Source of the DNA: a virus
DNA length: 64,000 nt
Virus record (IMG/VR): IMGVR_UViG_3300029177_000001
Coordinates: 26,630 to 90,629 of that record
Strand: one strand, 5' to 3'
The translations under genes were made by a program, and so were the position numbers. Each line of letters opens with the position of its first letter. Within the stretch, counting starts at the first letter, position 1. This document shows, one piece after another, positions 1 to 64,000 of this stretch. The notes beneath the pieces are model-generated. The model had not been told where the DNA came from. It did not search any database and saw only the letters and a program-made list of their open reading frames with translations.

Positions 1-88
1 ACGTTTATTTCGGATGCATTTTTTTAGAAAATCATGTCAAATGTAGAGAATAACGTAATGAAAAGTAAAAAAGGAAAGGGTGATTAAA

Positions 89-751
89 ATGAATTGTGTC
101 GTGACTAACGACAAATTGTACATTAGGTTAAACTCTGAAGGGGCTCCTGTTACTTGTTCTAAAAGTAATGCTCAGGTTTTTGAAAAAGATAAAGCTGAGA
201 ACATACATAAAAATCTTCCCAAAGTATTGAAGAATTTTCATTTTAGAGTAAAACCTATTTCAAAGTCTGATCAGGAAGTTATTCAGAACAAAACGGATTC
301 AGATAGTGTACAAACAGAACAGAAGAAGTACATAAAAAAAGACTCATACATACCTTGTGATGAGGTTGTACAGTGGATTGAAAAATCAAAACAGTGTAGC
401 GAATTTGTGGAAGAGGCTACGAGAAGAAGAACAGTATTACATAAAAAATTGGCAAATATTGATCGTGAATTGTCAAACTGTATGCATCAGATAGAACTAG
501 AAAAATGGAAATCTGGTTGCGATGGATACAAACTTTACAAGAGAGAAAAAGAAATTTTAGAAAAGAGACGACAGATTAAAGATGAGTTGATAATCATTCA
601 ATCTGTTCTGGACAACACGAAATGTTCTGTTGTAATTAAGAATATTGAAAAGACATTCAATCGGTTAGGAACTAGGCGGTTTGAAGTAAGAATTGTGGAA
701 GACGATGATTTCTTTGATGAATTACAATCTGAAGGAGGCACATTAAAATGA
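89..751 (+). CDS. hypothetical protein
   Basis: ORF track 80..751. ATG at 89 follows aggaaaggg RBS-like purine run. ATGA overlap with next ORF. No domain recognised. Confidence 0.55.
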   Translation: MNCVVTNDKLYIRLNSEGAPVTCSKSNAQVFEKDKAENIHKNLPKVLKNFHFRVKPISKSDQEVIQNKTDSDSVQTEQKKYIKKDSYIPCDEVVQWIEKSKQCSEFVEEATRRRTVLHKKLANIDRELSNCMHQIELEKWKSGCDGYKLYKREKEILEKRRQIKDELIIIQSVLDNTKCSVVIKNIEKTFNRLGTRRFEVRIVEDDDFFDELQSEGGTLK

Positions 752-1392
752 GTAGACTGGACGAAAAAGAAATAGACGAGATATGTAGATTTTATGTAGG
801 AAACAACATGAAGGAAATCAGAAGAATTTGTGACAAGATTTTTTCTAGTACAAATATACCAAAAGGATATTTGGATGACTACTATGGAAAAGCGGTAGAA
901 ATTCTCGTGGAGAGCATAAAAACATACGATAAATTAAAAAAGTGTAAATTCAATACATATTATTATGGGAACCTTATAAGACGAAGAGAAACGTGGAAAA
1001 GAGATAATTTCAGGTTTAAGCGGTGTAATCTTGAAACAGACAAAAAAGGGAAAATTAAAAGGGATAGTAAAGGAAATCCTGTAATTATTACAGATATTTC
1101 TATACATATGAAAGTTGACCCAGATGAAGATTATACATTGGAAGAAAGCATCTCTTCAGGGTTTAATTTGGAGGATGAAGTAGAGAATAATATTTGTCCT
1201 ACTACAGATAGGATTGAAATGTACAAGAGTAATTTATCTTACAAACAACAAAAAGCGGTTGATCTTATTTGTTCTGGATATTCTCAGGAGGAGATTCTTA
1301 AAGAATTGCATATGACAGAGAGAGAATATAGAGATAAGATACTCGGATCTATGCAGCGTTATGAAAATGTAAAAATATTACTACGTAAGTAA
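748..1392 (+). CDS. sigma-70-family-like / HTH transcription factor
   Basis: C-terminal 'QQKAVDLICSGYSQEEILKELHMTEREYRDKI' resembles sigma region 4 / LuxR-type HTH. N-terminal 'YYGKAVEILVESIKTYD..KFNTYYYGNLIRRR' resembles region 2. Translationally coupled to upstream ORF. Confidence 0.5.
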   Translation: MSRLDEKEIDEICRFYVGNNMKEIRRICDKIFSSTNIPKGYLDDYYGKAVEILVESIKTYDKLKKCKFNTYYYGNLIRRRETWKRDNFRFKRCNLETDKKGKIKRDSKGNPVIITDISIHMKVDPDEDYTLEESISSGFNLEDEVENNICPTTDRIEMYKSNLSYKQQKAVDLICSGYSQEEILKELHMTEREYRDKILGSMQRYENVKILLRK

Positions 1393-1412
1393 AAAATTGG
1401 AGGAATATAATC

Positions 1413-2876
1413 ATGGCAAAGAAAATCAGAAAAAAGACTTTATCTCTGGAATCATACCTGGAGGAAATAGTAGAAGAGGATATCAGTGATAACCAGGATG
1501 TACAAAGGTTATTTTGTTGGGAAAATGGGATGATAAATGAGTTGATCAAAACGGTATTGACCGATGATTATATTCCTCCGATTATTTTGGGCGAAGAAGA
1601 TTTAGATGAAGATGTCGTGCAGCAATATATCGTAGATGGAATGCAAAGAAGTTCTGCATTGATTAAATTTAAGCATGAAAACTATAAAATTACAGCTACT
1701 TTAGAAGATCCGATTATCCAATATCAGAGAAAAAAGAAAGATGAAAACAATAAAATCTGTAAAGATGAATATGGAAAAGTTATTTGGGAATCTGTTGAAT
1801 ATGATTTGAGAAGAAAAACATATGAAATGTTGCCGCCAGAATTGAAAAAAATGTTTGATGATTATCAGATTGATATTACAATACATCAACACTGCACGAT
1901 GTCACAGATTAGTAAGTTGGTGAGAAGATATAACAATCATTTGGGAATGAATACATCTCAGAAAGCATTTACTTATATTGATTTACATGCAAGAAAAATA
2001 AGGACAATATCTGAGAAAAATAAATTCTTTAAAAATTGTATGTCTTGTTCCGGTAAACAGCAATCGAAAGGTATTAGAGAAAGACTTGTATGTGAATCTG
2101 TCATGACAACGTTTTTCTTTGATAACTGGAAAAGTGCAATAAAAAATATGAGCAAATACCTAAATGAGAATGCAACAGAAGAACATTTTGATACTGTAAA
2201 TGAATATTTTAGCAGGATTGAATCTGTGTGCAAAGATAATTTCACAGAAGTGTTTGTGCCAAAAAATGTTATTGTTTGGATTCCTGTGTTTAAAGAGTTT
2301 GCTAAATTTGGATTAGATGATATTAAGTTTAAGGATTTTGTAGAAGAATTTGAAAAGTCTTTATATAAAAAAGATGTAAATGGAGTAACATTTGACAAAT
2401 TAAACGAGGATCGTCATACAAAAGGCAAGGCTATTTTAAAAGAGAAAATTAACATCTTAACTGCTCTCATGAAAGAGTATTTACATATTAAAGAAGATGA
2501 AGGAAACTTTGTTGAAGTAGAAGAGAATAATGTAATTGAAAATGTTTGTACAGAACAGAATACACTAGAATTCATCAGACATAACGTAAAAGAAGATGTT
2601 ATCGAAGATGATATTGAATTGTACAAATCACTGCTAGAAGACTGGTCAGTGGAAGTGGATAATTCGTCAAAACTTCTTGAACCTGGAAATAATAATTCAT
2701 TACTTGCCGTAATTGCATACAGTATTGAAAATGAACTTGATGAAGAAATTCCGGCATGGATGATGAGTTTCTTTAAGAGAAACGATACATATATTAAAGA
2801 TCAGAAAGAGAATTATACATATATGGTGAATGATCTTAGTGAATTTTTGAGACATAAATATGAACTTGCTGGATAG
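1413..2876 (+). CDS. DUF262 (ParB/Srx-fold, GmrSD N-terminal-like) domain protein
   Basis: N-terminus 'QRLFCWENGMINELIKTVLTDDYIPPIILGEE...QYIVDGMQRSSALIKF' matches the DUF262 pattern (QR..W, IP.I, DGQQR-like 'DGMQR'). C-terminal 300 aa unassigned. Confidence 0.7.
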   Translation: MAKKIRKKTLSLESYLEEIVEEDISDNQDVQRLFCWENGMINELIKTVLTDDYIPPIILGEEDLDEDVVQQYIVDGMQRSSALIKFKHENYKITATLEDPIIQYQRKKKDENNKICKDEYGKVIWESVEYDLRRKTYEMLPPELKKMFDDYQIDITIHQHCTMSQISKLVRRYNNHLGMNTSQKAFTYIDLHARKIRTISEKNKFFKNCMSCSGKQQSKGIRERLVCESVMTTFFFDNWKSAIKNMSKYLNENATEEHFDTVNEYFSRIESVCKDNFTEVFVPKNVIVWIPVFKEFAKFGLDDIKFKDFVEEFEKSLYKKDVNGVTFDKLNEDRHTKGKAILKEKINILTALMKEYLHIKEDEGNFVEVEENNVIENVCTEQNTLEFIRHNVKEDVIEDDIELYKSLLEDWSVEVDNSSKLLEPGNNNSLLAVIAYSIENELDEEIPAWMMSFFKRNDTYIKDQKENYTYMVNDLSEFLRHKYELAG

Positions 2877-2893
2877 ATGGAGGTGAATAATAT

Positions 2894-3055
2894 ATGGATA
2901 AAACATTTTGGAACATAATGTCAGTAGGTGGATTAATTACATCGTGTTTAGCCGGCGCTAGATTATATGAAATTGGAGAAGAAGCATTTTTCTATGGATT
3001 TGTATTGGGTATCGGAGCATTGATGTTCGCTGCAAAATATATGGGAGATGAATAG
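2894..3055 (+). CDS. small membrane protein (53 aa)
   Basis: Not in ORF track (<60 aa). ATG 2894 preceded by ggaggtg. Translation MDKTFWNIMSVGGLITSCLAGARLYEIGEEAFFYGFVLGIGALMFAAKYMGDE has two hydrophobic segments. Confidence 0.45.
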   Translation: MDKTFWNIMSVGGLITSCLAGARLYEIGEEAFFYGFVLGIGALMFAAKYMGDE

Positions 3056-3159
3056 GAAAGAAAATGACAGTGGAAGAAATGCGACAGAAGATTGAAGAGC
3101 CGACAGGAGCAGAGATCGAGATTGTATAAATGTAATAATTAAAAAAGGAGAAATAAATT

Positions 3160-3924
3160 ATGTGTGAATTTAAAAGTGGAATTATTTTTAAGAATAGGGT
3201 GGAACTTGCGCCATTAGGGAATGAAAGTCATTCAAGTTTACTTGAAAACTTGGATGTAGAAGATAATGAATTTAATGCTTCTAAGAAATTTGTGAGAGCA
3301 GAATTAATTCCGCCAGAGAGATATGTTATCACTTCTGATATTTCAAAGTGGACTTATAAAGTCGATCAGGATATTGTGCCAGAATGGTATAGTAACGATC
3401 CAGAGAGATATGAAGAGGAATTTAAAGAATCTGTTAAGAATTTTATGGATAAAAATTTTACAGATGAATTTGGATATTATTGGACAAACATTCGAATGGA
3501 TGGAAAGATATATCATTTTATGTATGGAGTTCTTACGAAGATGAGTTTTGGTAGCAATAATAATTACGCAGAATCTTCTGTAAGAAAATATCTTAAAGAG
3601 CACAAACTTGCAAAAGACATTAAAGATAAATATGGGAATAGTATTGTTCCGTTTGAAAATAACTTGCTTAGTATGGATGGATTTAATGATTATGGCGTTG
3701 TAAAAGACGATGTATTATCTATTCCGACATTTTATTTATTCAGAAAATGTGGTGAAAAACTTCCATTAATCAATTATGCATACTGGCAGTCAACTCCAAA
3801 CCAGACACCGTCAAGAAAAGATTCTTCCTATGTTCAGGTTGTCTACAGTGGTGGGAACATGGGTTACGACGATTGCTGCTGGCTTGATCATGGGGTTCGT
3901 CCGTTTTTTATCACCGAATCTTAA
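3160..3924 (+). CDS. DGR variable (target) protein, C-terminal C-type-lectin/DUF1566-like fold
   Basis: C-terminus 'YWQSTPN...SYVQVVYSGGNMGYDDCCWLDHGVRPFFITES' contains the VR. The '...W..HGVRP' ending is typical of CLec-fold DGR targets. RBS aaaggag upstream of ATG 3160. Confidence 0.9.
   Translation: MCEFKSGIIFKNRVELAPLGNESHSSLLENLDVEDNEFNASKKFVRAELIPPERYVITSDISKWTYKVDQDIVPEWYSNDPERYEEEFKESVKNFMDKNFTDEFGYYWTNIRMDGKIYHFMYGVLTKMSFGSNNNYAESSVRKYLKEHKLAKDIKDKYGNSIVPFENNLLSMDGFNDYGVVKDDVLSIPTFYLFRKCGEKLPLINYAYWQSTPNQTPSRKDSSYVQVVYSGGNMGYDDCCWLDHGVRPFFITES
3826..3905 (+). repeat. DGR variable region (VR)
   Basis: 80-nt alignment to 4411..4490 at constant offset 585. 13 mismatches, every one at an A in TR. 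All 55 non-A positions identical. Confidence 0.93.
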
Positions 3925-3953
3925 ATCTGTTTATCTTGTCGATAACATTTTGT

Positions 3954-3998
3954 GGAGACGAAGACAGAACAATGCGCAAGCGTTGTTCGTAAGTCTCC
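3954..3998 (+). promoter_or_regulatory. stem-loop downstream of VR with GCAA (GNRA) tetraloop
   Basis: Inner hairpin 3967..3988 'gaacaatgc-GCAA-gcgttgttc' (9 bp including one G-U). Outer pairing ggagac(3954-3959)/gtctcc(3993-3998). Lies 49 nt 3' of the VR end. Confidence 0.7.
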
Positions 3999-4027
3999 GA
4001 AGAACTAAATGCAAGATTGGGGGTCAT

Positions 4028-4381
4028 GTGGAAGTTATTACAAAAGCTATTGATTTGATGCAGTATACATATTCTGTAACTTCAAATAAAAAGAGATATC
4101 CTGCGAAATATAGAATGCTTATAGAACGAATCCAGAATGAGTGTATGAATATATATGATTTCTTAATGAGCGCAAATAGAGTACAACTGAATATTGATAG
4201 ACAAGAAAGATTGGAATTGCAAACAAAATCGATTTCGTCATGTGACAAATTGTCCTGCTATGTTGAATTATCAATGAATATTAACCTTATAGGATCAGAT
4301 ACAGTTGAATATTGGCAGAAAAAGATATGCGATGTTAAGTACATGACAATAGCATGGAGAAGCAAAGATAAAACAAGATAA
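4028..4381 (+). CDS. avd: DGR accessory variability determinant (Avd)
   Basis: C-terminal 117 aa of ORF 3776..4381 ('VEVITKAIDLMQYTYSVTSNKKRYPAKYRMLIERIQNECMNIYDFLMSANR...'). Helical, basic, Avd-like size, and located between target and TR. Start uncertain: GTG 4028 after ggggg, or ATG 4058. Confidence 0.7.
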   Translation: MEVITKAIDLMQYTYSVTSNKKRYPAKYRMLIERIQNECMNIYDFLMSANRVQLNIDRQERLELQTKSISSCDKLSCYVELSMNINLIGSDTVEYWQKKICDVKYMTIAWRSKDKTR

Positions 4382-4410
4382 AATTTTTTTTGGTTGTTTG
4401 CTATATGACT

Positions 4411-4490
4411 TCCTATGTTCAGATTGTCAACAGTAATGGGAACATGAATTACAACGATTGCAACTGGAATAATCATGGAGTTCGTCCGTT
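4411..4490 (+). repeat. DGR template region (TR)
   Basis: Invariant copy of VR. Rich in AAC/AAT codons in the target reading frame (SYVQIVNSNGNMNYNDCNWNNHGVRP). Confidence 0.93.
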
Positions 4491-4609
4491 CTGGATCGGA
4501 AGACGAAATAGAGTAAGAGAAACACTGAAATTAGAGTCCCGATATCAAAAGAGCAAACAACCTTTCCTGTCTAATCAAAGACAGGATAAATACAAAGGTA
4601 GAATATATC
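4411..4609 (+). ncRNA. DGR template RNA (TR plus spacer region preceding RT)
   Basis: Non-coding 119-nt spacer between TR and the RT start contains hairpin cctgtct(4566-4572)/agacagg(4579-4585). ORF-track ORF 4390..4623 is just a translation of this RNA. Confidence 0.7.
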
Positions 4610-5647
4610 ATGATAAAAGGTAAAACAGATTTTGAAAAGGTATCGGATTTTGAAAATTTATATAAAGCGTATTTGGATTCAAAAGGTGGAAGAGGATTCA
4701 CAAAAAGCAGAATTAAATTTGAAATATCTGCCCTTGATGGGGTGTACCAGATTAAAAGACTTTTAGAAACAAAGAGATATGAAGTAGATAGATATAACAG
4801 ATTCAAAGTATATGAACCAAAAGAGAGAATTATAGAAGCAGGAAGTTTTAAAGACAAGATTGTGCAGCACAGTTTGTGTGACAATGTACTTCTTCCTATT
4901 TTAAGTAAGGAGTTTATATACACGAATTATGCTGGACAAGTAGGTAAAGGGACATTGTTTGGCTTAGACTGTTTGAAATATCAGATGTATTTAGCATATC
5001 AAAAATATGGATATGATTGCTGGATTATCAAAGGAGATATCAAAAAATTTTTTTATAATATTGAGCATGATGTTTTGAAAGATATTGTTTCTTACTTTAT
5101 ATCAGATTCAGATACATATTGGCTGTGCGAGAAATTCATTGATAGCACAAGTGAAAAAGGTCTACCGCTTGGAAATCAAGTTAGTCAGGTATTTGCTTTG
5201 TTATATCTCTCTGGTTTTGATCATTTTATAACCGGAGAATTAGGAATTAAATATTACGGGAGATACATGGATGATTTTTACTTAATTGTAGAATCAAAAG
5301 ATTATGCAAAATTCTGTTTACATGCTGCTGAAGAGTTTACTAAAACATTAGATATTGATCTGAATGAAAAAACTCAGATTATTCCTTTTAAAAATGGAAT
5401 TAAATTTTGTGGTTTTCACACCTATGTTACAAAAGATGGAAAAGTGATAAGAAAACTTGCAAATGAAAAGAAGAGAAAAGCAAAAAAGAAATATCGAAAA
5501 ATGGCAAAGATGTTAAGAGAGAATAAGTTATCAAAAGAAAAATTCCTAGAATCTTATGAATCTTGGAAGAATCATATTTCACATGGAAATTGTGTGAAAT
5601 TCACGTATGAGATGGACAAAATGGTGAATGAAATACTGTTTGGTTGA
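4610..5647 (+). CDS. DGR reverse transcriptase
   Basis: Motifs 'LPLGNQVSQVFALLYL' ([LIV]GxxxSQ, DGR hallmark), 'GRYMDDFYLIV' (YMDD) and 'IKFCGFH'. About 345 aa, typical DGR RT size. Confidence 0.93.
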   Translation: MIKGKTDFEKVSDFENLYKAYLDSKGGRGFTKSRIKFEISALDGVYQIKRLLETKRYEVDRYNRFKVYEPKERIIEAGSFKDKIVQHSLCDNVLLPILSKEFIYTNYAGQVGKGTLFGLDCLKYQMYLAYQKYGYDCWIIKGDIKKFFYNIEHDVLKDIVSYFISDSDTYWLCEKFIDSTSEKGLPLGNQVSQVFALLYLSGFDHFITGELGIKYYGRYMDDFYLIVESKDYAKFCLHAAEEFTKTLDIDLNEKTQIIPFKNGIKFCGFHTYVTKDGKVIRKLANEKKRKAKKKYRKMAKMLRENKLSKEKFLESYESWKNHISHGNCVKFTYEMDKMVNEILFG

Positions 5648-5796
5648 AATGTCGATTTCATCTGAAAATAAACACAATATATAGTGGTTCTGGTTAGGTA
5701 CAAATACTACATATTGTATGTATAATTCCTGAGATGGAAGTCATATACGGACAGTCATTGCAAGAAATGAATTGCAATGCGACAACTGTCACTTCG

Positions 5797-5901
5797 TCAA
5801 TTATCTCTTAGGATAATGGCGATAATGCTCATGGACGAATTCCCACTTCTGGAGCCGGAACCGCCAATAAGCATCGACATGAACCATATTATATTCAGCA
5901 T
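5797..5901 (-). CDS. candidate minus-strand mini-ORF (34 aa, hydrophobic)
   Basis: Minus-strand aggag (plus 5910-5914) lies 8 nt before ATG (5901). Peptide MLNIIWFMSMLIGGSGSRSGNSSMSIIAIILRDN. Lies in a 390-nt gap with no credible + ORF. Confidence 0.3.
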   Translation of the reverse strand: MLNIIWFMSMLIGGSGSRSGNSSMSIIAIILRDN

Positions 5902-6038
5902 AAAATCATCTCCTGGTTTCATGCAGACGAAAATATATCGCATGAATTTATCTGGATGATTTCTTGTATGTGGTGGTTGTCATAAAACAGTATATAACAA
6001 AATTTGAATGAAAGCAAATAGAAAAGGAGAATAAAACT

Positions 6039-6410
6039 ATGACAGTATATGATTTAGTAGCAATTGTGAATTTACTAGAAGACAAAAAACAAAAAGATTA
6101 TGGGTTTGCTTTATACAAGGAAGAATATGAATTACTTAGAACAGCAAGCTTAGAAAATACACTTGTAGTTGTTAATGCAAGAGGAAAAGATAGGAGAGTA
6201 TTAGGAAAAGTAAAAGTGATTTTACCTGCGAGTGTATATGGTAAATATCCTACAGCTCAGGTAGTTGGCGTTGTTAATATGGAGGCATATTCAAAACGTA
6301 AAGAGGAAGAAGAACGTATTGATAGAATCAAAGAAATAAATCGTTTAATTAATAAGAACAATAGAGAGTTAGTGAATTTAATGACAGAACTAAGAAAATT
6401 AGAAGGGTAA
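6039..6410 (+). CDS. hypothetical protein (C-terminal coiled coil)
   Basis: aaaaggag RBS before ATG 6039. No domain recognised. Confidence 0.6.
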   Translation: MTVYDLVAIVNLLEDKKQKDYGFALYKEEYELLRTASLENTLVVVNARGKDRRVLGKVKVILPASVYGKYPTAQVVGVVNMEAYSKRKEEEERIDRIKEINRLINKNNRELVNLMTELRKLEG

Positions 6411-6427
6411 AAGGAGAAATAAATAAT

Positions 6428-6610
6428 ATGAAATATCCATTCCAGTGCTCTAAATGTGGACACAAAGAAATTATTACAATGTCAATGAAAGAATACGTAG
6501 GAGAAGGGCATATGTGTCCTGAATGCGGAGAAGAAATGCAACGAGAAATTGACTCGATGGTCTGTAGAAGTATTGATAAAACAGGAGACTTTTACAGAAG
6601 CTTCAATTAA
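6428..6610 (+). CDS. zinc-ribbon protein (FmdB-like CxxC...CxxC)
   Basis: 'FQCSKCGH...HMCPECGEEM' has two CxxC pairs. aaggag RBS. Confidence 0.6.
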   Translation: MKYPFQCSKCGHKEIITMSMKEYVGEGHMCPECGEEMQREIDSMVCRSIDKTGDFYRSFN

Positions 6611-6624
6611 CGATTTATAAAAGT

Positions 6625-6695
6625 TGTGGATTAGTGTAACTGGTAGCACGATGCAGCGTGGCACATAAGTAAAGGTTCGATTCCTTTATCTACAA
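6625..6695 (+). tRNA. tRNA-like element with aberrant anticodon arm (possible pseudo-tRNA)
   Basis: Hand fold: 7-bp acceptor tgtggat/atctaca, U8, D arm gtgt-aactggta-gcac with GG, and perfect T arm aaagg-TTCGATT-ccttt. The 20 nt between position 26 and the T arm give no 5-bp stem with a 7-nt loop. No encoded CCA. Confidence 0.4.
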
Positions 6696-6696
6696 T

Positions 6697-6774
6697 TCAT
6701 ATGCAGAACAATTTCCTATACATGTTTCATGACTCCAATAAAATAAGATACATAAAGTTCTGCATATGATTTTT
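6697..6774 (+). terminator. long hairpin followed by T-run
   Basis: 13-bp perfect inverted repeat tcatatgcagaac (6697-6709) / gttctgcatatga (6757-6769), 47-nt loop, then ttttt (6770-6774). Confidence 0.45.
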
Positions 6775-6942
6775 CATTGGTGTTTATAATCAAATATCAC
6801 CTAAAGTAAATCAAATATTTAGAAACTGTAAACGTTGATTCAACAAACTATTTCATTTGTCGCTATTTGAAAATGTTTGTGAGCTGCATGTGATATAAGA
6901 TTGTAAATACCGATGTGATTAATATTAAAAGAGGTAAGTCAA

Positions 6943-7485
6943 ATGAGCAGTTGGACATATGTACATGGAACAATTGTTGTTTCTCCTCTAGGTAGGACAC
7001 AACATGAAAAGAGATATATTCTTGAAACCGCACTCGATCATCTTCCTGTCGTAACAGGGTCAGAAAGAGATATGGAAGTATATGTGATTCAAAAAAGAGG
7101 ACATAATTGTTCAAGTTTTTCTGACGAATTTCTTGAGAGAACAAATAATTTGAGAGATAGATATGGAGACAGAAATCGGAAACGAGGGTTCTTACGAACG
7201 CAAGACGAATATATTCTCGTTGTTGATGGATCACTACGTGATAGAGAGTTTAAAGATACATTTCAAGAATTTATGAAATGGATTTGTAGATTGTCAAAAC
7301 GAGTTATTGTATACGATGTAAATGTAAAAATTTGGGGATTTGATAAGCAATATTTTATCAATAATCCAGATCAGTTTTCTGATATGTATGAGTACAAAGA
7401 TAATTGGTGTAATTACTTAATGTGGGAATATGATAGAAATGAAGAAGGAAGTTTATTAAGTGGAAAGCCAGGGAAGAAAAGATGA
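6943..7485 (+). CDS. hypothetical protein (paralog of 25258..25647)
   Basis: aagaggtaag RBS. Shares 'MS.WT.V', 'LP..GSE..E' and 'G.LR....F.E..KW' with ORF 25258. Confidence 0.6.
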   Translation: MSSWTYVHGTIVVSPLGRTQHEKRYILETALDHLPVVTGSERDMEVYVIQKRGHNCSSFSDEFLERTNNLRDRYGDRNRKRGFLRTQDEYILVVDGSLRDREFKDTFQEFMKWICRLSKRVIVYDVNVKIWGFDKQYFINNPDQFSDMYEYKDNWCNYLMWEYDRNEEGSLLSGKPGKKR

Positions 7486-7883
7486 GAAAACCTAAAGTAG
7501 AAAATAAATACAACTTAACAATGAAGAAAATCCAAAAACTCAAAATTGGTGATGAGTACAAAATTAAGAAACCTTTATTTTGGAGAAATAATATTATTAA
7601 TGCATGGTGTATTAATGGAACTGTTGGAACGTATCAGGATATAAAGTACTGTACATATAATGAATTTTGGATAGGGATATATGATAAACCATATTGCAAT
7701 AGTAGAATTCGTGCTTATTGTAATTGTTGGGGAGGAATGGGTACTTATAAATTTGACAAGTTTTTTAGACCTGAAGATATTGAGTGTGAAAATGATTTAA
7801 AAGTACAGGAAGAGTTGTTAAAAACAATAAATAATTTGATTGATGAAGGGATTTTGGTGATGGAAGATGGACGGAACAGTTAA
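7482..7883 (+). CDS. hypothetical protein
   Basis: ATGA overlap with upstream ORF. No domain recognised. Confidence 0.55.
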   Translation: MRKPKVENKYNLTMKKIQKLKIGDEYKIKKPLFWRNNIINAWCINGTVGTYQDIKYCTYNEFWIGIYDKPYCNSRIRAYCNCWGGMGTYKFDKFFRPEDIECENDLKVQEELLKTINNLIDEGILVMEDGRNS

Positions 7884-8079
7884 ACAATTTTTAAAAAATA
7901 ATCCGTCAGTGATAGTTTCAATACGATATTATCCATTTAATGACGAATTTGAAGTAAGATTGAGCAATTATCATACAAATAAACATGCATATATGATATT
8001 TCGTGATATAAATGAAATTTCATTAGATAAAATGGTTTGGATTGTTAGTAATAGATTTAGAGAAGAATTGTTGGAGTGA
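7867..8079 (+). CDS. hypothetical protein
   Basis: Plus-strand ORF in collinear array. No domain recognised. Confidence 0.5.
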   Translation: MDGTVKQFLKNNPSVIVSIRYYPFNDEFEVRLSNYHTNKHAYMIFRDINEISLDKMVWIVSNRFREELLE

Positions 8080-8087
8080 TTATAAAT

Positions 8088-8402
8088 ATGAACGAGAAGA
8101 AAGTTAGAGAAGCGATAGGAAGGCTCCAAGTTGGGATTAATGCGAAAAGAGAAATGATAAAGCATAATAAAGCATTTTTCCAGAAACAAGATAACAGTTA
8201 TTTGGAAAGTGATATTGAGGTTTATTGTGCAGCAATCGAAGCATTGGAAAAGCAGTTACCAAAGAAAACTATAGATAAGAGTTGTGTGAAAGATAATGAT
8301 ACTATTTACGGATATGTTGGTATATGCCCTAGTTGTAACGGTATTGTTGACGATAGTATGATTGTTTGTGATTGTACACAAGTACTTGACTGGTCGGAAT
8401 AA
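8088..8402 (+). CDS. hypothetical protein, C-terminal Cys cluster
   Basis: ORF track 8076..8402. ATG 8088 follows ttggagtga. 'CPSCNG...CDC'. Confidence 0.55.
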   Translation: MNEKKVREAIGRLQVGINAKREMIKHNKAFFQKQDNSYLESDIEVYCAAIEALEKQLPKKTIDKSCVKDNDTIYGYVGICPSCNGIVDDSMIVCDCTQVLDWSE

Positions 8403-8452
8403 TATTCAAGTTCCCTGCGAGTAATCGTGGGAGAGCGGAAAGGTGGAAGAAA

Positions 8453-8662
8453 TTGAAGAACCCAAAGAAATGCCCGTTTTGTGATTCCGACAGTGGATAT
8501 TACATGCTGGAAAGAGTGCATAGAGCTTTATTGTTTAATTTTGACGGTGATCCGATCGGAGGAACGGAAGATGTGACAGACTACGCGGGGCGTAGAAAAC
8601 GATGTATGAACTGTCACAAGATACTCCCCAAAAAATTGTTTGAGGAAGTGATGGAAAAGTAA
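8453..8662 (+). CDS. zinc-ribbon protein
   Basis: 'KKCPFCDS...RKRCMNCHK'. TTG start after aaaggtgga. Confidence 0.5.
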   Translation: MKNPKKCPFCDSDSGYYMLERVHRALLFNFDGDPIGGTEDVTDYAGRRKRCMNCHKILPKKLFEEVMEK

Positions 8663-8725
8663 ATTATTATTCCAAGTTTCAGAAGAGCATTTGGAAAAAT
8701 ATTTTGAACCCTTGGAGGTGGAGTG

Positions 8726-8884
8726 ATGAAAACAATAATTTACACAGTAGATGACGAAGAACCAGATTGCAATAGATGTGATCATTGTTGCGGCGAAGAT
8801 TATTATTGTATCAAACAATGTGGAGCAGAACATGGGTGGAACGGATACGAAAGGTTAGAGAGAATTGAAAGTGATGAGGAGTAA
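8726..8884 (+). CDS. small Cys-rich protein (52 aa)
   Basis: Not in ORF track. ttggaggtggagtg RBS directly before ATG 8726. MKTIIYTVDDEEPDCNRCDHCCGEDYYCIKQCGAEHGWNGYERLERIESDEE. Confidence 0.5.
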   Translation: MKTIIYTVDDEEPDCNRCDHCCGEDYYCIKQCGAEHGWNGYERLERIESDEE

Positions 8885-8886
8885 CC

Positions 8887-9117
8887 ATGTGGAAAATATT
8901 TATTGAGTATGACGATAAGAGTAAAATTACATTAACAGGAAAACACAAAGATATTCCGCTAAGGCTTGCATTAAAATATAACCTACTGTATGCAAATTCC
9001 CAAAGCTGCATAGGTGCAAAATATCAACGATATCCAAAAAAGAATTATCCTGAAATGAGCTTAATGGATAAAATCGAGGAGCTGGAAATGATAGAGAGCG
9101 AGTTGGAGGTGGAATAG
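8887..9117 (+). CDS. hypothetical protein
   Basis: gaggag RBS. Plus-strand array. Confidence 0.55.
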   Translation: MWKIFIEYDDKSKITLTGKHKDIPLRLALKYNLLYANSQSCIGAKYQRYPKKNYPEMSLMDKIEELEMIESELEVE

Positions 9118-9330
9118 ATGGATCTAAAAATGGAATATTTAGGAATGGACACTATGACTTACAATTATCTTCTTCGTGCAGGCGCAAGATCAATATTAGA
9201 TGTATGTGATATTTTAAATGGCAAGAGAGCAATGCAGAGAAAAATTCCAGAATACGTTTTGAGAAAAGCGAAGGAATATGTTGAGACACAAGAAAGTATT
9301 TTGGGAGTCCGGTTGTTGGGAGAAGAGTAA
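9118..9330 (+). CDS. helix-hairpin-helix protein resembling RNA polymerase alpha C-terminal domain
   Basis: 'MDTMTYNYLLRAGARSILDVCDIL' resembles the RpoA-CTD 'L.LS.R..N.L.RAGI.T..DL' motif. ttggaggtgga RBS. Confidence 0.4.
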   Translation: MDLKMEYLGMDTMTYNYLLRAGARSILDVCDILNGKRAMQRKIPEYVLRKAKEYVETQESILGVRLLGEE

Positions 9331-9500
9331 TGAAGTATAACAGACAAAAGTTTTGCGATTGTAGCGACAAAGAAAAGTTGCGAATTGTAAAGGAAGAATT
9401 AGCACTTGAAACACATGACAGAACTACGAAAGATGATTTATTGATGCTGCTTGATTGGACGTATAACAGATTAATAAAAGGTGATTTGGAGGTGGAGTGA
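9330..9500 (+). CDS. small hypothetical protein (56 aa)
   Basis: Not in ORF track. ATG overlaps the upstream stop (TAATG). Ends at TGA overlapping the next start. Confidence 0.4.
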   Translation: MKYNRQKFCDCSDKEKLRIVKEELALETHDRTTKDDLLMLLDWTYNRLIKGDLEVE

Positions 9501-9898
9501 TGAAGATATATGATAAATCAGAATTAACGGGATTCTTCGAAGTAAAACCTACAGCTCAACCGCTCGCCGAAACAAAAGAGAATGTATATATTGGAGATAT
9601 TTTAAGGATTGATTGTAAATTATATAGTGTTTGTATGGTGGCAGCGAGAAGTAGATATGCTGTTGTGAATAAACTTAATATCATAGAATTTCCTGATAAT
9701 CCGAAAGAACAGGTAGGAACAAATGAAATTGTATGTCCTTATTGTCTTGAACAAACAGAAGGATTCGAAATGGATGATAGTGATGATGATTACGAATGTC
9801 CTTGCTGTGGTAGTCGTTTTTCATATCAAAGGGAAGTGATAGTTGCATATAATTCTCAACCGATTTCAAAGAATGAAAATATTTTGGAGATGGAATAA
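9500..9898 (+). CDS. zinc-ribbon protein
   Basis: ORF track 9497..9898. ATG 9500 after ttggaggtggagtg. 'CPYC...CPCCG'. Confidence 0.55.
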   Translation: MKIYDKSELTGFFEVKPTAQPLAETKENVYIGDILRIDCKLYSVCMVAARSRYAVVNKLNIIEFPDNPKEQVGTNEIVCPYCLEQTEGFEMDDSDDDYECPCCGSRFSYQREVIVAYNSQPISKNENILEME

Positions 9899-10222
9899 AT
9901 GAAATACAAAATAGGTCAAATCCTAACATCAAATTGTGATATAGAAGTAGAGAAGATGTTTGGAGAAAAAGTAATTATTCCAAAAGGGAATAAAATAATT
10001 ATTGGAGCTGACGAATTTGCACATCATTTAAAAGATGGAATGATTCAACCTTTACAGAAAGATACTATTGTCGAAGAATATGATACAGAGGGAATAGCAG
10101 AATACTTAATGAAAAAACTGTCTGAAGTATTTCCATTAGAAGAAATGCTTGAAGATTATGGTATTGAAAAAGAAGAATTTGAAGAAGAAATTGGTTTTTT
10201 CTTAGATGATATAGGATTTTAG
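9899..10222 (+). CDS. hypothetical acidic protein
   Basis: Abuts the upstream stop. No domain recognised. Confidence 0.55.
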   Translation: MKYKIGQILTSNCDIEVEKMFGEKVIIPKGNKIIIGADEFAHHLKDGMIQPLQKDTIVEEYDTEGIAEYLMKKLSEVFPLEEMLEDYGIEKEEFEEEIGFFLDDIGF

Positions 10223-10234
10223 GAGAGTGGAATA

Positions 10235-10777
10235 ATGGAGAACGTACTAGAGAAGATTTTGGAAGAAATAAAGCAATATACAGAAGATGTATACGAATGC
10301 GATCTTGACGATATCGTTGAGTATCAAAGAAGAAACAGAGAGGATAACTGTACATATATTGTACAAGGAATTGAAGAAGCAACAGAGTTTATCCGTTCAC
10401 ACATGGACGAAATAAGAACATTAAAGAAGAAGCCAGTATGGGAAATGGATGTTATGCATCACGAATCTTATGATTTGGGAAGAAATGTTGGGTGGAATGA
10501 ATGTTTAGAAACTATGCAGCGAAATACAAATAATAGTTGGATTCCGGTAGAGGAGAGGTTGCCGGAAGAAAAAGGATGGTATCAATGTACATGTTCTGAC
10601 AAGGAGATCTGGAATGATGATATAGTTAGAGATCTATATTATTACCCAGGAATAAAAGAATTTGTAGATAATATCAGATATGAAAATAATGGGTTAAAAA
10701 ATATTGAAAAATATGTTTGGACGAAATATGTAACAGCGTGGCAGCAACCCAAACCATATAAAGCAAAGGAAAAATAG
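10235..10777 (+). CDS. DUF551-like protein
   Basis: 'WIPVEERLPEEKGWYQCT' matches the DUF551 'W..v...lPe' pattern common in phages. Confidence 0.5.
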   Translation: MENVLEKILEEIKQYTEDVYECDLDDIVEYQRRNREDNCTYIVQGIEEATEFIRSHMDEIRTLKKKPVWEMDVMHHESYDLGRNVGWNECLETMQRNTNNSWIPVEERLPEEKGWYQCTCSDKEIWNDDIVRDLYYYPGIKEFVDNIRYENNGLKNIEKYVWTKYVTAWQQPKPYKAKEK

Positions 10778-10779
10778 TA

Positions 10780-10962
10780 ATGTTAGAAGATACGAAACAA
10801 CAGTTGCAAATTGTTCTTGATTTGCTGAGAAAATCATTGATAGATAATGGAGTTTCTATGGGAATATCAGGAAATAAAATTATGTTTTTTGATACAAAGA
10901 AATATTTATTAACAGGAAAGTTTGATGGATTTTCTGTAAATATTGATAACTTAGTTAAATAA
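10780..10962 (+). CDS. hypothetical protein
   Basis: Plus-strand ORF in array. Confidence 0.45.
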   Translation: MLEDTKQQLQIVLDLLRKSLIDNGVSMGISGNKIMFFDTKKYLLTGKFDGFSVNIDNLVK

Positions 10963-11002
10963 TGAAAGCAGAATTTCAAACGTAGAAAGAGAGAACTAAT
11001 AT

Positions 11003-11287
11003 ATGAAGAAAGACAATGTAAAAACAGTCACAATTAGATGTGACGATAATGCAGAAGCAGTTGTATTTTCTAAGTATACAATGAAAAATTCAACTGATTT
11101 TGAAATCTCTTTTGAGGATTCATATTGCGGTGGAGATTTTAAAGGAGTTATTGGAAGATTTAAAAGAGCATGGATGGCGTTCTGGAATAAGCCGGTGATT
11201 TATAATGGAATTTATTGTGGCGGCGAAGGAAGGGATAGAGTAAGAAATTTTCTGAAGGAATGCTTGGAATTGGTAGAAGGAGAATAG
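11003..11287 (+). CDS. hypothetical protein
   Basis: Plus-strand ORF in array. Confidence 0.5.
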   Translation: MKKDNVKTVTIRCDDNAEAVVFSKYTMKNSTDFEISFEDSYCGGDFKGVIGRFKRAWMAFWNKPVIYNGIYCGGEGRDRVRNFLKECLELVEGE

Positions 11288-11292
11288 GGGAT

Positions 11293-11865
11293 ATGAAAAC
11301 GATCTATATTGCAGATGATGGCAAGCAATTTGAGGATGAATATGAATGTAGAACCTGTGCTAATTACAATCCATTAAGGATGTTGTATGAAAAAGAAAAG
11401 AATGGTGTTCAGTTAGGCGTTCCGATTGAAGTAGTACCACTTGTATATGAAGGAACTGATAAATCAAAAATCCAAGAATTATTAGATAAAGATGATAATG
11501 ATGGTTGAGAAGGCTTGATGCTTAATAAGGATACTAAGTGGAAGTACAAGCGTAATAATGGATTCTTGAAAGTAAAATCATGGAAACATGCAGATTTACT
11601 TTGTACTGGCGTTATTGAGAGAGAAGGCAAAAATAAAGGAACTTTTGGGTCAATTGAATGTGATTATAAGGGATTCAAATTATGAGTACATGGCTTTACT
11701 GATGAAATGAGAGATTATTATTGGAATAATCCAAATGGGATTATTGGTAAGATTGCACAGATTAAATATAAGGGCGAAACAAAGAATAAGCAAGATGGCA
11801 TATCTGGACAGTTTCCAGGTTTCCAGTGTATTAGACATGATAAGACAGAGCCTAGCTATTACTAG
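11293..11865 (+). pseudogene. ATP-dependent DNA ligase relic (C-terminal motif IV-VI/OB part only) with two in-frame TGA codons
   Basis: One frame reads '...PLVYEGTDKSKIQELLDKDDNDG*EGLMLNKDTKWKYKRNNGFLKVKSWKHADLLCTGVIEREGKNKGTFGSIECDYKGFKL*VHGFTDEMRDYYWNNPNGIIGKIAQIKYKGETKNKQDGISGQFPGFQCIRHDKTEPSYY'. EGLMLK, LKVK, GFTDE and R.DK are ligase motifs. TGA at 11506 and 11683. No KxDG adenylation motif upstream. Confidence 0.6.
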
Positions 11866-11918
11866 ACTTTAGCCTTAAATCATCGGTTTTATTGTGGTTT
11901 TTGAAAGTAGGTGAATGT

Positions 11919-12434
11919 ATGAACGAAATGTTGAAACTTTGTATAGGACAAGGTTATGTGCCAGCAGATTGTAAATTAGATGGCATGTTGGTTTGGTTAT
12001 TAATCAATGAAGGTAAAAATCCTTGTGACGGATGTAACGCAAATTGTGTGCATAGAAGATGTTCTCACTGTGTCAAAAACGAATATGACAACTATAGAAA
12101 AGAAAAATTAGAACATAGAGAACGAATTGAAAAGAGGAAATCATTAGGCACTAATTCAGAAGCAATTATATATGTTGATACTGATTACGACAGTGCATTA
12201 ATAATGGCTATTGAGCCAAATAGTGAAAAGGGGTATTCGCTTAGATGTAAAGGAGCAGACGAAGCATCTCATTACATAGAAATTATGTGTAGTAAACACA
12301 AAGCAAGGCAAGTGATAATACCGTTAAATGGTTGGGGAGTAGCAATATATGATTGTTTAAAAATAAGAAATTTGAAAGATATAGATATTGTTCCACTTAG
12401 ATGCATAGGCGAAAAACTCAATAATTGGAGGTAA
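11919..12434 (+). CDS. hypothetical Cys-rich protein
   Basis: ORF track 11892..12434. ATG 11919 after aggtga. 'CDGCNANCVHRRCSHC'. Confidence 0.55.
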   Translation: MNEMLKLCIGQGYVPADCKLDGMLVWLLINEGKNPCDGCNANCVHRRCSHCVKNEYDNYRKEKLEHRERIEKRKSLGTNSEAIIYVDTDYDSALIMAIEPNSEKGYSLRCKGADEASHYIEIMCSKHKARQVIIPLNGWGVAIYDCLKIRNLKDIDIVPLRCIGEKLNNWR

Positions 12435-12439
12435 AACAA

Positions 12440-12562
12440 ATGACAACGGTTGAGAAGATAGATTACATGATTCAGTCTTTGAAGTTGGCAAAAAGACTTC
12501 TGCGAAGCAGTGTTAAGGAAATGGTTAGAAAATGTTTTAAATATAAAAGATTAGTTTTATAG
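12440..12562 (+). CDS. small hypothetical protein (40 aa)
   Basis: Not in ORF track. ttggaggt RBS before ATG 12440. Confidence 0.4.
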   Translation: MTTVEKIDYMIQSLKLAKRLLRSSVKEMVRKCFKYKRLVL

Positions 12563-12575
12563 GAGATGATCAAGA

Positions 12576-12956
12576 ATGGTTGATTTAGGTATTACAGAAA
12601 ATGATTTTCATACAGAATGGTATTATTTAACAGGCAGGGAAAATCAGTTATTAAAAGAGTTGTCAGAATGCGTTGGCGATAAAGAAATTATCGTAGTAGC
12701 AAGAGAATTGAAAAAAGTGGTATCTGAACTTCAAACAAAATACGGAGAATCGGATGAAAAGAAATATAAATATGGAGTTTGTTTATCAGCGGAAGATTAT
12801 TCTGATGGTTATGTAAGGTTGACAAGAAGAGAAGCTGAAATTGTTTTTTATGCGACAAGCGAATGTAATTGGGAAGATGCACATTCGAACCCTTATAGTG
12901 GTTCATTTTACATTGATTTGGATAATCCTGTTGAGATTGACGAAAAGGGGATGTAA
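12576..12956 (+). CDS. hypothetical protein
   Basis: aggag RBS. No domain recognised. Confidence 0.55.
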   Translation: MVDLGITENDFHTEWYYLTGRENQLLKELSECVGDKEIIVVARELKKVVSELQTKYGESDEKKYKYGVCLSAEDYSDGYVRLTRREAEIVFYATSECNWEDAHSNPYSGSFYIDLDNPVEIDEKGM

Positions 12957-12959
12957 ATT

Positions 12960-13778
12960 ATGGATAACAGCAATTTAGCAAAAAGAATGAAACAATATGA
13001 AAGTGTTTCAAAATCAACATTGATAAGACGTATGCCAGTGATCATCAGGCTTGACGGTAGAAGTTTTCATACATTTACAAAAGGGTTTAAAAGACCATTC
13101 GATGATGTATTAGTAAAAACAATGCAAGAGACAATGAAATACCTTTGTGAAAATATTCAAGGATGTGTATTAGGTTATACGCAGTCTGATGAAATTACAC
13201 TTGTGTTAGTAGATTATAAGAACTTAGATTCTCAACCTTGGTTTGATGATGAAGTGCAGAAGATATGTAGTATTGCAGCAAGTATGGCAACTATGGCTTT
13301 TAATAAAAATTTTGAACTTTTTTCTTTAACGATGCGATTAAAAGACTCTGTAGAAAGTAATAAACTTGGTGCAGTATATAAACAAGCAATGAATAAAGGT
13401 GCAATGTTTGATGCAAGATGTTTCAATATTCCAAAAGAAGAAGTAACTAATAATATTTACTGGAGACAACTTGATGCAACGAGAAATTCTATTCAAATGG
13501 TAGGACAAGCTAATTTTTCACATAAAGAATTACAGAATAAATCGTGCAATCAAATTCAAGACATGTTATTTACACAAAAAGGAATTAACTGGAATGATAT
13601 TTCTACATATTTAAAAAGAGGAAGTTGCTGCATTAGAGAAAATTATATTTTTGAAAATTCAAACCCAAATGGTGAGACGTGTGTAGAACGAAGTCGTTGG
13701 ATAATCGACAAAGAAATCCCTATTTTTAAGGGTGAGAATAGAGAATATATTAATAGATTGGTATATGTAGGAGAATAA
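12960..13778 (+). CDS. tRNA(His) guanylyltransferase family protein (Thg1-like, 3'-5' nucleotidyl transferase)
   Basis: 'MKQYESVSK...RMPVIIRLDGRSFHTFTKGFKRPFDDVLVKTMQETM...GYTQSDEITLVL' matches the Thg1/TLP N-terminal catalytic pattern (RxDG..F, KP.D, SDE). Confidence 0.85.
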   Translation: MDNSNLAKRMKQYESVSKSTLIRRMPVIIRLDGRSFHTFTKGFKRPFDDVLVKTMQETMKYLCENIQGCVLGYTQSDEITLVLVDYKNLDSQPWFDDEVQKICSIAASMATMAFNKNFELFSLTMRLKDSVESNKLGAVYKQAMNKGAMFDARCFNIPKEEVTNNIYWRQLDATRNSIQMVGQANFSHKELQNKSCNQIQDMLFTQKGINWNDISTYLKRGSCCIRENYIFENSNPNGETCVERSRWIIDKEIPIFKGENREYINRLVYVGE

Positions 13779-13782
13779 AACT

Positions 13783-14202
13783 GTGATTTCAAAAGAAGAA
13801 ATAATGAAGAAAAAAGACAGGTATAAACTACTTTTACATGCAAAAGATCAGTATTCAAAGGATTTTAATCGTGACTATGAGTTTAAGCATTTATCAAAAA
13901 ATACATTACATAAATTACTAAAGCAATACAAGCATTCGTGTATGGCTGAATGGAGCTATTGTTGCTATGGATTGTATCAAAATTGTTGGCAGGAACCATA
14001 TTTTGAAGGAAATTGGGATATGTCTCAGGAAAGAGTTGACGACGTGATCAGATATGTTATTGATAAAACTGCTAAGATCTGCAGAAAAGATAGCAGAATC
14101 TTGTATTGCAAAGATAATAATGAGATAAACATTGTAATTGTGGCAAGAGATGTATGCAAAAATGATTACTTGATTACATTTACAAATGAGGAAATGGAAT
14201 GA
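13783..14202 (+). CDS. hypothetical protein
   Basis: Plus-strand ORF. GTG start, or ATG 13804. Confidence 0.5.
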   Translation: MISKEEIMKKKDRYKLLLHAKDQYSKDFNRDYEFKHLSKNTLHKLLKQYKHSCMAEWSYCCYGLYQNCWQEPYFEGNWDMSQERVDDVIRYVIDKTAKICRKDSRILYCKDNNEINIVIVARDVCKNDYLITFTNEEME

Positions 14203-14543
14203 TGAATGTAATTGTTTTAAGTAAAAGAGAGCCGAATATAATTGATGTAGAATACTGGTGCGAAATTACGGAATATCTGGATGAATACATTAGGAAAAAT
14301 TATGGTAAGTTTAATCATTATTTTAGATGTTACATATATGACTGCAGAAGCTGGTGCAATAATACAATAGCGATTCGTATGCCAGGATCAACAATTGGAT
14401 GCATTCAGTTTGACGACGAAAATGTAATTACAGAATGTTGTATTTATGATGATGTAATATCTAAGAGTAGATGTTTTTCTGAAGACATCAATGAACGACT
14501 AAAACGGTTTGTTGGAAGAACATTGAAATTTCAAGAAGAATAG
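14199..14543 (+). CDS. hypothetical protein
   Basis: ATGA overlap with upstream ORF. Confidence 0.5.
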   Translation: MMNVIVLSKREPNIIDVEYWCEITEYLDEYIRKNYGKFNHYFRCYIYDCRSWCNNTIAIRMPGSTIGCIQFDDENVITECCIYDDVISKSRCFSEDINERLKRFVGRTLKFQEE

Positions 14544-14553
14544 AGGTGAAAAA

Positions 14554-15153
14554 GTGAATTATTATATTAGTGATTTACATTTATTTCATAAGAATGTGAC
14601 GAATGAAGGTTCTAATTTTGACAATAGACCATTTGATACATTGGAAGAAATGCATAAAGTGATTAAGGAAAATTGGAATTCGAAAATTACTAATGCGGAT
14701 CATGTCTATATTTTAGGAGATTTGGCATGGAAGGAAAACGAAGATGCGATTAAACTTGTTAGTACATTGCGTGGTAATAAACATCTAATTCTTGGCAATC
14801 ACGATAAAGCAACAGATCAAAGATATAAACAGTTATTTGTAGAAATAGCAAATTATAAAGAAGCGAAAGATATGATTGACGGAAAAGAGCATCATGTCGT
14901 AATGTCTCACTTTCCATTGGCTTTTTGGAATCATCAGCATCATTACAGAAGAGATGGAAAAGAGCATAAAGTGTGGTCTGTTCACTTATATGGGCACGTA
15001 CATAATTCTATGGAAGAAGATTATTATCAAGAGTATATCAAAAAACTAAACAGTGAATATGAAATTAAGTGCGTAGCAAAAAATGTAGGGTGTATGTTGT
15101 GGAATTATACACCAGTAACATTGAAAGAAATTTTAGGCAGTAAAGGAGAATAA
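14554..15153 (+). CDS. calcineurin-like metallophosphoesterase
   Basis: Motifs 'ISDLHLFH', 'ILGDLAW', 'GNHD' and 'GHVH'. gaggtga RBS before GTG. Confidence 0.8.
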   Translation: MNYYISDLHLFHKNVTNEGSNFDNRPFDTLEEMHKVIKENWNSKITNADHVYILGDLAWKENEDAIKLVSTLRGNKHLILGNHDKATDQRYKQLFVEIANYKEAKDMIDGKEHHVVMSHFPLAFWNHQHHYRRDGKEHKVWSVHLYGHVHNSMEEDYYQEYIKKLNSEYEIKCVAKNVGCMLWNYTPVTLKEILGSKGE

Positions 15154-15157
15154 ATTT

Positions 15158-15475
15158 ATGAGAGCAATGCTAAGTCAACCAATGGCAGGAAAAACAGATG
15201 AAGAAATTGTAAATACAAGAGAAAAGGCAATTGAATATCTAAGAGATAGAGGATATGAAGTTGTGAATACTTTGTTTACAGACGAATGGTATTCAAAACA
15301 AGTGAATGAATGTAATATTACAAATAGAGGACTCTTCTTTTTAGCAAAATCTTTAGAGCAGATGTCGTTATGTAATATTGTTTATTTTTGCAAAGGGTGG
15401 GAAGATTACAGAGAATGTCGTATTGAACACGCTGCAGCAATCTCTTATGGATTGGATATTATTTACGAGGAGTAA
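15158..15475 (+). CDS. hypothetical protein (weak DUF4406 / nucleoside deoxyribosyltransferase-like resemblance)
   Basis: 'LSQPMAGKTDEEI...RGYEVVN' gives only a weak pattern match. Confidence 0.5.
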   Translation: MRAMLSQPMAGKTDEEIVNTREKAIEYLRDRGYEVVNTLFTDEWYSKQVNECNITNRGLFFLAKSLEQMSLCNIVYFCKGWEDYRECRIEHAAAISYGLDIIYEE

Positions 15476-15480
15476 TTTTA

Positions 15481-15789
15481 ATGGGTAGTTTTGAAATACA
15501 TGGAATTCAAAATGTAAGCTTTGTAGATCTTAAAACTGGAAAGAAGATAAATATAGAAAATGCAGAAGTATCGACATTGAGCGAAAGCAAGGATGTTAAT
15601 GAGCGGAAACCTACTGGTAAGCTGGATATTTCTAAAACACCACATTTTACATGTGAACTTACATATCTAAATAGGAAGGAACTCTTTTGGGCATTATATG
15701 GAATCACAAATAACTACAGAAGATTACATGGTGGACATGCATTGAGAGAAACAACCAGAAGAAGATACATAATGAAACATAAAAAATGA
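15481..15789 (+). CDS. hypothetical basic protein
   Basis: Plus-strand ORF in array. Confidence 0.5.
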   Translation: MGSFEIHGIQNVSFVDLKTGKKINIENAEVSTLSESKDVNERKPTGKLDISKTPHFTCELTYLNRKELFWALYGITNNYRRLHGGHALRETTRRRYIMKHKK

Positions 15790-15791
15790 AT

Positions 15792-15873
15792 AAAAAAGAC
15801 ACACATCTCCGCGACCAAACTTTGATGTGTGTCTGTAAACACAAATACACTGAATAATTTGGAATCCAATGCA
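15792..15873 (-). ncRNA. candidate antisense small RNA (copy 1): promoter, conserved core, intrinsic terminator
   Basis: On the minus strand: TTGACT (15908-15903), 17-nt spacer, TAATAT (15885-15880). Then conserved core (complement of 15836-15863), 11-bp hairpin (15834-15824/15807-15797) and UUUUU (complement of 15796-15792). Confidence 0.5.
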
Positions 15874-15948
15874 TTTATTATATTACATATCTTTACATGT
15901 TTAGTCAAGCATGGATTTCCAAATTAAGAAAATTGAATATAGATAGGA

Positions 15949-16776
15949 GTGATTATTATCGGAGAGTACAAGCCAATTAATTTTACATATTATGATCCGA
16001 GAACCAGCATTTTTAAATCTGGGAAAAGTGACAGAGAAAGTATTTCTGTTTATAAGTGTAATAATTGCGAAAATTGCGATGCTTATAAGCGTAAATGTTG
16101 TGTGATGCTAAATTGGAGGCATAGTTGTCCTTACGGCACAATTGAAAAGAAAGAAGGTTTTACAAAAGCAGCACGTAAATGCGGATATTTAGTAAGTGAA
16201 TATAAGGGAAAATACGGAGATGTTGAATATGCGTTAAAATCATTAAATTTTGTATGTGAAATTGGAGATTATGTTTTTCTTGGATTGCCGCATCTTAATG
16301 GATATAATAATCCAATTCGAAATAGTGATTTCTTTGTAGATGATGACATGATTAAAAAAGATGAATTTACACCTGAATTCGTTGTAGAGCTTATTAAATA
16401 TAAACCATATGCGCTCATGGGTGGAGTAATTTCTTCTTATCAGAAAGAATATGTTCCAAAGTTTTGTGATCAACTAAAAAGACTTATGCCTGACATATAT
16501 AGAAAAGTATGTGAAATCTATCCGGAAATTGAACAGATAGTGGAGAATATTGATTATATAGACAAGATGGCAAAATTAATGACACTTCTTCCTGGGAAAG
16601 TTAAATTATCCACAGATATTCTTGAGTGGGATGGTGAATTATTACATGGGAAAGGAAAACAAATTTCTTTTTGGAAACTAAATGATGAGGAAGTGATTAT
16701 TTTTCCAAATAAAAACACGATAGTAACAATTTGTGATAATTCAACGGTGACTGAAGAGACAGAATTTATTGAATAG
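15949..16776 (+). CDS. hypothetical protein, N-terminal Cys cluster
   Basis: 'CNNCENCDAYKRKCC'. GTG start after aggag. Confidence 0.55.
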   Translation: MIIIGEYKPINFTYYDPRTSIFKSGKSDRESISVYKCNNCENCDAYKRKCCVMLNWRHSCPYGTIEKKEGFTKAARKCGYLVSEYKGKYGDVEYALKSLNFVCEIGDYVFLGLPHLNGYNNPIRNSDFFVDDDMIKKDEFTPEFVVELIKYKPYALMGGVISSYQKEYVPKFCDQLKRLMPDIYRKVCEIYPEIEQIVENIDYIDKMAKLMTLLPGKVKLSTDILEWDGELLHGKGKQISFWKLNDEEVIIFPNKNTIVTICDNSTVTEETEFIE

Positions 16777-16788
16777 AAGGTGTAAAAA

Positions 16789-17133
16789 GTGAAACATAAA
16801 GTTGGAGATAAAGTAAAGATCCGTAGAGATTTGCAGGTTGGAAAAATATATAATGGTGTTGCAGTTGTTGAAGAAATGGTCGAGCTTGCAGGGAAAACTG
16901 CAACAATAGAATGTGTTAATGAAGACTGCTATGGAGATATTAATTACTATTTAGAAGAGGATAAAGACGGTTGGTATTGGACGGAATTAATGTTTGATTA
17001 TGCCGTAACAAATGCAGACAGAATCAGAAATATGAGTGATGAAAAACTGGCTGATTTTTTAAGAAAGGTAACACTTGGTGCTGCATCTTGTGAGACATGG
17101 ATAGAGTGGTTGACAAGTAAAAAATGGAAATAA
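16789..17133 (+). CDS. hypothetical protein
   Basis: GTG start after aaggtg. Confidence 0.55.
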   Translation: MKHKVGDKVKIRRDLQVGKIYNGVAVVEEMVELAGKTATIECVNEDCYGDINYYLEEDKDGWYWTELMFDYAVTNADRIRNMSDEKLADFLRKVTLGAASCETWIEWLTSKKWK

Positions 17134-17182
17134 TAAGATAGAAATTCGTAATTTATATGAAATTTTAATGGTGTAAAAGTTT

Positions 17183-17476
17183 ATGGAAATAAGAAAACAT
17201 AAAGTAGATAATGTATGGATTTTTGGTGAATATGATTTCTATGTTGATAACAAATTAGTTGCACAACTCAGAAATCAATTGGTTGGAACAGATTATGTTT
17301 ATCTGTATTTTCTTCCAGATCTATATAATTGTACCGATAGAACAAGGATTAATTTGAGGTATATGACTTATAACGAAGTCATTAAAAAGGCAACTAATAT
17401 TGTAGTAAAAAAATTATATTTGATTACTACAAATGTATTATCGGAAATAAAAAAGGTTGAAATAATCGAGGAATAA
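17183..17476 (+). CDS. hypothetical protein
   Basis: Plus-strand ORF in array. Confidence 0.5.
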   Translation: MEIRKHKVDNVWIFGEYDFYVDNKLVAQLRNQLVGTDYVYLYFLPDLYNCTDRTRINLRYMTYNEVIKKATNIVVKKLYLITTNVLSEIKKVEIIEE

Positions 17477-17585
17477 TTGTTACGAATAAATTATCAAATA
17501 AGGAAGAATGGAGCTAGACTGGTGTATATATGATGGAGAATAAAACAAATGAAAACTGGATTTCAAACAGACTGGAGGAACAAAA

Positions 17586-17867
17586 GTGAAACCAAAACTA
17601 GGTAGAAAAGTATACTGCATTTATGAAACAGGAATTATGGTCGATCGTGTTGGCTATGTTGGAAAAGATAGTTTTATAGTTGAAAGTTATGGATTATCGA
17701 CAGTACCGAGTAGTTGGGAATGGAACTATGATATGTATGGAAAACGATGGTTTACAAACTTATCAGAAGCTAAAAAGGTGTTGATCGATATCTATAAAGA
17801 AAGATATGAAAACAAATTAAAAATAGTGAAGATTGCAGATGATTGGTATGCGCTTGAGTTTTGTTAA
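17586..17867 (+). CDS. hypothetical protein
   Basis: GTG start after ggagga. Confidence 0.5.
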   Translation: MKPKLGRKVYCIYETGIMVDRVGYVGKDSFIVESYGLSTVPSSWEWNYDMYGKRWFTNLSEAKKVLIDIYKERYENKLKIVKIADDWYALEFC

Positions 17868-17890
17868 TATGGGAGAAGGTGGTATAGAAA

Positions 17891-18169
17891 ATGAATAAAG
17901 ATTGGAATTCAATTAAGAGGGTTGGGCTTCCAGAATTAGAAGAGGTTACAACAACTAATTTTAGTTCTGTATATAAAAGCAAAGAAGTTCTAATTCAAAC
18001 CAAACGAGGTGAGCGGTTTGTAGCATATTGCAGAAAAGAAGTGTATGCGAACAAGAAATGGAAAGATGAAGTTTATTGGTTTTCACATGGAACAGGTGGA
18101 AGAAAAATGAAGGTGATGAGTACAGTTGTTGCTTGGATGGAATTACCTGAGAAATATGAAGGAGAATAA
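17891..18169 (+). CDS. DUF551-like protein
   Basis: 'W.SIKRVGLPELEE...VLIQT' is a DUF551-like pattern. aaggtgg RBS. Confidence 0.45.
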   Translation: MNKDWNSIKRVGLPELEEVTTTNFSSVYKSKEVLIQTKRGERFVAYCRKEVYANKKWKDEVYWFSHGTGGRKMKVMSTVVAWMELPEKYEGE

Positions 18170-18172
18170 GAA

Positions 18173-18601
18173 ATGATTAAAGAATTTTGCTTGGCATGGG
18201 AGAAAAATAAAGGAAAACTTGAGGAATATTTTAGAAATACAAAACAGGAAAAATACAATGTGTACAGAAATTTAGTTGAGCTGCTATTTGATATTGTTAT
18301 TAATCCTGAATTTGGAGGTTGGAATACTAACAAATTTGATACAAAAAATATTTTGACAATTGATGACGGAGATTATCAAGGAACAGAAATTTTTATTTTG
18401 CATAAGGATGTGTACCAGCCAGATATCGAAGATTATGTATATACAAATACATATTATGGTTCATGCAGCGGTTGTGATACTTTGTTATCAATTAACGAAT
18501 ACGAAGATGGATTACCAAGTGAGTCTCAGGTTAATGATTACATGGATCTATGTTTACATCTTTTACAGAGATGTCATTATATGATTGACGAGGAGAAATA
18601 A
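18173..18601 (+). CDS. hypothetical protein
   Basis: aaggaga RBS. No domain recognised. Confidence 0.55.
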   Translation: MIKEFCLAWEKNKGKLEEYFRNTKQEKYNVYRNLVELLFDIVINPEFGGWNTNKFDTKNILTIDDGDYQGTEIFILHKDVYQPDIEDYVYTNTYYGSCSGCDTLLSINEYEDGLPSESQVNDYMDLCLHLLQRCHYMIDEEK

Positions 18602-18608
18602 AGATTAT

Positions 18609-19034
18609 ATGAACACTGAATTTAATGAAGAAAAAGAGATTGAATTGATTAACAGTATTATACGAGAAGCTATTGTACATGGTTCTGATGAAGGAGGAGC
18701 ATATGAAATTAATGAAGATGGTCTTAGAGAATCAGTTTCAGAATGGCTTGAGTATCATGATTTGTCTGAAAAATATACATTAAGAGAATTTAGCGACGGA
18801 TGGAATGTTATGAAACTTTGTAGAAATTTTGAAACATTGACGGATATTAAAAATATGACAGATTTAAGGAAATGGGAACTATGGGTAAAATCTTTTGGAA
18901 TTAAATGTAGAATAGAAAATAATGATGCTCTTTCTTATAAATACTTATATGTGAACGGCATAAATTATTTGGTAAAAATTGTTTTTGATGGTGCAACAGA
19001 AATGTTCAAATATATCGACCAAGAAAATTATTAA
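18609..19034 (+). CDS. hypothetical protein
   Basis: ORF track 18585..19034. ATG 18609 follows gaggaga and avoids overlap. Confidence 0.55.
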   Translation: MNTEFNEEKEIELINSIIREAIVHGSDEGGAYEINEDGLRESVSEWLEYHDLSEKYTLREFSDGWNVMKLCRNFETLTDIKNMTDLRKWELWVKSFGIKCRIENNDALSYKYLYVNGINYLVKIVFDGATEMFKYIDQENY

Positions 19035-19074
19035 ATAGAAATTAAATCAGAAAGGATAAAAAGAATAGGTAGAT

Positions 19075-19419
19075 ATGACGTTTGAAAAATTACAGCAAAT
19101 TATAGAAGAAAATAATATTCCAGATGACGCTCAGTTACAATGTTATAGTGAACGGGAATGTCACGAAATAGAGATGGATGGACTTTATTATGATTCTGAA
19201 GAAAATAGATTGATTTTTACACGACAGGGAACCGTGTATGATAGATGTTTTCAAGAAGAGTTTTGTATCTTAAACGGGCGTAATAAAAGATGTAAAAATT
19301 GCAAACATTTATTATATTCAGATTGCGATTTACCAGGAAGAAGGATTCTTGGTGATTATATTAATGACAGAGAAATAGAAATTAACGACACATCGGATTG
19401 TAAGGATTTTGATTGTTAG
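19075..19419 (+). CDS. hypothetical Cys-rich protein
   Basis: 'CKNCKH...'. Plus-strand array. Confidence 0.5.
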   Translation: MTFEKLQQIIEENNIPDDAQLQCYSERECHEIEMDGLYYDSEENRLIFTRQGTVYDRCFQEEFCILNGRNKRCKNCKHLLYSDCDLPGRRILGDYINDREIEINDTSDCKDFDC

Positions 19420-19454
19420 TAATGAAATGTCTGTTTCATGTAAAGGAGTAGAAA

Positions 19455-19808
19455 ATGAAAATAGAGAAAAATAAACTTGTAAAAGTGAATTATAGTAGCG
19501 AAGAATTTATCGGGAACCTTTTTATAAAAAATGTAGAAGGATTAATTTTAGATACAATAAGAGTTTATGGATATATGCACAATGAAAGAAATAAAATGGA
19601 AGAATGTCCATATAGCATAGACAAAAATGATATCAATATTATAACTACTATTACTCCAGGAGGACATTATGATAGATACATTTTAAAAGCAATGCGAGTA
19701 ATTAATGCAGATGTAGTTAGAATTGATGCAGATGATTATTTAGACATTGGAGCAGATATGAACGGTAATTATGAGTTCGTTTTGAATAGAGAAAATATTG
19801 AAGTTTGA
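19455..19808 (+). CDS. hypothetical protein
   Basis: aaaggag RBS. Confidence 0.55.
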   Translation: MKIEKNKLVKVNYSSEEFIGNLFIKNVEGLILDTIRVYGYMHNERNKMEECPYSIDKNDINIITTITPGGHYDRYILKAMRVINADVVRIDADDYLDIGADMNGNYEFVLNRENIEV

Positions 19809-19811
19809 TTT

Positions 19812-20015
19812 ATGAAAATTATTAAACAAGGTGATTATATAACAGCTAATAGAATTATTAAATTTTCATGCCAAAATTGTGGTTGTGTATTTGAAGCGGG
19901 CAAGAATGAATATGCAGAATATTATGAATGCAAAAATAAAGTGCGTAAAGTACGCGCCATAATATTTTGTCCATGTTGTGGAAGAATGGTACATGGTTCA
20001 TATAACAAAAAGTAA
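19812..20015 (+). CDS. zinc-ribbon protein
   Basis: 'CQNCGC...CPCCG'. Confidence 0.55.
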   Translation: MKIIKQGDYITANRIIKFSCQNCGCVFEAGKNEYAEYYECKNKVRKVRAIIFCPCCGRMVHGSYNKK

Positions 20016-20071
20016 TATATAATATATCAACATTATGTTGATGAAGATATGAATTTAAAAGGAGCGTACAC

Positions 20072-20332
20072 ATGAATAGTTTTGAAAATATTTTTGGAGA
20101 TTACTTTGATGCATACAAAACTACATCCAGATATATGGATGATTCTAAGATGGAAATTATGTTTCGTCGTCAGGAATTTGAAAAGAATTTAGATGATATG
20201 TGGGCTAACTATAGCAAGGGTATAGTTGTGCAATTGGTTAATTATAATAAGCAGCTTGAGAGTATTAAGAGTTGTGGTTTAAAAGTATTAAGGAATTCAT
20301 CTGGACAACATAAGATCATTGTTCCGAAATAA
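20072..20332 (+). CDS. hypothetical protein
   Basis: aaaggag RBS. Confidence 0.55.
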   Translation: MNSFENIFGDYFDAYKTTSRYMDDSKMEIMFRRQEFEKNLDDMWANYSKGIVVQLVNYNKQLESIKSCGLKVLRNSSGQHKIIVPK

Positions 20333-20351
20333 AATACAATTTTTATTTTAG

Positions 20352-21491
20352 GTGGTGAGAAAAATTAAAGTATATAAAGATAAACAATATCTTGTTTTTG
20401 AATATGATGGAAAAATTGTTAAATATGATTTAGCAAATAAAGTAGGTATTGGTTTAAAGGGTAAACCAGTAAAAGGTTTGCAGCGACAACTTAAAGATAT
20501 AAAGATTAAAGATATTATTGAATCATGTGAAGACAAAAACTACTCAGAGTTTTTAAAATACATATATAAAAAATATAGTAAATATATATGCAATTCTGGA
20601 ACATTTCTTTCTATGATTAATGAAAACAAGCATTTAGAACAATTATTTTCTTCCGGTTTAAAAGCAAGTCAAATACCATATAAGTTTGATTATTCATTAA
20701 ATGATATTCCAAAGTCACTTATTAAAATTGCAAAAGAACGAGAAATAGAATTATCAGAATCATTAGTTAAGTATTGGAAACATAATATTGATGCTCATTA
20801 TATTGCGTTCCAAACAGAGTTTATTTCATTGACTGATAAAAATCTAATTGAACTTTTTACATATGAAAAAAATTTTGGAGATTATAGAATTCCAAACTAT
20901 CAATCCGTATTTAATTATTTGATTGATGTATATAATTACAACCCCAAATCTCTTCTTATGTACATTGATTCACTAATAACATATGAAGCAATAGATAGTA
21001 TTGGATATATAGCAAGAGAACTTTATGATTATGTGAAAATGATGAGTACGATCAGTAGTAAATTTGATAAATATCCAAGAAATTTTTTGACAACGCATAA
21101 AATTGCCTGTAGAAACTACAATCGTTTAAAGCAGGAGTTTTCAGAAGAACTGTTTAAGAAAAGAATCAGAACAGATTATGAGTGCGTATATAAAGGATAT
21201 CAATTTGTATATCCAAAATCTATACAAGAAATTAAAGACGAAGCTGTTCAACAACATAATTGCGTTGCTTCTTATATTGATGATGTTATCAATGGGAAAT
21301 GTCATATTCTATTTTTGAGAAAAAGAGATAGTTTAGATAAGAGTTTGGTAACTATTGAAGTAAATACATATACAGAAACTATTGTACAAGCCAAAGGAAA
21401 GTTTAATAGAGATACAACAGAAGAAGAGAATAAAGTAATAGAAGCATGGAATAAAAAGTTTTCAATTAAAAGAGAGGAGATGGCGGCATGA
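20352..21491 (+). CDS. PcfJ-like domain protein
   Basis: C-terminal 'EIKDEAVQQHNCVASYIDDVINGKCHILFLRKRDSLDKSLVTIEVN...IVQAKGKFN' matches the PcfJ-like pattern. Confidence 0.6.
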   Translation: MVRKIKVYKDKQYLVFEYDGKIVKYDLANKVGIGLKGKPVKGLQRQLKDIKIKDIIESCEDKNYSEFLKYIYKKYSKYICNSGTFLSMINENKHLEQLFSSGLKASQIPYKFDYSLNDIPKSLIKIAKEREIELSESLVKYWKHNIDAHYIAFQTEFISLTDKNLIELFTYEKNFGDYRIPNYQSVFNYLIDVYNYNPKSLLMYIDSLITYEAIDSIGYIARELYDYVKMMSTISSKFDKYPRNFLTTHKIACRNYNRLKQEFSEELFKKRIRTDYECVYKGYQFVYPKSIQEIKDEAVQQHNCVASYIDDVINGKCHILFLRKRDSLDKSLVTIEVNTYTETIVQAKGKFNRDTTEEENKVIEAWNKKFSIKREEMAA

Positions 21492-21943
21492 TTAAAGGAG
21501 ATAAGATAAAACTGGTAAAAAAGATGGGAATGTTTGATAACATTGGAGAAATCTGTGAAGTTATTAATGTAGATGAAAATGGAGTTATTAGTTTTAGGTT
21601 CGGTATAAATGGAATACATTTAGGATGTATGTCTTATAACGAATTTGAAAAATATTTTGAATTAGTTCAGGAGACAAAACGTGAATGGAGTTCTTGGAAA
21701 ACTGAAAGATTGTTTTATGAGAATTTAAATGGAGATCATATTTCAACAACTATTTATTACAGACATAATGGTAAAAAAATTAGAGTTAAAGGTCTTTGTG
21801 AAGATGGCACATTTGTTAGTGCAGAATCATCTTGTCATAGTGAAGATAAATTCAATTTAGACAGAGGACTAAAATTAGCAGAATATAGATTAGTAGTTAA
21901 ATTATTACAAAAAGAAGTAGAAGATTTTGCAAAGACAATGTAA
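21488..21943 (+). CDS. hypothetical protein (shares C-terminal motif with 30932..31444)
   Basis: ATGA overlap. 'CHSEDKFNLDRGLKLA' compares with 'CNDKDNFDLRRGLFVA' in ORF 30932. Confidence 0.55.
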   Translation: MIKGDKIKLVKKMGMFDNIGEICEVINVDENGVISFRFGINGIHLGCMSYNEFEKYFELVQETKREWSSWKTERLFYENLNGDHISTTIYYRHNGKKIRVKGLCEDGTFVSAESSCHSEDKFNLDRGLKLAEYRLVVKLLQKEVEDFAKTM

Positions 21944-21971
21944 AGAATTGTTTTGGTTTTGAGCTATTAAA

Positions 21972-22352
21972 ATGGTAGAAATTTTAGCAGAAACAGAATA
22001 TCAGGATTTATATAGGATTACAGATGGTGTGTTGCTTGTTGTAAATAAATTTAAACCGATTGATTATGGGGAAGACAAGTATGTTTCGCTGTATGATCCA
22101 AAGGTTAAATCGTATAACAAAGGATGTCAGAAACGATTAAAAATTCTAAAAGAAGATTATTATAAACAGTACGATGATATAACAGTACCTAAAGGAACTG
22201 TATTGTATTATGAAAGACCTGTTGAATTGGCGGATAAATCTGAATGGAATTATCAAGTTAAGACAACAGGCGAATCATTAAGTGGTGATTTTGATGAAGT
22301 TACAGAATTACTAAATGAAATTCTGAAAAAGATAAATAGCAACAGAGAATAA
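21972..22352 (+). CDS. hypothetical protein
   Basis: Plus-strand ORF in array. Confidence 0.5.
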   Translation: MVEILAETEYQDLYRITDGVLLVVNKFKPIDYGEDKYVSLYDPKVKSYNKGCQKRLKILKEDYYKQYDDITVPKGTVLYYERPVELADKSEWNYQVKTTGESLSGDFDEVTELLNEILKKINSNRE

Positions 22353-22470
22353 TTTTTTGACGGTCATGAACGTCGATTGAAATATATTTTTCATTTGAAT
22401 GAGATCAGTTGCAAATGGTCTTATTACATAGATATTTAAGAAAGGATAAATGAGCAATCCTAGGTAGAAT

Positions 22471-22496
22471 GTGTGTACACACCTCTTATATAGAGG
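22471..22496 (+). promoter_or_regulatory. two adjacent palindromes over the methyltransferase RBS
   Basis: gtgtgtacacac (22471-22482) is a perfect 12-bp palindrome. acctct-tatat-agaggt (22481-22497) pairs across the gagg SD 3 nt before ATG 22500. Confidence 0.4.
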
Positions 22497-22499
22497 TAA

Positions 22500-24335
22500 A
22501 TGGTAGAAAATAAAGATAAAAAATATAATTCAGATAAACATTGGGAACTTGTAAATTTTTGTGAATTTGATAAGTATGCAACAAAAAGCTACTGTGCAAT
22601 TCACGATGTAGATGAAAGTAAAAATCTTGGTGATATCACAAAGGTCGATGAAACTGAATTAGATGATTTTAATATGATTTGTGGAGGATCACCGTGCCAG
22701 GATTTCAGCGTGGCAGGAAAACAAAAGGGGTCTGTATGGACTTGTAAAGATTGTGGACATGAATATAATCCATTAACAGTTCATTGGAGTAAAAGAGATT
22801 GTTGTCCGAATTGTAAAAGCGAAAATATTGAAAAAACAAGATCATCTCTTCTTGTAGAATATTTACGAGTAGTTAGAGCAAATAAACCTAATTTTGGAAT
22901 TTATGAGAATGTAAAAAATATTGTTGGGAAACAGTTTAAAGATACAACTTTTAAATTATTTACTGATGAATTAGAGGAATATGGATATAACGTATATTGG
23001 AAGGTTTTGAATGCTAAAAATTATGGAATTCCACAGAACAGAGAACGTGTATATCTATTATTTATTAAAAAGGATTTGGATAATGGTAAGTTTGAATTTC
23101 CGGAACCTTTTGATAATGGTCTGAGATTGAAAGATTTATTAGAAGATAAAGTTGATGAGAAGTTTTATATTTCTGATGAGAAAGTTAATAGATTTATTAC
23201 AAATTTAAATGACAAAAATTCTTTATTATATGATCCATGCCAAGTAAAAAGAGAAGGAAAGAGCAGAGAATATTCTGAATATGCACCAACATTAACTTCG
23301 AGAGATTATAAAGATCCAAGATTAGTAAATGAAAATGTTGTAAGACAAGTTGGAAATATTTCCGATTGTAATGGAGCATGGGACAATCCGCAAGTAGGGA
23401 GAGTTTATGATGTAAGTGGTTGCAGTCCAACATTGAATACATGCAGTGGTGGTGGTCATGAACCGAAGGTTATTACAGGAATTGATAAGTCATATAACAA
23501 TCCAAAATTCATTGAAACAGCTAATTGTATTACTTCACGAGAAGATCGTGGTGTTTCAAATAGGGAATCCGAAGGTACAGCAGTTTTAGAAACTCCAAAT
23601 ATTAGTTATTGTTTGGATTCTAACTATTACAAAGGAACAACAATAGAACAATATATGAATAAACATCGTAGACAATTGATAGTCGAAAATAATAAAGTTG
23701 CAATCAGACAAGCCACTAAGCAAGGTTATATCGAATGTGAAGTAGGTGGAGTTGCAGATTTGTCTTATCCAGACAGTAAAACTAGAAGAGGCCGAGTACA
23801 GGATAATGGGAATACATGTCCGACAATTACTGCAACAGAAACAGGCATTTGTAGAATTGAGCCTAAAGAAAGATTTTTTAAACAAGCACTTGAAACTTTA
23901 AATGAAAATGATTGTAACTCTGGAGATACAATTAATGCATTTAATAAACATGTAGATAAAAGTGGGTATTCTCCTACATTAACAACAAGACCAGAAGGAT
24001 TTAAAACAGCAATTCTACCAGTTACAGATGATATTAGAATTCGTAAGCTAACTCCAAAAGAGTGTTTCAGGCTCATGGGATTTTCTGATGAAAATTTCGA
24101 TGCAGCACAGAAAGCAGGAGTTTCAAATAGTCAATTATATAAACAGGCAGGTAATTCAATTGTGGTAGATGTTCTTTATTACATATATGTAGAGTTATAT
24201 AAAGCTATGCCTTATTTGTTTGATGATCTGAAATTAAGTAGTTTCTTTTCAGGAATTGGCGCTTTTGAGATTGCGCTTGATAAATTATATAAAGGTATCA
24301 ATTCCGGAAATTTTATCAATCCACAGACAGAGTAA
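22500..24335 (+). CDS. DNA (cytosine-5)-methyltransferase, SPR-like with several TRD-like modules, motif I at the C-terminus
   Basis: 'GGSPCQDFSVAGK' (IV), 'ENVKN' (VI), 'QNRERV' (VIII), 'RKLTPKECFRLMGF' (IX), 'LYKQAGNSIVVDVL' (X), then 'LSSFFSGIGAFEIAL' (I) at aa 580-594. About 330-aa variable region with repeated T(L/I)T modules. Zn-ribbon insert 'CKDCGH...CCPNCK'. Confidence 0.9.
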   Translation: MVENKDKKYNSDKHWELVNFCEFDKYATKSYCAIHDVDESKNLGDITKVDETELDDFNMICGGSPCQDFSVAGKQKGSVWTCKDCGHEYNPLTVHWSKRDCCPNCKSENIEKTRSSLLVEYLRVVRANKPNFGIYENVKNIVGKQFKDTTFKLFTDELEEYGYNVYWKVLNAKNYGIPQNRERVYLLFIKKDLDNGKFEFPEPFDNGLRLKDLLEDKVDEKFYISDEKVNRFITNLNDKNSLLYDPCQVKREGKSREYSEYAPTLTSRDYKDPRLVNENVVRQVGNISDCNGAWDNPQVGRVYDVSGCSPTLNTCSGGGHEPKVITGIDKSYNNPKFIETANCITSREDRGVSNRESEGTAVLETPNISYCLDSNYYKGTTIEQYMNKHRRQLIVENNKVAIRQATKQGYIECEVGGVADLSYPDSKTRRGRVQDNGNTCPTITATETGICRIEPKERFFKQALETLNENDCNSGDTINAFNKHVDKSGYSPTLTTRPEGFKTAILPVTDDIRIRKLTPKECFRLMGFSDENFDAAQKAGVSNSQLYKQAGNSIVVDVLYYIYVELYKAMPYLFDDLKLSSFFSGIGAFEIALDKLYKGINSGNFINPQTE

Positions 24336-24535
24336 AATCTGTTTGTGGGAAAGAATATTTCTGTCTGAAGTATCAGAGAACTGAATATGCAAAAAAGATT
24401 AGAAAAGAATACGAAACAGGTAAAATAAAAGAACGTAGATGCAATATGAGAGAATATACATTTAGGACAGATGGATGTAGCAATACAATAACAACAGTTC
24501 AAAAAGATAATTATATTGCAGAGATAAATAATTGA
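24293..24535 (+). pseudogene. relic of a second C5-methyltransferase copy (TRD fragment, no start codon)
   Basis: Frame +2 relative to the MTase reads '...CGKEYFCLKYQRTEYAKKIRKEYETGKIKERRCNMREYTFRTDGCSNTITTVQKDNYIAEINN*'. 'DG.SNTITT' is a TRD-type module. No RBS or start. Confidence 0.5.
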
Positions 24536-24562
24536 AACTCACGTTTCAAATGGAGAAATAAA

Positions 24563-25054
24563 ATGAAAACAAGATTGATTGATGCAGATAAGTTGGTTGA
24601 TTCGTTAAGAGCAAGTATGAATCATGGACGCGAAACATTTCCAGTAGATCTTATTGTTGAAGCGATTGATGAGCAACCAACTATTAAATATATAGAACAA
24701 ATATCCAGAGATGATATAGAGGATATATGTTTTAAATTAACATGTTATTACATAGCAACAACAGAACTATATGATAGATCATTGACTGATGAAAGAAGAG
24801 TAGAAGACAATACTGAGGCGTTTACATATTCAGATCCTAGAATCAGACGACTGTCTAATAAAAACGCTATTCTTACATATAAAATGATACAAACAATTGC
24901 AGAGTATAAATTTGGAATATCACGACTTGTCTTTAATAGAAGCTATAAAGAACAATTGAAAAGATGTGGCAATTTATCCGCACAGTGGTGGATAGATAAA
25001 TATAATTTTCTCTGTGAAAATGGTGAAATGGATTTTATTGAGGAGTGTTTATGA
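24563..25054 (+). CDS. hypothetical protein
   Basis: atggaga RBS. No domain recognised. Confidence 0.55.
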   Translation: MKTRLIDADKLVDSLRASMNHGRETFPVDLIVEAIDEQPTIKYIEQISRDDIEDICFKLTCYYIATTELYDRSLTDERRVEDNTEAFTYSDPRIRRLSNKNAILTYKMIQTIAEYKFGISRLVFNRSYKEQLKRCGNLSAQWWIDKYNFLCENGEMDFIEECL

Positions 25055-25230
25055 GCGATAAAAGCATGTCTGAATACTTTAGTAAAATGCGAAGAGAAAG
25101 ATATGAAGAGCAAAATTGCGAAAATAAAAATACTAAAAAAGAACAACTTATACAAGCGTTAGTAAAAGAATTAGGTTCATCAAAGGACAGAGAAAAGAGA
25201 ATCAGAAGAATTGTAAATAAATATTTGTGA
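25051..25230 (+). CDS. small basic hypothetical protein
   Basis: ORF track 25045..25230. ATG 25051 after gaggag, ATGA-type overlap. Confidence 0.5.
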   Translation: MSDKSMSEYFSKMRRERYEEQNCENKNTKKEQLIQALVKELGSSKDREKRIRRIVNKYL

Positions 25231-25257
25231 AGATGAGGTTATTATGAGGTGAAAATT

Positions 25258-34054: not shown

Positions 34055-34261
34055 ATGAAAAAGAACTTTAAAATTACAGGATTCTCAGCATTTATATTTA
34101 TCAACATTCTGTTCTCCATTCAATGTTTGCTTGTATGTGGAGCAATGAAATTATTAACGTTGATTTTGCCTATTGATTTCAATCTGGAATTAACAGTTGT
34201 GACATTTACAGTATGTAAGGCATTTCAGATTATTGGATGTTCTGTTAGATCTAGGGAGTAA
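34055..34261 (+). CDS. small membrane protein
   Basis: 'ITGFSAFIFINILFSIQCLLVCGAM'. acggaga RBS. Confidence 0.5.
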   Translation: MKKNFKITGFSAFIFINILFSIQCLLVCGAMKLLTLILPIDFNLELTVVTFTVCKAFQIIGCSVRSRE

Positions 34262-34273
34262 AAAACGAAAGAG

Positions 34274-34705
34274 GTGTCAAAAGAATTGTGGATTAGCAGA
34301 AAAAGATTTAAAGAGTTGGAAGAGAAGTACAAGAGATTAGAACAAATACAAGATACTCAAAATAATTATTTAAATCGTATAGAACGCATAGAAAGAATTA
34401 TGAAAAATGCAAGGGACGGAAAAGTAAATTACGTAAGAAAAAATAGATCTTGTGTCAGCATCAATGATTATCTTATGGATGAGTTATATTACATTTATTT
34501 AGATAATTTAGAGTATGAAATTTCAGTACCGTTTTTACAAAAAATATATGATGTTAAAAGAACGAAAAATAAAAATGTTGTTATTGTCATGAGTAGAGAA
34601 AATACTACAGATGATGATCCTGTATATTGTAATTTTGTCATTGATTTGCAATCAGGAGATAAGGTAGAGATTACATTGGATGAAGTAAATAAATTGAAAA
34701 TTTAG
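34274..34705 (+). CDS. hypothetical protein
   Basis: GTG start. Plus-strand array. Confidence 0.5.
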   Translation: MSKELWISRKRFKELEEKYKRLEQIQDTQNNYLNRIERIERIMKNARDGKVNYVRKNRSCVSINDYLMDELYYIYLDNLEYEISVPFLQKIYDVKRTKNKNVVIVMSRENTTDDDPVYCNFVIDLQSGDKVEITLDEVNKLKI

Positions 34706-34728
34706 TTTCGTTTGGAGGACGAAGAATA

Positions 34729-35085
34729 ATGGGAGTAGAATTTTATACATGTGACAATTGCGGAACAACATTTCCAGATTGTGGGGAATACGTATCATGT
34801 GAAACTTGTCGGACAAAATGGCGTTGTGATGAATGCGCTGAAGAAGATGGTTATGTGAGAGAACATTGTAAATTGCATCCAGATTTAGATGATTATGACC
34901 TTATGTATGAATATAGAAAAAAACATTGTAAATACGACAGTTGTACAGACTGTGAGCATTATGTGCCTGATAGCTGCAAGTATTGTAGAAAAGAAGATTA
35001 TCCTGACAATGTGTTACTGGATTATTGCATGGAATTACTCGGTGTTACAAGAGATCAGTTAGTTGAGAAATATAATAATAGGTAA
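34729..35085 (+). CDS. Cys-rich (multi-CxxC) protein
   Basis: 'CDNCG...CETCRTKWRCDEC...CTDCEH...CKYC'. ggaggac RBS. Confidence 0.55.
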   Translation: MGVEFYTCDNCGTTFPDCGEYVSCETCRTKWRCDECAEEDGYVREHCKLHPDLDDYDLMYEYRKKHCKYDSCTDCEHYVPDSCKYCRKEDYPDNVLLDYCMELLGVTRDQLVEKYNNR

Positions 35086-35090
35086 AGAGT

Positions 35091-36119
35091 ATGAATCTGA
35101 AACAAATTAAAGAAACGATAAAGAAACAAGAATATGATTTCTTAAAAGAGAATGAGCACTTAGGTAACAATATTATCTTACTTACGCTTGGCGGCAGTCA
35201 CGCATATGGAATGGATAAAGAGGACAGTGATTTAGACGTAAGAGGAGTTACACTAAATAGCAAAGAGGAAATTCTTCTTGGAAAAGACTTTGAACAGGTT
35301 GTAGAGATTGATACAGATACGACAGTTTATTCATTCAATAAAATTTTACAATTACTAAAATCAAACAATCCTAACACTATTGAAATTTTAGGATGTAAAC
35401 CTGAGCATTATTTATATTTGTCTGATGTTGGAAGAGAATTGTTAAATAATAGAAAAATGTTCTTATCCAAGATTTGTATTAATTCTTTTGCAGGATACGC
35501 TTCAAGTCAATTAAGGCGTATGGAGAACAAAGCTGCTAGATTAGTTGGACAAGCACAAAATGAAGAGTACATTTTAAAATCAATTAATAATGCAAGTTAT
35601 GATTTTAAAAATCGTTATTTCCCAATGAATGATGGATCACTCAATCTTTATACAGATAAAGCAGTACAGGAAGGCTATGACACTGAAATTTTTATGGATA
35701 TTGACTTGCGACATTATCCTCTAAGAGATTGGGCTGGTATGTGGAATGAGATGAAAGCTATTGTAAGTAGTTATAACAAAATCGGTAGGCGAAACGAAAA
35801 AGCAATGAACAAGGACAAACTTGGAAAGCATATGGCTCATTTGATCAGATTATACATGATGTGTATTGACATTCTTGAAAAAGAAGAAATTATCACTTAT
35901 CGAGATAAAGAACATGATCTACTTATGAGTATACGAAACGGAGAATACTTAGATATCAATAGGCAGCCAACTTCTGAATTTTATGATTTGCTAAATGAAT
36001 ATGAAAAACGATTCGATTACGCTAAAGAAAATACTTCGTTGCCAAATGTACCGGACTACAAGAGAATCGAAGAGTTTAAAATGTATGTAAATGAACGAAT
36101 TGTGAAAGGAGATATATAA
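35091..36119 (+). CDS. PF10127 (RlaP)-type nucleotidyltransferase
   Basis: 'ILLTLGGSHAYGMDKEDSDLDVRGV' is a Pol-beta-superfamily NTase G[SG]..YG...SD.D motif as in the PF10127 family. Confidence 0.7.
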   Translation: MNLKQIKETIKKQEYDFLKENEHLGNNIILLTLGGSHAYGMDKEDSDLDVRGVTLNSKEEILLGKDFEQVVEIDTDTTVYSFNKILQLLKSNNPNTIEILGCKPEHYLYLSDVGRELLNNRKMFLSKICINSFAGYASSQLRRMENKAARLVGQAQNEEYILKSINNASYDFKNRYFPMNDGSLNLYTDKAVQEGYDTEIFMDIDLRHYPLRDWAGMWNEMKAIVSSYNKIGRRNEKAMNKDKLGKHMAHLIRLYMMCIDILEKEEIITYRDKEHDLLMSIRNGEYLDINRQPTSEFYDLLNEYEKRFDYAKENTSLPNVPDYKRIEEFKMYVNERIVKGDI

Positions 36120-37081
36120 TGGATATTTCTGAAAAACTGAAAGAACGTTTCTGTAAAGATTGTAATATTCCATTGAAACTATTTAAGGAACCATATTTTA
36201 CAGACAGACTTCAATTATATGATAACTATTACAATACATTGGATAAATGGAATATTTTTGTAAGAGAATTAGATAAATATAAGTGTGAGCAAGATTATCT
36301 TGAAGAATATAATCGAGTAAAGAATGCTGCAATAAAGGACATTAAAGATTCTGATGGTTACAAGAGATTTAATGTAGAAGACATGAATAAGTACACAGTA
36401 AAATACAAAGATCTTCCGGGAAAAGATATTTATAAACCATCAAACATCGGAAAACTGTTTATCAGTATTGATATGAGAAAGGCAAATTTTTCAGCATTAA
36501 AATTTTATGATAAAAGTATTTTTAGTAACTCTGATACATGGGAAGAATTTATTGAAAGATATACGGAGAATAAACATATCGTAAACAGCAAATATATTAG
36601 ACAAGTCATTCTTGGAAACTGTAATCCTAAAAGGCAGGTGACTTATGAAAAATATTTGATGGGTCTTGTATTAGAAGTTCTTATTGATGAATTAGGATAT
36701 TCCACTAGTGATATTGCGTTTTACTCTAATGATGAAATTGTTATTGATATGGGAAAATATAAAGGCTGTATAAATAAACAAAAAATATTAGAAATGGCAG
36801 TTAACGTACGTTTTAATATTCCATTCAGGATTGAATTGTTTTACTTACACAAAATTACTGGTACAGATGGATATTACAAGGAAATTGTAAAAAATATTAT
36901 TGAAATAGAATATGAATTTAAATGCTTAAACAATTATACATTACCATTTGTGCTGAGAAAGTTTAATGGAGAAGAAATCACTGAAAACGATAAAGTATTT
37001 TATCATGAAGGGCTACTATCAAAGTTTATGGAAGTACCAAATATGGAGGTAAAATTGAATGAAAATAAATATTCCGTCTGA
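36119..37081 (+). CDS. hypothetical protein (possible palm-type nucleotidyltransferase)
   Basis: Coupled on both sides (ATG overlaps upstream stop; 23-nt overlap with cca). 'ISIDMRKANFSAL' and 'FYSNDEIVID' are loosely reminiscent of family-A polymerase motifs A and C. Very tentative. Confidence 0.55.
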   Translation: MDISEKLKERFCKDCNIPLKLFKEPYFTDRLQLYDNYYNTLDKWNIFVRELDKYKCEQDYLEEYNRVKNAAIKDIKDSDGYKRFNVEDMNKYTVKYKDLPGKDIYKPSNIGKLFISIDMRKANFSALKFYDKSIFSNSDTWEEFIERYTENKHIVNSKYIRQVILGNCNPKRQVTYEKYLMGLVLEVLIDELGYSTSDIAFYSNDEIVIDMGKYKGCINKQKILEMAVNVRFNIPFRIELFYLHKITGTDGYYKEIVKNIIEIEYEFKCLNNYTLPFVLRKFNGEEITENDKVFYHEGLLSKFMEVPNMEVKLNENKYSV

Positions 37082-38396
37082 TGCAAATGAGTTGATTCAT
37101 ACACTTCAAAATCACGGAAATTCCGCTTATGTGGTAGGTGGTTGTGTAAGAGATAGCATCATTGGAAGACAAATTCACGATTGGGATATTTGTACATCTG
37201 CAACACCAGACGAAATGCTGGAGATTTTTAAGGATAAAAAAGTAATTGAAACTGGCTTAAAACACGGAACTATAACTGTTGTGGTAAAAGGAGAATCATA
37301 TGAATTAACAACATTTCGTATTGATGGAAAATATTCTGATAGTCGTAGACCTGATTCAGTAATTTTCACAAGTAGTTTAATTGAAGATTTAAAGAGACGT
37401 GATTTCACAATCAATGCAATGGCATATAATGATGACGAAGGATTAATTGATCCATTTGGGGGATTAGAAGATATTGAATATAAAAAAATTCAATGTGTAG
37501 GTTCTGAAAAAGATAGATTTGGAGAAGATGCTTTAAGGATCTTGAGAGCAATTCGTTTTGCTTCTCAACTTGAATTTGTGATGACCCCGGAAACAAGTTA
37601 TGAAATCAATAAACAATACAAAAATTTGAAGAATATTTCGATTGAGAGAATAAATAGTGAGTTTTGCAAAATCGCCGCATCAAGAGATTTCTGTGTAGAA
37701 ATGGTTTTATATAAAGATGTGTTTGCATTGTTTATACCGGAATTAAAAGATATGTTTGAATTCCAACAGAATAACCCATATCACGATTATGATGTTTACA
37801 GTCATACAGTACATTCAATTGAACATTGTAAATCCGATAATTTGGTTGTTAGATTGGCGGTTTTCTTTCATGATATTGGAAAACCTCATTCATTTCAAGA
37901 TGGCGAAGACGGTATTAGACACTTTAAAGGACATGGAAAAGTTAGTGCAGACATTACAGACAATATTATGAAACGTCTCAAATTTGACAATGAGACAAGA
38001 AATAATGTGGTTGAATTGGTGTATTACCATGATGCAACCTTTGAGGTTGGTAAAAAATATGTGAGAAGATGGATCAATAAGATTGGAGTAGAACAGTTTA
38101 GAAGACTATTGGAAGTTAGGAAAGCAGATATTTTAGGGCAGAAAGAATCTTATGAGCAGTATAGGATTAACAAAGTTAATAATATTAAACAAATTCTTGA
38201 AGAAGTTCTACGAGAAGAAACATGTTTTACACTTAAAGATTTAGCTGTCAATGGCAACGATTTAATGAGTATTGGTTATAAAGAAAACAAAGAATTAGGC
38301 AATACACTAAATGAATTATTACGATTAGTAATTGATGAAGAATGTCCTAATAAAAAAGAAAAATTATTAGAAGTAGCAATTGAAAGGAGAATGTAA
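37059..38396 (+). CDS. cca: CCA-adding enzyme (tRNA nucleotidyltransferase) with HD domain
   Basis: 'YVVGGCVRDSIIGRQIHDWDICT', 'RRDFTINAMAY', 'EDALRILRAIRFASQL' and HD 'FFHDIGKP'. ggaggt RBS. Confidence 0.9.
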   Translation: MKINIPSDANELIHTLQNHGNSAYVVGGCVRDSIIGRQIHDWDICTSATPDEMLEIFKDKKVIETGLKHGTITVVVKGESYELTTFRIDGKYSDSRRPDSVIFTSSLIEDLKRRDFTINAMAYNDDEGLIDPFGGLEDIEYKKIQCVGSEKDRFGEDALRILRAIRFASQLEFVMTPETSYEINKQYKNLKNISIERINSEFCKIAASRDFCVEMVLYKDVFALFIPELKDMFEFQQNNPYHDYDVYSHTVHSIEHCKSDNLVVRLAVFFHDIGKPHSFQDGEDGIRHFKGHGKVSADITDNIMKRLKFDNETRNNVVELVYYHDATFEVGKKYVRRWINKIGVEQFRRLLEVRKADILGQKESYEQYRINKVNNIKQILEEVLREETCFTLKDLAVNGNDLMSIGYKENKELGNTLNELLRLVIDEECPNKKEKLLEVAIERRM

Positions 38397-39302
38397 TTGA
38401 TTAAATTATTCACACACCGGGATTTAGATGGAATTGGTTGTGCGGTTCTGGCACAATTGACATTTGGTAAAAATGTAGATATTACATATTGTAACTATGA
38501 TGAAGTAGATTCTCTTGTGAAAGAATACATTACCAAAATGGACAAAGATCATGATACGTGTTTTATTACAGACATTAGTATTAAGGATGATTTGGCTTCT
38601 GAGATTGATAGAGAATATAAAAATAATTTCAAATTATTTGATCATCACAAAACAGCATTAGAACTCAATAAATATGATTGGTGTACTGTTGAAACAGAGA
38701 ATAATGATACAGGTCTTATGACAAGCGGTACAGAATTATTTAGTAAATATCTGATTGACCATAAATATTTAGATGTGGATGTAAGTGATTTTGTAAGAAT
38801 TGTAACAGATTACGACACATGGAGATGGTCAACACTTGGTAAGGACGGACTCGTTTCAAAAGATGTAAATGACTTGTTGTATTTATATGGAAGAGAAAAA
38901 TTTGAAACGTGGTGTATTAGATGTATTGAATCTGGCAGATTTCCTCATTTTGACCAAGAGTCAAGTTTGATGTTGTCATTTAATAGGAATGAAATTGAAA
39001 AATATATCAAAGAAAAAGATAAGACAATTATTGTTAAGTGCAATGGAGAATATATGTATGGTGTTGTTTTTGCAGATAAATATATCAGTGAATTAGGTAA
39101 TGAATTATGTAAATTGAATAGAGAACTTGATTATATTGCAATTGTAAATATGAGTACACGTTCAGTTTCTTATAGAACTATCAAAGATGATATTGACATG
39201 GGTATGATTGCAAAGAAATATGGAGGCGGTGGTCATCCAAAAGCAGCAGGATCAAAATTTGATGTTTATAAACTTGCAAGATTTCTTGATGAGTTGTTGT
39301 GA
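38397..39302 (+). CDS. DHH-family phosphoesterase (NrnA-like)
   Basis: 'THRDLDGIGCAV', 'FITDIS', 'LFDHHKT' and 'YGGGGHPKAAG' (DHHA1 GGGH). Confidence 0.8.
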   Translation: MIKLFTHRDLDGIGCAVLAQLTFGKNVDITYCNYDEVDSLVKEYITKMDKDHDTCFITDISIKDDLASEIDREYKNNFKLFDHHKTALELNKYDWCTVETENNDTGLMTSGTELFSKYLIDHKYLDVDVSDFVRIVTDYDTWRWSTLGKDGLVSKDVNDLLYLYGREKFETWCIRCIESGRFPHFDQESSLMLSFNRNEIEKYIKEKDKTIIVKCNGEYMYGVVFADKYISELGNELCKLNRELDYIAIVNMSTRSVSYRTIKDDIDMGMIAKKYGGGGHPKAAGSKFDVYKLARFLDELL

Positions 39303-39319
39303 TATGGAGAATAAGAAAT

Positions 39320-39679
39320 ATGGAGCTGACAAGAGAAGAAGCGGTTTCAGAACACAGAAAAATGTGGAACTGGATTGCAGATAAGATTGAAGAAGAAAAG
39401 AGAGATCAAGATATCTTTGATTTAAAAGAAGAATATTGTAATAGAGAAGGATATAACGACATAAGAAGCGATTGTTTTTGTTGTGGATATACAAAATACA
39501 TTTGTGATTATTGTCCTATCGAGTGGGGAAGTGAGGTTGAATATTTTATGTGTCTTGATAAATATGAAGACAACGATTACAAAGGATTGTATTCATTATG
39601 TTGTAACGAATCAGATTGGAGGGAACAGGCAAAATTAGCAAGACAGATTGCAAATCTACCAGAAAGAGAGAATGTGTAA
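39320..39679 (+). CDS. hypothetical Cys-rich protein
   Basis: ORF track 39299..39679. ATG 39320 after tggaga. Confidence 0.5.
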   Translation: MELTREEAVSEHRKMWNWIADKIEEEKRDQDIFDLKEEYCNREGYNDIRSDCFCCGYTKYICDYCPIEWGSEVEYFMCLDKYEDNDYKGLYSLCCNESDWREQAKLARQIANLPERENV

Positions 39680-39680
39680 T

Positions 39681-40043
39681 ATGGATAGATTATATAGAAC
39701 AGAATTAGGGGTTAGTTTAGACATATACGATAAATGCCCTACGTGTAGTATTTGCTGGAATTGTGATATCCCAGTAAGAGAATGTGGATACATGTACGAT
39801 GCACTAGAAAAACTTGCAGAATATGAAGATACAAAATTGACACTTGAGCAGATACGGAACCTGAATGAGCGTGACACAGCGAAGAAACCAGATATCGAGG
39901 GAGACGGGTATGCTCCAGATGGAACATTTATATATGACACCTGGATCTGTCCAAACTGTAATGAACATTACGAGATTGATTACGATGACTATGATTTTTG
40001 TCCGAAGTGTGGACAAAGAATTGATAGGAGTGAATTGAAATAA
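39681..40043 (+). CDS. zinc-ribbon protein
   Basis: ORF track 39648..40043. ATG 39681 avoids overlap. 'CPTCSICWNC' and 'CPNCNE...CPKCGQ'. Confidence 0.5.
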   Translation: MDRLYRTELGVSLDIYDKCPTCSICWNCDIPVRECGYMYDALEKLAEYEDTKLTLEQIRNLNERDTAKKPDIEGDGYAPDGTFIYDTWICPNCNEHYEIDYDDYDFCPKCGQRIDRSELK

Positions 40044-40136
40044 AATGGCGAATAAGAAATGCAACAATTTAAAAATTCAAAAATTTGTATTTCACGAACC
40101 CGCATGGTTGCTACGTTTGTTGGAGGTGAAAATCGA

Positions 40137-40382
40137 ATGAAACTGGAATTTCAAACGGAGAATAAAGATACAAAGGTGATATCTCATCCAAGAAGCAGAA
40201 AAGAACTTTGGAGGGATATACATAAAGTACTAGAAGACATGGGATTCAAAACCTATTACCAGAGATTGTATATGGAGAATGATAAATTAAAAATAGATTT
40301 TGGATCACACACTGAATTCTTCTATGTGACTGATTTAACAGTTTCAGATCTGAGAGAGTTATCAATTGAAATTATCAATTGA
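40137..40382 (+). CDS. hypothetical protein
   Basis: ORF track 40059..40382. ATG 40137 after ggaggtga. Confidence 0.5.
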   Translation: MKLEFQTENKDTKVISHPRSRKELWRDIHKVLEDMGFKTYYQRLYMENDKLKIDFGSHTEFFYVTDLTVSDLRELSIEIIN

Positions 40383-40601
40383 GTAAGATAATTCACGTAT
40401 AAAATTGCAAATCAATAGTTTCTATAAATTCAAATTATAGAATTAAATAATTTAAAAATTTGTCGTGAAAGTGCGACAGTTTCTTAAATGCACCCATTTT
40501 TGGGGTTTTACATAGAAATTTACATATTAGTAACTCTATGCTCCGGCTGCTGTGCGGTCGTTCACATATATAAATATACATACAAAAGGAGATTTTATTT
40601 T

Positions 40602-41789
40602 ATGGCAAGAAAAGAAAAAGCAGTTTTAGAAAAAAAAGGATGGTCAAATTCATTTGTACTGGTTGGAGAGGCAAAAATTAATGCTGATTATACATACAAA
40701 TTGGATGAACATTCTGAGAAATCAGATTGGGTTTACAATTCATTAAATCTTGGTGTTGATTGCGGAGATGTATGCGGAACAGTTTATGCCGAATTGATGG
40801 GCGGATATGGTGCAGAACGAGACAATGTTGTTTATGTCCATGGTAAAGACGCAGATGGCAAGGATGATTTTGAAAACAGATTTACTATTGATTGGGATGA
40901 CAGGTTTGATGAAAAAATCTTGGAGTCTGTCGGAGATTTATGTTTTATGACTGTCGGTCTTGAAAAGGATAAAAATGAAAAGGTGTTTTACAAAAAATTC
41001 TTAACACCATATGACATGATCGCTTATATCAATGAAAATCTAGAGGATGGAATGGTTGTTAATGTAAAAGGACAGCTTAAATATTCTTCATACGAAGGCA
41101 GTGTACAGGTAAAAAAAGAAATTTCAAGTCTTGTGCTTTCCAAAGTAGATGACAGAAGTAAGTATCATGCAAACTTTACACAGACAATGTTGCTTACAAG
41201 AGATAGTGTTGGCAAGCCAGACAAATCAACAGGAATTTTGCCAATCTATGCAAAGATTCTCGATTATGTAAAAGAGTATAAAGGAAAAGAAGTTAGATGC
41301 AATATTCCATATGATAAAGCATTTGAATATGAACTCGATTTAACTAAACCGGAGATGTCACAGAAAGTAATCGAAAAACTTTTTAAAGTGAAAAAGGGAG
41401 TTACAGAAATTACATTTGAAGGAGATTTGATTGAAGGCGGAGCAGTAGTCACAGCAACAGAAGATGATATTCCAGACGACATCAAAACTCTTATTGAGAT
41501 TGGTGTATTCACTTTAGAAGAAGCTCTTCAGAAATGTACTGTTAATTCAGGAAGAGAAAGGAGAATGGTTATTAGAAGACCACAGATTAAAAATGTTGAG
41601 GGAAAAGATGGGACAAAAACTCCAGTCCTCCAGAAGTTTGAACAGAAGTACGACGAAGATGATTTGATTCTTGATTTTATGTATGAAGAAGAATCAGAAG
41701 ATGAAAATAGTGATGTTTACGTCGAAGACGAATCTGAGGATGTTGCAGAAAATCCAAATGATATGTCATGGCTTGATGCACTTGGATAA
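40602..41789 (+). CDS. replication-module protein with acidic C-terminal tail (possible ssDNA-binding protein)
   Basis: ORF track 40488..41789. ATG 40602 after aaaggaga. First gene of the replication block. Tail 'EEESEDENSDVYVEDESEDVAENPNDMSWLDALG'. Function inferred from position and tail only. Confidence 0.6.
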   Translation: MARKEKAVLEKKGWSNSFVLVGEAKINADYTYKLDEHSEKSDWVYNSLNLGVDCGDVCGTVYAELMGGYGAERDNVVYVHGKDADGKDDFENRFTIDWDDRFDEKILESVGDLCFMTVGLEKDKNEKVFYKKFLTPYDMIAYINENLEDGMVVNVKGQLKYSSYEGSVQVKKEISSLVLSKVDDRSKYHANFTQTMLLTRDSVGKPDKSTGILPIYAKILDYVKEYKGKEVRCNIPYDKAFEYELDLTKPEMSQKVIEKLFKVKKGVTEITFEGDLIEGGAVVTATEDDIPDDIKTLIEIGVFTLEEALQKCTVNSGRERRMVIRRPQIKNVEGKDGTKTPVLQKFEQKYDEDDLILDFMYEEESEDENSDVYVEDESEDVAENPNDMSWLDALG

Positions 41790-41796
41790 AAGCATT

Positions 41797-41870
41797 AAAA
41801 AGTCTACGCAGCACAAGACTGCGTAGACAGCAAATAAAACACAAATACATTGAATAATTTGGAGGATAGA
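41797..41870 (-). ncRNA. candidate antisense small RNA (copy 2) overlapping the RBS of ORF 41875
   Basis: Minus strand: conserved core (complement of 41835-41863), 10-bp hairpin (41828-41819/41811-41802), UUUUU (complement of 41801-41797). Upstream promoter weak (TATATT only). Confidence 0.35.
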
Positions 41871-41874
41871 ATAT

Positions 41875-42987
41875 ATGGCAAGAAAATTTGGAAAGAAAAA
41901 AGAAGTGAAAATTGATCCATTAGCTTACAACATTGGACTGGCAGGATTATCTGGTATCGGTAAAACTACTCTTATTAAAAATGTATGTGAGGAACTTGTT
42001 GGAGAAGACGGATATTTAATGTTGGATATCGGGAAAGAAAGTGGACATGATTGTATTGATGGAATTGTGAGTGAAGAATGTGCGGACTGGGAGAAGTTAG
42101 ATGAAGTTCTTGATGACATTATTGACAATAGAACAACAGATTACAAAGATTTGAAAGTGATTGTTTTCGATACATTAGATGAATTATTTACAATTGGAGA
42201 GGAAGAAACGATTGCACAGTGGAATCGATCAAATCCGGACAAACGAACCAAAACAATTAACAGTGTAAATGGCGGATTTGGGAAAGGTCTTGATGCCTGT
42301 ATTGAAATGGTATTAGACAGAATTTGGTCTTTAAAAGATGTTGGAATTTCATTCATTGTAATTGTACATACAAAAACAAAAGACGTGGAAGATCCAATTA
42401 CAGGACAAACATATCAGGTTATTACAGCAAATATGCCACAAAGATATTTTAATGCAATCAAAACAAAATTAGATATTTTTGGTGTTGCATATATTGACAG
42501 AGATATTGTAACAGAAAAACTTGGTAGAAAAGATATTAAAGGAAAAGAAATTACAAGGAACGTTGTTTCAAAAGAGGCACGTAAAATTGCATTCAGATCA
42601 GATAATTATAATCTTGATAGTAAATGCAGATTTCCAGAAATTGTAAGCGAAATCGATCTTGATCCACATCAGTTTATCCAGGCAATTACAGATGCTATCA
42701 AAGCAGAACAAGCTAAATCAGGTAAATCATTTGAAGAATCTGAAAAAGAACAGGCTGCAAAGGAGGCAGAAGAAATGAAAGAACTGGCTAAAAAAGAGGC
42801 AGAAAAGAAAGAAGAGAAAAAAATTGAGTTTGTGATTGATCAGATTAAAGATTTTATCAAAGACAATAAGGGGAATATGGAAGCAATTAAACCATTGCTT
42901 GAATTTTCAAAAGAAAATGGATATGCGAACCCAACTTTAATTGACGATTTATCAATTGCGGAACAGGCATTGAAAATTATTGCTTAA
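41875..42987 (+). CDS. AAA_24 / Sak4-like RecA-fold ATPase
   Basis: 'YNIGLAGLSGIGKTTLIKNV' (Walker A), 'LKVIVFDTLDE' (Walker B). Size and position typical of phage AAA_24 recombination ATPases. Confidence 0.7.
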   Translation: MARKFGKKKEVKIDPLAYNIGLAGLSGIGKTTLIKNVCEELVGEDGYLMLDIGKESGHDCIDGIVSEECADWEKLDEVLDDIIDNRTTDYKDLKVIVFDTLDELFTIGEEETIAQWNRSNPDKRTKTINSVNGGFGKGLDACIEMVLDRIWSLKDVGISFIVIVHTKTKDVEDPITGQTYQVITANMPQRYFNAIKTKLDIFGVAYIDRDIVTEKLGRKDIKGKEITRNVVSKEARKIAFRSDNYNLDSKCRFPEIVSEIDLDPHQFIQAITDAIKAEQAKSGKSFEESEKEQAAKEAEEMKELAKKEAEKKEEKKIEFVIDQIKDFIKDNKGNMEAIKPLLEFSKENGYANPTLIDDLSIAEQALKIIA

Positions 42988-43002
42988 TAGGATGGTGATG
43001 TA

Positions 43003-43476
43003 ATGAGAGTAAAGCCTGAATCAGTGAAGATGACAGATGTTGAAAAGCAAGAATGGGATGAACTATACAGATATGTAAAAAAAGAAATTCTATTTTATGA
43101 CGACAATCAGAGTTTGTCCAGTTTTATTTGTACTAAACTAAAAGGTATTAGAACCGGTAAATTTATCGAAAATAAAAAAATCAAAAGTCAGGCTGAGTAT
43201 CCATACAAAATCATTTTATATACATTCCAGATATGCAGACCAAAAATATTGGCTGCATTATCTGGAAAAACATTTGAGTCAGAAACACAGAAAATTAATT
43301 ATATTTGTGCAATTGTAAGAAACAACATAAACGACGTTTATGAGATGGTTAAGAGAAAAGAACGTAACGAAGAAAAAGTTAAAACTATGGATACAAATAT
43401 TCTGACACATAAAGCAGCTCATTACCAAACAAAAACTAAGGAATTAAAAAACGATAAATTAAAAAACTTATGGTGA
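43003..43476 (+). CDS. hypothetical protein (between ATPase and helicase; possible loader/organiser)
   Basis: Position only. No motif recognised. Confidence 0.5.
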   Translation: MRVKPESVKMTDVEKQEWDELYRYVKKEILFYDDNQSLSSFICTKLKGIRTGKFIENKKIKSQAEYPYKIILYTFQICRPKILAALSGKTFESETQKINYICAIVRNNINDVYEMVKRKERNEEKVKTMDTNILTHKAAHYQTKTKELKNDKLKNLW

Positions 43477-43491
43477 GGAGCATATTAACTA

Positions 43492-44991
43492 ATGGGGACA
43501 AAATCAAATGTAAAAAAACTAACACCATTTGAAAAAGAGTTAATCGAAACTATTAAACAGGTGAATCAATACAAGGAAGCTGATGAGGCAAATATTGTTG
43601 CGATTTTATATAAGAATTCAGATTTGATTTATGAAACAAATTTACATTTAGAGGAATTTGGTAATAACGTTTGGAGAGTATACTGGACAATTGCTGATGA
43701 CATTATAAAGGTAGAAAAGAAGAAAACGTTGGATGAAATTACGGTTGGTTTGTATCTTGAAAAACATCCAAAATTAAGAGAAAAATATGATGAGTATGGC
43801 GGATATGAAACTATTGAAGCAGCAGGTGGATATGTAAAATCAGAAAATCTTTATGGATATATTGACGAGCTTCGTAAATGGAATAGTGTAATCAAATTAG
43901 CAAAAATGCGATGTGCGGTAAACGACAGATTAAGTGATTACTGCGATATGACTGCGGAAGAAATTTACAATGAGTGGGAAGCTCAGATCAACGATATTTT
44001 CTCTAATATTGATTACGATGTAAAAAGCTACGACATTTGTGACGGGATATATGAACTGATTGAGAAATTGGACGAGGGGTATGCAGTCGGTCTTCCATAT
44101 AACAATATGGAGATCATTACAAAAGAAACCGGTGGACAATATCTTGGTAGTATTACTTTGGTTGGAGGGTTGAGTAATGTTGGTAAATCAACATTTGCTC
44201 GAAATGCAGTTATTCCAACTGCAATAAAAGAGAAAGAAAGAATCGTAATCATTGTCAACGAGGATGGTTTAGAAAAATGGCAAAGAGAGCTTCTAGTATT
44301 CGCAGCAAATAATATTATCAAAGATGATTTACAAAAGCATGTCGTAAGAGATGGTCATTTTGAGAAGGAAACAAAGGAAATCTTGTATAAAGCAGCAGAT
44401 TGGCTAAAAGAACAAACGGACAATCATATCATAACAATTCTTCCGTTTCAGCAATACAAAACAGAAAATGCTATAAAAACCATAAAGAAATACTCAAGTA
44501 TGGGAGTTAAGTATTTTTTGTTGGATACATTTAAATTAGATGCAGGAAATGTAAGTGATAAAGCATGGCTTGAAATGCAGCAAAATATGGTAAAAATCAA
44601 TGACGTTATTAAACCAGAGGCAAAAAATCTACATATTCTTATTACATTTCAGTTAGCAAAGGGAAGTGTAAAACAAAGATATTACACGCAAGATAATATT
44701 GGAATGTCTAAGAATATTATTGATGTTGCTTCAACATGTATTATGATTCGTGATTTATACGATGATGAATATACAGGAGAAAAAAGGGAGTTAAAAGTAT
44801 ATAAGTTAGAGGGTAAAAATGGAAAGACGAAAATTCCAGTAAAGTTAGATAAAGATAAACATTATCAGATTCTATTTATCATCAAAAACCGTGAAGGTTC
44901 TGCAAATAGGTATCAGGTGGTGATTGAACATGATATGTCAAGAAATATTATTAAAGAAGTTGGGATTACAAATGTTCCAGTAGACTTTTAA
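43492..44991 (+). CDS. dnaB: DnaB-like replicative DNA helicase
   Basis: 'ITLVGGLSNVGKSTFARN' (Walker A), 'VIIVNEDG', DnaB-like N-terminal domain, about 500 aa. Confidence 0.8.
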   Translation: MGTKSNVKKLTPFEKELIETIKQVNQYKEADEANIVAILYKNSDLIYETNLHLEEFGNNVWRVYWTIADDIIKVEKKKTLDEITVGLYLEKHPKLREKYDEYGGYETIEAAGGYVKSENLYGYIDELRKWNSVIKLAKMRCAVNDRLSDYCDMTAEEIYNEWEAQINDIFSNIDYDVKSYDICDGIYELIEKLDEGYAVGLPYNNMEIITKETGGQYLGSITLVGGLSNVGKSTFARNAVIPTAIKEKERIVIIVNEDGLEKWQRELLVFAANNIIKDDLQKHVVRDGHFEKETKEILYKAADWLKEQTDNHIITILPFQQYKTENAIKTIKKYSSMGVKYFLLDTFKLDAGNVSDKAWLEMQQNMVKINDVIKPEAKNLHILITFQLAKGSVKQRYYTQDNIGMSKNIIDVASTCIMIRDLYDDEYTGEKRELKVYKLEGKNGKTKIPVKLDKDKHYQILFIIKNREGSANRYQVVIEHDMSRNIIKEVGITNVPVDF

Positions 44992-45011
44992 GAAAGGCGG
45001 TAAACAGTGTT

Positions 45012-46094
45012 GTGACGATTGGCGAACTAAAAACTTATATATATAAAGAAAATAAGATTGAATATGTACTTCAAGAAATTGGATGTCATCACATTGTTTA
45101 CCATCAAAACAAAGAATATTACTCATGTGGGAATGTAGATGGCGATAATAAATCATGTGTAATTGTACGGAATAATGAATATTTAAATGTTGTGAATTAT
45201 ACAAGAGAAAATTTTTTTGATGACAGATCAGACATTATTACACTCGTTCAGTATAACTTGTCGGCAAAACATAAAGATTCTACTACGTGGGAAGCTGTGA
45301 AAATCCTACATAAGATTTTAGGACTAAGATTATCATTTAAAAAAGAAGAGAAGAAGAAAGAAAAAATTGATCCACTTCAAATATTCAAAAGAGTTAAAAC
45401 GAGACGAAAAAAAATAAATGTTTTAGATTTTGAAGTGCATGACGAAAAAGAACTAGACGCTTTTGTTCCTTATGTACACATTGATTGGTACAAGGAAGGT
45501 GTCATGCCATGGACAGTAAAAAAATTTAAACTTGGATATAGTTATAAGTATAAAAGAAATGTTATTCCACTAAGATACTGGCTTACAGGAGAATTAATGG
45601 GATACAACATGAGAACAACGGTTGAAAACTATGATCTATTTGATATCAAAAAATATTACATTACACCAGGATATCCAAAACAGATTAATTTGTATGGTCT
45701 ATATGAGAATAGAGAGTCGATTGAAAAATCAGATTATGTTGTGGTTGTAGAAAGTGAAAAATCTGTATTAAAGAGAGACAGCCTTTGTGATTCTACATGT
45801 GTTGCTGTTTCTGGACATGAAATATCAGATGAACAGGCAAGGATACTAATAGGTCTAAATAAAGAAGTTATTATCTGCTTTGATAAAGATATTGATATTA
45901 ACCATGTAAGACATTGCTGTGAGAAATTTTATCATATTAGGAAAGTTAGCTATATGTATGACAAATGGGGAATCATAGGTGACAAAGACTCACCAGTAGA
46001 TGCACGAAACCAGATATATGAATTCATGATGAAATATAGAGTAACGTATGACGAACGTGAACATAAAGAATATTTAAAAGCATTACGAAAGTAG
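45012..46094 (+). CDS. dnaG: DNA primase (TOPRIM)
   Basis: 'YVVVVESEKSVL' (TOPRIM Glu), 'VIICFDKDID' (DxD), N-terminal Cys/His cluster 'GCHHIVYHQNKEYYSCGN'. Confidence 0.75.
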   Translation: MTIGELKTYIYKENKIEYVLQEIGCHHIVYHQNKEYYSCGNVDGDNKSCVIVRNNEYLNVVNYTRENFFDDRSDIITLVQYNLSAKHKDSTTWEAVKILHKILGLRLSFKKEEKKKEKIDPLQIFKRVKTRRKKINVLDFEVHDEKELDAFVPYVHIDWYKEGVMPWTVKKFKLGYSYKYKRNVIPLRYWLTGELMGYNMRTTVENYDLFDIKKYYITPGYPKQINLYGLYENRESIEKSDYVVVVESEKSVLKRDSLCDSTCVAVSGHEISDEQARILIGLNKEVIICFDKDIDINHVRHCCEKFYHIRKVSYMYDKWGIIGDKDSPVDARNQIYEFMMKYRVTYDEREHKEYLKALRK

Positions 46095-47306
46095 GTGTTT
46101 ATTATAGGACGCAAAACTAAAGAAGAATTAAATGAAATTATGTCTTATTACAAGACTGATCGATTATGGAGTTGGTCTAAATTTAATACATATCACACAT
46201 CTCCATATGAATACTTTCTTAAATATATAAAACATGTACCCGAAGATAGGGATGACTGTATCTATGTAGTTACCGGAGGAATGGCACATGAGATTATGGA
46301 AGATTTGTATTTAGGACATATTAAATATGAAGAGATGGATGAAAAATTCGAAGATTCTTGGCTGACAGCAGAAGTGGCTGATTTAAAATTTGACAGAAAC
46401 GACGAAAAGAAAAATGAGAGTGTTAAACAAAAATATTATGAATGTCTAAAACATTTCTTTAACCACCATAAGATGTTTGAACAGCATATGGAAATAGAAA
46501 GATTTGTAACAGCTAAAATTGGAGAAAATGTATTTCAAGGATATATTGATGCTGTTTATAAGGATAAAGATGGCAATTTTCATATATTAGATTGGAAAAC
46601 AAGTTCTATTTATAAAGGTAAAAAAGCAGAAAATGAATGCGGGCAGTTGATTGTGTATGCAATTGCATTGAACCAAATGGGAATTCCGATGGATAAAATT
46701 CGTATCTCATGGGATTTTCTAAAATATGTTTCAATTGATTGTCAGCAAGCAAATGGGAAATGGACAACGAGAGAAATTGAAAGAAATCAGATTGGCATGA
46801 AATTGCAAACAAGCGTGAAGATGTGGCTAAAAAAATGTGGATACGAGGAAAATCAGTTGGAGTATCTTGATCTTCTTATGCAGACAAATGATATTAAATG
46901 TCTTCCAAAAGATGTACAAGAAAAGTATAGAATGAATGATTGTATTGTGACAGTTTCAATCACAGAGGAACTTTTGAATAAATGGACAACAGATATTATC
47001 GAAACAATTTCTGAAATTGAAGAGAAGGAGGATAAATATAAGAAACTGAAAGATAGCAATTTATTAAAAGCAGAAAAAGAGTTTTGGGATTCAGATGACC
47101 TAGTAGAAAAGCAAAGCTATTATTTTTCTACATTATGTGCTTACTCTCCGAATGTACATCTGCCATATAAAAAATATTTAGACAAGCTAAATGCCAAGAA
47201 AGAGCAGCAGGATAATATTTTTGCAGGTGTTGGTGAAGATGCCATATCTAATGTTCAAGGAGAATTATTGGATGAAGACGATATGTCTTGGTTAAATGAT
47301 TTATAG
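46095..47306 (+). CDS. PD-(D/E)xK (Cas4/RecB-like) nuclease with acidic tail
   Basis: 'QGYIDAVYKDKDGNFHILDWKTS' (D...D.K core), 'GQLIVYAIAL'. Tail 'ELLDEDDMSWLNDL'. Confidence 0.7.
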   Translation: MFIIGRKTKEELNEIMSYYKTDRLWSWSKFNTYHTSPYEYFLKYIKHVPEDRDDCIYVVTGGMAHEIMEDLYLGHIKYEEMDEKFEDSWLTAEVADLKFDRNDEKKNESVKQKYYECLKHFFNHHKMFEQHMEIERFVTAKIGENVFQGYIDAVYKDKDGNFHILDWKTSSIYKGKKAENECGQLIVYAIALNQMGIPMDKIRISWDFLKYVSIDCQQANGKWTTREIERNQIGMKLQTSVKMWLKKCGYEENQLEYLDLLMQTNDIKCLPKDVQEKYRMNDCIVTVSITEELLNKWTTDIIETISEIEEKEDKYKKLKDSNLLKAEKEFWDSDDLVEKQSYYFSTLCAYSPNVHLPYKKYLDKLNAKKEQQDNIFAGVGEDAISNVQGELLDEDDMSWLNDL

Positions 47307-47321
47307 AACTGGGGTGAGTAA

Positions 47322-48422
47322 GTGGAGAAGAATTATGTACCAACTAAAGAAGAGTTGTACAACGAGATTATTAGAGTATATAAGAAATGCGAAAAAATGA
47401 ACAAGATAATTCTAAAGGAAGAATCTAATATAGAAATAAGTGATTATTGTTTACATAAGCATGGAGGACTACAAAAGATATGTAAGGAATTGAATATACC
47501 ATTTACATTCCACCAAAGAGTTGATCATAAGGATGTTGTTCAAGATTTATTGAGGGTATTTAATGAGCATCAATATTTAAGTACAGAAAGTTATAAGAAA
47601 TACGGTAAATATTCTGTTACCTGCGTTAAAGATCATTTTGATGGATCTTTTAATAAAGCATTAGAAACTCTTAATTTACCTATTAATATGTATAAGAATG
47701 TTACGAAAAAAGATATTAAAGATGACGTTTTAGAAATATTTAAAGACAAAAAAGTTAGTAGTACTGTTTACAGACGCGATGGCAAATATTCACAATCTAC
47801 CATTGAACGATTATTTGGTTCATGGAAAGGACTAATGAAAGAAATGGATTTGCCATATACTTCACATGATTATGGATTTGATGAAATGTTAAGGCAATTA
47901 AATAATGTGTATGAAAAATATGGATGCATAAATAAAACACTGATAGATGAGGAATGTGACTTTACTTATCAGGCATTGAAATATTATATAAAAGATAAAG
48001 AAGAACTATGTAAATTACTTAATAAAGAAAATTTGTTTTCAGATTCTTTGAGTGTAAAAGCTAATCTTTTAAGACGTATATTATATTTATTATTCGGAGA
48101 TGAAAATATTGAATCTGAAAAAACATGGAGTTGGTTAAAAAATGATAAAACTCAAAAAAATCTATATGTTGATTTCTATATAGATAAATTTAATTTAGCA
48201 ATTGAATACGATGGAATACAACATTACAAGATGTATACAAGTTTTCATAGAACTGAACAAGATTTCATTGACTCTTGCGCTAGAGATAAATTAAAAGAAA
48301 AACTTTTAAAGCAACACAAAATTGATTTAATAAGAATCCCATATACATTAAAGTTATGTGAAAAAAATGTAAATAATCTTGTAATTAGCAACTTATTAAG
48401 TAAGAATGGAACGAAAATATGA
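47322..48422 (+). CDS. free-standing homing-endonuclease-like protein (4 HEN-associated repeats + DUF559/Vsr-like nuclease domain)
   Basis: Four repeats of about 55 aa ending in '...G(G/S)(L/F/W)(Q/N/K)K(I/A/G)...L(N/D)(I/L)P(F/I/Y)'. C-terminal 'LYVDFYIDKFNLAIEYDGIQH...IDLIRIPY' is DUF559-like. Confidence 0.6.
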   Translation: MEKNYVPTKEELYNEIIRVYKKCEKMNKIILKEESNIEISDYCLHKHGGLQKICKELNIPFTFHQRVDHKDVVQDLLRVFNEHQYLSTESYKKYGKYSVTCVKDHFDGSFNKALETLNLPINMYKNVTKKDIKDDVLEIFKDKKVSSTVYRRDGKYSQSTIERLFGSWKGLMKEMDLPYTSHDYGFDEMLRQLNNVYEKYGCINKTLIDEECDFTYQALKYYIKDKEELCKLLNKENLFSDSLSVKANLLRRILYLLFGDENIESEKTWSWLKNDKTQKNLYVDFYIDKFNLAIEYDGIQHYKMYTSFHRTEQDFIDSCARDKLKEKLLKQHKIDLIRIPYTLKLCEKNVNNLVISNLLSKNGTKI

Positions 48423-51400
48423 AGAGATACGAAAATTATCATAAACATTGTCATGAAAGTAATATTACAACATTAGATTGTGTTGTAAAAAATACAGATT
48501 ATATTTCTAGAAGTTTAGAATTAGGCTGTAAAAACTATTTTACGACTCAACATGGATGGACTGGAAAATATTTAGAGGCGTATGATTTATGTAAAAAAAA
48601 TAATTTGAAAATGATATATGCTGCGGAATTATATATGGTAAAAGATAGAAAAGAAAAAGATAATTCAAATTATCATATTGTAATTGTAGCAAAAAATCAA
48701 GATGGATTTTATGAATTAAATGAAATTATGTCGGAAAGTAATAAAACAGGTTTTTATTACAAACCAAGGATTGATATAGAGTTAATTAAAAGATTAAATC
48801 CAAACAACTTCATTGTAACTTCAGCTTGTGTGGGCGGAATATTGAGACCAGGCAATGATATGAAAGTTATGTTTGAAACTATATATGGACATTTTAATAA
48901 AAATTTTTATTTAGAAGTGCAAAATCATCAATATGATATACAGACTAGTCATAATAAAAATATGCTGTTGTTGAAACAACATTATGGCTTAAAGTTAATA
49001 CATGCAAATGATAGTCACTATATTTATCCGGAACAGTCAAAAGACAGACTAAATTTTTTAAAAGGTAAAGGAATGAACTATGGTGATGAAGATAGTTTTA
49101 TTCTTGATTTTCCTGATTATGACACAATTGTAGAACGATATAAAAAACAAGGGATCTTATCAGATTGGCAAATTGAAGAAGCATTACAAAATACACTAAT
49201 TTTTGATGAATGTGAAAATTTATATTTTGACAAGGAAATTAAAATGCCAACTATTTATCCAGGATATACACAAGAAGAAAAAGATAAGGAACTTGCAAAG
49301 CATATATGTAGTAAATGGGATAATGAAAAGGTAAATGTTGATAAATCAAGATGGGAAGAGTATAAAAAGGGAATTGCATATGAATATAAAATAATAAAAG
49401 ATACTAAAATGTCTGACTATTTTTTGTTTAATGAAAAAATGGTAGATCTTGCGAAGAGAAAATATGGTGGAGTTTTATCAAGAACAGGTAGGGGATCAGC
49501 AGTTTCTTTCTATATTAATAAGTTACTTGGATTTACTGAAATTGATAGATTTGCAGCACCAGTACCATTATATCCAACTAGGTTCATGAGTACTGCTAGA
49601 ATTTTAGAAACAAGATCTTTACCAGATATAGATCAGAATTGGGCACAGGTTGATGCACCAATTAAAGCCTCAAAAGAATTATTAGGTGATGATGGTGTTT
49701 ACTATATGTATGCACTAGGTACTATGAAGGAATCATCAGCATTTAGAAATCTTTGTAGAGCATATGAATTTCCAATGCATGAGTATAACGAAGTCGCTAA
49801 AAATATTGATGCATATAGGGAGGATAAGAAATGGAAAAATATTATTGAAGAATCACAGAAGTATATTGGTACAATTGAAAGTATTTCACCAAGTCCGTGC
49901 AGTTTTGTTTTGTCAAATAAACCTTTATCTAGAGAATTAGGTTTAATTAGGATTGGTGGAGAATTATGTGCATGTATTGATGGATATACATCTGATGTAT
50001 GGAAATATCTTAAAAACGATTACCTTACTGTAACAGTGTGGCGTATAATTTCAAATTTTTATAAAAGAATTAAACAACCAATTCCTAATATTCGTGAACT
50101 ATTAAATAAAATAGATGGAAATACATGGAAATTATATGAAGATGGTATGACATCAACATTAAATCAAGCTGATACAGAGATTTCCACGTCAATGTTAAAA
50201 AAATATAAACCAAAAACAGATGCAGAAATGAGTGCTTTTGTAGCTGCAATTAGACCTGGGTTTGCAAGCTTGGTAAATACATTTCTAAATAGAAAAAAAT
50301 ATACTACTGGTGTAAAAGAAATCGATGAAATATTGGCACCGAGTTATCATTTTATGTTGTACCAAGAATCTATTATGGCATTTTTAGTATGGTGCGGCAT
50401 GAAAGAGGATCATACATATGACATCATTAAAAAGATTAGTAAGAAAAAATTTACAGATGATGCAAAAGAAGAGTTAAGACAAGAATTGTTGCATGGATAT
50501 AAAAAGAATCTAGGAACAGAAAAGGGATTTGATGAAGTTTGGCAAGTAGTAGATGATGCGGCTAGATACAGCTTTAATGCTTCACATGCAGTATCAGTAG
50601 CATACGATAGCCTATATGGTGCTGAAGCAAAATCACATCATCCATTAGAGTATTTTGAAACAGTGTTGAATGAATATAAATCAGATAATGAAAAAACTAG
50701 CCGTATTATTGCTGAATTAGATTATTTTGGTATTACATTAGAGGGTATTAAATTCGGAAAATCAAAGAATGAATATACGTCAGATAAAGAAACAAACACA
50801 ATATATAAGTCTATTTCATCTATTAAATATTGTAACGAAAAAATAGCCACAGAATTATATGAACTTGGTAGTAAAAATAAATATAACAGCTTCGTAGAAG
50901 TGTTGGACGACATTAAGAAGAAAACATCAGTCAATTCTAAACAGCTTACAATCCTTACTGGTCTAAATTTCTTTAGTGAATTTGGTGGTAATAAATATCT
51001 ACTAAATGTTATTGACATCTATGAAAAGTTTTCAAAATGTAAACAAATCAGTAAAAAGAAATTAGATTCATTGGGACTAACAGAGTTTTTGATGAAAAAA
51101 TACTCTGGTAAAGAAACGGCTTCATTATATAAGGATATAGATAATGTAGGTTTAATAGAAGAACTTTGTAGTCACGTAGAGAATAAAAAAATGGGTATTA
51201 TTGAATCTATGAAATTTGAGAAAGAATATCTTGAGTATATCGTATATACCAATGAAAATGTTTCTCCGCTTTATTATATGGTCACAGATTTTAAGACTTA
51301 CAAAGATACAACAAAACCATATATTACAGCAAGACAGATTAGAACAGGGAAAGAGGTTAAAACCAGAATTAAACAAGGTAAAATTTTCAAAGAAAATCCA

Positions 51401-51532
51401 TTTGGTCAATGGTCTGTTCTAAAAATAAATGAATTCTCGCAAGAATTTAAGAAACGACCGAATGCTGAAGGTAAGTGGGAGGCGACAGATGAACTAGAAG
51501 ATATCCTTACAGAATATGAGGTGATTAGGTGA
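48419..51532 (+). CDS. dnaE: DNA polymerase III alpha subunit (DnaE-type, PHP domain)
   Basis: N-terminal PHP 'YHKHCHESN...D', 'HANDSHY', 'GRGSAVSFYINKLLGFTEID', 'LPDIDQN'. 1037 aa. Confidence 0.85.
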   Translation: MKRYENYHKHCHESNITTLDCVVKNTDYISRSLELGCKNYFTTQHGWTGKYLEAYDLCKKNNLKMIYAAELYMVKDRKEKDNSNYHIVIVAKNQDGFYELNEIMSESNKTGFYYKPRIDIELIKRLNPNNFIVTSACVGGILRPGNDMKVMFETIYGHFNKNFYLEVQNHQYDIQTSHNKNMLLLKQHYGLKLIHANDSHYIYPEQSKDRLNFLKGKGMNYGDEDSFILDFPDYDTIVERYKKQGILSDWQIEEALQNTLIFDECENLYFDKEIKMPTIYPGYTQEEKDKELAKHICSKWDNEKVNVDKSRWEEYKKGIAYEYKIIKDTKMSDYFLFNEKMVDLAKRKYGGVLSRTGRGSAVSFYINKLLGFTEIDRFAAPVPLYPTRFMSTARILETRSLPDIDQNWAQVDAPIKASKELLGDDGVYYMYALGTMKESSAFRNLCRAYEFPMHEYNEVAKNIDAYREDKKWKNIIEESQKYIGTIESISPSPCSFVLSNKPLSRELGLIRIGGELCACIDGYTSDVWKYLKNDYLTVTVWRIISNFYKRIKQPIPNIRELLNKIDGNTWKLYEDGMTSTLNQADTEISTSMLKKYKPKTDAEMSAFVAAIRPGFASLVNTFLNRKKYTTGVKEIDEILAPSYHFMLYQESIMAFLVWCGMKEDHTYDIIKKISKKKFTDDAKEELRQELLHGYKKNLGTEKGFDEVWQVVDDAARYSFNASHAVSVAYDSLYGAEAKSHHPLEYFETVLNEYKSDNEKTSRIIAELDYFGITLEGIKFGKSKNEYTSDKETNTIYKSISSIKYCNEKIATELYELGSKNKYNSFVEVLDDIKKKTSVNSKQLTILTGLNFFSEFGGNKYLLNVIDIYEKFSKCKQISKKKLDSLGLTEFLMKKYSGKETASLYKDIDNVGLIEELCSHVENKKMGIIESMKFEKEYLEYIVYTNENVSPLYYMVTDFKTYKDTTKPYITARQIRTGKEVKTRIKQGKIFKENPFGQWSVLKINEFSQEFKKRPNAEGKWEATDELEDILTEYEVIR

Positions 51533-51541
51533 TGAAAAATT

Positions 51542-53818
51542 ATGGATAAAAAAGAAGTTAAATTTAAATGTTCTGTTGTTAGAAAAACATATGACGGTGG
51601 AGATTACAAAATCTACGCTGTTGATGTTGACAAAAATAAATATCCGGATATAAAGTTCACAAAATATGGAAATGTAACATTAACAGGAGAAATGCATGAA
51701 CTTGGCGTAGGGTCAAATTATGAAGTTGCTGCGGTTGAGCAGTTATCTAAATATGGATACGGTTACAAGGTAACAAACATTAAAAGAGATAGACCAACAA
51801 ACGCAGAAGAAACTTATGTTTTCTTAAGAGAAATTCTCACAGAAAATCAAGCCGATGTTTTATGCAAGGTTTATCCAGATATTGTGGATAGGGTAATCAA
51901 TAACAGATTGGATGATATTGATTTAAACAAAACACCTGGAATAAAAGAGTATACGTTTGATGTGATCAAAAATAAGATTGTCGAAAACTTTTGTTTGGCA
52001 GAAATTGTAACGGAGTTTCAAGGAATGCTGACGCTTTCTATGGTAAAAAAATTGCATGAAAAATATTCATCTGTTCAAATGATAAAACAAAAAATGAGAG
52101 AAGATCCATATAAATGCCTATGTGGATTGGCAAGAGTTGGTTTTAAAACTGCGGACTCAATTTTACTTGAATTGGAAAGAGAGTCTTTGGAAAGTATTAA
52201 AAACGGAAAGAAGCCAATAATAGAATTTAATTGTGATTTGAAAACAAGTAAACAAAGATGTTTATCATGTGTGTTGTACCTATTAGAAGAGAATGAAAAT
52301 AACGGACATACTGTGATGGATATTGTTGATTTAAGAAATCAATGTATGAAATTAACCCCTGCATGTTCAGATTTGTTTGTGGATTGCATCAAACATGAAA
52401 GTATCATTTATGACAGGGATACGATGAACGTAGCTTTGAAGTCTACATATGATACAGAACAATGTATTGCAAATGCGATTATTGAAGGACTAAGGCAAAA
52501 TACAAAATGGAATTTTAATATAGAAAAATATAGAACTGTAAATAATGGATGTGAATTGTCAACTGAGCAGATAAAAATACTGGATTATATTTGTAAATAT
52601 AACATTTGTATACTGAATGGATCAGGAGGAACTGGTAAAACATTTTCGACACAATCTGTTATTCAAATGCTTAAAGACAATAATAAGTCATATGAGTTAT
52701 TTTCACCAACAGGTAAAGCAGCAAAAGTTTTGTCTGAAAATACTGGTGAACAAGCAAGTACAATTCATAGAGGTCTTGGATATATGCCACCCGACAAATG
52801 GGGATATAACGAAGCAGAAAAGATGATGTGTGATGTATTAATTGTGGATGAGTTTTCTATGGTTGATTTGCGATTATTTAAACATATTATAGATGCGATT
52901 GATTTCAAGCGCACAAAACTTCTAATGATAGGAGACAACGCACAGCTTCCGTCTGTTTCATGCGGGAATTTACTTCATGACTTTATGCAGTCCAAAATGA
53001 TTCCGACTGTTACTCTTACGAAAGTATTTAGATACGGCGAAGGTGGTTTAATGAAAGTAGCTACAGACGTAAGACAATGTAAACAATATCTTAATAATAT
53101 TAATCAACAATGTACATATTTTGGAGACAACAAAGATTATGCTTTTATAAATGTTGGTTCAAGCACAATTGTCAAAAATCTAATTGCTCTATATCAAAAA
53201 TTGCTTTCGAGTGGGAAATATAATGTAGATGATATTCAAGTTCTTACTTCCTATAAGAAAGGCGATTATGGACAGATTGTAATTAATAACCAATTACAAA
53301 AAATAGCGAATAAAAATTATGGCAGTCAAGATTTTATGAAGGTTGGAGATATTACTTATTATAAAGACGACATCATCATACAAAATACTAATAATTATCA
53401 TGCTCGAATTTTCTATGAAGATGACTTTATTCCAGATGATATGCCGAAGGAAACGTTTATTGCGAATGGCGAGACAGGGAAAATTAAAAAAATTGATCAA
53501 AATAAAGTTATTATCGAATTTGATGATGTGTTAGTAGAATACGATAGAAGCGCAATGCAAATGTGTGGATTAGGCTATTGTATTACCATTCACAAATCTC
53601 AAGGAAGCAGTATTAAAGTCGTATTACTGATCACTCCTGCAGCACATACATATATGTTAAATTCAAATCTAATTTATGTAGGTTTAACAAGAATGAAAGA
53701 AAGATGTTTTCATTTTGGAGATACAACAACTGTGAATAGAGCTATTAAGAAAAAGGCTAATTTATCAAGAAATACGTTTATGCAGAAGTTATTAAAAAGC
53801 AAAGCAAAAGGAGAATGA
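51542..53818 (+). CDS. recD: RecD-like SF1 DNA helicase
   Basis: 'ILNGSGGTGKTFS' (Walker A), 'VLIVDEFSMVD', 'GDNAQLPSVSCG', 'ITIHKSQGSS', 'YVGLTRMKE'. Confidence 0.85.
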   Translation: MDKKEVKFKCSVVRKTYDGGDYKIYAVDVDKNKYPDIKFTKYGNVTLTGEMHELGVGSNYEVAAVEQLSKYGYGYKVTNIKRDRPTNAEETYVFLREILTENQADVLCKVYPDIVDRVINNRLDDIDLNKTPGIKEYTFDVIKNKIVENFCLAEIVTEFQGMLTLSMVKKLHEKYSSVQMIKQKMREDPYKCLCGLARVGFKTADSILLELERESLESIKNGKKPIIEFNCDLKTSKQRCLSCVLYLLEENENNGHTVMDIVDLRNQCMKLTPACSDLFVDCIKHESIIYDRDTMNVALKSTYDTEQCIANAIIEGLRQNTKWNFNIEKYRTVNNGCELSTEQIKILDYICKYNICILNGSGGTGKTFSTQSVIQMLKDNNKSYELFSPTGKAAKVLSENTGEQASTIHRGLGYMPPDKWGYNEAEKMMCDVLIVDEFSMVDLRLFKHIIDAIDFKRTKLLMIGDNAQLPSVSCGNLLHDFMQSKMIPTVTLTKVFRYGEGGLMKVATDVRQCKQYLNNINQQCTYFGDNKDYAFINVGSSTIVKNLIALYQKLLSSGKYNVDDIQVLTSYKKGDYGQIVINNQLQKIANKNYGSQDFMKVGDITYYKDDIIIQNTNNYHARIFYEDDFIPDDMPKETFIANGETGKIKKIDQNKVIIEFDDVLVEYDRSAMQMCGLGYCITIHKSQGSSIKVVLLITPAAHTYMLNSNLIYVGLTRMKERCFHFGDTTTVNRAIKKKANLSRNTFMQKLLKSKAKGE

Positions 53819-53822
53819 AGAT

Positions 53823-54056
53823 ATGAATTCAGAAATTATTATTGCAATAGTTTTATCAATGCTGGTTGTAATATATGCAGTTATTGAAATTATAAATATT
53901 GCATCAAACATAAAGGTTAAAAATACTTATATTGAATATAGAGATCTATTAAAAGAACAGAATGACTTGTTAAATGAAGATATCCATTGCTTGAAGACGC
54001 TTCTTGGGATTGTGGTTGACAAAGTAGAATCAGAGAGAAAAGGAAATAAAAAATGA
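53823..54056 (+). CDS. small single-TM protein
   Basis: 'IIIAIVLSMLVVIYAVIEII'. ATGA overlap with folD. Confidence 0.5.
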   Translation: MNSEIIIAIVLSMLVVIYAVIEIINIASNIKVKNTYIEYRDLLKEQNDLLNEDIHCLKTLLGIVVDKVESERKGNKK

Positions 54057-54883
54057 GAACAGATATTGTATCGTGCAAAGATTATGTAGAGATTAAAAAG
54101 AAAGAATTAGAAGAAGAGATTCAACATTTCAATAGAAAACCTGTACTTGCTGTAATTCAGATTGACAATGATCAGGCATCAAACTCCTATATCAAAGGGA
54201 AACAAAAAGATTGTGATGAGATTGGAATAGAAATGCGTCATGTAAATATTTATTCTAATGTAGCAGGGCAGAAGGAAGTTGAATGTATTATCAAAGATAT
54301 TGCAAAATCTGATGCAGATGGAATTATTATTCAACTCCCAATTCCAGATAAATATGATTTAAATCAGTTACAGAATTTAATTCCACCAGAAAAAGATGTA
54401 GATGGATTTAGAAAAGGCAGTTGTTTCAAACCATGTACTCCAAAAGGAATTATCGATTGGATGGAATATAACAACTTCGAGTTTAAAGGCAAGGATTGCT
54501 GTGTATTAGGCAGAAGTAAAATTGTTGGGCTTCCATTGACCAATATGCTAATTGAAAAAGGGGCAACAGTTACATGCTGTAATAGTACGACTCCGAGTAC
54601 ATGGTACTACACTAGAAATGCAGATTATGCTTTTTCTGCAGTTGGAGTTCCAAACTATTTTGATTTTTCAGACTTCCAAGATTTTTGTGAACTTGTTGTA
54701 GATATTGGAATTAATCGAGATGAGAATGGAAAATTATGTGGTGATGTAAACAATGCTGGGTTTGAGAGTAGTTTAAATGATACATATGTTACGCCGGTAC
54801 CCGGCGGGGTAGGATTACTCACAAGATTGGCATTAATGCAAAATGTTGTAGACGCATATAAAATTCAGAAAATGAAAGGATGA
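54053..54883 (+). CDS. folD: bifunctional methylenetetrahydrofolate dehydrogenase/cyclohydrolase
   Basis: 'LAVIQIDNDQASNSYIKGKQKDCDEIGI', 'IIIQLPIP', 'DVDGF', 'GRSKIVGLPL', 'TPVPGGVGLLT'. Confidence 0.85.
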   Translation: MRTDIVSCKDYVEIKKKELEEEIQHFNRKPVLAVIQIDNDQASNSYIKGKQKDCDEIGIEMRHVNIYSNVAGQKEVECIIKDIAKSDADGIIIQLPIPDKYDLNQLQNLIPPEKDVDGFRKGSCFKPCTPKGIIDWMEYNNFEFKGKDCCVLGRSKIVGLPLTNMLIEKGATVTCCNSTTPSTWYYTRNADYAFSAVGVPNYFDFSDFQDFCELVVDIGINRDENGKLCGDVNNAGFESSLNDTYVTPVPGGVGLLTRLALMQNVVDAYKIQKMKG

Positions 54884-54887
54884 TTGA

Positions 54888-55166
54888 ATGTTTAAGTTTT
54901 TTAAATGTAATCACGAATATAAAGAAGTCGGAAAATATTACACAATCGTCATGGATTATGAGTGCAAACATATTATGGCTGTTTCCGTATCCGAATGTAC
55001 AGTTTGCGGAGAACGAAAATCTGATGTTGTATATGAAGAAACTATTTCTTCAAATTCAGAATACGAAGTTGATGACGTGATTCAAACATTAGAAGATAGA
55101 GGGTTTTGTCCAAAATTAAACTTCATGTTGGATGATTATGAACGAAGAAAAAATGCAAAGGAGTGA
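54888..55166 (+). CDS. hypothetical Cys-containing protein
   Basis: aaagga RBS. Preferred over the overlapping alternative-frame ORF 54880..55080. Confidence 0.5.
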   Translation: MFKFFKCNHEYKEVGKYYTIVMDYECKHIMAVSVSECTVCGERKSDVVYEETISSNSEYEVDDVIQTLEDRGFCPKLNFMLDDYERRKNAKE

Positions 55167-55170
55167 TTTG

Positions 55171-57135
55171 ATGGATAAGATTAAAAGAATTCAAGAACTT
55201 GTAAAGCAGCTAAATGAATATAGAAACGCTTACTATAATGAAGCAAGGTCTGATGTTTCTGATGCAGCATATGACAAATTATTCGATGAGTTATCAGAAC
55301 TTGAAAAAGAAACTGGAGTTGTATATGCAAATTCACCAACACAAACTGTTGGATATGTGGTGAAATCAGAACTTGAAAAAGTTAAACATTCTCATCCAAT
55401 GTTATCGCTAGATAAAACAAAATCTGTTGATGATTTAGTAAAATTTGCCCGAGAAAAAGACTGTATTTTAAGTCTGAAAATGGATGGATTGACATGTCTT
55501 CTTACATATGAAAACGGAGAGTTGGTTCAGGCGGAAACTCGTGGAGATGGAGAAGTCGGGGAATTAATCACTCATAATGCAAAAGTCTTTGATAATATTC
55601 CTCTAACGATTGATTATAAAGGACATTTTGAGATCGAAGGAGAAGCCATTATTACATATGATGACTTTAATAAAATTAATGAGTTTTTGTCGGATGATAA
55701 GAAATATAAGAATCCAAGGAATTTAGCTTCTGGATCTGTGCGACAGTTAGATAGCAAGATTGCATCACAAAGACATATTAAATTTATTGCTTGGAAAGTC
55801 CCGACAGAAGTTGCATCAAATAGTTTTATCAATAGATTACAGTATGCTGCAGAATTAGGATTTGACACAGTCCCATTTTTGCCTATTCGTGGAAATTCTA
55901 ATGCAGAATTTATTAATATTGTGATTGAACAATTGCAGAGACGGGCGAATGAAAAGGGCTTTCCGATTGATGGCTTAGTGGCAACGTACAACGATATTAC
56001 ATACGGAGAGTCACTTGGAATGACAGGTCATCATCCTAAACATTCTATTGCATTTAAATTTTACGATGAAGAAGTCGAAACGGTATTGAAGAATATTGAA
56101 TGGTCAATGGGCAAGACCGGTTCATTAACACCTGTAGCAATTTTCGATCCTGTAGAAATTGACGGGACTATGGTGGAAAGAGCCAGCCTTCACAATGTAA
56201 GTATTCTTACTAAATTAGATTTACAAATTGGAGATACAATTATTGTATATAAAGCAAATCAAATTATCCCACAAGTAAAAGAAAACTTATCTGCAAAAGA
56301 CAGAGAATCAGCTTATATCCGGATTCCATCACAGTGTCCTGTATGTGAATCATCAACACAGATTGTAAAAGAAAATGATTCAGAAGTTTTGATGTGCACT
56401 AATCCACATTGTAAAGGTAAATTGCTAGGAAGAGTTTCTCATTTTGTTTCCAAGAAAGGTATGGATATTTCGGGATTGTCCGAAGAAACAATCAAGAAAT
56501 TTATTGAACTTGGATGGATTGCAGAAATTACAGACGTATATAATCTTGAGCAACATTATGACAGACTTTCTACAATGAGTGGTTTTGGAAGGAAATCAGT
56601 AGATAAATTAAGAAAGTCGATTGAAAATAGCAAGACAGTAAGATTGGACAAGTTTATTACTTCATTGAGTATTCCTGGAATCGGAACTTCACAATCAAGG
56701 GAGTTGGCAAAAGTATTTAACACATGGGATGATTTTAGAGATGCAAGTGTTGGGTGTTATAACTTTACACAGATAGATGGATTTGGAGATGTATTAAGTA
56801 AAAATATCCACTCATGGTTTAAAGACATGTGCGGTATTGCAGATAACCTTGCTTCTCTTATGACTTTTGAAGCAAAAGAAAAACAAAATGCAGATAATTC
56901 GTTAGATGGCAAATCATTTGTTGTGACAGGGAAAGTTTTCAGATTCAAAAATCGTGACGAAGTAAAAGCAGAAATTGAAAAACGTGGTGGAAAAGTTGCT
57001 GGATCAGTAACCAAATCTACATATGCTTTGATTAATAATGATATTGAATCAAATAGCAGTAAAAATAAAAAAGCAAAAGAACTTGGTGTAAAGATTATCA
57101 CCGAAGATCAATTGATTGAAATGTTGGGTATGTAG
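55171..57135 (+). CDS. ligA: NAD-dependent DNA ligase
   Basis: ORF track 55132..57135. ATG 55171 after aaggag and after the upstream stop. 'YYNEARSDVSDAAYDKL', 'LSLKMDGLT' (KxDG), Zn finger 'CPVCES...CTNPHC', HhH and BRCT 'GKSFVVTG'. Confidence 0.9.
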   Translation: MDKIKRIQELVKQLNEYRNAYYNEARSDVSDAAYDKLFDELSELEKETGVVYANSPTQTVGYVVKSELEKVKHSHPMLSLDKTKSVDDLVKFAREKDCILSLKMDGLTCLLTYENGELVQAETRGDGEVGELITHNAKVFDNIPLTIDYKGHFEIEGEAIITYDDFNKINEFLSDDKKYKNPRNLASGSVRQLDSKIASQRHIKFIAWKVPTEVASNSFINRLQYAAELGFDTVPFLPIRGNSNAEFINIVIEQLQRRANEKGFPIDGLVATYNDITYGESLGMTGHHPKHSIAFKFYDEEVETVLKNIEWSMGKTGSLTPVAIFDPVEIDGTMVERASLHNVSILTKLDLQIGDTIIVYKANQIIPQVKENLSAKDRESAYIRIPSQCPVCESSTQIVKENDSEVLMCTNPHCKGKLLGRVSHFVSKKGMDISGLSEETIKKFIELGWIAEITDVYNLEQHYDRLSTMSGFGRKSVDKLRKSIENSKTVRLDKFITSLSIPGIGTSQSRELAKVFNTWDDFRDASVGCYNFTQIDGFGDVLSKNIHSWFKDMCGIADNLASLMTFEAKEKQNADNSLDGKSFVVTGKVFRFKNRDEVKAEIEKRGGKVAGSVTKSTYALINNDIESNSSKNKKAKELGVKIITEDQLIEMLGM

Positions 57136-57182
57136 TTATTTTGCATACCGAAACAACATCATAATAGGAAGGAATTTTGATT

Positions 57183-57422
57183 ATGGAGTTATATATTAAA
57201 TTAAATACTGTAAAAAATGCAATGCTATTTGCAACGGTTTGTGACAATTATGAAGAAGATATTGATTATATTTGTGGGAGATATCAGATTGATGCTAAAT
57301 CAATTCTTGGGATTATGGGAATTGGACTCGAAAGAGAATGCACAGTTGTGCTCCATTCAGAAGATGAGTATGTAAAAAATAAATTTAAAGAAGATATGAA
57401 ACTATGGATTGTGGAGGAATAA
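57183..57422 (+). CDS. HPr-like domain protein lacking the His15 site
   Basis: 'YQIDAKSILGIMGIGLERECTVVLHSEDE' matches the HPr Ser46 region. N-terminal 'NTVKNAMLFATV' replaces the 'GIHARPA' active-site His. Confidence 0.45.
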   Translation: MELYIKLNTVKNAMLFATVCDNYEEDIDYICGRYQIDAKSILGIMGIGLERECTVVLHSEDEYVKNKFKEDMKLWIVEE

Positions 57423-57425
57423 TTT

Positions 57426-58049
57426 ATGAATAAACCCGATTTATCAAAAATGCGCGTAGAAATCAAATGGGCTGAAGATATGTGGCAGCAGATTAAAGAT
57501 GCAACAATGACTACGATTGGTAAAGACAAAGGTTCTTATCCTGATCATGATTGGAAATTGAAGCTTTTAATGGCAGAACACTCTCCGGTCAGACTTGGAT
57601 TTGTAATTTTGAAAATCTATGATGCACCACAATTTGTACATGGACATTTAGTGCGTCATTCAAATGGGGTTGTTCCGTTTGTATCATCACTCAGAAGTGA
57701 CAGGAATAACTATAATGAAGTTCCTGATAGAAACACATTACAGAGTGCTACATATTACTTTAATTTTCAAGCTTTAATCAATGTTGCGAGAAAAAGACTA
57801 TGTAATTGTGCTAGTTACGAAACACAGAAAGCATTTAAGATGATTAAAGATGAAATTGTTAAATTTGAACCAGAAGCAGCAAGCAGAATGGTTAGAGAAT
57901 GCGTGTATAGAAATGGTCTTTGTCCGGAAATGTTTACGTGCGGATATAATAAAACACAAGCATTTGAAGAGGAGTTAAAGGAATATATTAAAGGATTCGA
58001 GCCTCAAATCTGTGACAAAACGAATATCAGAAAAGGAACGAATGAATAA
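57426..58049 (+). CDS. ThyX-like (flavin-dependent thymidylate synthase family) protein with altered signature
   Basis: 'EHSPVRLGFVILKIYDAPQFVHGHLVRHSNGVVPFVSSLRSDR' aligns by eye with ThyX '...AP.FV..Q..RHR..S.....S.RY', but reads RHS instead of RHR and LRSD instead of GRY. Confidence 0.5.
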   Translation: MNKPDLSKMRVEIKWAEDMWQQIKDATMTTIGKDKGSYPDHDWKLKLLMAEHSPVRLGFVILKIYDAPQFVHGHLVRHSNGVVPFVSSLRSDRNNYNEVPDRNTLQSATYYFNFQALINVARKRLCNCASYETQKAFKMIKDEIVKFEPEAASRMVRECVYRNGLCPEMFTCGYNKTQAFEEELKEYIKGFEPQICDKTNIRKGTNE

Positions 58050-58249
58050 TGCCAGATATGATTTATTATTGCAAACATGAGGAAAATGATTGTCCTGTAA
58101 AAGATACATGTGAAAGATATGTAGATGCGGAACAGCATGAATGTAAAGTTACCTTATATAAAGCGATGTGTGTTGATGATAATGGACGAGTATTGTTTAT
58201 TAATAAAACACCATTAAATATAGAAGATACAGAGGTGAAATTAGAATAA
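58049..58249 (+). CDS. small Cys-containing hypothetical protein
   Basis: ATG overlaps the upstream stop. The next gene overlaps its stop. Confidence 0.5.
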   Translation: MPDMIYYCKHEENDCPVKDTCERYVDAEQHECKVTLYKAMCVDDNGRVLFINKTPLNIEDTEVKLE

Positions 58250-58803
58250 TGGCAATTATAATCTTCGGTAAAACAGCAAGTGGAAAGAGTAGGATTGTTG
58301 ATGAACTTGTAAAACAAGGATACAAGAAAATTGTAACGACAACAACAAGACCGGCAAGAAAAGGTGAAATTGATGGAGTTGATTACAATTTTATTTCCGA
58401 AGAGGAGTTTGAACAACTTATTAATACACGATATTTTGCGGAATGGAAGAAATACGACACCGTAGAAGGTGTTTGGTATTATGGTTCTCCTTTAGATGAA
58501 ATATCAAGAGTGGACAATAAATCGATCGTAATTCTGACTCCAGATGGATATAGAGACATTAAAGATGAATTGGATGATCATATTGCTATTTATATATATG
58601 CAAACAATAAAACAATTAGAAGCAGACTATCTAAACGTGGAGACAAGAAAGAAGAGGCTGATCGTAGAATTAAACAGGATAACAAAGATTTTAAAGATGC
58701 TGAATTTCTAGCGGATAGAATTTTTTACAATAATGAAGACAAGGATATCAGTGATCTAGTAGATGAAATTTGTAAATACTTAAAAACGAGAGAGGATGAA
58801 TAA
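58249..58803 (+). CDS. gmk: guanylate kinase-like nucleoside monophosphate kinase
   Basis: 'IIIFGKTASGKSRIV' (P-loop), 'VTTTTRPARKGEIDGVDYNFISEEEF' (guanylate kinase signature). Confidence 0.8.
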   Translation: MAIIIFGKTASGKSRIVDELVKQGYKKIVTTTTRPARKGEIDGVDYNFISEEEFEQLINTRYFAEWKKYDTVEGVWYYGSPLDEISRVDNKSIVILTPDGYRDIKDELDDHIAIYIYANNKTIRSRLSKRGDKKEEADRRIKQDNKDFKDAEFLADRIFYNNEDKDISDLVDEICKYLKTREDE

Positions 58804-58808
58804 ATAAA

Positions 58809-59000
58809 TTGATCAGAACGAGTGGCATGTTGATGAGAGAGTTGGGAATGTATCCTGACGATTTCATCACAGTTAGATTAGGAGAAGAAGAATATGTAAT
58901 TGATAGTATTGGACACACGAAAACACATGGAAACATCGATGACATCTCTCACTTATGTTTAAACGTGAGAGATGGAGGAAGTGGATTTATTAGGAGGTAA
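58809..59000 (+). CDS. hypothetical protein
   Basis: TTG start in ORF track. Start uncertain. Confidence 0.35.
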   Translation: MIRTSGMLMRELGMYPDDFITVRLGEEEYVIDSIGHTKTHGNIDDISHLCLNVRDGGSGFIRR

Positions 59001-59007
59001 AGTAAGT

Positions 59008-59292
59008 ATGGATTTTAATCAACTTGGAACAGTGATTTTTGCAATTGGGACAACAATGTGGATTCCAATCTGGTCATTGTTTGAAGGTGTTGCAAAATGT
59101 ATTCGTGCATTCAAAGGTACAGATGTGACTATGGAAGGGTTTAGAAGCAATAAAAGTCATGAATGGTCTGATTCTGATGGTGAAGAAGATTTGGGAGAAG
59201 ACGAACCAAAAGAAGTGAATAATACAATGGAGCAGAAAACAAAAAGAACCAGACCTACAACGAAGACAACAAAAGATAGTTCTCAGAAGTAA
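59008..59292 (+). CDS. small membrane-anchored acidic/basic protein
   Basis: ORF track 58972..59292. ATG 59008 after aggagg. 'LGTVIFAIGTTMWIPIWSLF' is a TM segment. Confidence 0.5.
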   Translation: MDFNQLGTVIFAIGTTMWIPIWSLFEGVAKCIRAFKGTDVTMEGFRSNKSHEWSDSDGEEDLGEDEPKEVNNTMEQKTKRTRPTTKTTKDSSQK

Positions 59293-59298
59293 GAAAGG

Positions 59299-61482
59299 AT
59301 GATGTATTTGATGAAAGTAATTAAAAGAGATTGTACTGTGGCAGAATTTGAAAAGAAAAAAATTTACGATGCTATTATGAAGTCGATGAAAAACGGGAGC
59401 GGAATTATTAAACCCAAAATCGCAGAATCGATTGCAGATGAAATTTATGAAGAGAATAAGGATAGACAGGATATTAGTATTTCTGAAATTGAGATGTCTG
59501 TGTATGATAAGCTAATTACTAAAAAACAGCGATTGACGGCTAAGGCTTATGAAGGATATCGATGTGTCAGAGAATTTCAGAGAGAAAATATGAATACAAC
59601 AGATGAACAAATTTCAGAACTTTTAAGCGGATCAAGTGATTACTGGAATAACGAGAACTCGAATAAAAATCCTAAATTGCTCACAACTCAGAGAGATTAC
59701 ATGGCAGGAATTTTAAGCACTGATATTACAAGAAGATTTCTACTTCCTCCAGAAATTGTACAAGCTCATGATGAAGGAATGATTCATTTTCATGATGCGG
59801 ATTATTACGCACAGAACGCAATTTCAAACTGTTGTTTAATCAATCTTGAAGATATGTTGCAAAACGGAACATGTATTAACAAAGTGACAATTGATAAGCC
59901 ACATAGACTAATTACCGCAACAACAATTGCTACACAAATTATAACTGCCGTTACATCTTCACAATATGGCGGAGCAACAATCACATTAACACATTTGGCT
60001 CCATTTGTAAGAGATAGCTTCAATATCTATATGGAGAAATATAAAAATAGAGGACTGTCTTATCAGCAGTGTCTTGAATTTTCAAGAGAAGATATTAAAA
60101 AAGAAATTGCGGATTCAGTACAGACTTTTAATTATCAGGTGAATTCTATGACGACAACGAATGGACAATCTCCATTCCTGTCAGTATTTATGTATCTTGG
60201 AGAAACTGAAGAATACAAAGAAGAGCTTGCAATGCTTATTGAAGAATTCTTAAAACAAAGAATTCAAGGATTGAAAAATGAAGAGGGCGTATATGTTACA
60301 CAGGCATTCCCAAAATTATTGTATGTATTAGAGCCATGCAATATTGATAAAGACGGAAGTTACTTCTATTTGACAAAATTGGCAGCAGAATGTACAGCTA
60401 AGAGAATGGTTCCTGATTATATTTCTGAAAAAGTTATGCTTGAAAATAAGATTGATAAAAATGGCAACGGAAATGTGTATGGCTGCATGGGTTGTCGCAG
60501 CTTTCTTACTCCATACATTAGCAAGACTGGAAAATCGCAGTATTATGGTCGATTTAACCAAGGTGTTGTTACATTAAACTTAGTAGATATCGCACTCTCA
60601 TCTGGAGGAGATATCGATTCATTTTGGACAATTTTTGATGAAAGATCAGAATTATGTCATAAGGCATTGAAACTTAGACACGAGAGACTTGAAGGAACTT
60701 TGTCTGATGTCGCTCCTGTTTTATATCAGGACGGAGCGTTTGCAAGGCTAAAAAAAGGAGAAAAGATTGACGAACTTTTGCATGACGGGTATTCAACAAT
60801 TTCACTTGGATATGCAGGTTTATATGAATGCGTAAAATATATGACAGGCAATTCTCATACAGATGAAGATATTGGAACATCATTTGGTTTAGAGGTTATG
60901 AAGAGACTTAATGATAAATGCAATGAATGGAAAGAAAAAGAAAATATTGATTACAGCTTATATGGAAGTCCAATTGAATCAACCACGTATAAATTTGCTA
61001 AATGTTTAAAGAAACGATTTGGCGTGATCGATGGAATTACGGATAGAGACTACATTACAAATTCATACCATGTGCCAGTATTTGAAGAAATTGATCCATT
61101 TAAAAAACTAGAACTTGAAAGCAAGTTCCAAAAACTGAGTCCCGGTGGTGCAATTAGCTATGTTGAATGTGCAGATTTAACCCAAAATACAGAAGTAGTG
61201 ATTGAGATCATGAAATTTATTTATGAGCATATTATGTATGCAGAGTTAAATACAAAATCTGATTATTGTCAGGAATGTGGGTATAATGGAGAGATTAAAA
61301 TTATTGATGAAGATGGTGAACTGATCTGGGAGTGCCCAAATTGCGGTAATAGAAACAAAGATAAAATGAATGTGACAAGAAGAACATGTGGATATATTGG
61401 TACGAACTTCTGGAATCAAGGAAGAACGGAAGAAATTAAAGAACGATATGTTCATGTAGACGATCATGAAGCGGAGGTATAA
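59299..61482 (+). CDS. nrdD: anaerobic ribonucleoside-triphosphate reductase (class III)
   Basis: N-terminal ATP-cone 'VIKRDCTVAEFEKKKI', C-terminal Zn site 'CQECGY...CPNCG' and glycyl-radical motif 'RRTCGYIG'. Start could be 59299, 59302 or 59311. Confidence 0.92.
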   Translation: MMYLMKVIKRDCTVAEFEKKKIYDAIMKSMKNGSGIIKPKIAESIADEIYEENKDRQDISISEIEMSVYDKLITKKQRLTAKAYEGYRCVREFQRENMNTTDEQISELLSGSSDYWNNENSNKNPKLLTTQRDYMAGILSTDITRRFLLPPEIVQAHDEGMIHFHDADYYAQNAISNCCLINLEDMLQNGTCINKVTIDKPHRLITATTIATQIITAVTSSQYGGATITLTHLAPFVRDSFNIYMEKYKNRGLSYQQCLEFSREDIKKEIADSVQTFNYQVNSMTTTNGQSPFLSVFMYLGETEEYKEELAMLIEEFLKQRIQGLKNEEGVYVTQAFPKLLYVLEPCNIDKDGSYFYLTKLAAECTAKRMVPDYISEKVMLENKIDKNGNGNVYGCMGCRSFLTPYISKTGKSQYYGRFNQGVVTLNLVDIALSSGGDIDSFWTIFDERSELCHKALKLRHERLEGTLSDVAPVLYQDGAFARLKKGEKIDELLHDGYSTISLGYAGLYECVKYMTGNSHTDEDIGTSFGLEVMKRLNDKCNEWKEKENIDYSLYGSPIESTTYKFAKCLKKRFGVIDGITDRDYITNSYHVPVFEEIDPFKKLELESKFQKLSPGGAISYVECADLTQNTEVVIEIMKFIYEHIMYAELNTKSDYCQECGYNGEIKIIDEDGELIWECPNCGNRNKDKMNVTRRTCGYIGTNFWNQGRTEEIKERYVHVDDHEAEV

Positions 61483-61485
61483 ATA

Positions 61486-62127
61486 GTGAGATATGCATCA
61501 ATAAGGAAGCTTGACATTTCCAACGGAGAGGGTATTGGTGCATCTCTCTTCGTTCAAGGATGTCATTTTCATTGCAAGAATTGTTTTAACAAGGATACGT
61601 GGGATTTTGATGGTGGAAAAGAGTGGACAAAAGATGTTAAGAAAAAATTTATGCAATTAACGGAATCGTCATACATAAAAAGAATTAGCATTCTCGGAGG
61701 AGAACCACTCGCAAATGAAAATCTTAAAGATGTTTTTGAATTGATTACAGACTTACGGTCAAAGTATCCAATAAAAAGAAAAATATGTACAATATATAGT
61801 TGTGGAAACAATTATGAACACAATATATTGACAAGAAATTCGGATGAAATTCGTCTTTCATATCCAGAAAAAACAATCTGGTTATATACAGGATACACAT
61901 GGGAACAGATTATGTATCCGGTTGTTACAGACGATTTTAATCCAGAACGAGATAAACTTGTAAAAATGCGACAAGATATCGTAAGGCAATGTGATGTTCT
62001 CGTAGACGGAAGATATGAAGAAGACAAACGTGATGTTACTTATCACTGGGCTGGCAGCACAAATCAAAGAGTAATTGATATAAGAAGAACATTAGAACAA
62101 GGAAGTGTGGTTCTATGGGAGAGTTAG
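61486..62127 (+). CDS. nrdG: anaerobic RNR activating radical-SAM protein
   Basis: 'FVQGCHFHCKNCFN' (CxxxCxxC). Directly follows nrdD. Confidence 0.88.
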   Translation: MRYASIRKLDISNGEGIGASLFVQGCHFHCKNCFNKDTWDFDGGKEWTKDVKKKFMQLTESSYIKRISILGGEPLANENLKDVFELITDLRSKYPIKRKICTIYSCGNNYEHNILTRNSDEIRLSYPEKTIWLYTGYTWEQIMYPVVTDDFNPERDKLVKMRQDIVRQCDVLVDGRYEEDKRDVTYHWAGSTNQRVIDIRRTLEQGSVVLWES

Positions 62128-62387
62128 TAAAAGTAAAAGATATTTTATATTACGCAAGAATTATTCCTACGGTTGGCATATTTGATGTATGCCAACTAAC
62201 AATAAGAACAGTAAAAGAAGATTATTTTGTTGGATGCGACAAAGTAGACAAACATGCTTATCTATTTAGTTATTCTGATTTGGAAGAGATTGTGTTTCAC
62301 GATCGTAAACAAGCGTTAGATAAAGTTCTTGTTGCAGAGAATAATAAAAAGAAAATAAATAATGAAGTATTTTACGAGGAGTATTGA
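62115..62387 (+). CDS. hypothetical protein
   Basis: Overlaps the nrdG end. Plus-strand array. Confidence 0.5.
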   Translation: MGELVKVKDILYYARIIPTVGIFDVCQLTIRTVKEDYFVGCDKVDKHAYLFSYSDLEEIVFHDRKQALDKVLVAENNKKKINNEVFYEEY

Positions 62388-62388
62388 A

Positions 62389-62517
62389 ATGGGTGTATTT
62401 ATAGGATTTATGGTTGGATTTTTTATTGGAGTAGTCGCCAGTTTGTTTGCGATTTCTTTATGTGTTGCCTCAGATGAGAGAGAGAATTTTTATGATGAAG
62501 AGGACGGTGATAAATAA
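62389..62517 (+). CDS. small single-TM peptide (42 aa)
   Basis: Not in ORF track. MGVFIGFMVGFFIGVVASLFAISLCVASDERENFYDEEDGDK. Start abuts the upstream stop. Confidence 0.4.
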   Translation: MGVFIGFMVGFFIGVVASLFAISLCVASDERENFYDEEDGDK

Positions 62518-63147
62518 TTGTCATACTTGATGAGATATAAAGGCACATATAGGTTAAAAGTGCCGTATGACTTGCGAAATAATCAGTATGGAAGAAAGCT
62601 GAATGGAACATTAGAAGACATTGATGTTTATATAGATTGTCAGCATGGTAATAAAGTTTTCCATTATGGAAGATCAATATTACAAGCGTATATTCCATCA
62701 CTAATTCGTGGTCATAACGTTCTGAAGAAACTTACAGATTTATATGGACAAGATATTGTATCAGATATAGAAGAAAGTGATTCGGAAGTGTTATTTAGAT
62801 TTAATGCAAGAGATATCAAAAAAATAATTCCATTATTAAAACCTAGAACAAATGGTTCTGGCATTAGCCCTTTTAGCAGTAAAAATCTACCTAAAACAAA
62901 GTATATTATTCCAGACGAAGATTTTGCTATGTATAAAAATATCATCAAAAACATACCTCAAAAAGAAGTTTTAGGTATAAGTCATATGACAAATGATTTT
63001 GTCAAAAGTATCTCTACAAAAAATAATACTTATGAAAATATAAAAAATGACATGATTGCCAAAGGTCTAAAAGGGAAAGAATATATTCACAGCATTGGAA
63101 AATGGAATGAGTATATTGGATTTTTACGAGATAAATTAAAGGAGTAA
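62518..63147 (+). CDS. hypothetical protein
   Basis: TTG 62518 or ATG 62530. No domain recognised. Confidence 0.55.
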   Translation: MSYLMRYKGTYRLKVPYDLRNNQYGRKLNGTLEDIDVYIDCQHGNKVFHYGRSILQAYIPSLIRGHNVLKKLTDLYGQDIVSDIEESDSEVLFRFNARDIKKIIPLLKPRTNGSGISPFSSKNLPKTKYIIPDEDFAMYKNIIKNIPQKEVLGISHMTNDFVKSISTKNNTYENIKNDMIAKGLKGKEYIHSIGKWNEYIGFLRDKLKE

Positions 63148-63153
63148 TGGATT

Positions 63154-63486
63154 ATGAAGCAGCTTAAATTACATAGGCAATGTACACATGATAAGTTAAT
63201 CAATTTTGGATTTAGGAAGTGCGGCTTAAATTATAAGTTGTTTCGTCCTCTATATGAGAACAAGTCAAAGACAGTAATTGCTGCAGAATTTCTTGTCTCA
63301 TCTTTAGACAACTATGTTGGATATGATGTCATAGATGTATGTGGTGACACATTGTATACGGCATTTTACGACAAAGAATATACAAACGAAGAGAAAAACG
63401 ATGTCTATAGAACAGTATACACAAGACTATCTGACATTATGGATGAAATGGTAAAAGCAAAAATTATTAGAAAGAGAGTGATTTAA
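63154..63486 (+). CDS. hypothetical protein
   Basis: aaggag RBS. Confidence 0.55.
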   Translation: MKQLKLHRQCTHDKLINFGFRKCGLNYKLFRPLYENKSKTVIAAEFLVSSLDNYVGYDVIDVCGDTLYTAFYDKEYTNEEKNDVYRTVYTRLSDIMDEMVKAKIIRKRVI

Positions 63487-63489
63487 TTT

Positions 63490-63996
63490 ATGAGAAAAAT
63501 AGCAGTTTTTAGAAAAGTAAGTGAAGAACAATTCGTAGGTGATTGTTCAAATGCATTTGGAGATGATAATATTTTAGACATACGAAAAAAATATAAAGAA
63601 ATAAATCTGCCAAAACGTAGCACAAGATTTAGCGCAGGACATGACATCTGTACTCCATTTGATGTGAAACTTTGTCCAGGTGAAAAGTTAATGATACCAA
63701 CTGGAATTAGATGTGAAATGAGTGAAGAATATGTTATGTTGATTTTTCCACGCAGTAGTCTTGGAATTAAAAAAGGAATGACTATTTCAAATACAGTTCC
63801 TGTTGTGGACGCAGATTATTTCTTTGCGGATAATGAGGGACATATTTTTATTAGTATTAAAAATAATGGAAATGATGTTTTGGAATTGAGATCAGGAGAA
63901 AAAATTGTACAGGCTGTATTTGTTCCATTCGGTGTTGCAGATGAAGAAGAAATCACAACTGAACGTACTGGCGGTATTGGCTCAACAGGAAAGTAG
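63490..63996 (+). CDS. dut: dUTP diphosphatase
   Basis: 'RFSAGHDICTP', 'PRSSLGIK', 'VVDADY' and C-terminal 'RTGGIGSTGK' (dUTPase motifs 1-5 pattern). Confidence 0.85.
   Translation: MRKIAVFRKVSEEQFVGDCSNAFGDDNILDIRKKYKEINLPKRSTRFSAGHDICTPFDVKLCPGEKLMIPTGIRCEMSEEYVMLIFPRSSLGIKKGMTISNTVPVVDADYFFADNEGHIFISIKNNGNDVLELRSGEKIVQAVFVPFGVADEEEITTERTGGIGSTGK

Positions 63997-64000: not shown

Follow-up and report, generated by a model that had tools for sequence, protein, structure and literature searches.

A diversity-generating retroelement with a small lectin-fold target among the early genes of a gut phage

The interval 3160-5647 of the 64-kb stretch of phage DNA analysed here (the window) is almost certainly a canonical diversity-generating retroelement (DGR) that is active at present. 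The mechanism is the known one, and what is unusual is the target, a small soluble protein with a predicted lectin fold that is encoded among early and conflict-type genes, not among tail genes. The element resides in a temperate phage (prophage) of about 157-166 kb, whose hosts are gut Lachnospiraceae of the Mediterraneibacter gnavus group. Phage DGRs are usually explained as receptor-switching tools. Surveys leave a large class of viral targets as 'unknown, possibly non-structural' (PMC8144416), and the non-structural phage targets described so far are anecdotal cases (PMC8008677). The locus is a clean and tractable example, with the cassette and both targets of the lineage in early or accessory regions, a target that is small and soluble, and intense natural diversification.

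The cassette and its diversification

The original prediction proposed a complete canonical DGR in the order target (with its variable repeat, VR), hairpin, Avd, template repeat (TR), spacer and reverse transcriptase (RT). All five parts were found in this order and at the predicted positions on the plus strand (Table 1).

Table 1. Features of the DGR locus, in window coordinates
Feature	Coordinates	Strand	Remarks
Ribosome-binding site of target gene (GGAG)	3147-3150	+	own site, 9 nt upstream of the 3160 ORF
DGR target gene	3160..3924	+	ORF, 254 aa, soluble, two domains
N-terminal domain of target, aa 1-98	3160..3453	+	uncharacterised alpha/beta domain
C-terminal DUF6273-type C-type-lectin-fold domain (predicted), aa ~100-254	3457..3921	+	
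Variable repeat (VR)	3824..3912	+	in target ORF; adenine-templated variable part 3824-3905
Hairpin downstream of VR	3954..3998	+	inner and outer stem
Avd accessory protein, 117 aa	4028..4381	+	GTG start
Template repeat (TR)	4409..4497	+	585 nt downstream of VR
TR-RT spacer, 112 nt	4498..4609	+	presumed 3' part of the DGR RNA, by analogy with Bordetella DGR RNA
DGR reverse transcriptase, 345 aa	4610..5647	+	

The VR/TR pair carries the adenine-specific signature of these elements. Over the first 82 nt the two repeats differ at 13 positions, every one of them at a TR adenine (12 further TR adenines are unchanged), and the probability that 13 random mismatches would all fall on the 25 adenines among these 82 bases is 1.2e-8. 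The three mismatches that do not involve a TR adenine (3906, 3908 and 3909) form a 3' boundary block that is IMH-like. Read in the VR frame, the TR contains eight AAY codons for Asn. No further VR copy was found on either strand of the 64-kb window when up to 12 non-A mismatches were allowed.

The hairpin lies about 55 nt past the end of the VR, not immediately after it, and consists of a 9-bp inner stem (3967-3975/3980-3988) with a GCAA loop and an outer stem (3954-3959/3993-3998). Its DNA fold has a z-score of -3.4, with none of 200 shuffled sequences folding as well, and because it lacks a T-run it is not an intrinsic terminator. The spacer contains an 8-bp hairpin (4565-4586) in the RNA fold, and the same stem was recovered in a scan for terminators and promoters. 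The promoter and terminator consensus scans did no better than shuffled sequences and are therefore silent on the timing of expression.

Both protein components can be assigned. Avd matches phrog_3206, 'Avd protein of DGR' (3.9e-17), and it is a divergent member of the NF033474 family (DivGenRetAVD; 5.6e-8, 33 bits, below the model cut-off of 80); the match to Pfam bAvd is weak (0.0078). The RT matches RVT_1 (1.1e-13) and phrog_1423 (1.2e-106) and carries YMDD as well as LPLGNQVSQ, a sequence of the [ILV]GxxxSQ form usual in DGR RTs. Its best solved relative is 8ub7_A (5.7e-31), which we take to be the Bordetella phage DGR RT; group II intron RTs match at 1e-12 and retron-type RTs at about 1e-10. 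The closest phage relatives are verified DGR RTs, those of nd12 (47.5% identity), nd4 (39.5%), the Faecalibacterium phage DGRs of FP_Toutatis and FP_Brigit (36-38%) and the Bordetella phages. By these best matches, rather than by a formal phylogeny, the RT groups within the DGR clade, the placement on which the prediction depended. In PADLOC-DB its best match is a generic RT model, not a DRT class.

Natural variation among related phages points to continuing activity. Along 3,202 nt, the only bases that set a locus from another sample (L014) apart from the window are six in the VR, each at a TR-A site, and one in the TR. In one 90%-identity cluster (1,545 members) the VR peptides differ in 15 of the 15 members listed, 9 of which share identical residues 1-221. 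Across 118 homologues of the target, the residues of highest entropy are exactly the eight positions of the TR-Asn codons, with a mean of 2.89 bits at these positions versus 0.93 bits over residues 1-221. Of the RT loci, the 50 closest (L030-L079, for the most part viral contigs of 60-215 kb) include 48 with the same layout, in which 7-22 VR mismatches occur and 81-100% of these are at adenines. Losses also occur: Avd-TR-RT has been removed precisely or partly at L011, L017, L022, L024-L027, L029 and L110-L133, and in RT-less relatives the hairpin goes with it (a deletion of 3952-5642). These many relatives without Avd-TR-RT, together with the presence of the exact VR allele of the window on 23 contigs from several samples, might suggest a decaying relic with old VR/TR differences, in which diversification has ended in this phage, but that idea is hardly credible given the intact RT, Avd and TR of the window, the confinement of the L014 changes almost wholly to A-templated VR bases, and the sister clusters in which identical scaffolds bear a new VR on almost every contig.

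The target protein and its N-terminal domain

The target is encoded by a full-length ORF with its own ribosome-binding site, and among the best 120 of its 843 homologues nearly all are 253-271 aa long; the concern that it might be a fragment of a longer tail-fibre gene is thus unfounded. An AF2 model (pLDDT 94.7) and structural matching gave a C-lec fold that ends in the VR. In this model residues ~100-254 (about 155 of the 254) appear to adopt a DUF6273-type C-type-lectin fold (Pfam PF19789-like), so that the earlier statement that the N-terminal 200 aa are unrecognisable holds only for the first ~98 aa. The VR, at the 3' end of the ORF, encodes the variable face of this fold, and the diversified codons sit on a beta-hairpin and loop surface of the AF2 model.

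The protein has a maximum KD19 of 0.53, no hydrophobic segment and a pI of 5.1, and no signal peptide or TM segment was found in it. Pfam, PHROGs and structural searches detected no similarity between the target and structural protein families, and PADLOC-DB gave no specific match for the target, Avd, the DUF262-like and sigma-like proteins or the upstream genes. Another ORF of 254 aa (28862-29626) was considered as a paralogue of the target and rejected, since it shows no similarity. Relatives of the target are encoded by Mediterraneibacter gnavus / Lachnospiraceae bacterium 2_1_58FAA (WP_009245529.1, 88% identical), Lachnospiraceae bacterium 6_1_37FAA (72%) and Eubacterium plexicaudatum ASF492 (52%). 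Related prophages occur in cultured gut Lachnospiraceae.

The N-terminal domain (N-domain) brings out a large and uncharacterised family of early genes, in which it is fused to hypervariable C-terminal modules. Its signature is MCxFKSGII..NESHS..FVRAELIP..VDQDIVPDWY, and the family as a whole is defined by about 95 aa at or very near residue 1 with the NESHS and VDQDIVPDW motifs. An exhaustive profile search with profile A4 recovered 1,238 protein clusters (a word-indexed search gave mostly fragments), in which the domain is nearly always N-terminal; 114 of 144 sampled proteins start with MC. The C-terminal partners are fast-evolving modules, either 9-aa tandem repeats, DUF4116 or C-lec, and the repeat partners show a weak resemblance to beta-helical proteins of spikes and baseplates (phrog_9992, 8.6e-7; weak Gp5_trimer_C). 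The N-domain has no match in Pfam or PHROGs and was not found in a plasmid collection, it occurs in three INPHARED records only, and a BFVD structural search returned uncharacterised proteins only. The invariant Met-Cys was considered as a possible source of an Ntn-hydrolase-like or intein-like catalytic Cys, an idea left unsupported by the small size of the domain and by the lack of such a structural match.

Beyond the present locus, all nine N-domain contexts checked (Dulem virus 35 and eight prophages) are phage early regions, with CI-like repressors, antirepressors, DUF1351, ERF, SSB, methylases, nucleases and an integrase as neighbours. Porphyromonas phage005b was dropped as a further context; its translated protein resembles the family in the repeat domain alone, the N-terminal part being different.

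Genomic setting, second target and known systems

Upstream of the target lie a gene for a sigma-like protein (748-1392; phrog_351, 1.1e-5) and one for a GmrSD_N/DUF262 protein (1413-2876), and the context described in the original prediction, which also included small Zn-ribbon genes, is present. The accompanying remark that no structural gene is nearby was borne out by the 30 largest ORFs of the 64-kb window, for which PHROGs gave no structural match; about 90 kb of the phage genome lies beyond. Genes for replication, nucleotide metabolism and early functions are found in the window along with Thg1-like, CCA-adding and methyltransferase genes. In all related phages the target is a syntenic member of the early region, with a PemK gene and a divergent HTH_26 repressor-like gene some 4.5-6 kb upstream of it.

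The DGR probably does not have a single target, to judge from the sequences of related phages. A second small lectin gene, with a remote VR that is rewritten from the same TR, is located about 18 kb upstream, a position outside this window, in 20 of 20 close relatives, and its VR carries the same C>T change at the 3' boundary in 19 of the 20. The neighbours of this second target are genes for a DUF6551 protein, Uma2, ParE, a Bro-N antirepressor and an integrase. When viral and metagenome collections were scanned with the strict TR pattern, only RT-less relatives and the second target were recovered.

In general design the cassette resembles the BPP-1 DGR (Mtd, Avd, bRT): the two share the target(VR)-Avd-TR-RT order, adenine-specific mutagenesis, a C-lec fold that has the VR as its C-terminal part, a non-A 3' block and a hairpin after the VR, and the BPP-1 enzyme is the closest solved RT. 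The present system differs in its 254-aa target with an unrelated N-domain and a DUF6273-type lectin, and in the location of the cassette in the early region of a phage of about 160 kb. The Mtd gene sits in a tail module. Mtd itself is a 381-aa tail-fibre-tip protein with a beta-prism and a beta-sandwich before the C-lec (Baykov et al., PMC10743442); N-terminal domains of these types are absent from the target model, which has the 98-aa alpha/beta domain instead.

Small DUF6273-only DGR targets of gut phages have been described by Baykov et al. 2023 (PMC10743442). The second targets of nd4 and nd12, two myoviruses of 33-46 kb, are like the present target small soluble DUF6273 C-lec proteins whose VR is a C-terminal beta-hairpin, and nd4_tgt2 (WRQ08026.1, 234 aa) is a homologue of it, with 26% identity over aa 74-248. 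However, these proteins lack the N-domain, and the same DGR also targets a large Ig-domain 'tentaclin'. The tentaclin architecture (N-terminal DUF6273, VR near the 5' end, Ig-like/Fn3 domains) is not matched by the present target, with its VR at the 3' end, its lack of Ig or Fn3 domains and its length of 254 aa.

Non-structural phage DGR targets have precedents in Quimbyvirus, in nd4 tgt2 and, as shown here, in FP_Brigit, where a small lectin gene (AUV56625.1) that is a distant homologue of the target's lectin domain carries a remote VR between cro-like genes and exonuclease/RecT. In FP_Toutatis, only one VR was found within 24-54.7 kb of the isolate. Two-target DGRs of Faecalibacterium phages have been reported for FP_Brigit, Toutatisvirus and the Lelie/CP11 'small targets' (PMC11792537; bioRxiv 10.1101/2024.10.15.618418). 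They share DUF6273 lectin targets and the use of one TR for two VRs with the present system, but their cassette lies in the tail/Hoc module, their main target is a Hoc-like decoration protein, and their small targets lack the N-domain.

In Quimbyvirus, a 75-kb Bacteroides phage, a DGR target distal to the structural module lies in a defence/counter-defence island and was read as non-structural (Benler et al. 2021, PMC8008677). This remote target sits among methyltransferase, nuclease and tRNA-repair-type genes, and the window has comparable genes. The Quimbyvirus cassette and first target are, however, beside the tail fibres, so that only the remote target is non-structural, whereas in the present lineage, whose hosts are Firmicutes, the cassette and both known targets lie in non-structural regions. 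The proteins of the two systems are presumably unrelated outside the lectin fold.

Possible functions of the target

As to the mechanism, it is almost certain that the RT, together with Avd, copies the TR-spacer RNA, that adenines are misread in this step, and that the cDNA takes the place of the VR in the 3' terminal part of the target gene (3160-3924), which re-randomises about ten codons (the eight AAY codons plus ATT and CAT). We lean towards the view that the 254 aa form neither a tail-fibre protein nor a receptor-binding protein of the virion. The product is more probably a soluble two-domain protein of the cytoplasm that is expressed early and would provide a recognition module, diversified through the VR, in the service of exclusion, counter-defence or host takeover. 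With its diversified lectin face the protein would recognise a variable molecule of the host or of a rival phage, and the conserved N-domain would supply the common function, effector or anchor. We take this view because the 30 largest ORFs of the window are non-structural and the target keeps a syntenic early-region position in relatives, because the N-domain family occurs in early regions, FP_Brigit has a remote VR and the neighbours of the second target are non-structural, and because the target has neither a signal peptide or TM segment nor similarity to structural families. The suggestion in the original prediction of a role other than receptor binding on the virion is thereby strengthened, by synteny, by the N-domain contexts and by FP_Brigit, but it falls short of proof.

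A more specific form of the non-virion reading is offered tentatively. The DGR could serve as an intracellular 'antibody generator' of the phage, with the lectin face re-randomised against a fast-evolving host defence or rival-phage protein and the N-domain acting as inhibitor or effector; the N-domain proteins that end in tandem repeats, more than 1,200 in number, would then follow the same strategy of recognition without a DGR. Cyanobacteria provide the functional analogy for the favoured reading; their DGR targets are chromosomal multi-domain proteins (kinase or NTPase fusions) rather than a 254-aa phage protein. Vallota-Eastman et al. reportedly found in 2020 that these cellular DGRs act on the lectin domains of proteins used in intracellular signalling or sensing; as in the favoured reading, the diversified recognition domain is not surface-displayed. 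If the target of the present phage does work inside the cell, targeted hypermutation would join the phage repertoire of counter-defence or exclusion.

Several considerations count against the non-virion reading. To our knowledge, every experimentally characterised phage DGR target is displayed on the virion. In addition, gene position is not the same as expression timing, and large phages scatter some of their virion genes. PADLOC gave no defence family for the target or its neighbours, and about 90 kb of the phage genome lies outside the DNA analysed. The arguments given below for a virion role, from the layout of the protein, the repeat partners of the N-domain and the proposal made for nd4_tgt2, weigh here as well.

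The main alternative, which we consider rather unlikely, places the target on the virion as an accessory protein for receptor binding or adhesion, similar in function to Mtd or nd4_tgt2 but with a gene that happens to lie apart from the structural module; the N-domain would dock on the fibre, baseplate or capsid, and the DGR would tune adsorption. In its favour, Mtd and TvpA are built in the same way, with the VR at the end of a C-lec fold, and a conserved N-terminus followed by a hypervariable C-terminus is the classic layout of receptor-binding proteins. Repeat domains that accompany the N-domain in other proteins give weak matches to profiles of baseplate proteins and the gp5 beta-helix. 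The closest described relative, nd4_tgt2, was presumed by its authors to have an Mtd-like receptor-binding role on the host (PMC10743442), and the very high allele turnover is a pattern typical of structural targets according to Roux et al. (PMC8144416). Against it, structural comparison matched the N-domain to none of the known domains of fibres, baseplates or decoration proteins, the beta-prism and beta-sandwich of Mtd are missing ahead of the lectin domain, and the N-domain proteins are found beside repressors, antirepressors and recombination genes in each of the nine other contexts. Nor was a structural gene found for at least 60 kb on the downstream side (by the 30 largest ORFs of the window) or 7 kb on the upstream side. 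Should the target nevertheless be a virion protein, the N-domain would be a new attachment domain, and receptor-binding genes could hide in early regions.

A release of the target at lysis, or another action outside the cell by a protein that is no virion component, is improbable. Such a protein could, for instance, bind host-surface or gut glycans or mucus and so modify the environment or block receptors. The best structural match is the IgA peptidase of Thomasclavelia ramosa, DUF6273-type domains occur in secreted and surface proteins, and lectin folds commonly bind extracellular ligands. However, the target bears no signal peptide or anchor, and the early region would be an odd position for a product needed only after lysis.

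A complete cassette with an adenine-templated repeat

The original prediction of a complete diversity-generating retroelement (DGR) is borne out in every part: a target gene with its variable repeat (VR), a hairpin, the accessory protein (Avd), a template repeat (TR), a spacer and a reverse transcriptase (RT) are all present (see table). The two repeat copies form the longest direct repeat within positions 2500-6500. Compared base by base, they differ at 13 positions across the first 82 nt, and the TR base is A at 13/13; the 12 other TR adenines of this stretch are identical in the VR, and three non-A differences (3906, 3908 and 3909) close the repeat. Because the downstream copy always carries A at the differences, it is the TR, and the copy in the ORF is the VR. 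With 25 adenines among 82 bases, the probability that 13 random mismatches would all be placed at adenines is 1.2e-8. A TR with AAY (Asn) codons is the classic DGR design, and this one contains eight when read in the VR frame. Within the 64-kb window, no further VR-like copy was found on either strand. An ORF at 4390-4623 is spurious as a gene, being merely the TR read in frame.

Features of the DGR and remote targets in other phages
Feature	Position	Strand	Remarks
Target ORF	3160-3924	+	254 aa
VR	3824-3912	+	inside target ORF; direct repeat with TR, offset 585 nt
Hairpin	3967-3975/3980-3988		9-bp stem, loop GCAA, nested in outer 6-bp stem; ~55 nt past VR
Avd	4028-4381	+	GTG start; 117 aa
TR	4409-4497	+	downstream repeat copy
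TR-RT spacer			112 nt; contains 8-bp hairpin at 4565-4586
RT ORF	4610-5647	+	345 aa
AUV56625.1 (FP_Brigit)	L002 3948-4559; VR 4373-4468		compared with TR at L004 5633-5760
tgt2	L028 2058-2711; L156-L184		by synteny, would lie ~14 kb before position 1 of the window

By similarity the RT falls among DGR RTs, as the prediction supposed. It matches RVT_1 and phrog_1423 (1.2e-106) and carries the motifs LPLGNQVSQ and YMDD. Its nearest relatives among annotated phages, all RTs of verified DGRs, are those of nd12 (47.5%), nd4 (39.5%), FP_Toutatis (38%) and FP_Brigit (36%), and Bordetella phages are likewise matched. The best match among solved structures is 8ub7_A (328 aa, 5.7e-31), the Bordetella phage DGR RT; this match is 18 orders of magnitude better than those to group II intron RTs. 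Avd matches phrog_3206, "Avd protein of DGR", at 3.9e-17, and NCBIfam DivGenRetAVD at 5.6e-8, which is below that model's cut-off. At 3776-4381, gene callers used on public assemblies lengthen Avd upstream into a 163-aa ORF overlapping the target; the 117-aa form from the GTG at 4028 aligns end to end with Avd profiles. The hairpin after the VR is far more stable than shuffled sequences (z -3.4) and lacks a T-run.

Activity and loss of the element

L014, a 3,202-nt contig that comes from another sample, equals the window except for six VR bases (3868, 3869, 3877, 3878, 3883 and 3884), all six templated by TR adenines, and one TR base (4471). Among 118 full-length homologues of the target, variability peaks exactly at TR-Asn positions (229, 231, 233, 235, 237, 240, 242 and 243), plus 244 and 227; entropy at the TR-Asn positions averages 2.89 bits, versus 0.93 bits over residues 1-221. 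The 90%-identity cluster that includes WP_009245529.1 from Mediterraneibacter gnavus has 1,545 members; the VR peptides differ in 15/15 of those listed, and 9/15 are identical across residues 1-221. Of the 50 closest IMG/VR RT loci (L030-L079; mostly on contigs of 60-215 kb, with RT identities of 65-88%), 48 keep the VR-Avd-TR-RT layout, with 7-22 mismatches, 81-100% of them at adenines. These comparisons show that the DGR is active, and sequence alone could not make its mechanism, mutagenic retrohoming, more certain.

Three further observations concern variation in the repeats and near them. The TR itself varies at position 4471, where the window has A and L014, a phage otherwise identical to it, has G, leaving the latter one mutable adenine fewer. 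Residues 206-207 (window 3775-3780), which immediately precede the conserved YWLSTP motif, match the DGR-written sites in their variability across homologues (2.9 and 2.7 bits); with 44 nt between them and the start of the VR downstream, they are beyond TR writing. A VR allele identical to the window's is carried by 23 contigs (including L005-L010) that come from several unrelated samples, and in the sister cluster (P0006) nearly every contig has a different VR; the shared allele reflects either clonal spread of one lysogen or one favoured allele.

Many relatives (L011, L022, L024-L027, L029 and L110-L133) have lost exactly the segment corresponding to window 3952-5642, which holds the hairpin, Avd, TR and RT, and retain the target as an orphan whose VR can still be recognised. 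Two others (L017 and L018) keep Avd and have no RT. Insertion elements are found beside the cassette site, namely IS605/TnpB (L008, L011) and IS91 (L019, L020).

The target, its two halves and further targets

The original prediction gave the target some 200 unrecognisable N-terminal residues, and would have failed had the target been a fragment of a longer tail-fibre gene. It is a complete gene: of its 843 homologues, nearly all of the 120 best are 253-271 aa long. The unrecognisable part shrinks to ~98 residues, the remainder being a DUF6273-like lectin-fold domain; by sequence the target itself scores below the Pfam cut-off, which its homologues and tgt2 (the second target, below) reach. 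A confident AlphaFold2 model built from 45 homologues (pLDDT 94.7, pTM 0.89) places the VR in two beta-strands plus loops (aa 222-251), in agreement with the "VR beta-hairpin" that PMC10743442 reports for targets of the DUF6273 type. With a pI of 5.1 the protein is acidic, and it has neither a hydrophobic segment nor a signal peptide.

Run against 1.84 billion representatives, a profile of the N-domain (aa 1-98) matches 1,238 clusters, which make up a large uncharacterised family of phage early genes. Of the 150 best matches, all but four have the domain beginning no later than residue ~14, and 114/144 sampled proteins begin with Met-Cys. The usual C-terminal partner is a variable number of 9-aa tandem repeats closing with a conserved ...TKTIYQSGDWKLV tail; DUF4116 repeats or a C-type-lectin-fold (C-lec) domain occur occasionally. 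In Dulem virus 35 (L001 6001-6753) the N-domain protein follows cro/repressor genes. In eight prophages taken from genome assemblies, the genes around it encode CI-like repressors (HTH_3, Peptidase_S24), antirepressors (ORF6N/ORF6C, Bro-N), DUF1351, ERF, SSB, DNA methylases, a DUF2800 nuclease, HicB and integrase, and no structural gene lies beside the N-domain protein in these eight. Example repeats following the ~95-aa N-domain of this family (P0155-P0298; L146-L154) are MRDNSTVQN and YGSATVTA, and the repeat part resembles early-region proteins of mycobacteriophages (e.g. Che8 gp59) and Streptococcus phage Sfi19.

A distant homologue of the lectin half, AUV56625.1, is encoded by the Faecalibacterium phage FP_Brigit (MG711465.1) between HTH genes and exonuclease/RecT. 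Its 3' end differs from the FP_Brigit TR, 41 kb away, at eight positions, with adenines at 8/8, and shares a C>T boundary change with that phage's Hoc-like VR. AUV56625.1 is therefore a genuine second target of the FP_Brigit DGR, encoded in an early region and remote from the RT (41 kb).

Used as a search pattern with N in place of each A, the TR also revealed tgt2, a 217-aa DUF6273 protein with a different N-terminus, in related genomes. In 20/20 viral contigs that carry tgt2 plus an RT 82-88% identical to the window's, its 3' end aligns with the cognate TR with 11-20 mismatches, 310/330 of them at adenines and 19 a single constant C>T at the 3' boundary. In all 20 close relatives tgt2 holds a genuine second VR, served at a distance by the same TR; the window begins about 14 kb too late to include such a gene. 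In these relatives its distance upstream is ~18 kb from the RT and ~8 kb from the integrase, and its neighbours (a DUF6551 protein, Uma2, ParE, IS66 and a Bro-N antirepressor) are non-structural.

Genomic setting and possible role of the target

The window has 31% GC, a positive GC skew throughout and practically all genes on the + strand. The absence of nearby structural genes, noted originally, holds for the 30 largest ORFs: none is structural, and all belong to early functions, replication or nucleotide metabolism. They include a sigma-like protein, a DUF262/GmrSD_N protein, a DNA methyltransferase, a Thg1-like enzyme, a CCA-adding enzyme, a DnaB-like helicase, primase, exonuclease, HNH endonuclease, DNA polymerase, exonuclease V/Dda-like helicase, NAD-dependent ligase and NrdD/NrdG. 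L005 is 100% identical to the window across 9 kb. Contigs with an identical target protein carry the map further upstream: a tyrosine integrase comes first, followed by small genes, an AAA_16 ATPase, a divergent HTH_26 gene, a gene for a PemK toxin, the sigma-like gene, DUF262, a gene for a 53-aa membrane protein and finally target-Avd-TR-RT. More divergent target homologues (53-58% identity) occupy the same syntenic slot. Related viral contigs suggest a genome of about 157-166 kb. Hosts are Lachnospiraceae, namely Mediterraneibacter gnavus, Lachnospiraceae bacterium 6_1_37FAA and mouse isolates including ASF492 (52-54% identity); short near-identical stretches to Ruminococcus gnavus phages are consistent with such hosts.

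From this setting we infer that the target may well be an early-expressed, cytoplasmic recognition protein for host takeover, counter-defence or exclusion. A role off the virion is favoured because both halves of the protein sit in early regions of unrelated phages, because it has no secretion signals and no similarity to structural proteins, and because its neighbourhood is conflict-type. The main alternative, which is less likely, is a virion accessory adhesin whose gene is placed away from the structural genes. In favour of this, the protein's design resembles Mtd, its conserved N-terminus and variable C-terminus are like those of receptor-binding proteins, VR allele turnover is high, and the repeat paralogues of the N-domain family are weakly similar to beta-helix. 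PADLOC supported no catalogued defence or anti-defence system.

The system is of a known kind: it is a DGR, and non-structural phage targets have already been reported. Quimbyvirus has a second DGR target within a defence/counter-defence island (PMC8008677), and nd4_tgt2, a further homologue (26% identity), is a published small DUF6273 target (PMC10743442). What appears new is a DGR lineage with the cassette and both targets in early/accessory regions of a Firmicutes prophage of ~160 kb, a target whose N-domain belongs to a large uncharacterised early-gene family with tandem-repeat C-termini in its other members, and direct evidence of a remote early-region VR in FP_Brigit; no description of any of the three was found in the literature searched, the coverage of which is incomplete.

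Several other genes of the region may be recorded. Genes of tRNA-repair/counter-defence type comprise a Thg1-like tRNA-His guanylyltransferase, a DNA methyltransferase of 611 aa and two nucleotidyltransferases, among them the CCA-adding enzyme. The start of the DNA polymerase gene is adjoined by an HNH or homing endonuclease gene. The positions for this group of genes are 12960-13778, 35091-36119, 37059-38396, 22500-24335 and 47322-48422, and NAMPT/NadE-type NAD salvage genes occur in the early region of three relatives (L005, L009, L011). A tRNA-like element at 6625-6695 (+) reaches 46.9 bits with the Rfam tRNA model, whose gathering score is 29, yet ARAGORN calls no tRNA there. Its acceptor, D and T arms are normal, the anticodon arm consists of a 3-bp stem with a ~10-nt loop, and the element is kept at 92.7% in L023, where the flanks are ~80% identical.

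Follow-up and report, generated by a model that had tools for sequence, protein, structure and literature searches.

A DGR variable repeat, likely from a functional cassette of low present turnover, in a large uncultured gut phage or prophage

We analysed a 64,000-nt stretch of viral DNA, referred to here as the window, that carries a pair of direct repeats next to a reverse transcriptase (RT) gene. In our judgment these repeats are probably the variable repeat (VR) and template repeat (TR) of a canonical diversity-generating retroelement (DGR), an RT system that alters the tip of a phage binding protein at adenine-templated positions. They lie in a large uncultured gut phage or prophage and belong to a cassette that is functional in type but turns over slowly in the lineage represented by the window. 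That the cassette is a DGR we hold with high confidence. The VR is an almost fixed outcome of earlier homing, with apparently little diversification at present, and the perfect identity of VR and TR at non-adenine positions shows copying from the window TR type but not that such copying is frequent now.

Results

The VR/TR repeat pair

The VR occupies positions 3824..3905 of the + strand, 82 nt that end 19 nt short of the end of the target ORF, and the TR occupies 4409..4490 on the same strand, in the non-coding interval between avd and the RT gene. A sequence-only reading had paired VR 3826-3905 with TR 4411-4490 at a constant offset of 585, and when we realigned the two copies we recovered exactly its 13 mismatches, at TR positions 4423, 4429, 4435, 4436, 4447, 4448, 4453, 4462, 4463, 4468, 4469, 4471 and 4479. 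The TR base is A at 13/13 of these sites, this 80-nt stretch of TR holds 25 A, and all 55 of its non-A positions are identical in VR. The repeat itself starts two bases further upstream than in that reading, at 3824/4409, which gives the length of 82 nt. If 13 mismatches were placed at random, the probability that all would land on the 25 A sites is 1.7e-8 (hypergeometric). Read in the frame of the ORF at 3160-3924, the altered codons are seven AAY, one ATT and one silent GGA to GGG change, and the encoded peptides, ...IVNSNGNMNYNDCNWNNHG... for TR and ...VVYSGGNMGYDDCCWLDHG... for VR, are those reported before. Adenines at codon positions 1 and 2 are the usual DGR design, and 24 of the 25 TR adenines fall at codon position 1 or 2.

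The homology stops at ...CGTCCGTT (3905/4490), and the bases that follow are TTTTATC on the VR side and CTGGATC on the TR side. A candidate IMH/IMH* boundary at this point is plausible from the alignment, and no GC-rich IMH of the BPP-1 type is present at the end of homology. Within the 64-kb window there is no second VR-like repeat; the only other 254-aa ORF we considered as a second target (28862-29626) is unrelated and was rejected. Scans for the exact TR in IMG/VR, JGI metagenome contigs and GTDB genomes returned no matches.

One of the mismatches, at TR 4471, probably has a different origin from the others. This position is polymorphic in the window lineage, with A in 11 samples and G in 8, and the equivalent base is G in the TR of a sister lineage, in most of the closest other TRs, and in every independent VR allele written from the window TR type. 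Because G is found in the 8 lineage samples, in the sister TR and in the VR alleles, G would be ancestral, and the A of the window TR is more probably a recent G to A change in TR that has not been passed to VR. Adenine mutagenesis would thus account for about 12 of the 13 mismatches.

The target gene and its genomic setting

The target gene, at 3160..3924 (+), encodes a protein of 254 aa with an N-terminal domain and a C-terminal C-type-lectin-like/DUF6273 domain that bears the VR, so that the VR lies where DGRs place it, at the C-terminal end of a variable protein of C-type-lectin or Ig fold. Pfam at default thresholds gave no match for the target, whose score for DUF6273 (PF19789) is 11.1 bits, below the gathering threshold of 23.5; a relative that is 80% identical to it (P0037) reaches 26.4 bits. 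Structural matches of the target to DUF6273 proteins support its placement with DUF6273. The protein carries neither a signal peptide nor a lipobox.

Neighbouring genes include a GmrSD/DUF262-like gene, a sigma-factor-like gene and small early-type genes that are Lar-like and YopX in relatives. All genes in the 64-kb window lie on the + strand. Among its ORFs are ones annotated as DNA polymerase, helicase, primase, ligase, NrdD, methyltransferase and tRNA-maturation enzymes; every annotated ORF of at least 200 aa belongs to nucleic-acid metabolism, and no structural gene is found among the window ORFs of that size. When the cassette plus 24 kb of the window was compared with deposited phages by megablast, no real match emerged. 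The contigs of relatives measure 80-190 kb, and some relatives lie inside Mb-size bacterial contigs. From the gene content, the lack of a similar deposited phage and the context of the related contigs, we conclude that the host replicon is a large uncultured gut phage or prophage, with the cassette in its replication region.

Reverse transcriptase and Avd

The RT gene (4610..5647, +) encodes a DGR reverse transcriptase of 345 aa with LGNQVSQ and YMDD motifs, which fit the DGR-clade motifs [I/L]GxxxSQ and YxDD, and it adjoins the TR. The protein matches Pfam RVT_1 at 1.1e-13 and phrog_1423 at 1.2e-106. In a comparison with the PDB the closest solved RT structure is the Bordetella phage bRT (8ub7_A, 5.7e-31), and the group II intron and retron RTs score 1e-12 or worse. 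Known DGR phages are among the tblastn matches of the RT, and the closest RT from a deposited phage, that of DGR phage nd12, shares 47.5% aa identity with it. At positions that are at least 90% conserved in 52 relatives, the window RT shows no lesion beyond I/L and L/V exchanges, and lesions of this kind were therefore rejected as the cause of the VR stasis described below.

The accessory gene avd lies at 4028..4381 (+) and encodes 117 aa if translation begins at a GTG; it has matches in both NCBIfam and PHROG. The best of these is to the PHROG 'Avd protein of DGR' family (3.9e-17), and the match to NCBIfam DivGenRetAVD (5.6e-8) is full length; the scores fall under the curated cut-offs of both NCBIfam and Pfam, and the PDB holds no sequence match for Avd. 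The choice of start codon is uncertain, since translation from an in-frame ATG at 3890 instead would yield 163 aa. The window start reads TTGGGGGTCAT-GTG; relative to the sister lineage, 3 nt are missing from the Shine-Dalgarno region, and an out-of-frame ATG at 4026 overlaps the GTG. The sister start reads TTGGAGTGATTTAT-ATG and has a good GGAG Shine-Dalgarno sequence at 8-nt spacing. This start region is the clearest difference between the window cassette and the hypervariable cassettes of the sister lineage. Promoter and terminator scans of 2800-6200 were uninformative, with fewer promoter-like sites than in shuffled sequence.

RNA and DNA structure elements

The TR is bracketed by a long-range duplex, whose 5′ strand (4392..4402, +) pairs with 4552-4562. 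The latter strand is part of the TR-RT spacer RNA (4491..4609, +), which continues with a hairpin (4566-4572/4579-4585) and an A-rich tail containing the ribosome-binding site of the RT gene. Across 31 aligned cassettes, 98% of the cells of the 11-bp duplex 4392-4402:4552-4562 are paired, as against 42-46% in slid controls, and compensatory changes occur at 8 of the 11 duplex pairs and 6 of the 7 hairpin pairs. Taken together, the duplex and the hairpin at 4566-4585 have 94.6% of cells paired and 14/18 pairs with compensatory changes, a result matched by 0/500 shuffles. Cryo-EM of the Bordetella element has described an avd:Sp duplex named 'cPRT Stop' along with a stem-loop and adenosines (Handa et al., bioRxiv 10.1101/2023.10.23.563531), and the same work predicted this duplex architecture in 207 other DGRs (bioRxiv 10.1101/2023.10.23.563531). 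The duplex and hairpin in the window correspond to this 'cPRT Stop'. A stem-loop guessed at 4481-4507, spanning the TR 3′ end and the start of the spacer, was dropped for lack of support across the family.

A second hairpin, at 3967..3988 (+), has the form GAACAATGC-GCAA-GCGTTGTTC, a 9-bp stem with one T.G pair and a 4-nt loop. It is AT-rich and begins 62 nt 3′ of the VR end. At the equivalent position other cassettes have different stems, GGCATGGC/GCCGTGCC in L017, GGAATGC/GCATTCC in L020 and GGCGTAGGGA/TCTCTACGCC in L023, and the loops of these post-VR hairpins are GCAA or GTAA rather than GRNA. Published DGR target hairpins or cruciforms lie 4-34 bp from the VR, are GC-rich and have a GRNA tetraloop (Guo et al. 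2011, PMC3240598). By comparison with these, we regard 3967-3988 as a candidate target-recognition hairpin that departs from the published pattern.

The wider family and a hypervariable sister lineage

IMG/VR contains 571 contigs that encode relatives of the RT. We fetched 80 of them, and in nearly every one the order is VR-avd-TR-RT and the mismatches are A-biased. Among them is a sister lineage of 23 loci, whose RT is 88% identical to that of the window and whose TR is invariant. Its VRs differ from this TR at A in 346 of 351 mismatches, all 23 TR adenines vary somewhere, and the 23 loci carry 20 distinct VRs. Where two sister loci agree at every base of about 2.1 kb of flanking cassette, their 82-nt VRs differ at 8-17 positions. 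An invariant TR beside a variable VR among related genomes, as seen here, is the TR-to-VR direction of information flow expected of a DGR, and by these sequence comparisons the sister lineage is diversifying very fast.

The window TR and the sister TR differ at eight positions, six of them non-A, and at 6/6 of these non-A sites the window VR has the window state. This agreement indicates that the window VR was copied from its own TR type after the two TR types split.

Turnover of the VR in the window lineage

Samples of the window lineage were retrieved by their exact RT, the ORF that runs in the Avd frame from 3890, and the upstream 53-aa protein, and VR was not part of the conditions. This gave 20 distinct samples from many studies, with VR covered in all of them. 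Samples of this lineage include DRR784429, ERR13731401, SRR19378502, SRR23801911, SRR33512794, ERR12528263, SRR27390238, SRR15832810/11, SRR31672562, ERR14035014 and ERR525722. In 19 of the 20 independent samples VR is base-for-base identical to that of the window, as judged from assembled consensus sequences, in which minority variants within a sample are invisible. The exact target protein is present in 40 collection blocks, compared with 36 for the exact RT.

The genomes that share this VR are not copies of one another: the SNP at TR 4471 is split 11:8, some have IS605/TnpB just 3′ of RT, and several show recombined sequence downstream of RT that is 83-97% identical. The lineage samples, 0-3 SNPs apart over at least 4.4 kb, could owe their uniformity to a very recent origin, although VRs do differ between sister pairs that are just as uniform. 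With two VR alleles in 20 samples here and 20 in 23 sister loci (Fisher p = 3.6e-7), the observable VR turnover of the window lineage is at least 10-fold below that of the sister lineage.

The single exception among the 20 samples is L108, whose VR differs from that of the window at 3868, 3869, 3877, 3878, 3883 and 3884, all of them adenine-templated, while the rest of 3.2 kb is identical except for TR 4471. The probability that six random changes within 3.2 kb would all fall on the 25 A-templated sites is about 2e-13. Two of the L108 bases (TT) are absent from both TR and the common VR, and for this reason we rejected the idea that L108 is an assembly chimera of TR and VR. Six A-templated changes between unchanged flanks thus mean that at least one very recent, partial homing event took place in the window lineage.

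These observations bear on the sequence-only reading, which had argued from the perfect non-A conservation for recent, active mutagenic retrohoming and had proposed raw reads or related contigs as the place to look for it. The related contigs went against it, the same VR being found in 19/20 samples. Of the claim as a whole, the fresh event in L108 stands as a single instance of recent homing, set against a VR that is near-fixed, and homing that is both recent and active in the window lineage is weakly supported.

Relatives without the cassette

The post-VR hairpin, avd, TR, spacer and RT form a presence/absence unit at 3952..5642 (+), a block that is absent from relatives that keep the target gene. 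In the cassette-less relatives L089-L098 and L126-L129, the sequence corresponding to 3057-3951 is joined to that of 5643-7870 with about 14 nt between them. Long contigs with the exact 123-aa downstream protein keep a target orthologue (about 90% nt identity) and lack 3952-5642 in 10/10 cases, and four IMG/VR contigs likewise keep the orthologue without this block. IMGVR_UViG_3300045988_159471 and _164182 are examples of cassette-less contigs. A motif at the TR end and spacer is present in 21 IMG/VR contigs; none of the four IMG/VR contigs without the cassette has it, two of those four being about 160 kb long, and a scan of GTDB with the spacer motif gave no matches. A diverged cassette may serve the cassette-less phages in trans. 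Cassette loss, and splitting of RT by IS605/TnpB, are common among relatives.

The orphan VR alleles left in these relatives have 12, 15, 15 and 18 (+1) mismatches with the window TR, confined to A apart from the +1. By locus, the adenine differences from the window TR number 12 in L089, 15 in L093, L097 and L127, and 18 in L126, with 0-1 non-A differences. Judged by this pattern, the orphan VRs are DGR products of the window TR type. Counting those of the window and L108, a TR of this type has yielded at least six VR alleles historically. Identical orphan alleles recur across genomic backgrounds with 1-2 extra non-A substitutions (L091, L092, L098 and L129), which fits what would be expected of frozen VRs that drift by ordinary mutation.

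Discussion

The assignment of VR and TR and the DGR reading given by the sequence-only reading hold up, and they are backed by the neighbouring genes, the RNA elements, the fold of the target and related cassettes in their hundreds. A conventional tandem-type duplication, in which 82 nt of coding sequence were copied and then diverged by point mutation, with RT an unrelated neighbour, would explain that a direct repeat exists and nothing further. It would leave to chance the placement of 13/13 differences on A of one copy (P = 1.7e-8), the fact that the invariant copy is non-coding and adjoins an Avd gene and a DGR-clade RT, and the same arrangement in hundreds of contigs. We regard the duplication reading as refuted by the A-only mismatches, the Avd/RT context and the recurrence, and assign it almost no probability.

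The more relevant alternatives concern how active the cassette is. The window VR could be one of many co-circulating alleles of a DGR in rapid, ongoing diversification, as the perfect non-A identity of VR and TR, the intact RT, Avd ORF and RNA elements, the L108 allele changed at A-templated sites only, and the clearly hypervariable sister lineage would all allow. We think this improbable, however, because the same allele was found in 19/20 samples retrieved independently of VR, the exact target protein occurs in 40 blocks and the exact RT in 36, and the allele has outlasted a TR substitution, IS insertion and recombination in the downstream flank. At the other extreme, the DGR could be decaying and functionally dead, with the cassette kept but no longer homing and the VR a relic in a genome heading for the cassette-less condition of its relatives. 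The stasis of VR, the substitution at TR 4471 that never passed to VR, the change of the avd start from ATG to GTG with a 3-nt deletion at the Shine-Dalgarno sequence, and the frequency of cassette loss or IS605/TnpB-disrupted RTs in relatives are what such decay would produce. We consider this just as improbable: the six A-templated changes of L108 in otherwise identical DNA need recent homing, VR and TR have no non-A differences although the orphan VRs of L091, L092, L094 and L126 already gather them, and neither RT nor the RNA elements have lesions. Between these extremes, a cassette of functional type with low turnover in the window lineage is the reading we prefer.

By analogy with BPP-1, such a cassette would work through an RT-Avd complex that binds an RNA spanning the avd 3′ end, TR and spacer, the shape of which would be held by the duplex 4392-4402:4552-4562 together with the hairpin 3′ of it. 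Reverse transcription with random misincorporation opposite adenines would then yield a cDNA that takes the place of VR in the 3′-terminal part of the target gene, and some 16 codons that specify the binding face of the C-type-lectin-like domain would thereby be rewritten. By genetic-code arithmetic, the eight AAY codons and eight other A-containing codons permit about 1e14 protein variants.

The RNA elements are intact in the window cassette. For the low turnover we infer as a candidate cause a reduced supply of Avd, which might follow from the ATG to GTG change and the damaged Shine-Dalgarno sequence; an alternative, also inferred, would be selection for the VR allele or a recent sweep of the identical block of at least 4.4 kb.

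The cassette resembles that of BPP-1 (mtd VR - avd - TR - brt) in its gene order, with avd, TR, spacer and RT coming in turn after a VR at the target 3′ end, and also in its adenine-specific mismatches and the C-type-lectin fold of its variable protein. A further likeness is the 'cPRT Stop', in which the avd 3′ region pairs over a long range with the spacer, ahead of a hairpin and adenosines. It differs in that its TR is 82 nt rather than 134 nt, it is without a GC-rich IMH, its AT-rich hairpin is 62 nt away from VR with a GCAA loop instead of GAAA/GRNA, and the identity of its RT to bRT is low. In addition, its target is small (254 aa) and encoded in the replication/early region, whereas that of BPP-1 is a tail-fibre gene in the structural module. 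Phages of gut Firmicutes have DUF6273 DGR targets, among them the 'tentaclin' Tgt2 of nd4/nd12 and those of the Faecalibacterium phages Lelie, Roos and Pioen (PMC10743442, PMC11792537). The window shares with these phages a DUF6273/C-type-lectin-like target with VR at its C-terminal end and the human gut as habitat, but its RT is less than 50% identical to theirs, its phage backbone is unrelated (no megablast match), and it has a single target, located among nucleic-acid-metabolism genes of a phage or prophage of roughly 100-190 kb. Treponema denticola TvpA, one of the other DGR variable proteins with a C-type-lectin fold, is a lipoprotein from a bacterium and falls in the FGE-type subclass, whereas the window protein belongs with DUF6273 and has neither a signal peptide nor a lipobox.

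DGRs with DUF6273/C-type-lectin targets have thus already been described in gut phages, and nothing here is new in kind. The useful part is that one element can be seen in three states, namely the hypervariable sister lineage, the near-fixed window lineage, and relatives that are cassette-less or have an IS-split RT. This series is natural material for asking what turns DGR activity off, and the Avd translation start is a concrete candidate for a difference between active and static lineages. It also advises caution in reading other elements, as an A-only VR/TR pattern means that homing happened and not that homing is frequent now.

As for the role of the target, the lack of a signal peptide, the early-type neighbours and the non-structural 64-kb context leave open that it is a putative early intracellular binder, such as a counter-defence or host-takeover factor, and not a virion receptor-binding protein. 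We think this doubtful, and a virion accessory protein encoded outside the structural module is more likely. If the intracellular reading were true, the product diversified by the DGR would be a phage weapon aimed at variable host defences, and the bursts, stasis and cassette loss would mirror an arms race with those defences. The only hints of the host come from a target homologue that is 72% identical, in Lachnospiraceae bacterium 6_1_37FAA, and from a 64-bp megablast match to a Mediterraneibacter gnavus phage.

Cassette-less relatives and orphan VRs

In many related phages (loci L089-L098 and L126-L129), the target gene is retained and the entire hairpin-avd-TR-spacer-RT block (window 3952-5642) is exactly missing, with approximately 14 nt of TATATATAGTTAA-like sequence in its place. 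The VRs of these cassette-less relatives still carry the adenine-only signature of the window-type TR. The same orphan VR alleles, i.e., VRs kept without avd, TR, and RT, are found repeatedly among these phages with 1-2 additional non-A changes.

Variation in TR and in the target protein

Within the window lineage, which is otherwise identical, TR position 4471 of the window is polymorphic, with A in 11 samples and G in 8. The ancestral state at this position is probably G, and the change turns GAT into AAT, thereby creating a new diversifiable codon. A target-protein variant, P0123 (251 aa, from a Logan contig and known here from protein), has an in-frame deletion of 3 aa immediately upstream of VR as well as two codon changes in VR, of which only the first of the pair can be assigned to an A-templated site; this variant may be a low-coverage assembly error.

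IS605-family insertions at the RT gene

In one sub-group of the sister lineage (L042-L048), the RT gene is interrupted after approximately residue 254 by an IS605-family OrfB/TnpB element, which comprises 377-aa and 99-aa ORFs and lies at about 4776-6180 in locus coordinates. The VRs of two members of this sub-group, L042 and L043, differ at 14 positions despite their common disrupted RT and identical flanks; this difference could stem from complementation in trans, from recombination, or from the element having inserted very recently. In several window-lineage genomes (L083, L087, L088, L102, L103, L109, and L120), the element is located just 3′ of RT, near window 6029, rather than within it.

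Gene calls in and around the cassette

The annotation of Avd in public assemblies varies among gene callers, being either uncalled, a 117-aa protein starting at GTG 4028, or a 163-aa protein that starts at ATG 3890 and overlaps VR (window 3890-4381, + strand). A 72-77-aa ORF spanning TR (window 4390-4623, + strand) is also called at times in these assemblies and is probably spurious. Downstream, Rfam calls a tRNA at window 6625-6695 on the + strand (46.9 bits, full-length model); an ARAGORN scan of the whole window returned zero tRNAs, including at this site.

Upstream of the target gene, an additional gene of 197-199 aa separates the 53-aa gene from the target in both sister and cassette-less relatives (L089 2182-2775; L001, a sister-lineage locus, about 1905-2451; corresponding window site about 3042-3057), whereas it is absent from the window lineage. 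The product of this extra gene had no significant match in Pfam or PHROG. Two genes upstream of the target is a gene (window 1413-2876, + strand) whose 487-aa product has an N-terminal domain resembling GmrSD_N/DUF262; the version of this protein in relatives is 722 aa long. A sigma-factor-like ORF lies at window 748-1392.

Follow-up and report, generated by a model that had tools for sequence, protein, structure and literature searches.

What occupies the gap that follows the reverse transcriptase (RT) gene in this viral genome? In the window, i.e., the whole stretch of 64,000 nucleotides that was analysed, the stop codon of the RT gene lies at 5645-5647 and the next ATG at 6039. The intervening region, 5648-6038, had been described from its letters as a non-coding, GC-richer island, representing either a structured RNA, possibly associated with the DGR, or a type-I-toxin-like or moron cassette transcribed against the phage genes. 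The label "non-coding" proved to be wrong, as a predicted small gene unit on the minus strand fills the gap.

All of the individual features of the original prediction were found, one of them a base off its stated position. The GC content is 0.41-0.43 at 5750-5900 as against 0.27-0.33 in the flanks, and within this GC-richer island the GC skew is negative, contrary to that of the plus-strand genes. The segment ggagccggaaccgcc is present as it had been given, and so are, on the minus strand, the AGGAG (5914-5910), the ATG at 5901 with its 34-aa translation, the 7-bp leader hairpin ttcatgc/gcatgaa (5918-5924 / 5940-5946) and the TGtTATATA extended -10-like box (5999-5991). Of the proposed composite hairpin, the segments cattgcaa (5756-5763), ttgcaatg (5772-5779) and actgtc (5785-5790) were correctly placed, and gacagt lies at 5750-5755, not at 5749-5754. 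The 42-mer that forms this hairpin occurs once in the window and is absent from all 100 shuffles. Folding of 5700-5960 gave z values of -2.4 for the plus strand and -2.9 for the minus strand when compared with shuffles. For the entire predicted minus-strand transcript, z was -4.5, and 0 of 100 shuffles were equally stable. A blastn search of the gap against GenBank phages gave no match. Neither did an Rfam search, as had been proposed as a check, on window 3000-7500 give any match in 5648-6038 at E values up to 10, and Rfam found nothing at the element in the homologous plasmid and Stx phage loci. A plus-strand ORF of 60 aa at 5777-5959 was rejected because, in the alignment, relatives L084 and L088 have a stop codon in it.

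All ORFs in the window that reach 150 aa lie on the plus strand, and wherever the small gene was examined in a viral context, the genes on either side of it are encoded on the opposite strand. Read on the minus strand, the gap presents a predicted autonomous, counter-oriented unit of ~320 nt, from about 5983 to 5662, in which a promoter-like site, a structured leader, a Shine-Dalgarno (SD) sequence, a small ORF, a 3' hairpin and an AU-rich terminator follow one another. Its features, in the order of putative transcription, are the following:

6012-6017, minus strand: -35-like hexamer TTGCTT, 17 nt from TATACT (sequence reading)
5989-5994, minus strand: -10 hexamer TATACT, overlapping the TGtTATATA box and kept as TTGTTRTATACT in all A1-type relatives
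5970-5981, minus strand: 5' strand of the long-range helix, GACAACCACCAC, degenerate in the window (covariation test)
5955-5962, minus strand: anti-RBS segment of the leader, AAAUCAUC, pairing with GAUGAUUU at 5903-5910 (MFE folds)
5918-5946, minus strand: leader hairpin UUCAUGC...GCAUGAA, i.e., the 7-bp hairpin mentioned above (sequence, MFE fold)
5910-5914, minus strand: SD sequence AGGAG, weakened from the GGAGG of intact alleles (sequence, allele comparison)
5797-5901, minus strand: the originally predicted 34-aa ORF (frame B), opened by an SD-coupled ATG (translation)
5801-5887, minus strand: frame A, MVHVDAYWRFRLQKWEFVHEHYRHYPKR plus stop codon, core of the phrog_21154 family protein (translation, profile match)
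5781-5792, minus strand: 3' strand of the long-range helix, GUGACAGUUGUC, beginning 9 nt past the stop codon of frame A (covariation test, alignment)
5756-5779, no strand assigned: inner hairpin with an 8-bp stem and a conserved 8-nt loop, GAAAUGAA on the plus and UUCAUUUC on the minus strand (alignment, covariation)
5727-5738, no strand assigned: conserved 12-mer TCCTGAGATGGA (minus strand UCCAUCUCAGGA), a small UUCC/GGAA hairpin in folds (alignment, folds)
5662-5716, minus strand: AU-rich terminator, an 11-bp hairpin (5716-5706 with 5685-5675) followed by UGUUUAUUUUC (MFE folds)

The hexamer pair TTGCTT/TATACT matches the consensus at only 8 of 12 positions and was, therefore, not listed by the promoter scan. 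Transcription would start at about 5983-5981. Most family members have a promoter-like site in the sense orientation at the corresponding place, immediately before the 5' helix strand, and L105 has a perfect TTGACA-17-TATAAT. The terminator was also missed by the scan, which requires three G-C pairs. Its sequence in the window differs from that in L084 in a compensatory manner, it contains G-U pairs in the window and in L088 that are possible on the minus strand only, and terminators were seen in further family members besides the window type. In the leader, the anti-RBS helix is part of the MFE folds of the window transcript and of that of L084, with a compensatory change between the two (UCAUC/GAUGA in the window vs. 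UCAC/GUGA in L084). The leader hairpin is identical in all A1-type relatives and thus provides no covariation information.

Two overlapping reading frames of this unit have to be distinguished. Frame A, at 5887..5801, is in a different frame from the 34-aa ORF to which attention had been drawn. It is under strong codon-level purifying selection and is protein-coding: pS is 0.76 vs. a pN of 0.21, and the invariant residues V, Y, R, R, E, V, H and R are encoded by all of their synonymous codons, including switches between AGR and CGN. Third codon positions are the most variable, also when pattern-anchored codons are left out, and the same holds in an independently found proteobacterial set. For frame B, pS (0.27) and pN (0.32) reveal no excess of synonymous change and, hence, no purifying selection, and the frame is interrupted by stop codons in L098, L117, L128, L109 and others. 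The hydrophobic 34-aa peptide was rejected as the conserved product on these two grounds.

The 28-aa core encoded by frame A matched positions 21-46 of the 47 positions of the phrog_21154 profile with an E value of 0.0079, and the E values against this profile were 4.2e-5 for the L084 allele and 5.2e-8 for a Stx phage peptide. The function of this PHROG family is annotated as unknown. Its proteins are 28-40 aa long, basic and aromatic-rich, with the core motif V-x-V-x-x-Y-x-R-x-R-x4-E-x-V-x-x-H-x-R-x-x-P. The conserved core of ~25 aa ends near the stop codon in most members, and several homologues (P0002, P0003, P0007 and P0008) have C-terminal extensions past it. The peptide has a mean hydrophobicity of -0.27 and a net charge of +3, without a hydrophobic stretch or transmembrane segment. 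An AlphaFold2 model of the 34-aa stretch consisted of a single helix with a pLDDT of 73, a low confidence that makes the model uninformative.

Homologous ORFs of 33-38 aa with an SD are present in 35 viral loci, and homologues were also found in genomes of several phyla, in 143 plasmid records and in Stx phages. The carriers include gut Lachnospiraceae phages, prophages, E. coli plasmids of 4 kb, and plasmids of Xanthomonas and Acinetobacter. Plasmid forms of 32 aa are known from Acinetobacter and from E. coli, where MKPKIVPVVRYTRFRFGRVEHVRKHMRSLPTR is found beside the form of the 4-kb plasmid. The gene is mostly unannotated: 234 E. coli genomes and the majority of the plasmids have the entry 'none' for it. 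Searches of Pfam, NCBIfam, PADLOC and PDB sequences with family peptides gave no matches, a search of representative proteins yielded only eight small clusters and no larger domain proteins, and literature searches by peptide strings and by the PHROG identifier found nothing. A tblastn match inside the annotated AcrVA2 of a Citromicrobium phage was treated as chance, because its E value was 2 and it is internal to a 270-aa protein. Similarly, the high-GC loci L082, L085 and L087, which matched the first DNA pattern, were chance matches.

How the window came to have an open frame B is evident from its closest relatives. The intact alleles L150, L151, L152, L155, L158 and L160 encode MLNHNMVHVDAYWRFRLQKWEYVHEHYRHYPKR, the 33-aa gut phage form, from the SD-coupled ATG. 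Relative to these closest intact alleles, the window-type allele lacks one nucleotide, a C, in codon 4 (ATGCTGAATCATAATATGG in intact alleles vs. ATGCTGAAT-ATAATATGG in the window). The SD-coupled ATG at 5901 is out of frame with the core, and the only in-frame ATG, at 5887, has no SD. Because of the 1-nt deletion, the 34-aa frame B is open from the SD-coupled ATG in the window type only, and the hydrophobic ORF thus stems from a recent frameshift and is not a conserved frame. In addition, the SD reads GGAGA in the window vs. GGAGG in intact alleles, and the long-range helix has three mismatches relative to the latter. From this allele comparison, the copy in the window is most likely a decaying, degraded allele. 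The frameshift is shared by at least 10 contigs. In a sub-lineage (L149, L154, L156 and L159), an otherwise invariant Arg of frame A is changed to Gln, which is also a change from G to S in frame B; this is the only variation inside the frameshifted lineage. As a single change, it is thin evidence for relaxed selection. Another inactivating mutation among the alleles is found in L088, where the SD is mutated.

The long-range helix joins the extreme 5' end of the family mRNAs to a segment just past the stop codon. It comprises 12 pairs, with 87.5% of the cells paired and compensatory changes at 7 of the 12. None of 500 shuffles was as good, and a slid partner gave 21-57% paired. In intact relatives, GACAACCG(C/U)CAC pairs with GUGGCGGUUGUC, and in L084, of which the transcript has a z value of -8.6, a 14-bp helix is included in the MFE fold. 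The helix is left out of the MFE fold of the window because of the three central mismatches. In the B and C subfamilies, and on plasmids of Acinetobacter, E. coli and Klebsiella, this place is taken by helices of unrelated sequence, and the 3' strand starts 7-20 nt after the stop codon among the members. In C-type members and in A. pittii, a U-tract directly follows the helix. Among the subfamilies examined, the Stx phage, Xanthomonas and alpha-proteobacterial versions do not have the long-range helix; those of the Stx phage and Xanthomonas have ordinary terminators. When applied to the B and C subfamilies, RNAalifold reported only a hairpin inside the ORF and missed the long-range helix because MAFFT had misaligned the leaders.

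The 3' strand of the long-range helix overlaps the actgtc (5785-5790) of the outer stem of the composite hairpin, a stem that is exclusive to the window-type allele. The inner hairpin is conserved: in L017, its stem is wholly replaced with an unchanged loop, both-sided changes are seen in 6 of the 8 pairs, and L160, L151 and L158 carry a compensatory change from G-C to A-U. The G-U pairs of this hairpin in L084 and L017 favour the plus strand. The window type, L084, L088 and L017 all have the same 12-mer, although its flanks have diverged.

The suggested association with the DGR was not borne out. The TR/VR repeat occupies 4409-4497 / 3824-3912, and 5648-6038 takes part in no repeat. In L084, L088, L089, L090 and L092, the segment corresponding to 3952-5642 of the window is missing, and with it TR and RT, so that the cassette follows immediately on the VR-bearing target gene, and other family members reside in unrelated genomic contexts. 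Since the cassette persists in relatives that are devoid of TR and RT, it has no tie to the DGR, and the TR-RT module would simply have been inserted beside it. The Rfam search, as reported above, gave nothing that would speak for a DGR-associated structured RNA. The slot is variable and holds different cargo in close relatives.

With a promoter-like site, an SD, a small ORF and a terminator of its own, the cassette is moron-like and antisense to the phage genes, as had been anticipated. It further resembles phage morons in its higher GC content, its GC skew opposite to that of the flanks and its location in a variable slot. However, it is directed against all surrounding genes, is far smaller than typical morons and is common to plasmids across phyla. 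The Stx2 phage VT2-Sakai contains an unnamed 40-aa ORF, H0092, which belongs to phrog_21154, and the frame A peptides share their size, the core motif and a C-terminal P-x-R-stop with this Stx version. In contrast to the phrog_21154 members, the frameshift has deprived the window copy of its SD-coupled start. The Stx phage version is part of an immunity operon (cI-orf22-peptide-terminator), where it is co-directional with its neighbours and without long-range helix. A further likeness is to XCV2162/ptaRNA1, a putative type I system that is carried by plasmids and erratically distributed (PMC5367252): the family gene, too, is a small ORF borne by plasmids, is common on those of Xanthomonas and has a distribution suggesting horizontal transfer. 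XCV2162, however, has a predicted membrane domain (PMC5367252). No family peptide matched Pfam Plasmid_toxin, and Rfam ptaRNA1 gave no match on the Xanthomonas or Acinetobacter loci.

The idea of a type-I-toxin-like element held only in part: the 5'-3' long-range helix and the leader anti-RBS helix agree with it, but the conserved peptide is not hydrophobic, and neither a dedicated antisense RNA gene nor systematic occlusion of the SD was found. T1TAdb includes a separate promoter and terminator, an extended structured leader and a 5'-3' long-distance helix among the main determinants of type I toxin mRNAs (PMC8594479). Here, the small ORF is predicted to be on a short, structured transcript of its own, of which the 5' and 3' parts interact over a long distance; in the window copy, this interaction is degraded. 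As in hok/Sok and AapA1/IsoA1, a separate promoter serves a transcript of 150-330 nt on which a tiny ORF follows a long structured leader, there is base pairing between the 5' end and a 3' segment, and the location is on mobile elements. Unlike in those systems, the family peptide is hydrophilic and cationic without a membrane helix, no dedicated antisense RNA gene was found, and SD occlusion is not family-wide. A hydrophobic membrane-inserting peptide is typical, not universal, for type I systems, and hydrophobicity is here confined to the peptide of the non-conserved frame B. A search of 20 members revealed no antisense promoter-like site that is conserved in its position; a TATAAT at 5721-5726 on the plus strand is present in the window type only. 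RBS accessibility was not systematically below that of UTR-shuffled controls, being lower in L017 and L107 only, and pairing of the SD with the 3'UTR was no better than in shuffles. Pairing of the SD to the 3'UTR motifs CCAUCUC or UCAUUUC was dropped as a candidate because shuffles did equally well.

Taken together, the element is probably an autonomous antisense small-protein cassette of the mobile phrog_21154 family, degraded in the window and carried there as cargo unrelated to the DGR. The cassette family would move between phages, prophages and plasmids of several phyla, and its hallmark would be the covarying helix between the first nucleotides of the mRNA and a segment shortly past the stop codon, which in some subfamilies adjoins the terminal U-tract. 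Such an end-paired mRNA may be long-lived. It would encode a small trans-acting accessory protein of the moron type, made when the plus-strand operon of the phage is silent, since read-through transcription of the plus strand would be fully antisense. In the window, where the cassette would be cargo in a variable slot of the phage lineage, the deletion in codon 4 would have shifted the SD-coupled ATG into the other frame, thereby creating the 34-aa ORF, and three substitutions would have broken the middle of the long-range helix, with the SD weakened as well.

A type-I-toxin-like addiction or abortive-infection module is an alternative that we consider rather unlikely. The cationic peptide would then be toxic, its end-paired mRNA would be silenced by an antisense RNA, i.e., the read-through plus-strand transcript of the phage or of a convergent neighbour, and the window would carry a frameshift-inactivated toxin gene. 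The promoter, terminator, long structured leader and 5'-3' helix are among the determinants listed in T1TAdb (PMC8594479), and the pairing of the RBS to the leader in L084 and L017, the erratic distribution across phyla, on plasmids down to 4 kb and in prophages, the lack of a protein partner for this usually unannotated gene and the frequent convergent or antisense position relative to its neighbours are also in line with it. Toxin genes are often inactivated by frameshifts, and inactivating mutations are present in several alleles (the window-type frameshift and the SD of L088). But the peptide is hydrophilic (-0.27) without transmembrane segment, no antisense promoter exists at a conserved place, UTR-shuffled controls do not have a systematically more accessible RBS, SD-3'UTR pairing is at chance level, and matches to Pfam Plasmid_toxin or Rfam ptaRNA1 are lacking. 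Still less probable is that the window allele is functional, either by producing the 28-aa core from ATG 5887 or by using the new 34-aa hydrophobic peptide as a membrane toxin. It may still function, since the core ORF with its stop codon is intact, as are the promoter and the terminator, and at least 10 contigs carry it, and ATG 5901, at an SD spacing of 8 nt, opens an uninterrupted hydrophobic frame of 34 codons. However, ATG 5887 has no SD nearby and no alternative in-frame start exists, frame B is unconserved in the family and not under purifying selection, the only variation in the frameshifted lineage is non-synonymous in both frames, and the SD and the long-range helix have degraded in step with the frameshift.

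It is very improbable that the small ORF encodes a regulatory leader or arrest peptide controlling termination or read-through into a convergent neighbour, here antisense to the RT gene. The end of the ~25-aa core near the stop codon in most members, the position of the 3' helix strand 7-20 nt past the stop codon, in reach of a terminating ribosome, and the U-tract behind the long-range helix in C-type members and A. pittii would suit such a peptide. They have to be set against the lack of a same-strand downstream gene in nearly all contexts, the C-terminal extensions in P0002, P0003, P0007 and P0008, and the Stx phage and Xanthomonas versions, which have ordinary terminators and no long-range helix. 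Most disfavoured, to the point of being hardly credible, is a non-coding structured RNA, DGR-associated or a riboregulator, with incidental ORFs. The predicted structure is significantly stable, two helices covary, and one hairpin loop and the 12-mer are conserved, but frame A is under strong codon-level purifying selection and its peptide matches a protein family profile, Rfam gave no match at E values up to 10, and the cassette persists without TR or RT and has no repeat relationship to TR or VR.

On the reading as a degraded cassette of a mobile small-protein family, the apparently odd non-coding island in the window would be ordinary unannotated cargo, i.e., a frameshifted small accessory gene. 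A bolder proposal, which we put forward as speculative and rather doubtful, is that the phrog_21154 cassettes form a previously unrecognised cross-phylum class of RNA-gated selfish modules of phages and plasmids, in which a hydrophilic, Arg- and aromatic-rich mini-protein is encoded by an end-paired mRNA controlled by antisense read-through from the carrier, without a dedicated antitoxin gene, and of which the window copy is frameshift-inactivated. For the family, the data describe a tiny protein that is mostly missed by annotation pipelines and is common to gut Lachnospiraceae phages, Stx phages and >140 plasmids. Across the subfamilies examined, with the exception of the Stx phage, Xanthomonas and alpha-proteobacterial ones, the 5' end of its mRNA is paired past the stop codon by completely different sequences. 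Because of this shared spread, the missed annotation and the end-pairing, the family is a good candidate for studying small proteins of mobile elements or toxin-like modules, and the plasmid homologues make it directly testable in E. coli.

The gap between the RT ORF, which ends at 5647, and the next plus-strand gene, which begins at 6039, is real, and the motifs listed for it in the original prediction are all present, with gacagt located at 5750-5755 rather than 5749-5754. The GC content of this region is 0.41-0.43 versus 0.27-0.33 in its surroundings, and its GC skew is negative, i.e., the reverse of that of the plus-strand genes. Both strands fold more stably than shuffled sequences (z = -2.4 and -2.9); the structured RNA that had been proposed here found no Rfam match in the gap at E values up to 10.

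The gap had been regarded as non-coding, but it holds a conserved minus-strand frame. It aligns with the related contig L017, and a pattern search yields the element in three diverged forms. In L017 and another relative, L084, a 33-aa minus-strand ORF is located behind GGAGGTGA; the nucleotide differences between the two ORFs, whose products are MGNVPMAHVRAYWRFRCYQWEFVHEHLRHYPTR (L017) and MNKHDMVHVNAYWRFRLHKWEFVNEHFRHYPNR (L084), are mostly synonymous. The window equivalent, frame A, is 5887..5801 (MVHVDAYWRFRLQKWEFVHEHYRHYPKR). The substitution pattern shows that frame A is a conserved coding frame. Its pS is 0.76 and its pN 0.21, and third codon positions vary most, an excess that persists without the search-pattern codons and in a proteobacterial set found independently, by tblastn rather than by pattern. 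The eight positions that never vary (V, Y, R, R, E, V, H, R) are spelled with every synonymous codon, including AGR/CGN switches. The 34-aa hydrophobic ORF from ATG 5901, originally put forward as the gene product, lies in a different frame (frame B), which is interrupted by stop codons in L098, L117, L128, L109 and other related loci and lacks a synonymous excess. A 60-aa plus-strand ORF was also rejected, as it is broken by a stop in L084 and L088.

Sequence signals around frame A outline a predicted minus-strand transcription unit:

6017-6012, minus strand: TTGCTT (-35-like), with a 17-nt spacer to the -10
5994-5989, minus strand: TATACT (-10)
~5983, minus strand: inferred transcription start
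5962-5955 with 5910-5903, minus strand: leader anti-RBS helix
5946-5918, minus strand: 7-bp leader hairpin of the original prediction
5914-5910, minus strand: SD
5887-5801, minus strand: conserved frame A ORF
5790-5750, in minus-strand order: 3' hairpin
5738-5727, in minus-strand order: conserved 12-mer
5716-5675, minus strand: AU-rich hairpin, 11 bp
5674 to ~5664, minus strand: UGUUUAUUUUC tract

The AU-rich hairpin is assigned as the terminator of this unit, since its G-U pairs are possible on the minus strand only. The predicted whole RNA has a folding z of -4.5, and its counterpart from L084, an intact relative, one of -8.6. Sense promoter-like sites are located upstream of the small gene in most members, with a perfect TTGACA-17-TATAAT in locus L105, and the predicted promoter is presumably used. 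In all viral contexts examined, opposite-strand genes lie on both sides of the small gene, and every ORF of 150 aa or more in the whole 64 kb is on the plus strand. This arrangement bears out the earlier suggestion of a cassette transcribed against the phage genes.

The long-range helix, formed by the initial nucleotides of the mRNA and a segment starting 7-20 nt past the stop codon, covaries and is a family-wide feature. In an alignment of eight members of the A-type subfamily, 87.5% of the cells of this 12-pair helix are paired, and 7 of the 12 pairs show both-sided changes; none of 500 shuffles matched these values. Sliding the partner reduced pairing from 85.6% to 21-57% (two helices counted together). 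Other subfamilies have helices of wholly different sequence at the same position: CACCGUCAG/CUGACGGUG (L093) and GGUCAUCGGC/GCCGAUGGCC (L094) in the B type, and 12-15 bp followed by a U-tract in the C type (L105, L107 and L122). The Acinetobacter pittii plasmid has UGAGGAGCUG/UAGCUCCUCA, followed by CCUUUUUU, and the A. johnsonii plasmid a 13-bp helix. E. coli and Klebsiella plasmids also have a helix at the equivalent place, with a compensatory G-C to A-U change between pKP187 and an IncHI1 plasmid. In 10 of 14 members, the 5' strand begins 2-10 nt after the predicted -10. Such end-pairing may stabilise the mRNA.

The inner hairpin at 5756-5779 of the original prediction covaries as well: its stem is swapped in L017 with the loop unchanged, and a G-C pair is A-U in L160. 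Its G-U pairs favour the plus strand, and its functional strand is therefore not assigned to minus. On the plus strand, a perfect TATAAT at 5721-5726 immediately precedes the conserved 12-mer and the hairpin and could initiate transcription antisense to the small ORF; this TATAAT is not conserved in L084, L088 or L017.

A metagenome scan for the SD plus start context yielded intact alleles on six contigs (L150, L151, L152, L155, L158 and L160); these alleles read MLNHNM(V/I)H(V/I)DAYWRFR(L/M)(Q/H)KWEYVHEHY(R/H)HYPKR from the SD-coupled ATG. Compared with these, the window type (the window, L089, L090, L092, L147 and L153) is frameshifted by deletion of one C (AATCATAAT to AAT-ATAAT), and the 34-aa hydrophobic ORF is thus a by-product of this loss. 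The SD is GGAGA versus GGAGG in the intact alleles, the 5' helix strand CCACC versus CCG(C/U)C, and the 3' strand GACAG versus GGCGG. The helix strand changes create three central mismatches, so that the long-range helix is missing from the window MFE fold, and they also generate the gacagt/actgtc outer stem. In a frameshifted sub-lineage (L149, L154, L156 and L159), an otherwise invariant Arg is replaced by Gln.

An association with the DGR had also been considered. The relevant elements are:

3824-3912: VR, inside ORF 3160-3924
4409-4497: TR, 82% identical to VR, with the differences at TR adenines
4610-5647: RT (Pfam RVT_1)

Five close relatives (L084, L088, L089, L090 and L092) keep the cassette and lack the TR-RT block 3952-5642, the VR-bearing target gene (3057-3951) being fused directly to window 5643 onward. 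Thus, the cassette is independent of the DGR. Relatives gathered via RT differ in what they carry between RT and the conserved gene "MTGYDLVAIVNLLED..." (6039-6410), which makes this space a hot spot for cargo: a 317-aa radical-SAM-like ORF in L001 (5039-6119), a 210-aa lipoprotein in L003 (5039-5785), and a 59-aa membrane ORF, then the gap-related stretch and then a 342-aa nucleotidyltransferase in L017 (5039-5579).

The missing block comprises an accessory ORF, TR and RT; the TR-RT module is a presence/absence polymorphism with breakpoints near the stops of the target gene and RT. Upstream of the DGR, a 487-aa ORF (1413-2876, plus strand) is weakly matched by GmrSD_N (DUF262-like; E = 6e-6, under the Pfam cut-off), so that this region, too, may be cargo of an accessory or defence type. 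At 6625-6695 (plus strand), Rfam calls a tRNA (46.9 bits, E = 5e-8), and ARAGORN found none in the entire window; the anticodon arm looks defective (3-bp stem, 10-nt loop), and conservation of the stretch in L084 is 93%.

The window copy belongs to a widespread family. The back-translated pattern WRFRxxxWEFV was found at 35 viral loci and in several bacterial phyla (Lachnospiraceae, Clostridiales, Muribaculaceae, Prevotella, Elusimicrobiales and Rhizobiales). With tblastn, members were found in Stx2 phages, between cI-orf22 and the terminator ahead of pL/N, and in 143 plasmid records of Xanthomonas, Enterobacter, Klebsiella, E. coli and Acinetobacter, the smallest E. coli plasmids being 4 kb. 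The peptides match phrog_21154, a PHROG of no assigned function, and gave no match in Pfam, NCBIfam, PADLOC or PDB; database names are all "hypothetical", and PGAP leaves the locus without annotation in 234 E. coli genomes. Identity with XCV2162/ptaRNA1 was rejected, given the absence of a Pfam match for the peptides and of a ptaRNA1 match at the Xanthomonas and Acinetobacter loci. For the peptide, AlphaFold gave a low-confidence helix only.

In three Muribaculaceae and Prevotella contigs (L124, L129 and L131), an in-frame stop directly follows WEFVR, and the HCRR codons beyond it continue the family motif; in P0005, a protein from the database, the TAG of the L093-type gene is read through. 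Stop codons may be recoded in the Bacteroidota elements carrying these homologues. On A. pittii plasmid pApiA45Pb (L140, 1853-3320), a compact cassette of ~175 nt from promoter to U-tract converges with a DUF3800 gene and comes directly after genes for an HTH regulator and for a "reverse transcriptase family protein" of 298 aa; this is an independent second case of a cassette beside an RT, probably by chance. On the enterobacterial plasmids Klebsiella pKP187 (L142) and E. coli IncHI1 (L145), the small gene is tail-to-tail with a 733-736-aa AAA ATPase, with HEPN and VapBC genes close by, and on a 4-kb E. coli plasmid (L141) it adjoins a hypothetical gene and one for an ATP-binding protein. Such surroundings resemble defence islands.

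The original prediction had also likened the region to a type I toxin locus. An own promoter, a structured leader and a 5'-3' helix are listed as determinants of type I toxin mRNAs (PMC8594479), and the cassette shares these and a location on mobile elements. The likeness is limited to these features. The frame A peptide lacks a hydrophobic segment, being hydrophilic and cationic overall, and its VHVRAYWRFRL stretch shows beta-strand periodicity. No antisense promoter was found at a conserved position, SD pairing with 3'UTR motifs was at chance level, and RBS accessibility was not systematically reduced relative to UTR-shuffled controls. The cassette protein may nevertheless have a toxin-like role. 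The finding itself is real. It is explained by a small-gene cassette that has no annotation, is oriented against its neighbours and belongs to an uncharacterised mobile family; the cassette would be expressed when plus-strand transcription is off, and the window copy is frameshifted and probably decaying.

Follow-up and report, generated by a model that had tools for sequence, protein, structure and literature searches.

A Thg1-like protein and a metallophosphoesterase as separate accessory cassettes of a large Lachnospiraceae phage

The stretch of viral DNA analysed here, referred to as the window, comprises 64,000 nucleotides (positions 26,630 to 90,629 of the IMG/VR record IMGVR_UViG_3300029177_000001). 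On its plus strand a gene for a Thg1-like protein (TLP) is followed, two open reading frames (ORFs) later, by a gene for a calcineurin-type metallophosphoesterase (MPP). The preliminary description of this DNA located the two genes, starting at 12960 and 14554, at exactly these coordinates and with exactly this spacing, and regarded them as the first half of a dispersed tRNA repair kit which, together with a gene cluster at 35-39 kb, suggested that the phage counteracts host defences that cleave tRNAs or damage their ends. The locus thus raises the question of whether these genes are intact, whether they belong together, and what they may contribute to the phage.

The first gene (12960-13778, plus strand, ATG start) encodes a protein of 272 amino acids, predicted to be a templated 3'-5' RNA polymerase of the bacterial TLP type. 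In profile searches it matched PF04446 with an E-value of 2.5e-33 and a score of 115.2 bits, far above the curated cut-off of 29.2, and the PHROG family phrog_4717 'tRNA-His guanylyltransferase' with an E-value of 1.2e-90. The score of PF14413 (Thg1C) was 22.9 bits, the cut-off being 26.3, and the C-terminal half of the protein, residues 148-270, aligns with residues 126-239 of the Bacillus thuringiensis TLP, BtTLP (E 2e-28). BtTLP (PDB 4kgk/4kgm) also provides the closest solved structure, 4kgk, with an E-value of 2.3e-63 and 50% identity over 226 aligned residues, in agreement with the Thg1-like identity first proposed for this ORF. The presence of the Thg1 catalytic carboxylates, which the preliminary description had left to a proper alignment, was established for all three positions: D32, D77 and E78 correspond to the two-metal carboxylates D30, D75 and E76 of BtTLP, equivalent to D29, D76 and E77 of hTHG1 (residue roles according to PMC3701042). 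The residues that bind or support the triphosphate are likewise kept (E14, R30, H37, R153 and R169, corresponding to BtTLP E12, R28, H35, R131 and R147), while BtTLP H33, a main-chain contact, is replaced by S35.

Eukaryotic Thg1 enzymes catalyse the non-templated addition of G-1 to tRNA-His. The window protein has the fold family and the catalytic carboxylates in common with those of yeast, human and Candida (PDB 3otb, 3wbz), but matches them far more weakly (E ~1e-07) than it matches BtTLP (E 2e-63). M180 corresponds to BtTLP M158, a position at which eukaryotes have N, and the stretch 'DATRNSI' corresponds to 'DASKNSI' of BtTLP, in contrast to 'HINNLYN' in the eukaryotic Thg1 rows of the alignment. 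Judged by these sequence features, the protein would belong to the TLP subtype, that of templated 5'-end repair, and not to bona fide Thg1. It differs from BtTLP in being encoded by a phage-borne mobile cassette and in a hypervariable insert of about 30 amino acids (residues ~117-147) that separates the palm from the C-terminal half; this insert is missing in BtTLP and in the TLPs of Bacillus and Staphylococcus phages, and has a shorter counterpart in the TLP of Fusobacterium phage Fnu1. The dN/dS ratio of thg1 is 0.06-0.12. ORF 12960-13778 therefore encodes an intact BtTLP-type protein under purifying selection, and the same activity as that of BtTLP may be expected.

The second gene (14554-15153, plus strand, GTG start) codes for a protein of 199 amino acids belonging to phrog_547 (aq_1665-like). 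It contains all five metal-binding motifs of the superfamily (PF00149/PF12850), namely D7xH9, G55D56, G81N82H83D84, H119 and G147H148xH150, which vary little or not at all among 10 diverse homologues. The calcineurin-type phosphoesterase seen in the initial inspection was thus recognised correctly, and the ORF can be assigned with confidence, on its motifs, as a predicted phrog_547 binuclear metallophosphoesterase. Among the heal-and-seal repair systems, T4 PseT (Pnkp) with Rnl1 and bacterial Pnkp-Hen1 (CthPnkp), the phosphatase of CthPnkp has the same superfamily fold as the MPP. A specific relatedness to CthPnkp or to the lambda phosphatase domain was tested and not found, and the closest solved structure is that of a protein without known function.

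Comparison with related genomes shows that the two genes do not form a unit. Of 24 close relatives with conserved synteny, one has Thg1 and 12 have MPP, but none has both, and the nearest Thg1-bearing relative is devoid of MPP. A phrog_547 MPP lies within 1 kb of Thg1 at only one of 140 other Thg1 loci (L191), and no MPP occurs within 6 kb of RlaP, the first gene of the 35-39 kb cluster, at any of 72 RlaP loci. The two intervening ORFs, both on the plus strand and both without family matches in Pfam, PHROG and NCBIfam, have their own distributions. ORF 13783-14202 (139 amino acids) is a variable cassette found in four of the 24 relatives, with or without Thg1. ORF 14199-14543 (114 amino acids) flanks the hot spot and is conserved, being present in 23 of the 24 relatives and, at varying positions, in 14 of 80 Thg1 loci. 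The gene downstream of MPP (15158-15475, plus strand) encodes a DUF4406/nucleoside 2-deoxyribosyltransferase (NDT)-like protein of 105 amino acids (PF14359, E 5.8e-05; phrog_355, E 1e-18); it occurs in nine of the 24 relatives, each time with MPP, and is therefore the co-varying partner of MPP in this lineage. A promoter and terminator scan of the region 10.5-17.5 kb revealed nothing separating or joining the genes. Within the genome of this large phage of gut-dwelling Lachnospiraceae, Thg1 and MPP occupy a hypervariable hot spot of early genes as accessory cassettes independent of each other, and their adjacency results from gene-by-gene recombination rather than from a conserved operon. Of the proposed half of a repair kit, the gene identities stand, while the coupling of the two genes is not supported by these counts. 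Since Thg1 is missing in 23 of the 24 close relatives, which keep the RlaP cluster, it is dispensable.

The variable insertion that carries Thg1 extends to the left of the gene (11353-12959, plus strand), where it includes a ligase remnant (to 11865) and three orphan ORFs (11892-12434, 12425-12562 and 12576-12956). Alignments with relatives (blastn) break at about 11350 and at 13775 or 14202, and ORFs 11515-12956 are missing in all 24 relatives. The remnant (11290-11865) represents the C-terminal part of an ATP-dependent DNA ligase, 37-43% identical to the C-terminus of an intact 436-aa ligase from locus L079, and contains in-frame TGA codons at 11506 and 11683. Genome-wide recoding of TGA was rejected, since TGA ends 30 of the 111 called genes and readthrough yields no coherent longer ORFs. 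In the rest of the window TGA serves as a genuine stop codon, and the ligase stretch is what remains of a decayed gene. The 'KFDG' sequence in ORF 10780-10962 was likewise dismissed as ligase motif I, this small ORF being conserved as such in relatives without the ligase remnant.

The only other ligase gene in the window encodes an NAD-dependent DNA ligase (55132-57135). Pfam, PHROG, NCBIfam and further family searches gave no RNA ligase matches in the 64-kb window, which for recognised families agrees with the initial impression that neither Rnl nor RtcB is visible there. In the phage group, a scan with the RtcB of L191 detected this ligase in no more than two contigs, both unrelated and both without Thg1 or MPP in the vicinity.

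The cluster at 35-39 kb, pointed out in the preliminary description, proved to be a true RNA-end-modifying cluster, with all genes on the plus strand. It begins with RlaP (35091-36119; PF10127, E 8.9e-21; phrog_388), a Pol-beta-type nucleotidyltransferase of a family that adds one or two nucleotides onto RNA 3' ends (PMC12776372). The next gene (36119-37081) encodes a previously undescribed protein of 320 amino acids, here called the mini-polymerase. It has a polymerase palm-and-fingers fold, and the idea that it might be an unrecognised RNA ligase or kinase was rejected on this ground. It is followed by a CCA-adding tRNA nucleotidyltransferase with an HD domain (37059-38396; PF01743, E 7e-40, PF13735 and PF01966; NF009814, 302 bits with a cut-off of 290) and by a DHH/DHHA1 phosphoesterase (38397-39302; PF01368 and PF02272, both scoring at most about 2 bits away from the cut-off; phrog_4771, E 8e-30). 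RlaP is present in all 72 loci holding the mini-polymerase gene, and the DHH protein in 43 of them. Thg1 directly abuts RlaP in two lineages, one represented by L013, L031 and L038 and the other, separately, by L186, and in L030 the genes for MPP, Thg1, RlaP, the mini-polymerase, the CCA enzyme and the DHH protein all lie inside 11 kb. Overall, 12 of 80 Thg1 loci have RlaP at a distance of up to 10 kb, which is about the chance level for genomes of 150 kb.

The best explanation of the whole, which we place somewhat on the probable side, is that the phage carries an intact TLP for the repair of tRNA 5' ends, optional to an RNA-end toolkit, with MPP at most loosely associated. By homology, the TLP would activate a 5'-monophosphate RNA end using ATP or GTP and would then extend it in the 3'-5' direction, each added nucleotide being chosen by Watson-Crick pairing with the 3' strand of the acceptor stem as template, so that 5'-truncated tRNAs would be rebuilt with no ligase required. 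Its genomic context suggests that the TLP would be an add-on to the conserved toolkit of the clade (RlaP, the polymerase-fold protein, the CCA-adding enzyme with HD domain and the DHH protein), which would act at RNA termini and not at breaks inside the molecule; in combination, TLP and toolkit would keep tRNAs functional despite trimming of their acceptor ends by host nucleases. To our knowledge, no process is known that would naturally give rise to 5'-truncated tRNAs in bacteria, and the repair of truncated tRNAs by BtTLP was shown in vitro. The literature searched contained neither an experimentally characterised phage TLP nor a bacterial defence leaving 5'-truncated tRNAs. Retron-Eco7 PtuAB was considered as a 5'-end-trimming tRNase and rejected, as its published cut falls close to U47 and away from the 5' end.

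Substrate preferences bear on two other roles that the TLP could have. BtTLP prefers 5'-truncated tRNAs, with a kinetic preference of 5- to 160-fold (PMC3061083), and adds templated nucleotides to them without being limited to tRNA-His (PMC3061083; PMC3701042). This preference and the TLP signature of the window protein make it very unlikely that the enzyme serves the maturation of tRNA-His, by adding G-1 to the phage or host tRNA, instead of repair. Such a function would fit the annotation of the family as tRNA-His guanylyltransferase and the ability of BtTLP to add templated N-1 to tRNA-His and weakly complement yeast thg1, as reported (PMC3061083), but the 64-kb window has no tRNA-His gene, and 60 relatives likewise have none up to 10 kb from Thg1, one of them being L063, in which Thg1 follows an array of 13 tRNA genes. 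It is also improbable that the TLP works on RNAs other than tRNA, either by repair or extension of 5' ends on phage transcripts or on small RNAs, or by supplying another enzyme with ends that are 5'-adenylylated or 5'-guanylylated. Every TLP characterised in the literature covered uses tRNA-like substrates, and in two lineages Thg1 adjoins RlaP, a kind of enzyme that acts on damaged tRNAs in vitro (PMC12776372), although Anantharaman et al. proposed a wider repair of small RNAs, or ligation via a 5'-App intermediate (PMC2904730), the clade-specific hypervariable insert could shift the choice of substrate, and the neighbours of Thg1 within this clade are inconsistent.

The part played by MPP is less certain. 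In four unrelated phage groups (Vibrio JSF10; Vequintavirinae, with nom and KE22; Pakpunavirus B31; Escherichia phage Antha) phrog_547 adjoins a T4-Rnl1-type ligase (PF09511, Rnl1) and a small P-loop kinase (PF13671, PNK-like), an arrangement resembling a split version of heal-and-seal repair, and given these neighbours an RNA-healing role for phrog_547 is plausible. L191 has the gene order RtcB, MPP, one ORF, Thg1, and in L252 MPP adjoins a mini-polymerase homologue. Calcineurin-like domains have been listed as occasional 3'-phosphatases in the phage RNA-end framework (PMC7824862). For the window protein, family searches of the window found neither a polynucleotide kinase nor an RNA ligase fused or adjacent to it; at most it would be a loosely associated 3'-end healer that clears a 3'-phosphate or 2',3'-cyclic phosphate and so makes the end extendable by nucleotidyltransferases, and its assignment as such is tentative. 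These recurrent ligase and kinase neighbours, together with the order in L191, argue against the view that TLP and MPP are unrelated neighbours, the former mending tRNA 5' ends while the latter and the DUF4406/NDT-like protein act on nucleotides, cyclic-nucleotide signals or DNA ends rather than in RNA repair. That view is possible, if not likely, and is favoured by the occurrence of MPP in 12 relatives without Thg1, as well as by the presence of DUF4406 in nine of these 12 and never without MPP. Furthermore, phrog_547 resides among replication or nucleotide-metabolism genes in five further lineages, half of those sampled; in cr1_1, Beyonphe, Adolin and pSal-SNUABM-01 its neighbours are genes for primase, helicase, exonuclease, Holliday-junction resolvase, NDT or 5'-nucleotidase. 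In the survey of jumbo phages, DHH enzymes and the calcineurin-like orthologues of T5 A1 were interpreted as phosphodiesterases with a counter-signalling role (PMC7824862).

Returning to 5'-end repair by an optional TLP, this may be extended, with considerable doubt, to a ligase-independent pathway for rebuilding tRNA acceptor ends in the large Lachnospiraceae phage clade. In such a pathway the 3' end would be cleaned by MPP and/or the phosphoesterases of the HD and DHH types, RlaP and the mini-polymerase would refill the 3' strand, the CCA enzyme would restore the tail, and in some genomes the Thg1-like enzyme would refill the 5' strand. It could act as a counter-defence against tRNA-end-trimming immune nucleases such as Cas12a3; immunity that cleaves tRNA ends does exist, Cas12a3 cutting tRNA 3' tails (PMC12851939).

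Thg1 homologues were detected in 164 of 50,697 GenBank phage records, compared with 1,269 for MPP, so that the remark that Thg1 is uncommon in phages was roughly right. No nucleotide-level relatives were found among GenBank phages. The phrog_4717 genes of Fusobacterium phage Fnu1, Bacillus Bastille-like phages and Staphylococcus phage PMBT8 encode proteins with 45-48% identity to the window TLP and, like it, are accessory genes of large phages with the same annotation, but MPP is next to Thg1 in none of the three gene neighbourhoods examined among them. Published contexts of bacterial Thg1 include PNK, Macro domain and RNA ligase genes (PMC2904730), and the order in L079 is Thg1, Macro domain, ligase, NadE and then phosphatase. 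RlaP, the CCA enzyme and Thg1 were named as phage RNA-end restoring enzymes by Iyer et al. 2021 (PMC7824862), the proposed purpose being to restore nucleotides lost to host RNase attack, and the same three families are found here in one phage. Unlike the phages of that catalogue, the phage of the window, with a genome of about 140-165 kb, is not jumbo, and its RlaP is located not beside an RNA ligase but beside the polymerase-fold protein. Both kinds of genes were therefore already known in phages, the RNA-end-repair reading for phages was published in 2021 (PMC7824862), and phage TLPs are routinely annotated, which makes the finding otherwise ordinary. An intact, selected yet optional thg1 cassette with near-isogenic relatives that do not have the gene is a natural experiment, in which the host ranges or tRNA ends of Thg1-plus and Thg1-minus relatives could show what damage thg1 answers.

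Outside the finding on Thg1 and MPP, the mini-polymerase, always coupled to RlaP as its invariant partner in the phage clade, is the more unusual item of this genome. The protein is about 310 amino acids long across the clade, and giant viruses carry relatives of it fused to R3H domains.

The G+C content of the window is about 31%, GC skew is positive throughout, and all plausible genes are located on the plus strand. The region 40-64 kb is a replication module encoding a Sak4-like protein, a DnaB-like helicase, a primase, an exonuclease, a 1,037-aa DNA polymerase, an exonuclease V/Dda-like helicase, FolD, an NAD-dependent DNA ligase and NrdD, while the region 0-40 kb contains tightly packed small early genes with sparse family matches. 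The latter region includes a probable diversity-generating retroelement (3160-5647, +) with genes for an Avd-like protein (3776-4381, +; phrog_3206) and a reverse transcriptase (4610-5647, +; phrog_1423, E 1e-106). No nucleotide-level similarity to GenBank phages was found; relatives in IMG/VR are numerous, on contigs of 90-200 kb. The nearest homologues of the Thg1-like protein in bacterial assemblies come from Lachnospiraceae isolates and MAGs (Fusicatenibacter, Roseburia, Blautia, Agathobacter and Lachnospiraceae bacterium A4), where they reside on contigs of about 150-190 kb. In view of this setting, the window is a portion of a large phage infecting gut Lachnospiraceae, with 64 kb visible here of a genome of roughly 140-165 kb.

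The product of ORF 12960-13778 (+), 272 aa in length, matched PF04446 with 115 bits (cut-off 29) and phrog_4717 (E 1e-90), and its best solved relative is the Thg1-like protein (TLP) of Bacillus thuringiensis, BtTLP (E 2e-63, 50% identity over 226 residues). The conserved carboxylates of BtTLP are D30, D75 and E76, and a functional explanation has been given for E12, R28, H35, R131, R147 and M158 (PMC3701042). All nine are identical in the window protein, as D32, D77, E78, E14, R30, H37, R153, R169 and M180, respectively, and H33 of BtTLP, which makes a main-chain contact, is replaced by serine. The Thg1 assignment made in the preliminary description is upheld: the gene is real and correctly named, and of a kind already known. 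The motif 'DATRNSI' ('DASKNSI' in BtTLP) occupies the position of 'HINNLYN' in the eukaryotic Thg1 rows of the alignment, and the protein is of the TLP type. Its dN/dS values of 0.06-0.12 against five relatives correspond to purifying selection. Unlike BtTLP and the TLPs of Bacillus and Staphylococcus phages, it carries an insert of about 30 residues (residues ~117-147), which separates the palm domain from the C-terminal half and is hypervariable in length and sequence across gut-phage TLPs.

Two ORFs 3' of Thg1 lies the 199-aa ORF 14554-15153 (+), which has the complete set of five metallophosphoesterase motifs, in agreement with its earlier description as a calcineurin-type phosphoesterase (MPP). 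It matched phrog_547 (E 8e-39) and PDB 1xm7 (E 1e-11), followed by LpxH, the PolD DP1 exonuclease, the MJ0936 phosphodiesterase and YfcE, and gave no PF00149 match at E <= 0.01. The remark that this fold is used by Pnkp holds at the superfamily level, with nothing specific to this MPP. The MPP family is a common one, occurring in 1,269 of 50,697 phage records, versus 164 for Thg1.

These two genes had been taken together as the first half of a dispersed tRNA repair kit. The conserved ORF 15949-16776 served as anchor for collecting 24 contigs syntenic with the region 6-27 kb, and each window ORF was scored against them. Thg1 was present in one of them, MPP in 12, and both in none. In the sole Thg1-bearing relative (L104, the same as L004), whose Thg1 is 96% identical, the 114-aa ORF (14199-14543 in the window) leads directly to the homologue of ORF 15481, and both MPP and the DUF4406 gene are missing. 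Recurrent blastn break points, at about 11350, 13775 or 14202, 14553, 15162, 15470 and 15634, all coincide with gene boundaries, and the segment 11515-12956, directly 5' of Thg1, has no counterpart in any of the 24 relatives. The region is a hot spot of single-gene swapping. Of 80 additional viral Thg1 loci, 11 have an MPP homologue within 10 kb, in variable places and at a distance of about 2.3 kb at the nearest; the corresponding count for Thg1 loci from bacterial assemblies was 4 of 60 within 8 kb. Such numbers are close to chance, because the MPP family occurs in about half of the relatives and the genomes are about 150 kb long. Three annotated Thg1 phages, Fnu1, PMBT8 and Mawwa, have no MPP adjoining Thg1. 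The two genes are not a unit, and their neighbourhood in the window is a product of cassette shuffling rather than a conserved module. At one related locus (L030, 7687-9159), a 490-aa ORF between MPP and Thg1 resembles, as judged by eye, an IS605-type TnpB/OrfB-like transposase, which would fit mobile-element traffic in the accessory region.

At 35-39 kb, genes for RlaP (35091-36119; PF10127, E 9e-21), an unannotated 320-aa protein (36119-37081), a CCA-adding enzyme with an HD domain (37059-38396; NF009814 above cut-off) and a DHH/DHHA1 protein (38397-39302) follow each other. In a survey of 72 viral loci holding the 320-aa ORF, RlaP was directly 5' of it every time, and 56 of the loci had the CCA enzyme 3' of it and 43 the DHH protein; six have Thg1 upstream at a distance of up to 5 kb, and none has MPP within 6 kb. 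Thg1 directly adjoins RlaP in three of these loci (L165, L166 and L168, the same as L031, L013 and L038), and the same order, Thg1 then RlaP, occurs in a separate lineage (L186) with an RlaP only 58% identical. In L030, a stretch of 11 kb encodes MPP and Thg1, a P-loop protein, RlaP together with the 320-aa ORF, and the CCA-adding and DHH proteins. Direct Thg1-RlaP adjacency in two lineages is more than expected by chance; overall proximity (12 of 80 Thg1 loci with RlaP no further than 10 kb away) is not. Of the 72 contigs carrying the RlaP pair, at least 13 also have a Thg1 of the window type (counted from contig names common to both sets), which makes Thg1 an optional extra alongside a conserved core.

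The role of MPP may be RNA 3'-end healing, as the preliminary description implied, or it may lie in nucleotide or DNA metabolism, since gene neighbourhoods point both ways. Ten annotated neighbourhoods were inspected, every MPP tested belonging to phrog_547. In five of them, from four unrelated groups, a T4-Rnl1-type RNA ligase and a protein of about 135 aa are encoded within about 1.5 kb of MPP: Vibrio phage JSF10 (L244), Escherichia phage nom (L246), Salmonella phage KE22 (L261), Pseudomonas phage B31 (L247) and Escherichia phage Antha (L249), of which nom and KE22 are both Vequintavirinae. All four ligases scanned (JSF10, nom, B31 and Antha) matched PF09511; the small proteins of JSF10, B31 and Antha matched the P-loop kinase family PF13671, and that of nom matched phrog_2071 and the polynucleotide-kinase family phrog_505, while the KE22 genes are known from record annotation only ('RNA ligase' and 'ATPase'). 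The small gene of nom, nom_72, is annotated in its record as 'putative phosphoesterase'. With the same kinase, phosphoesterase and ligase logic as in heal-and-seal RNA repair, spread over three genes, this set looks like a split version of such a system. A compact cluster was also found in a relative of the window, a 98-kb contig from an Agathobacter bin (L191, JAZQZJ010000049.1; 3709-9725), in the order HD protein, RtcB (PF01139, E 1e-56), HTH protein, phrog_547 MPP, 240-aa ORF, Thg1 and second MPP; it is the only one of 140 loci combining Thg1, phrog_547 MPP and an RNA ligase. In another locus (L252), an MPP homologue lies 200 bp 5' of a homologue of ORF 36119. These arrangements speak for the healing idea of the preliminary description.

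However, in five other lineages MPP is found among primase, helicase, exonuclease, resolvase, 5'-nucleotidase or deoxyribosyltransferase genes, which speaks against that idea. In the lineage of the window itself, the DUF4406/nucleoside 2-deoxyribosyltransferase-like gene directly 3' of MPP (15158-15475, +) is present in nine of the 12 MPP-bearing relatives and never without MPP, which suggests a two-gene cassette of nucleotide-directed enzymes.

A TLP could alternatively be dedicated to tRNA-His maturation. This is unlikely, because no tRNA-His gene was found in the window or near Thg1: none lies within 10 kb of Thg1 in 60 relatives, including one (L063) where Thg1 comes after an array of 13 tRNA genes. 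ARAGORN detected no tRNA in the window, and Rfam revealed one tRNA-like gene that it had missed (6625-6695, +; 46.9 bits), with normal acceptor, D and T arms but an aberrant anticodon arm of only a 3-bp stem and a 10-nt loop; the CCA is not encoded. In the related loci L013 and L038, ARAGORN reports tRNAs with a two-base anticodon.

The earlier observation that no RNA ligase (Rnl/RtcB) is visible is borne out for these 64 kb by family searches, in which the scanned window ORFs matched no RNA ligase, RtcB, polynucleotide kinase, Macro or 2H family. The stretch 11290-11865 (+; considered together with 10780-10962) is what is left of the C-terminal part of an ATP-dependent DNA ligase, in decayed form and with the N-terminal half missing. 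The remnant keeps motif IV ('EGLML') and the end of the OB domain, shares 37-43% identity with the intact 436-aa ligase of locus L079, and contains two in-frame TGA codons, at 11506 and 11683, although TGA otherwise acts as a normal stop codon in the window. The phage has an intact NAD-dependent DNA ligase, encoded at 55132-57135. A TLP reaction is a polymerisation with no sealing step, as are those of RlaP and CCA addition. The gene set is thus suited to mending RNA ends, not internal breaks, and the missing ligase is no gap. In L079, the segment 790-4863 encodes Thg1 (290 aa), a weak Macro-domain protein, the intact ligase, a NadE-like protein (assigned by eye from its 'SGGKDS' motif) and a lambda-like phosphatase (PF00149), a gene run similar to published Thg1 contexts with Macro domain and ligase.

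Bacterial Thg1 genes have been linked to polynucleotide kinase, Macro domains and RNA ligase, and RNA repair was proposed for Thg1, including that of large DNA viruses (Anantharaman et al. 2010, PMC2904730). Rao et al. (PMC3061083) showed a preference of BtTLP for 5'-truncated tRNAs. Iyer et al. 2021 (PMC7824862) counted RlaP, the CCA-adding enzyme and Thg1 among the phage enzymes restoring bases lost at RNA ends, and calcineurin-like domains among occasional 3'-phosphatases. The interpretation given in the preliminary description is thus already published. The broader idea, an RNA-end repair repertoire that works without a ligase, is a reasonable proposal to which neighbourhoods in other lineages lend partial support, but it is not a new idea, nor a proven one. 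A literature search found no experimental study of a phage TLP and no known defence leaving 5'-truncated tRNAs; Retron-Eco7 cuts near U47, and Cas12a3 cleaves tRNA 3' tails (PMC12851939).

The RlaP-coupled protein of the 320-aa ORF, with its polymerase-like fold, deserves separate attention. Sequence searches against Pfam, PHROG, NCBIfam and PDB gave no match for it, and no description of the family was found in the literature search; the family is large, with 1,577 clusters at 50% identity. The AlphaFold model is confident (pLDDT 94.9). Near-invariant residues are D118 at a strand end, the helix residues K158 and R161, and the hairpin pair D205-E206, which in the model sit at the places expected for polymerase motifs A, B and C. 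A hidden ligase, as another identity for this ORF, was ruled out by the fold. Its pairing with RlaP is kept at 35-41% identity in locus L255 and is missing in L251 and L253. Among predicted viral structures, the closest belong to uncharacterised proteins of giant viruses; some of these matches are annotated as R3H-domain proteins, and one from a medusavirus as a DEDDy 3'-5' exonuclease.
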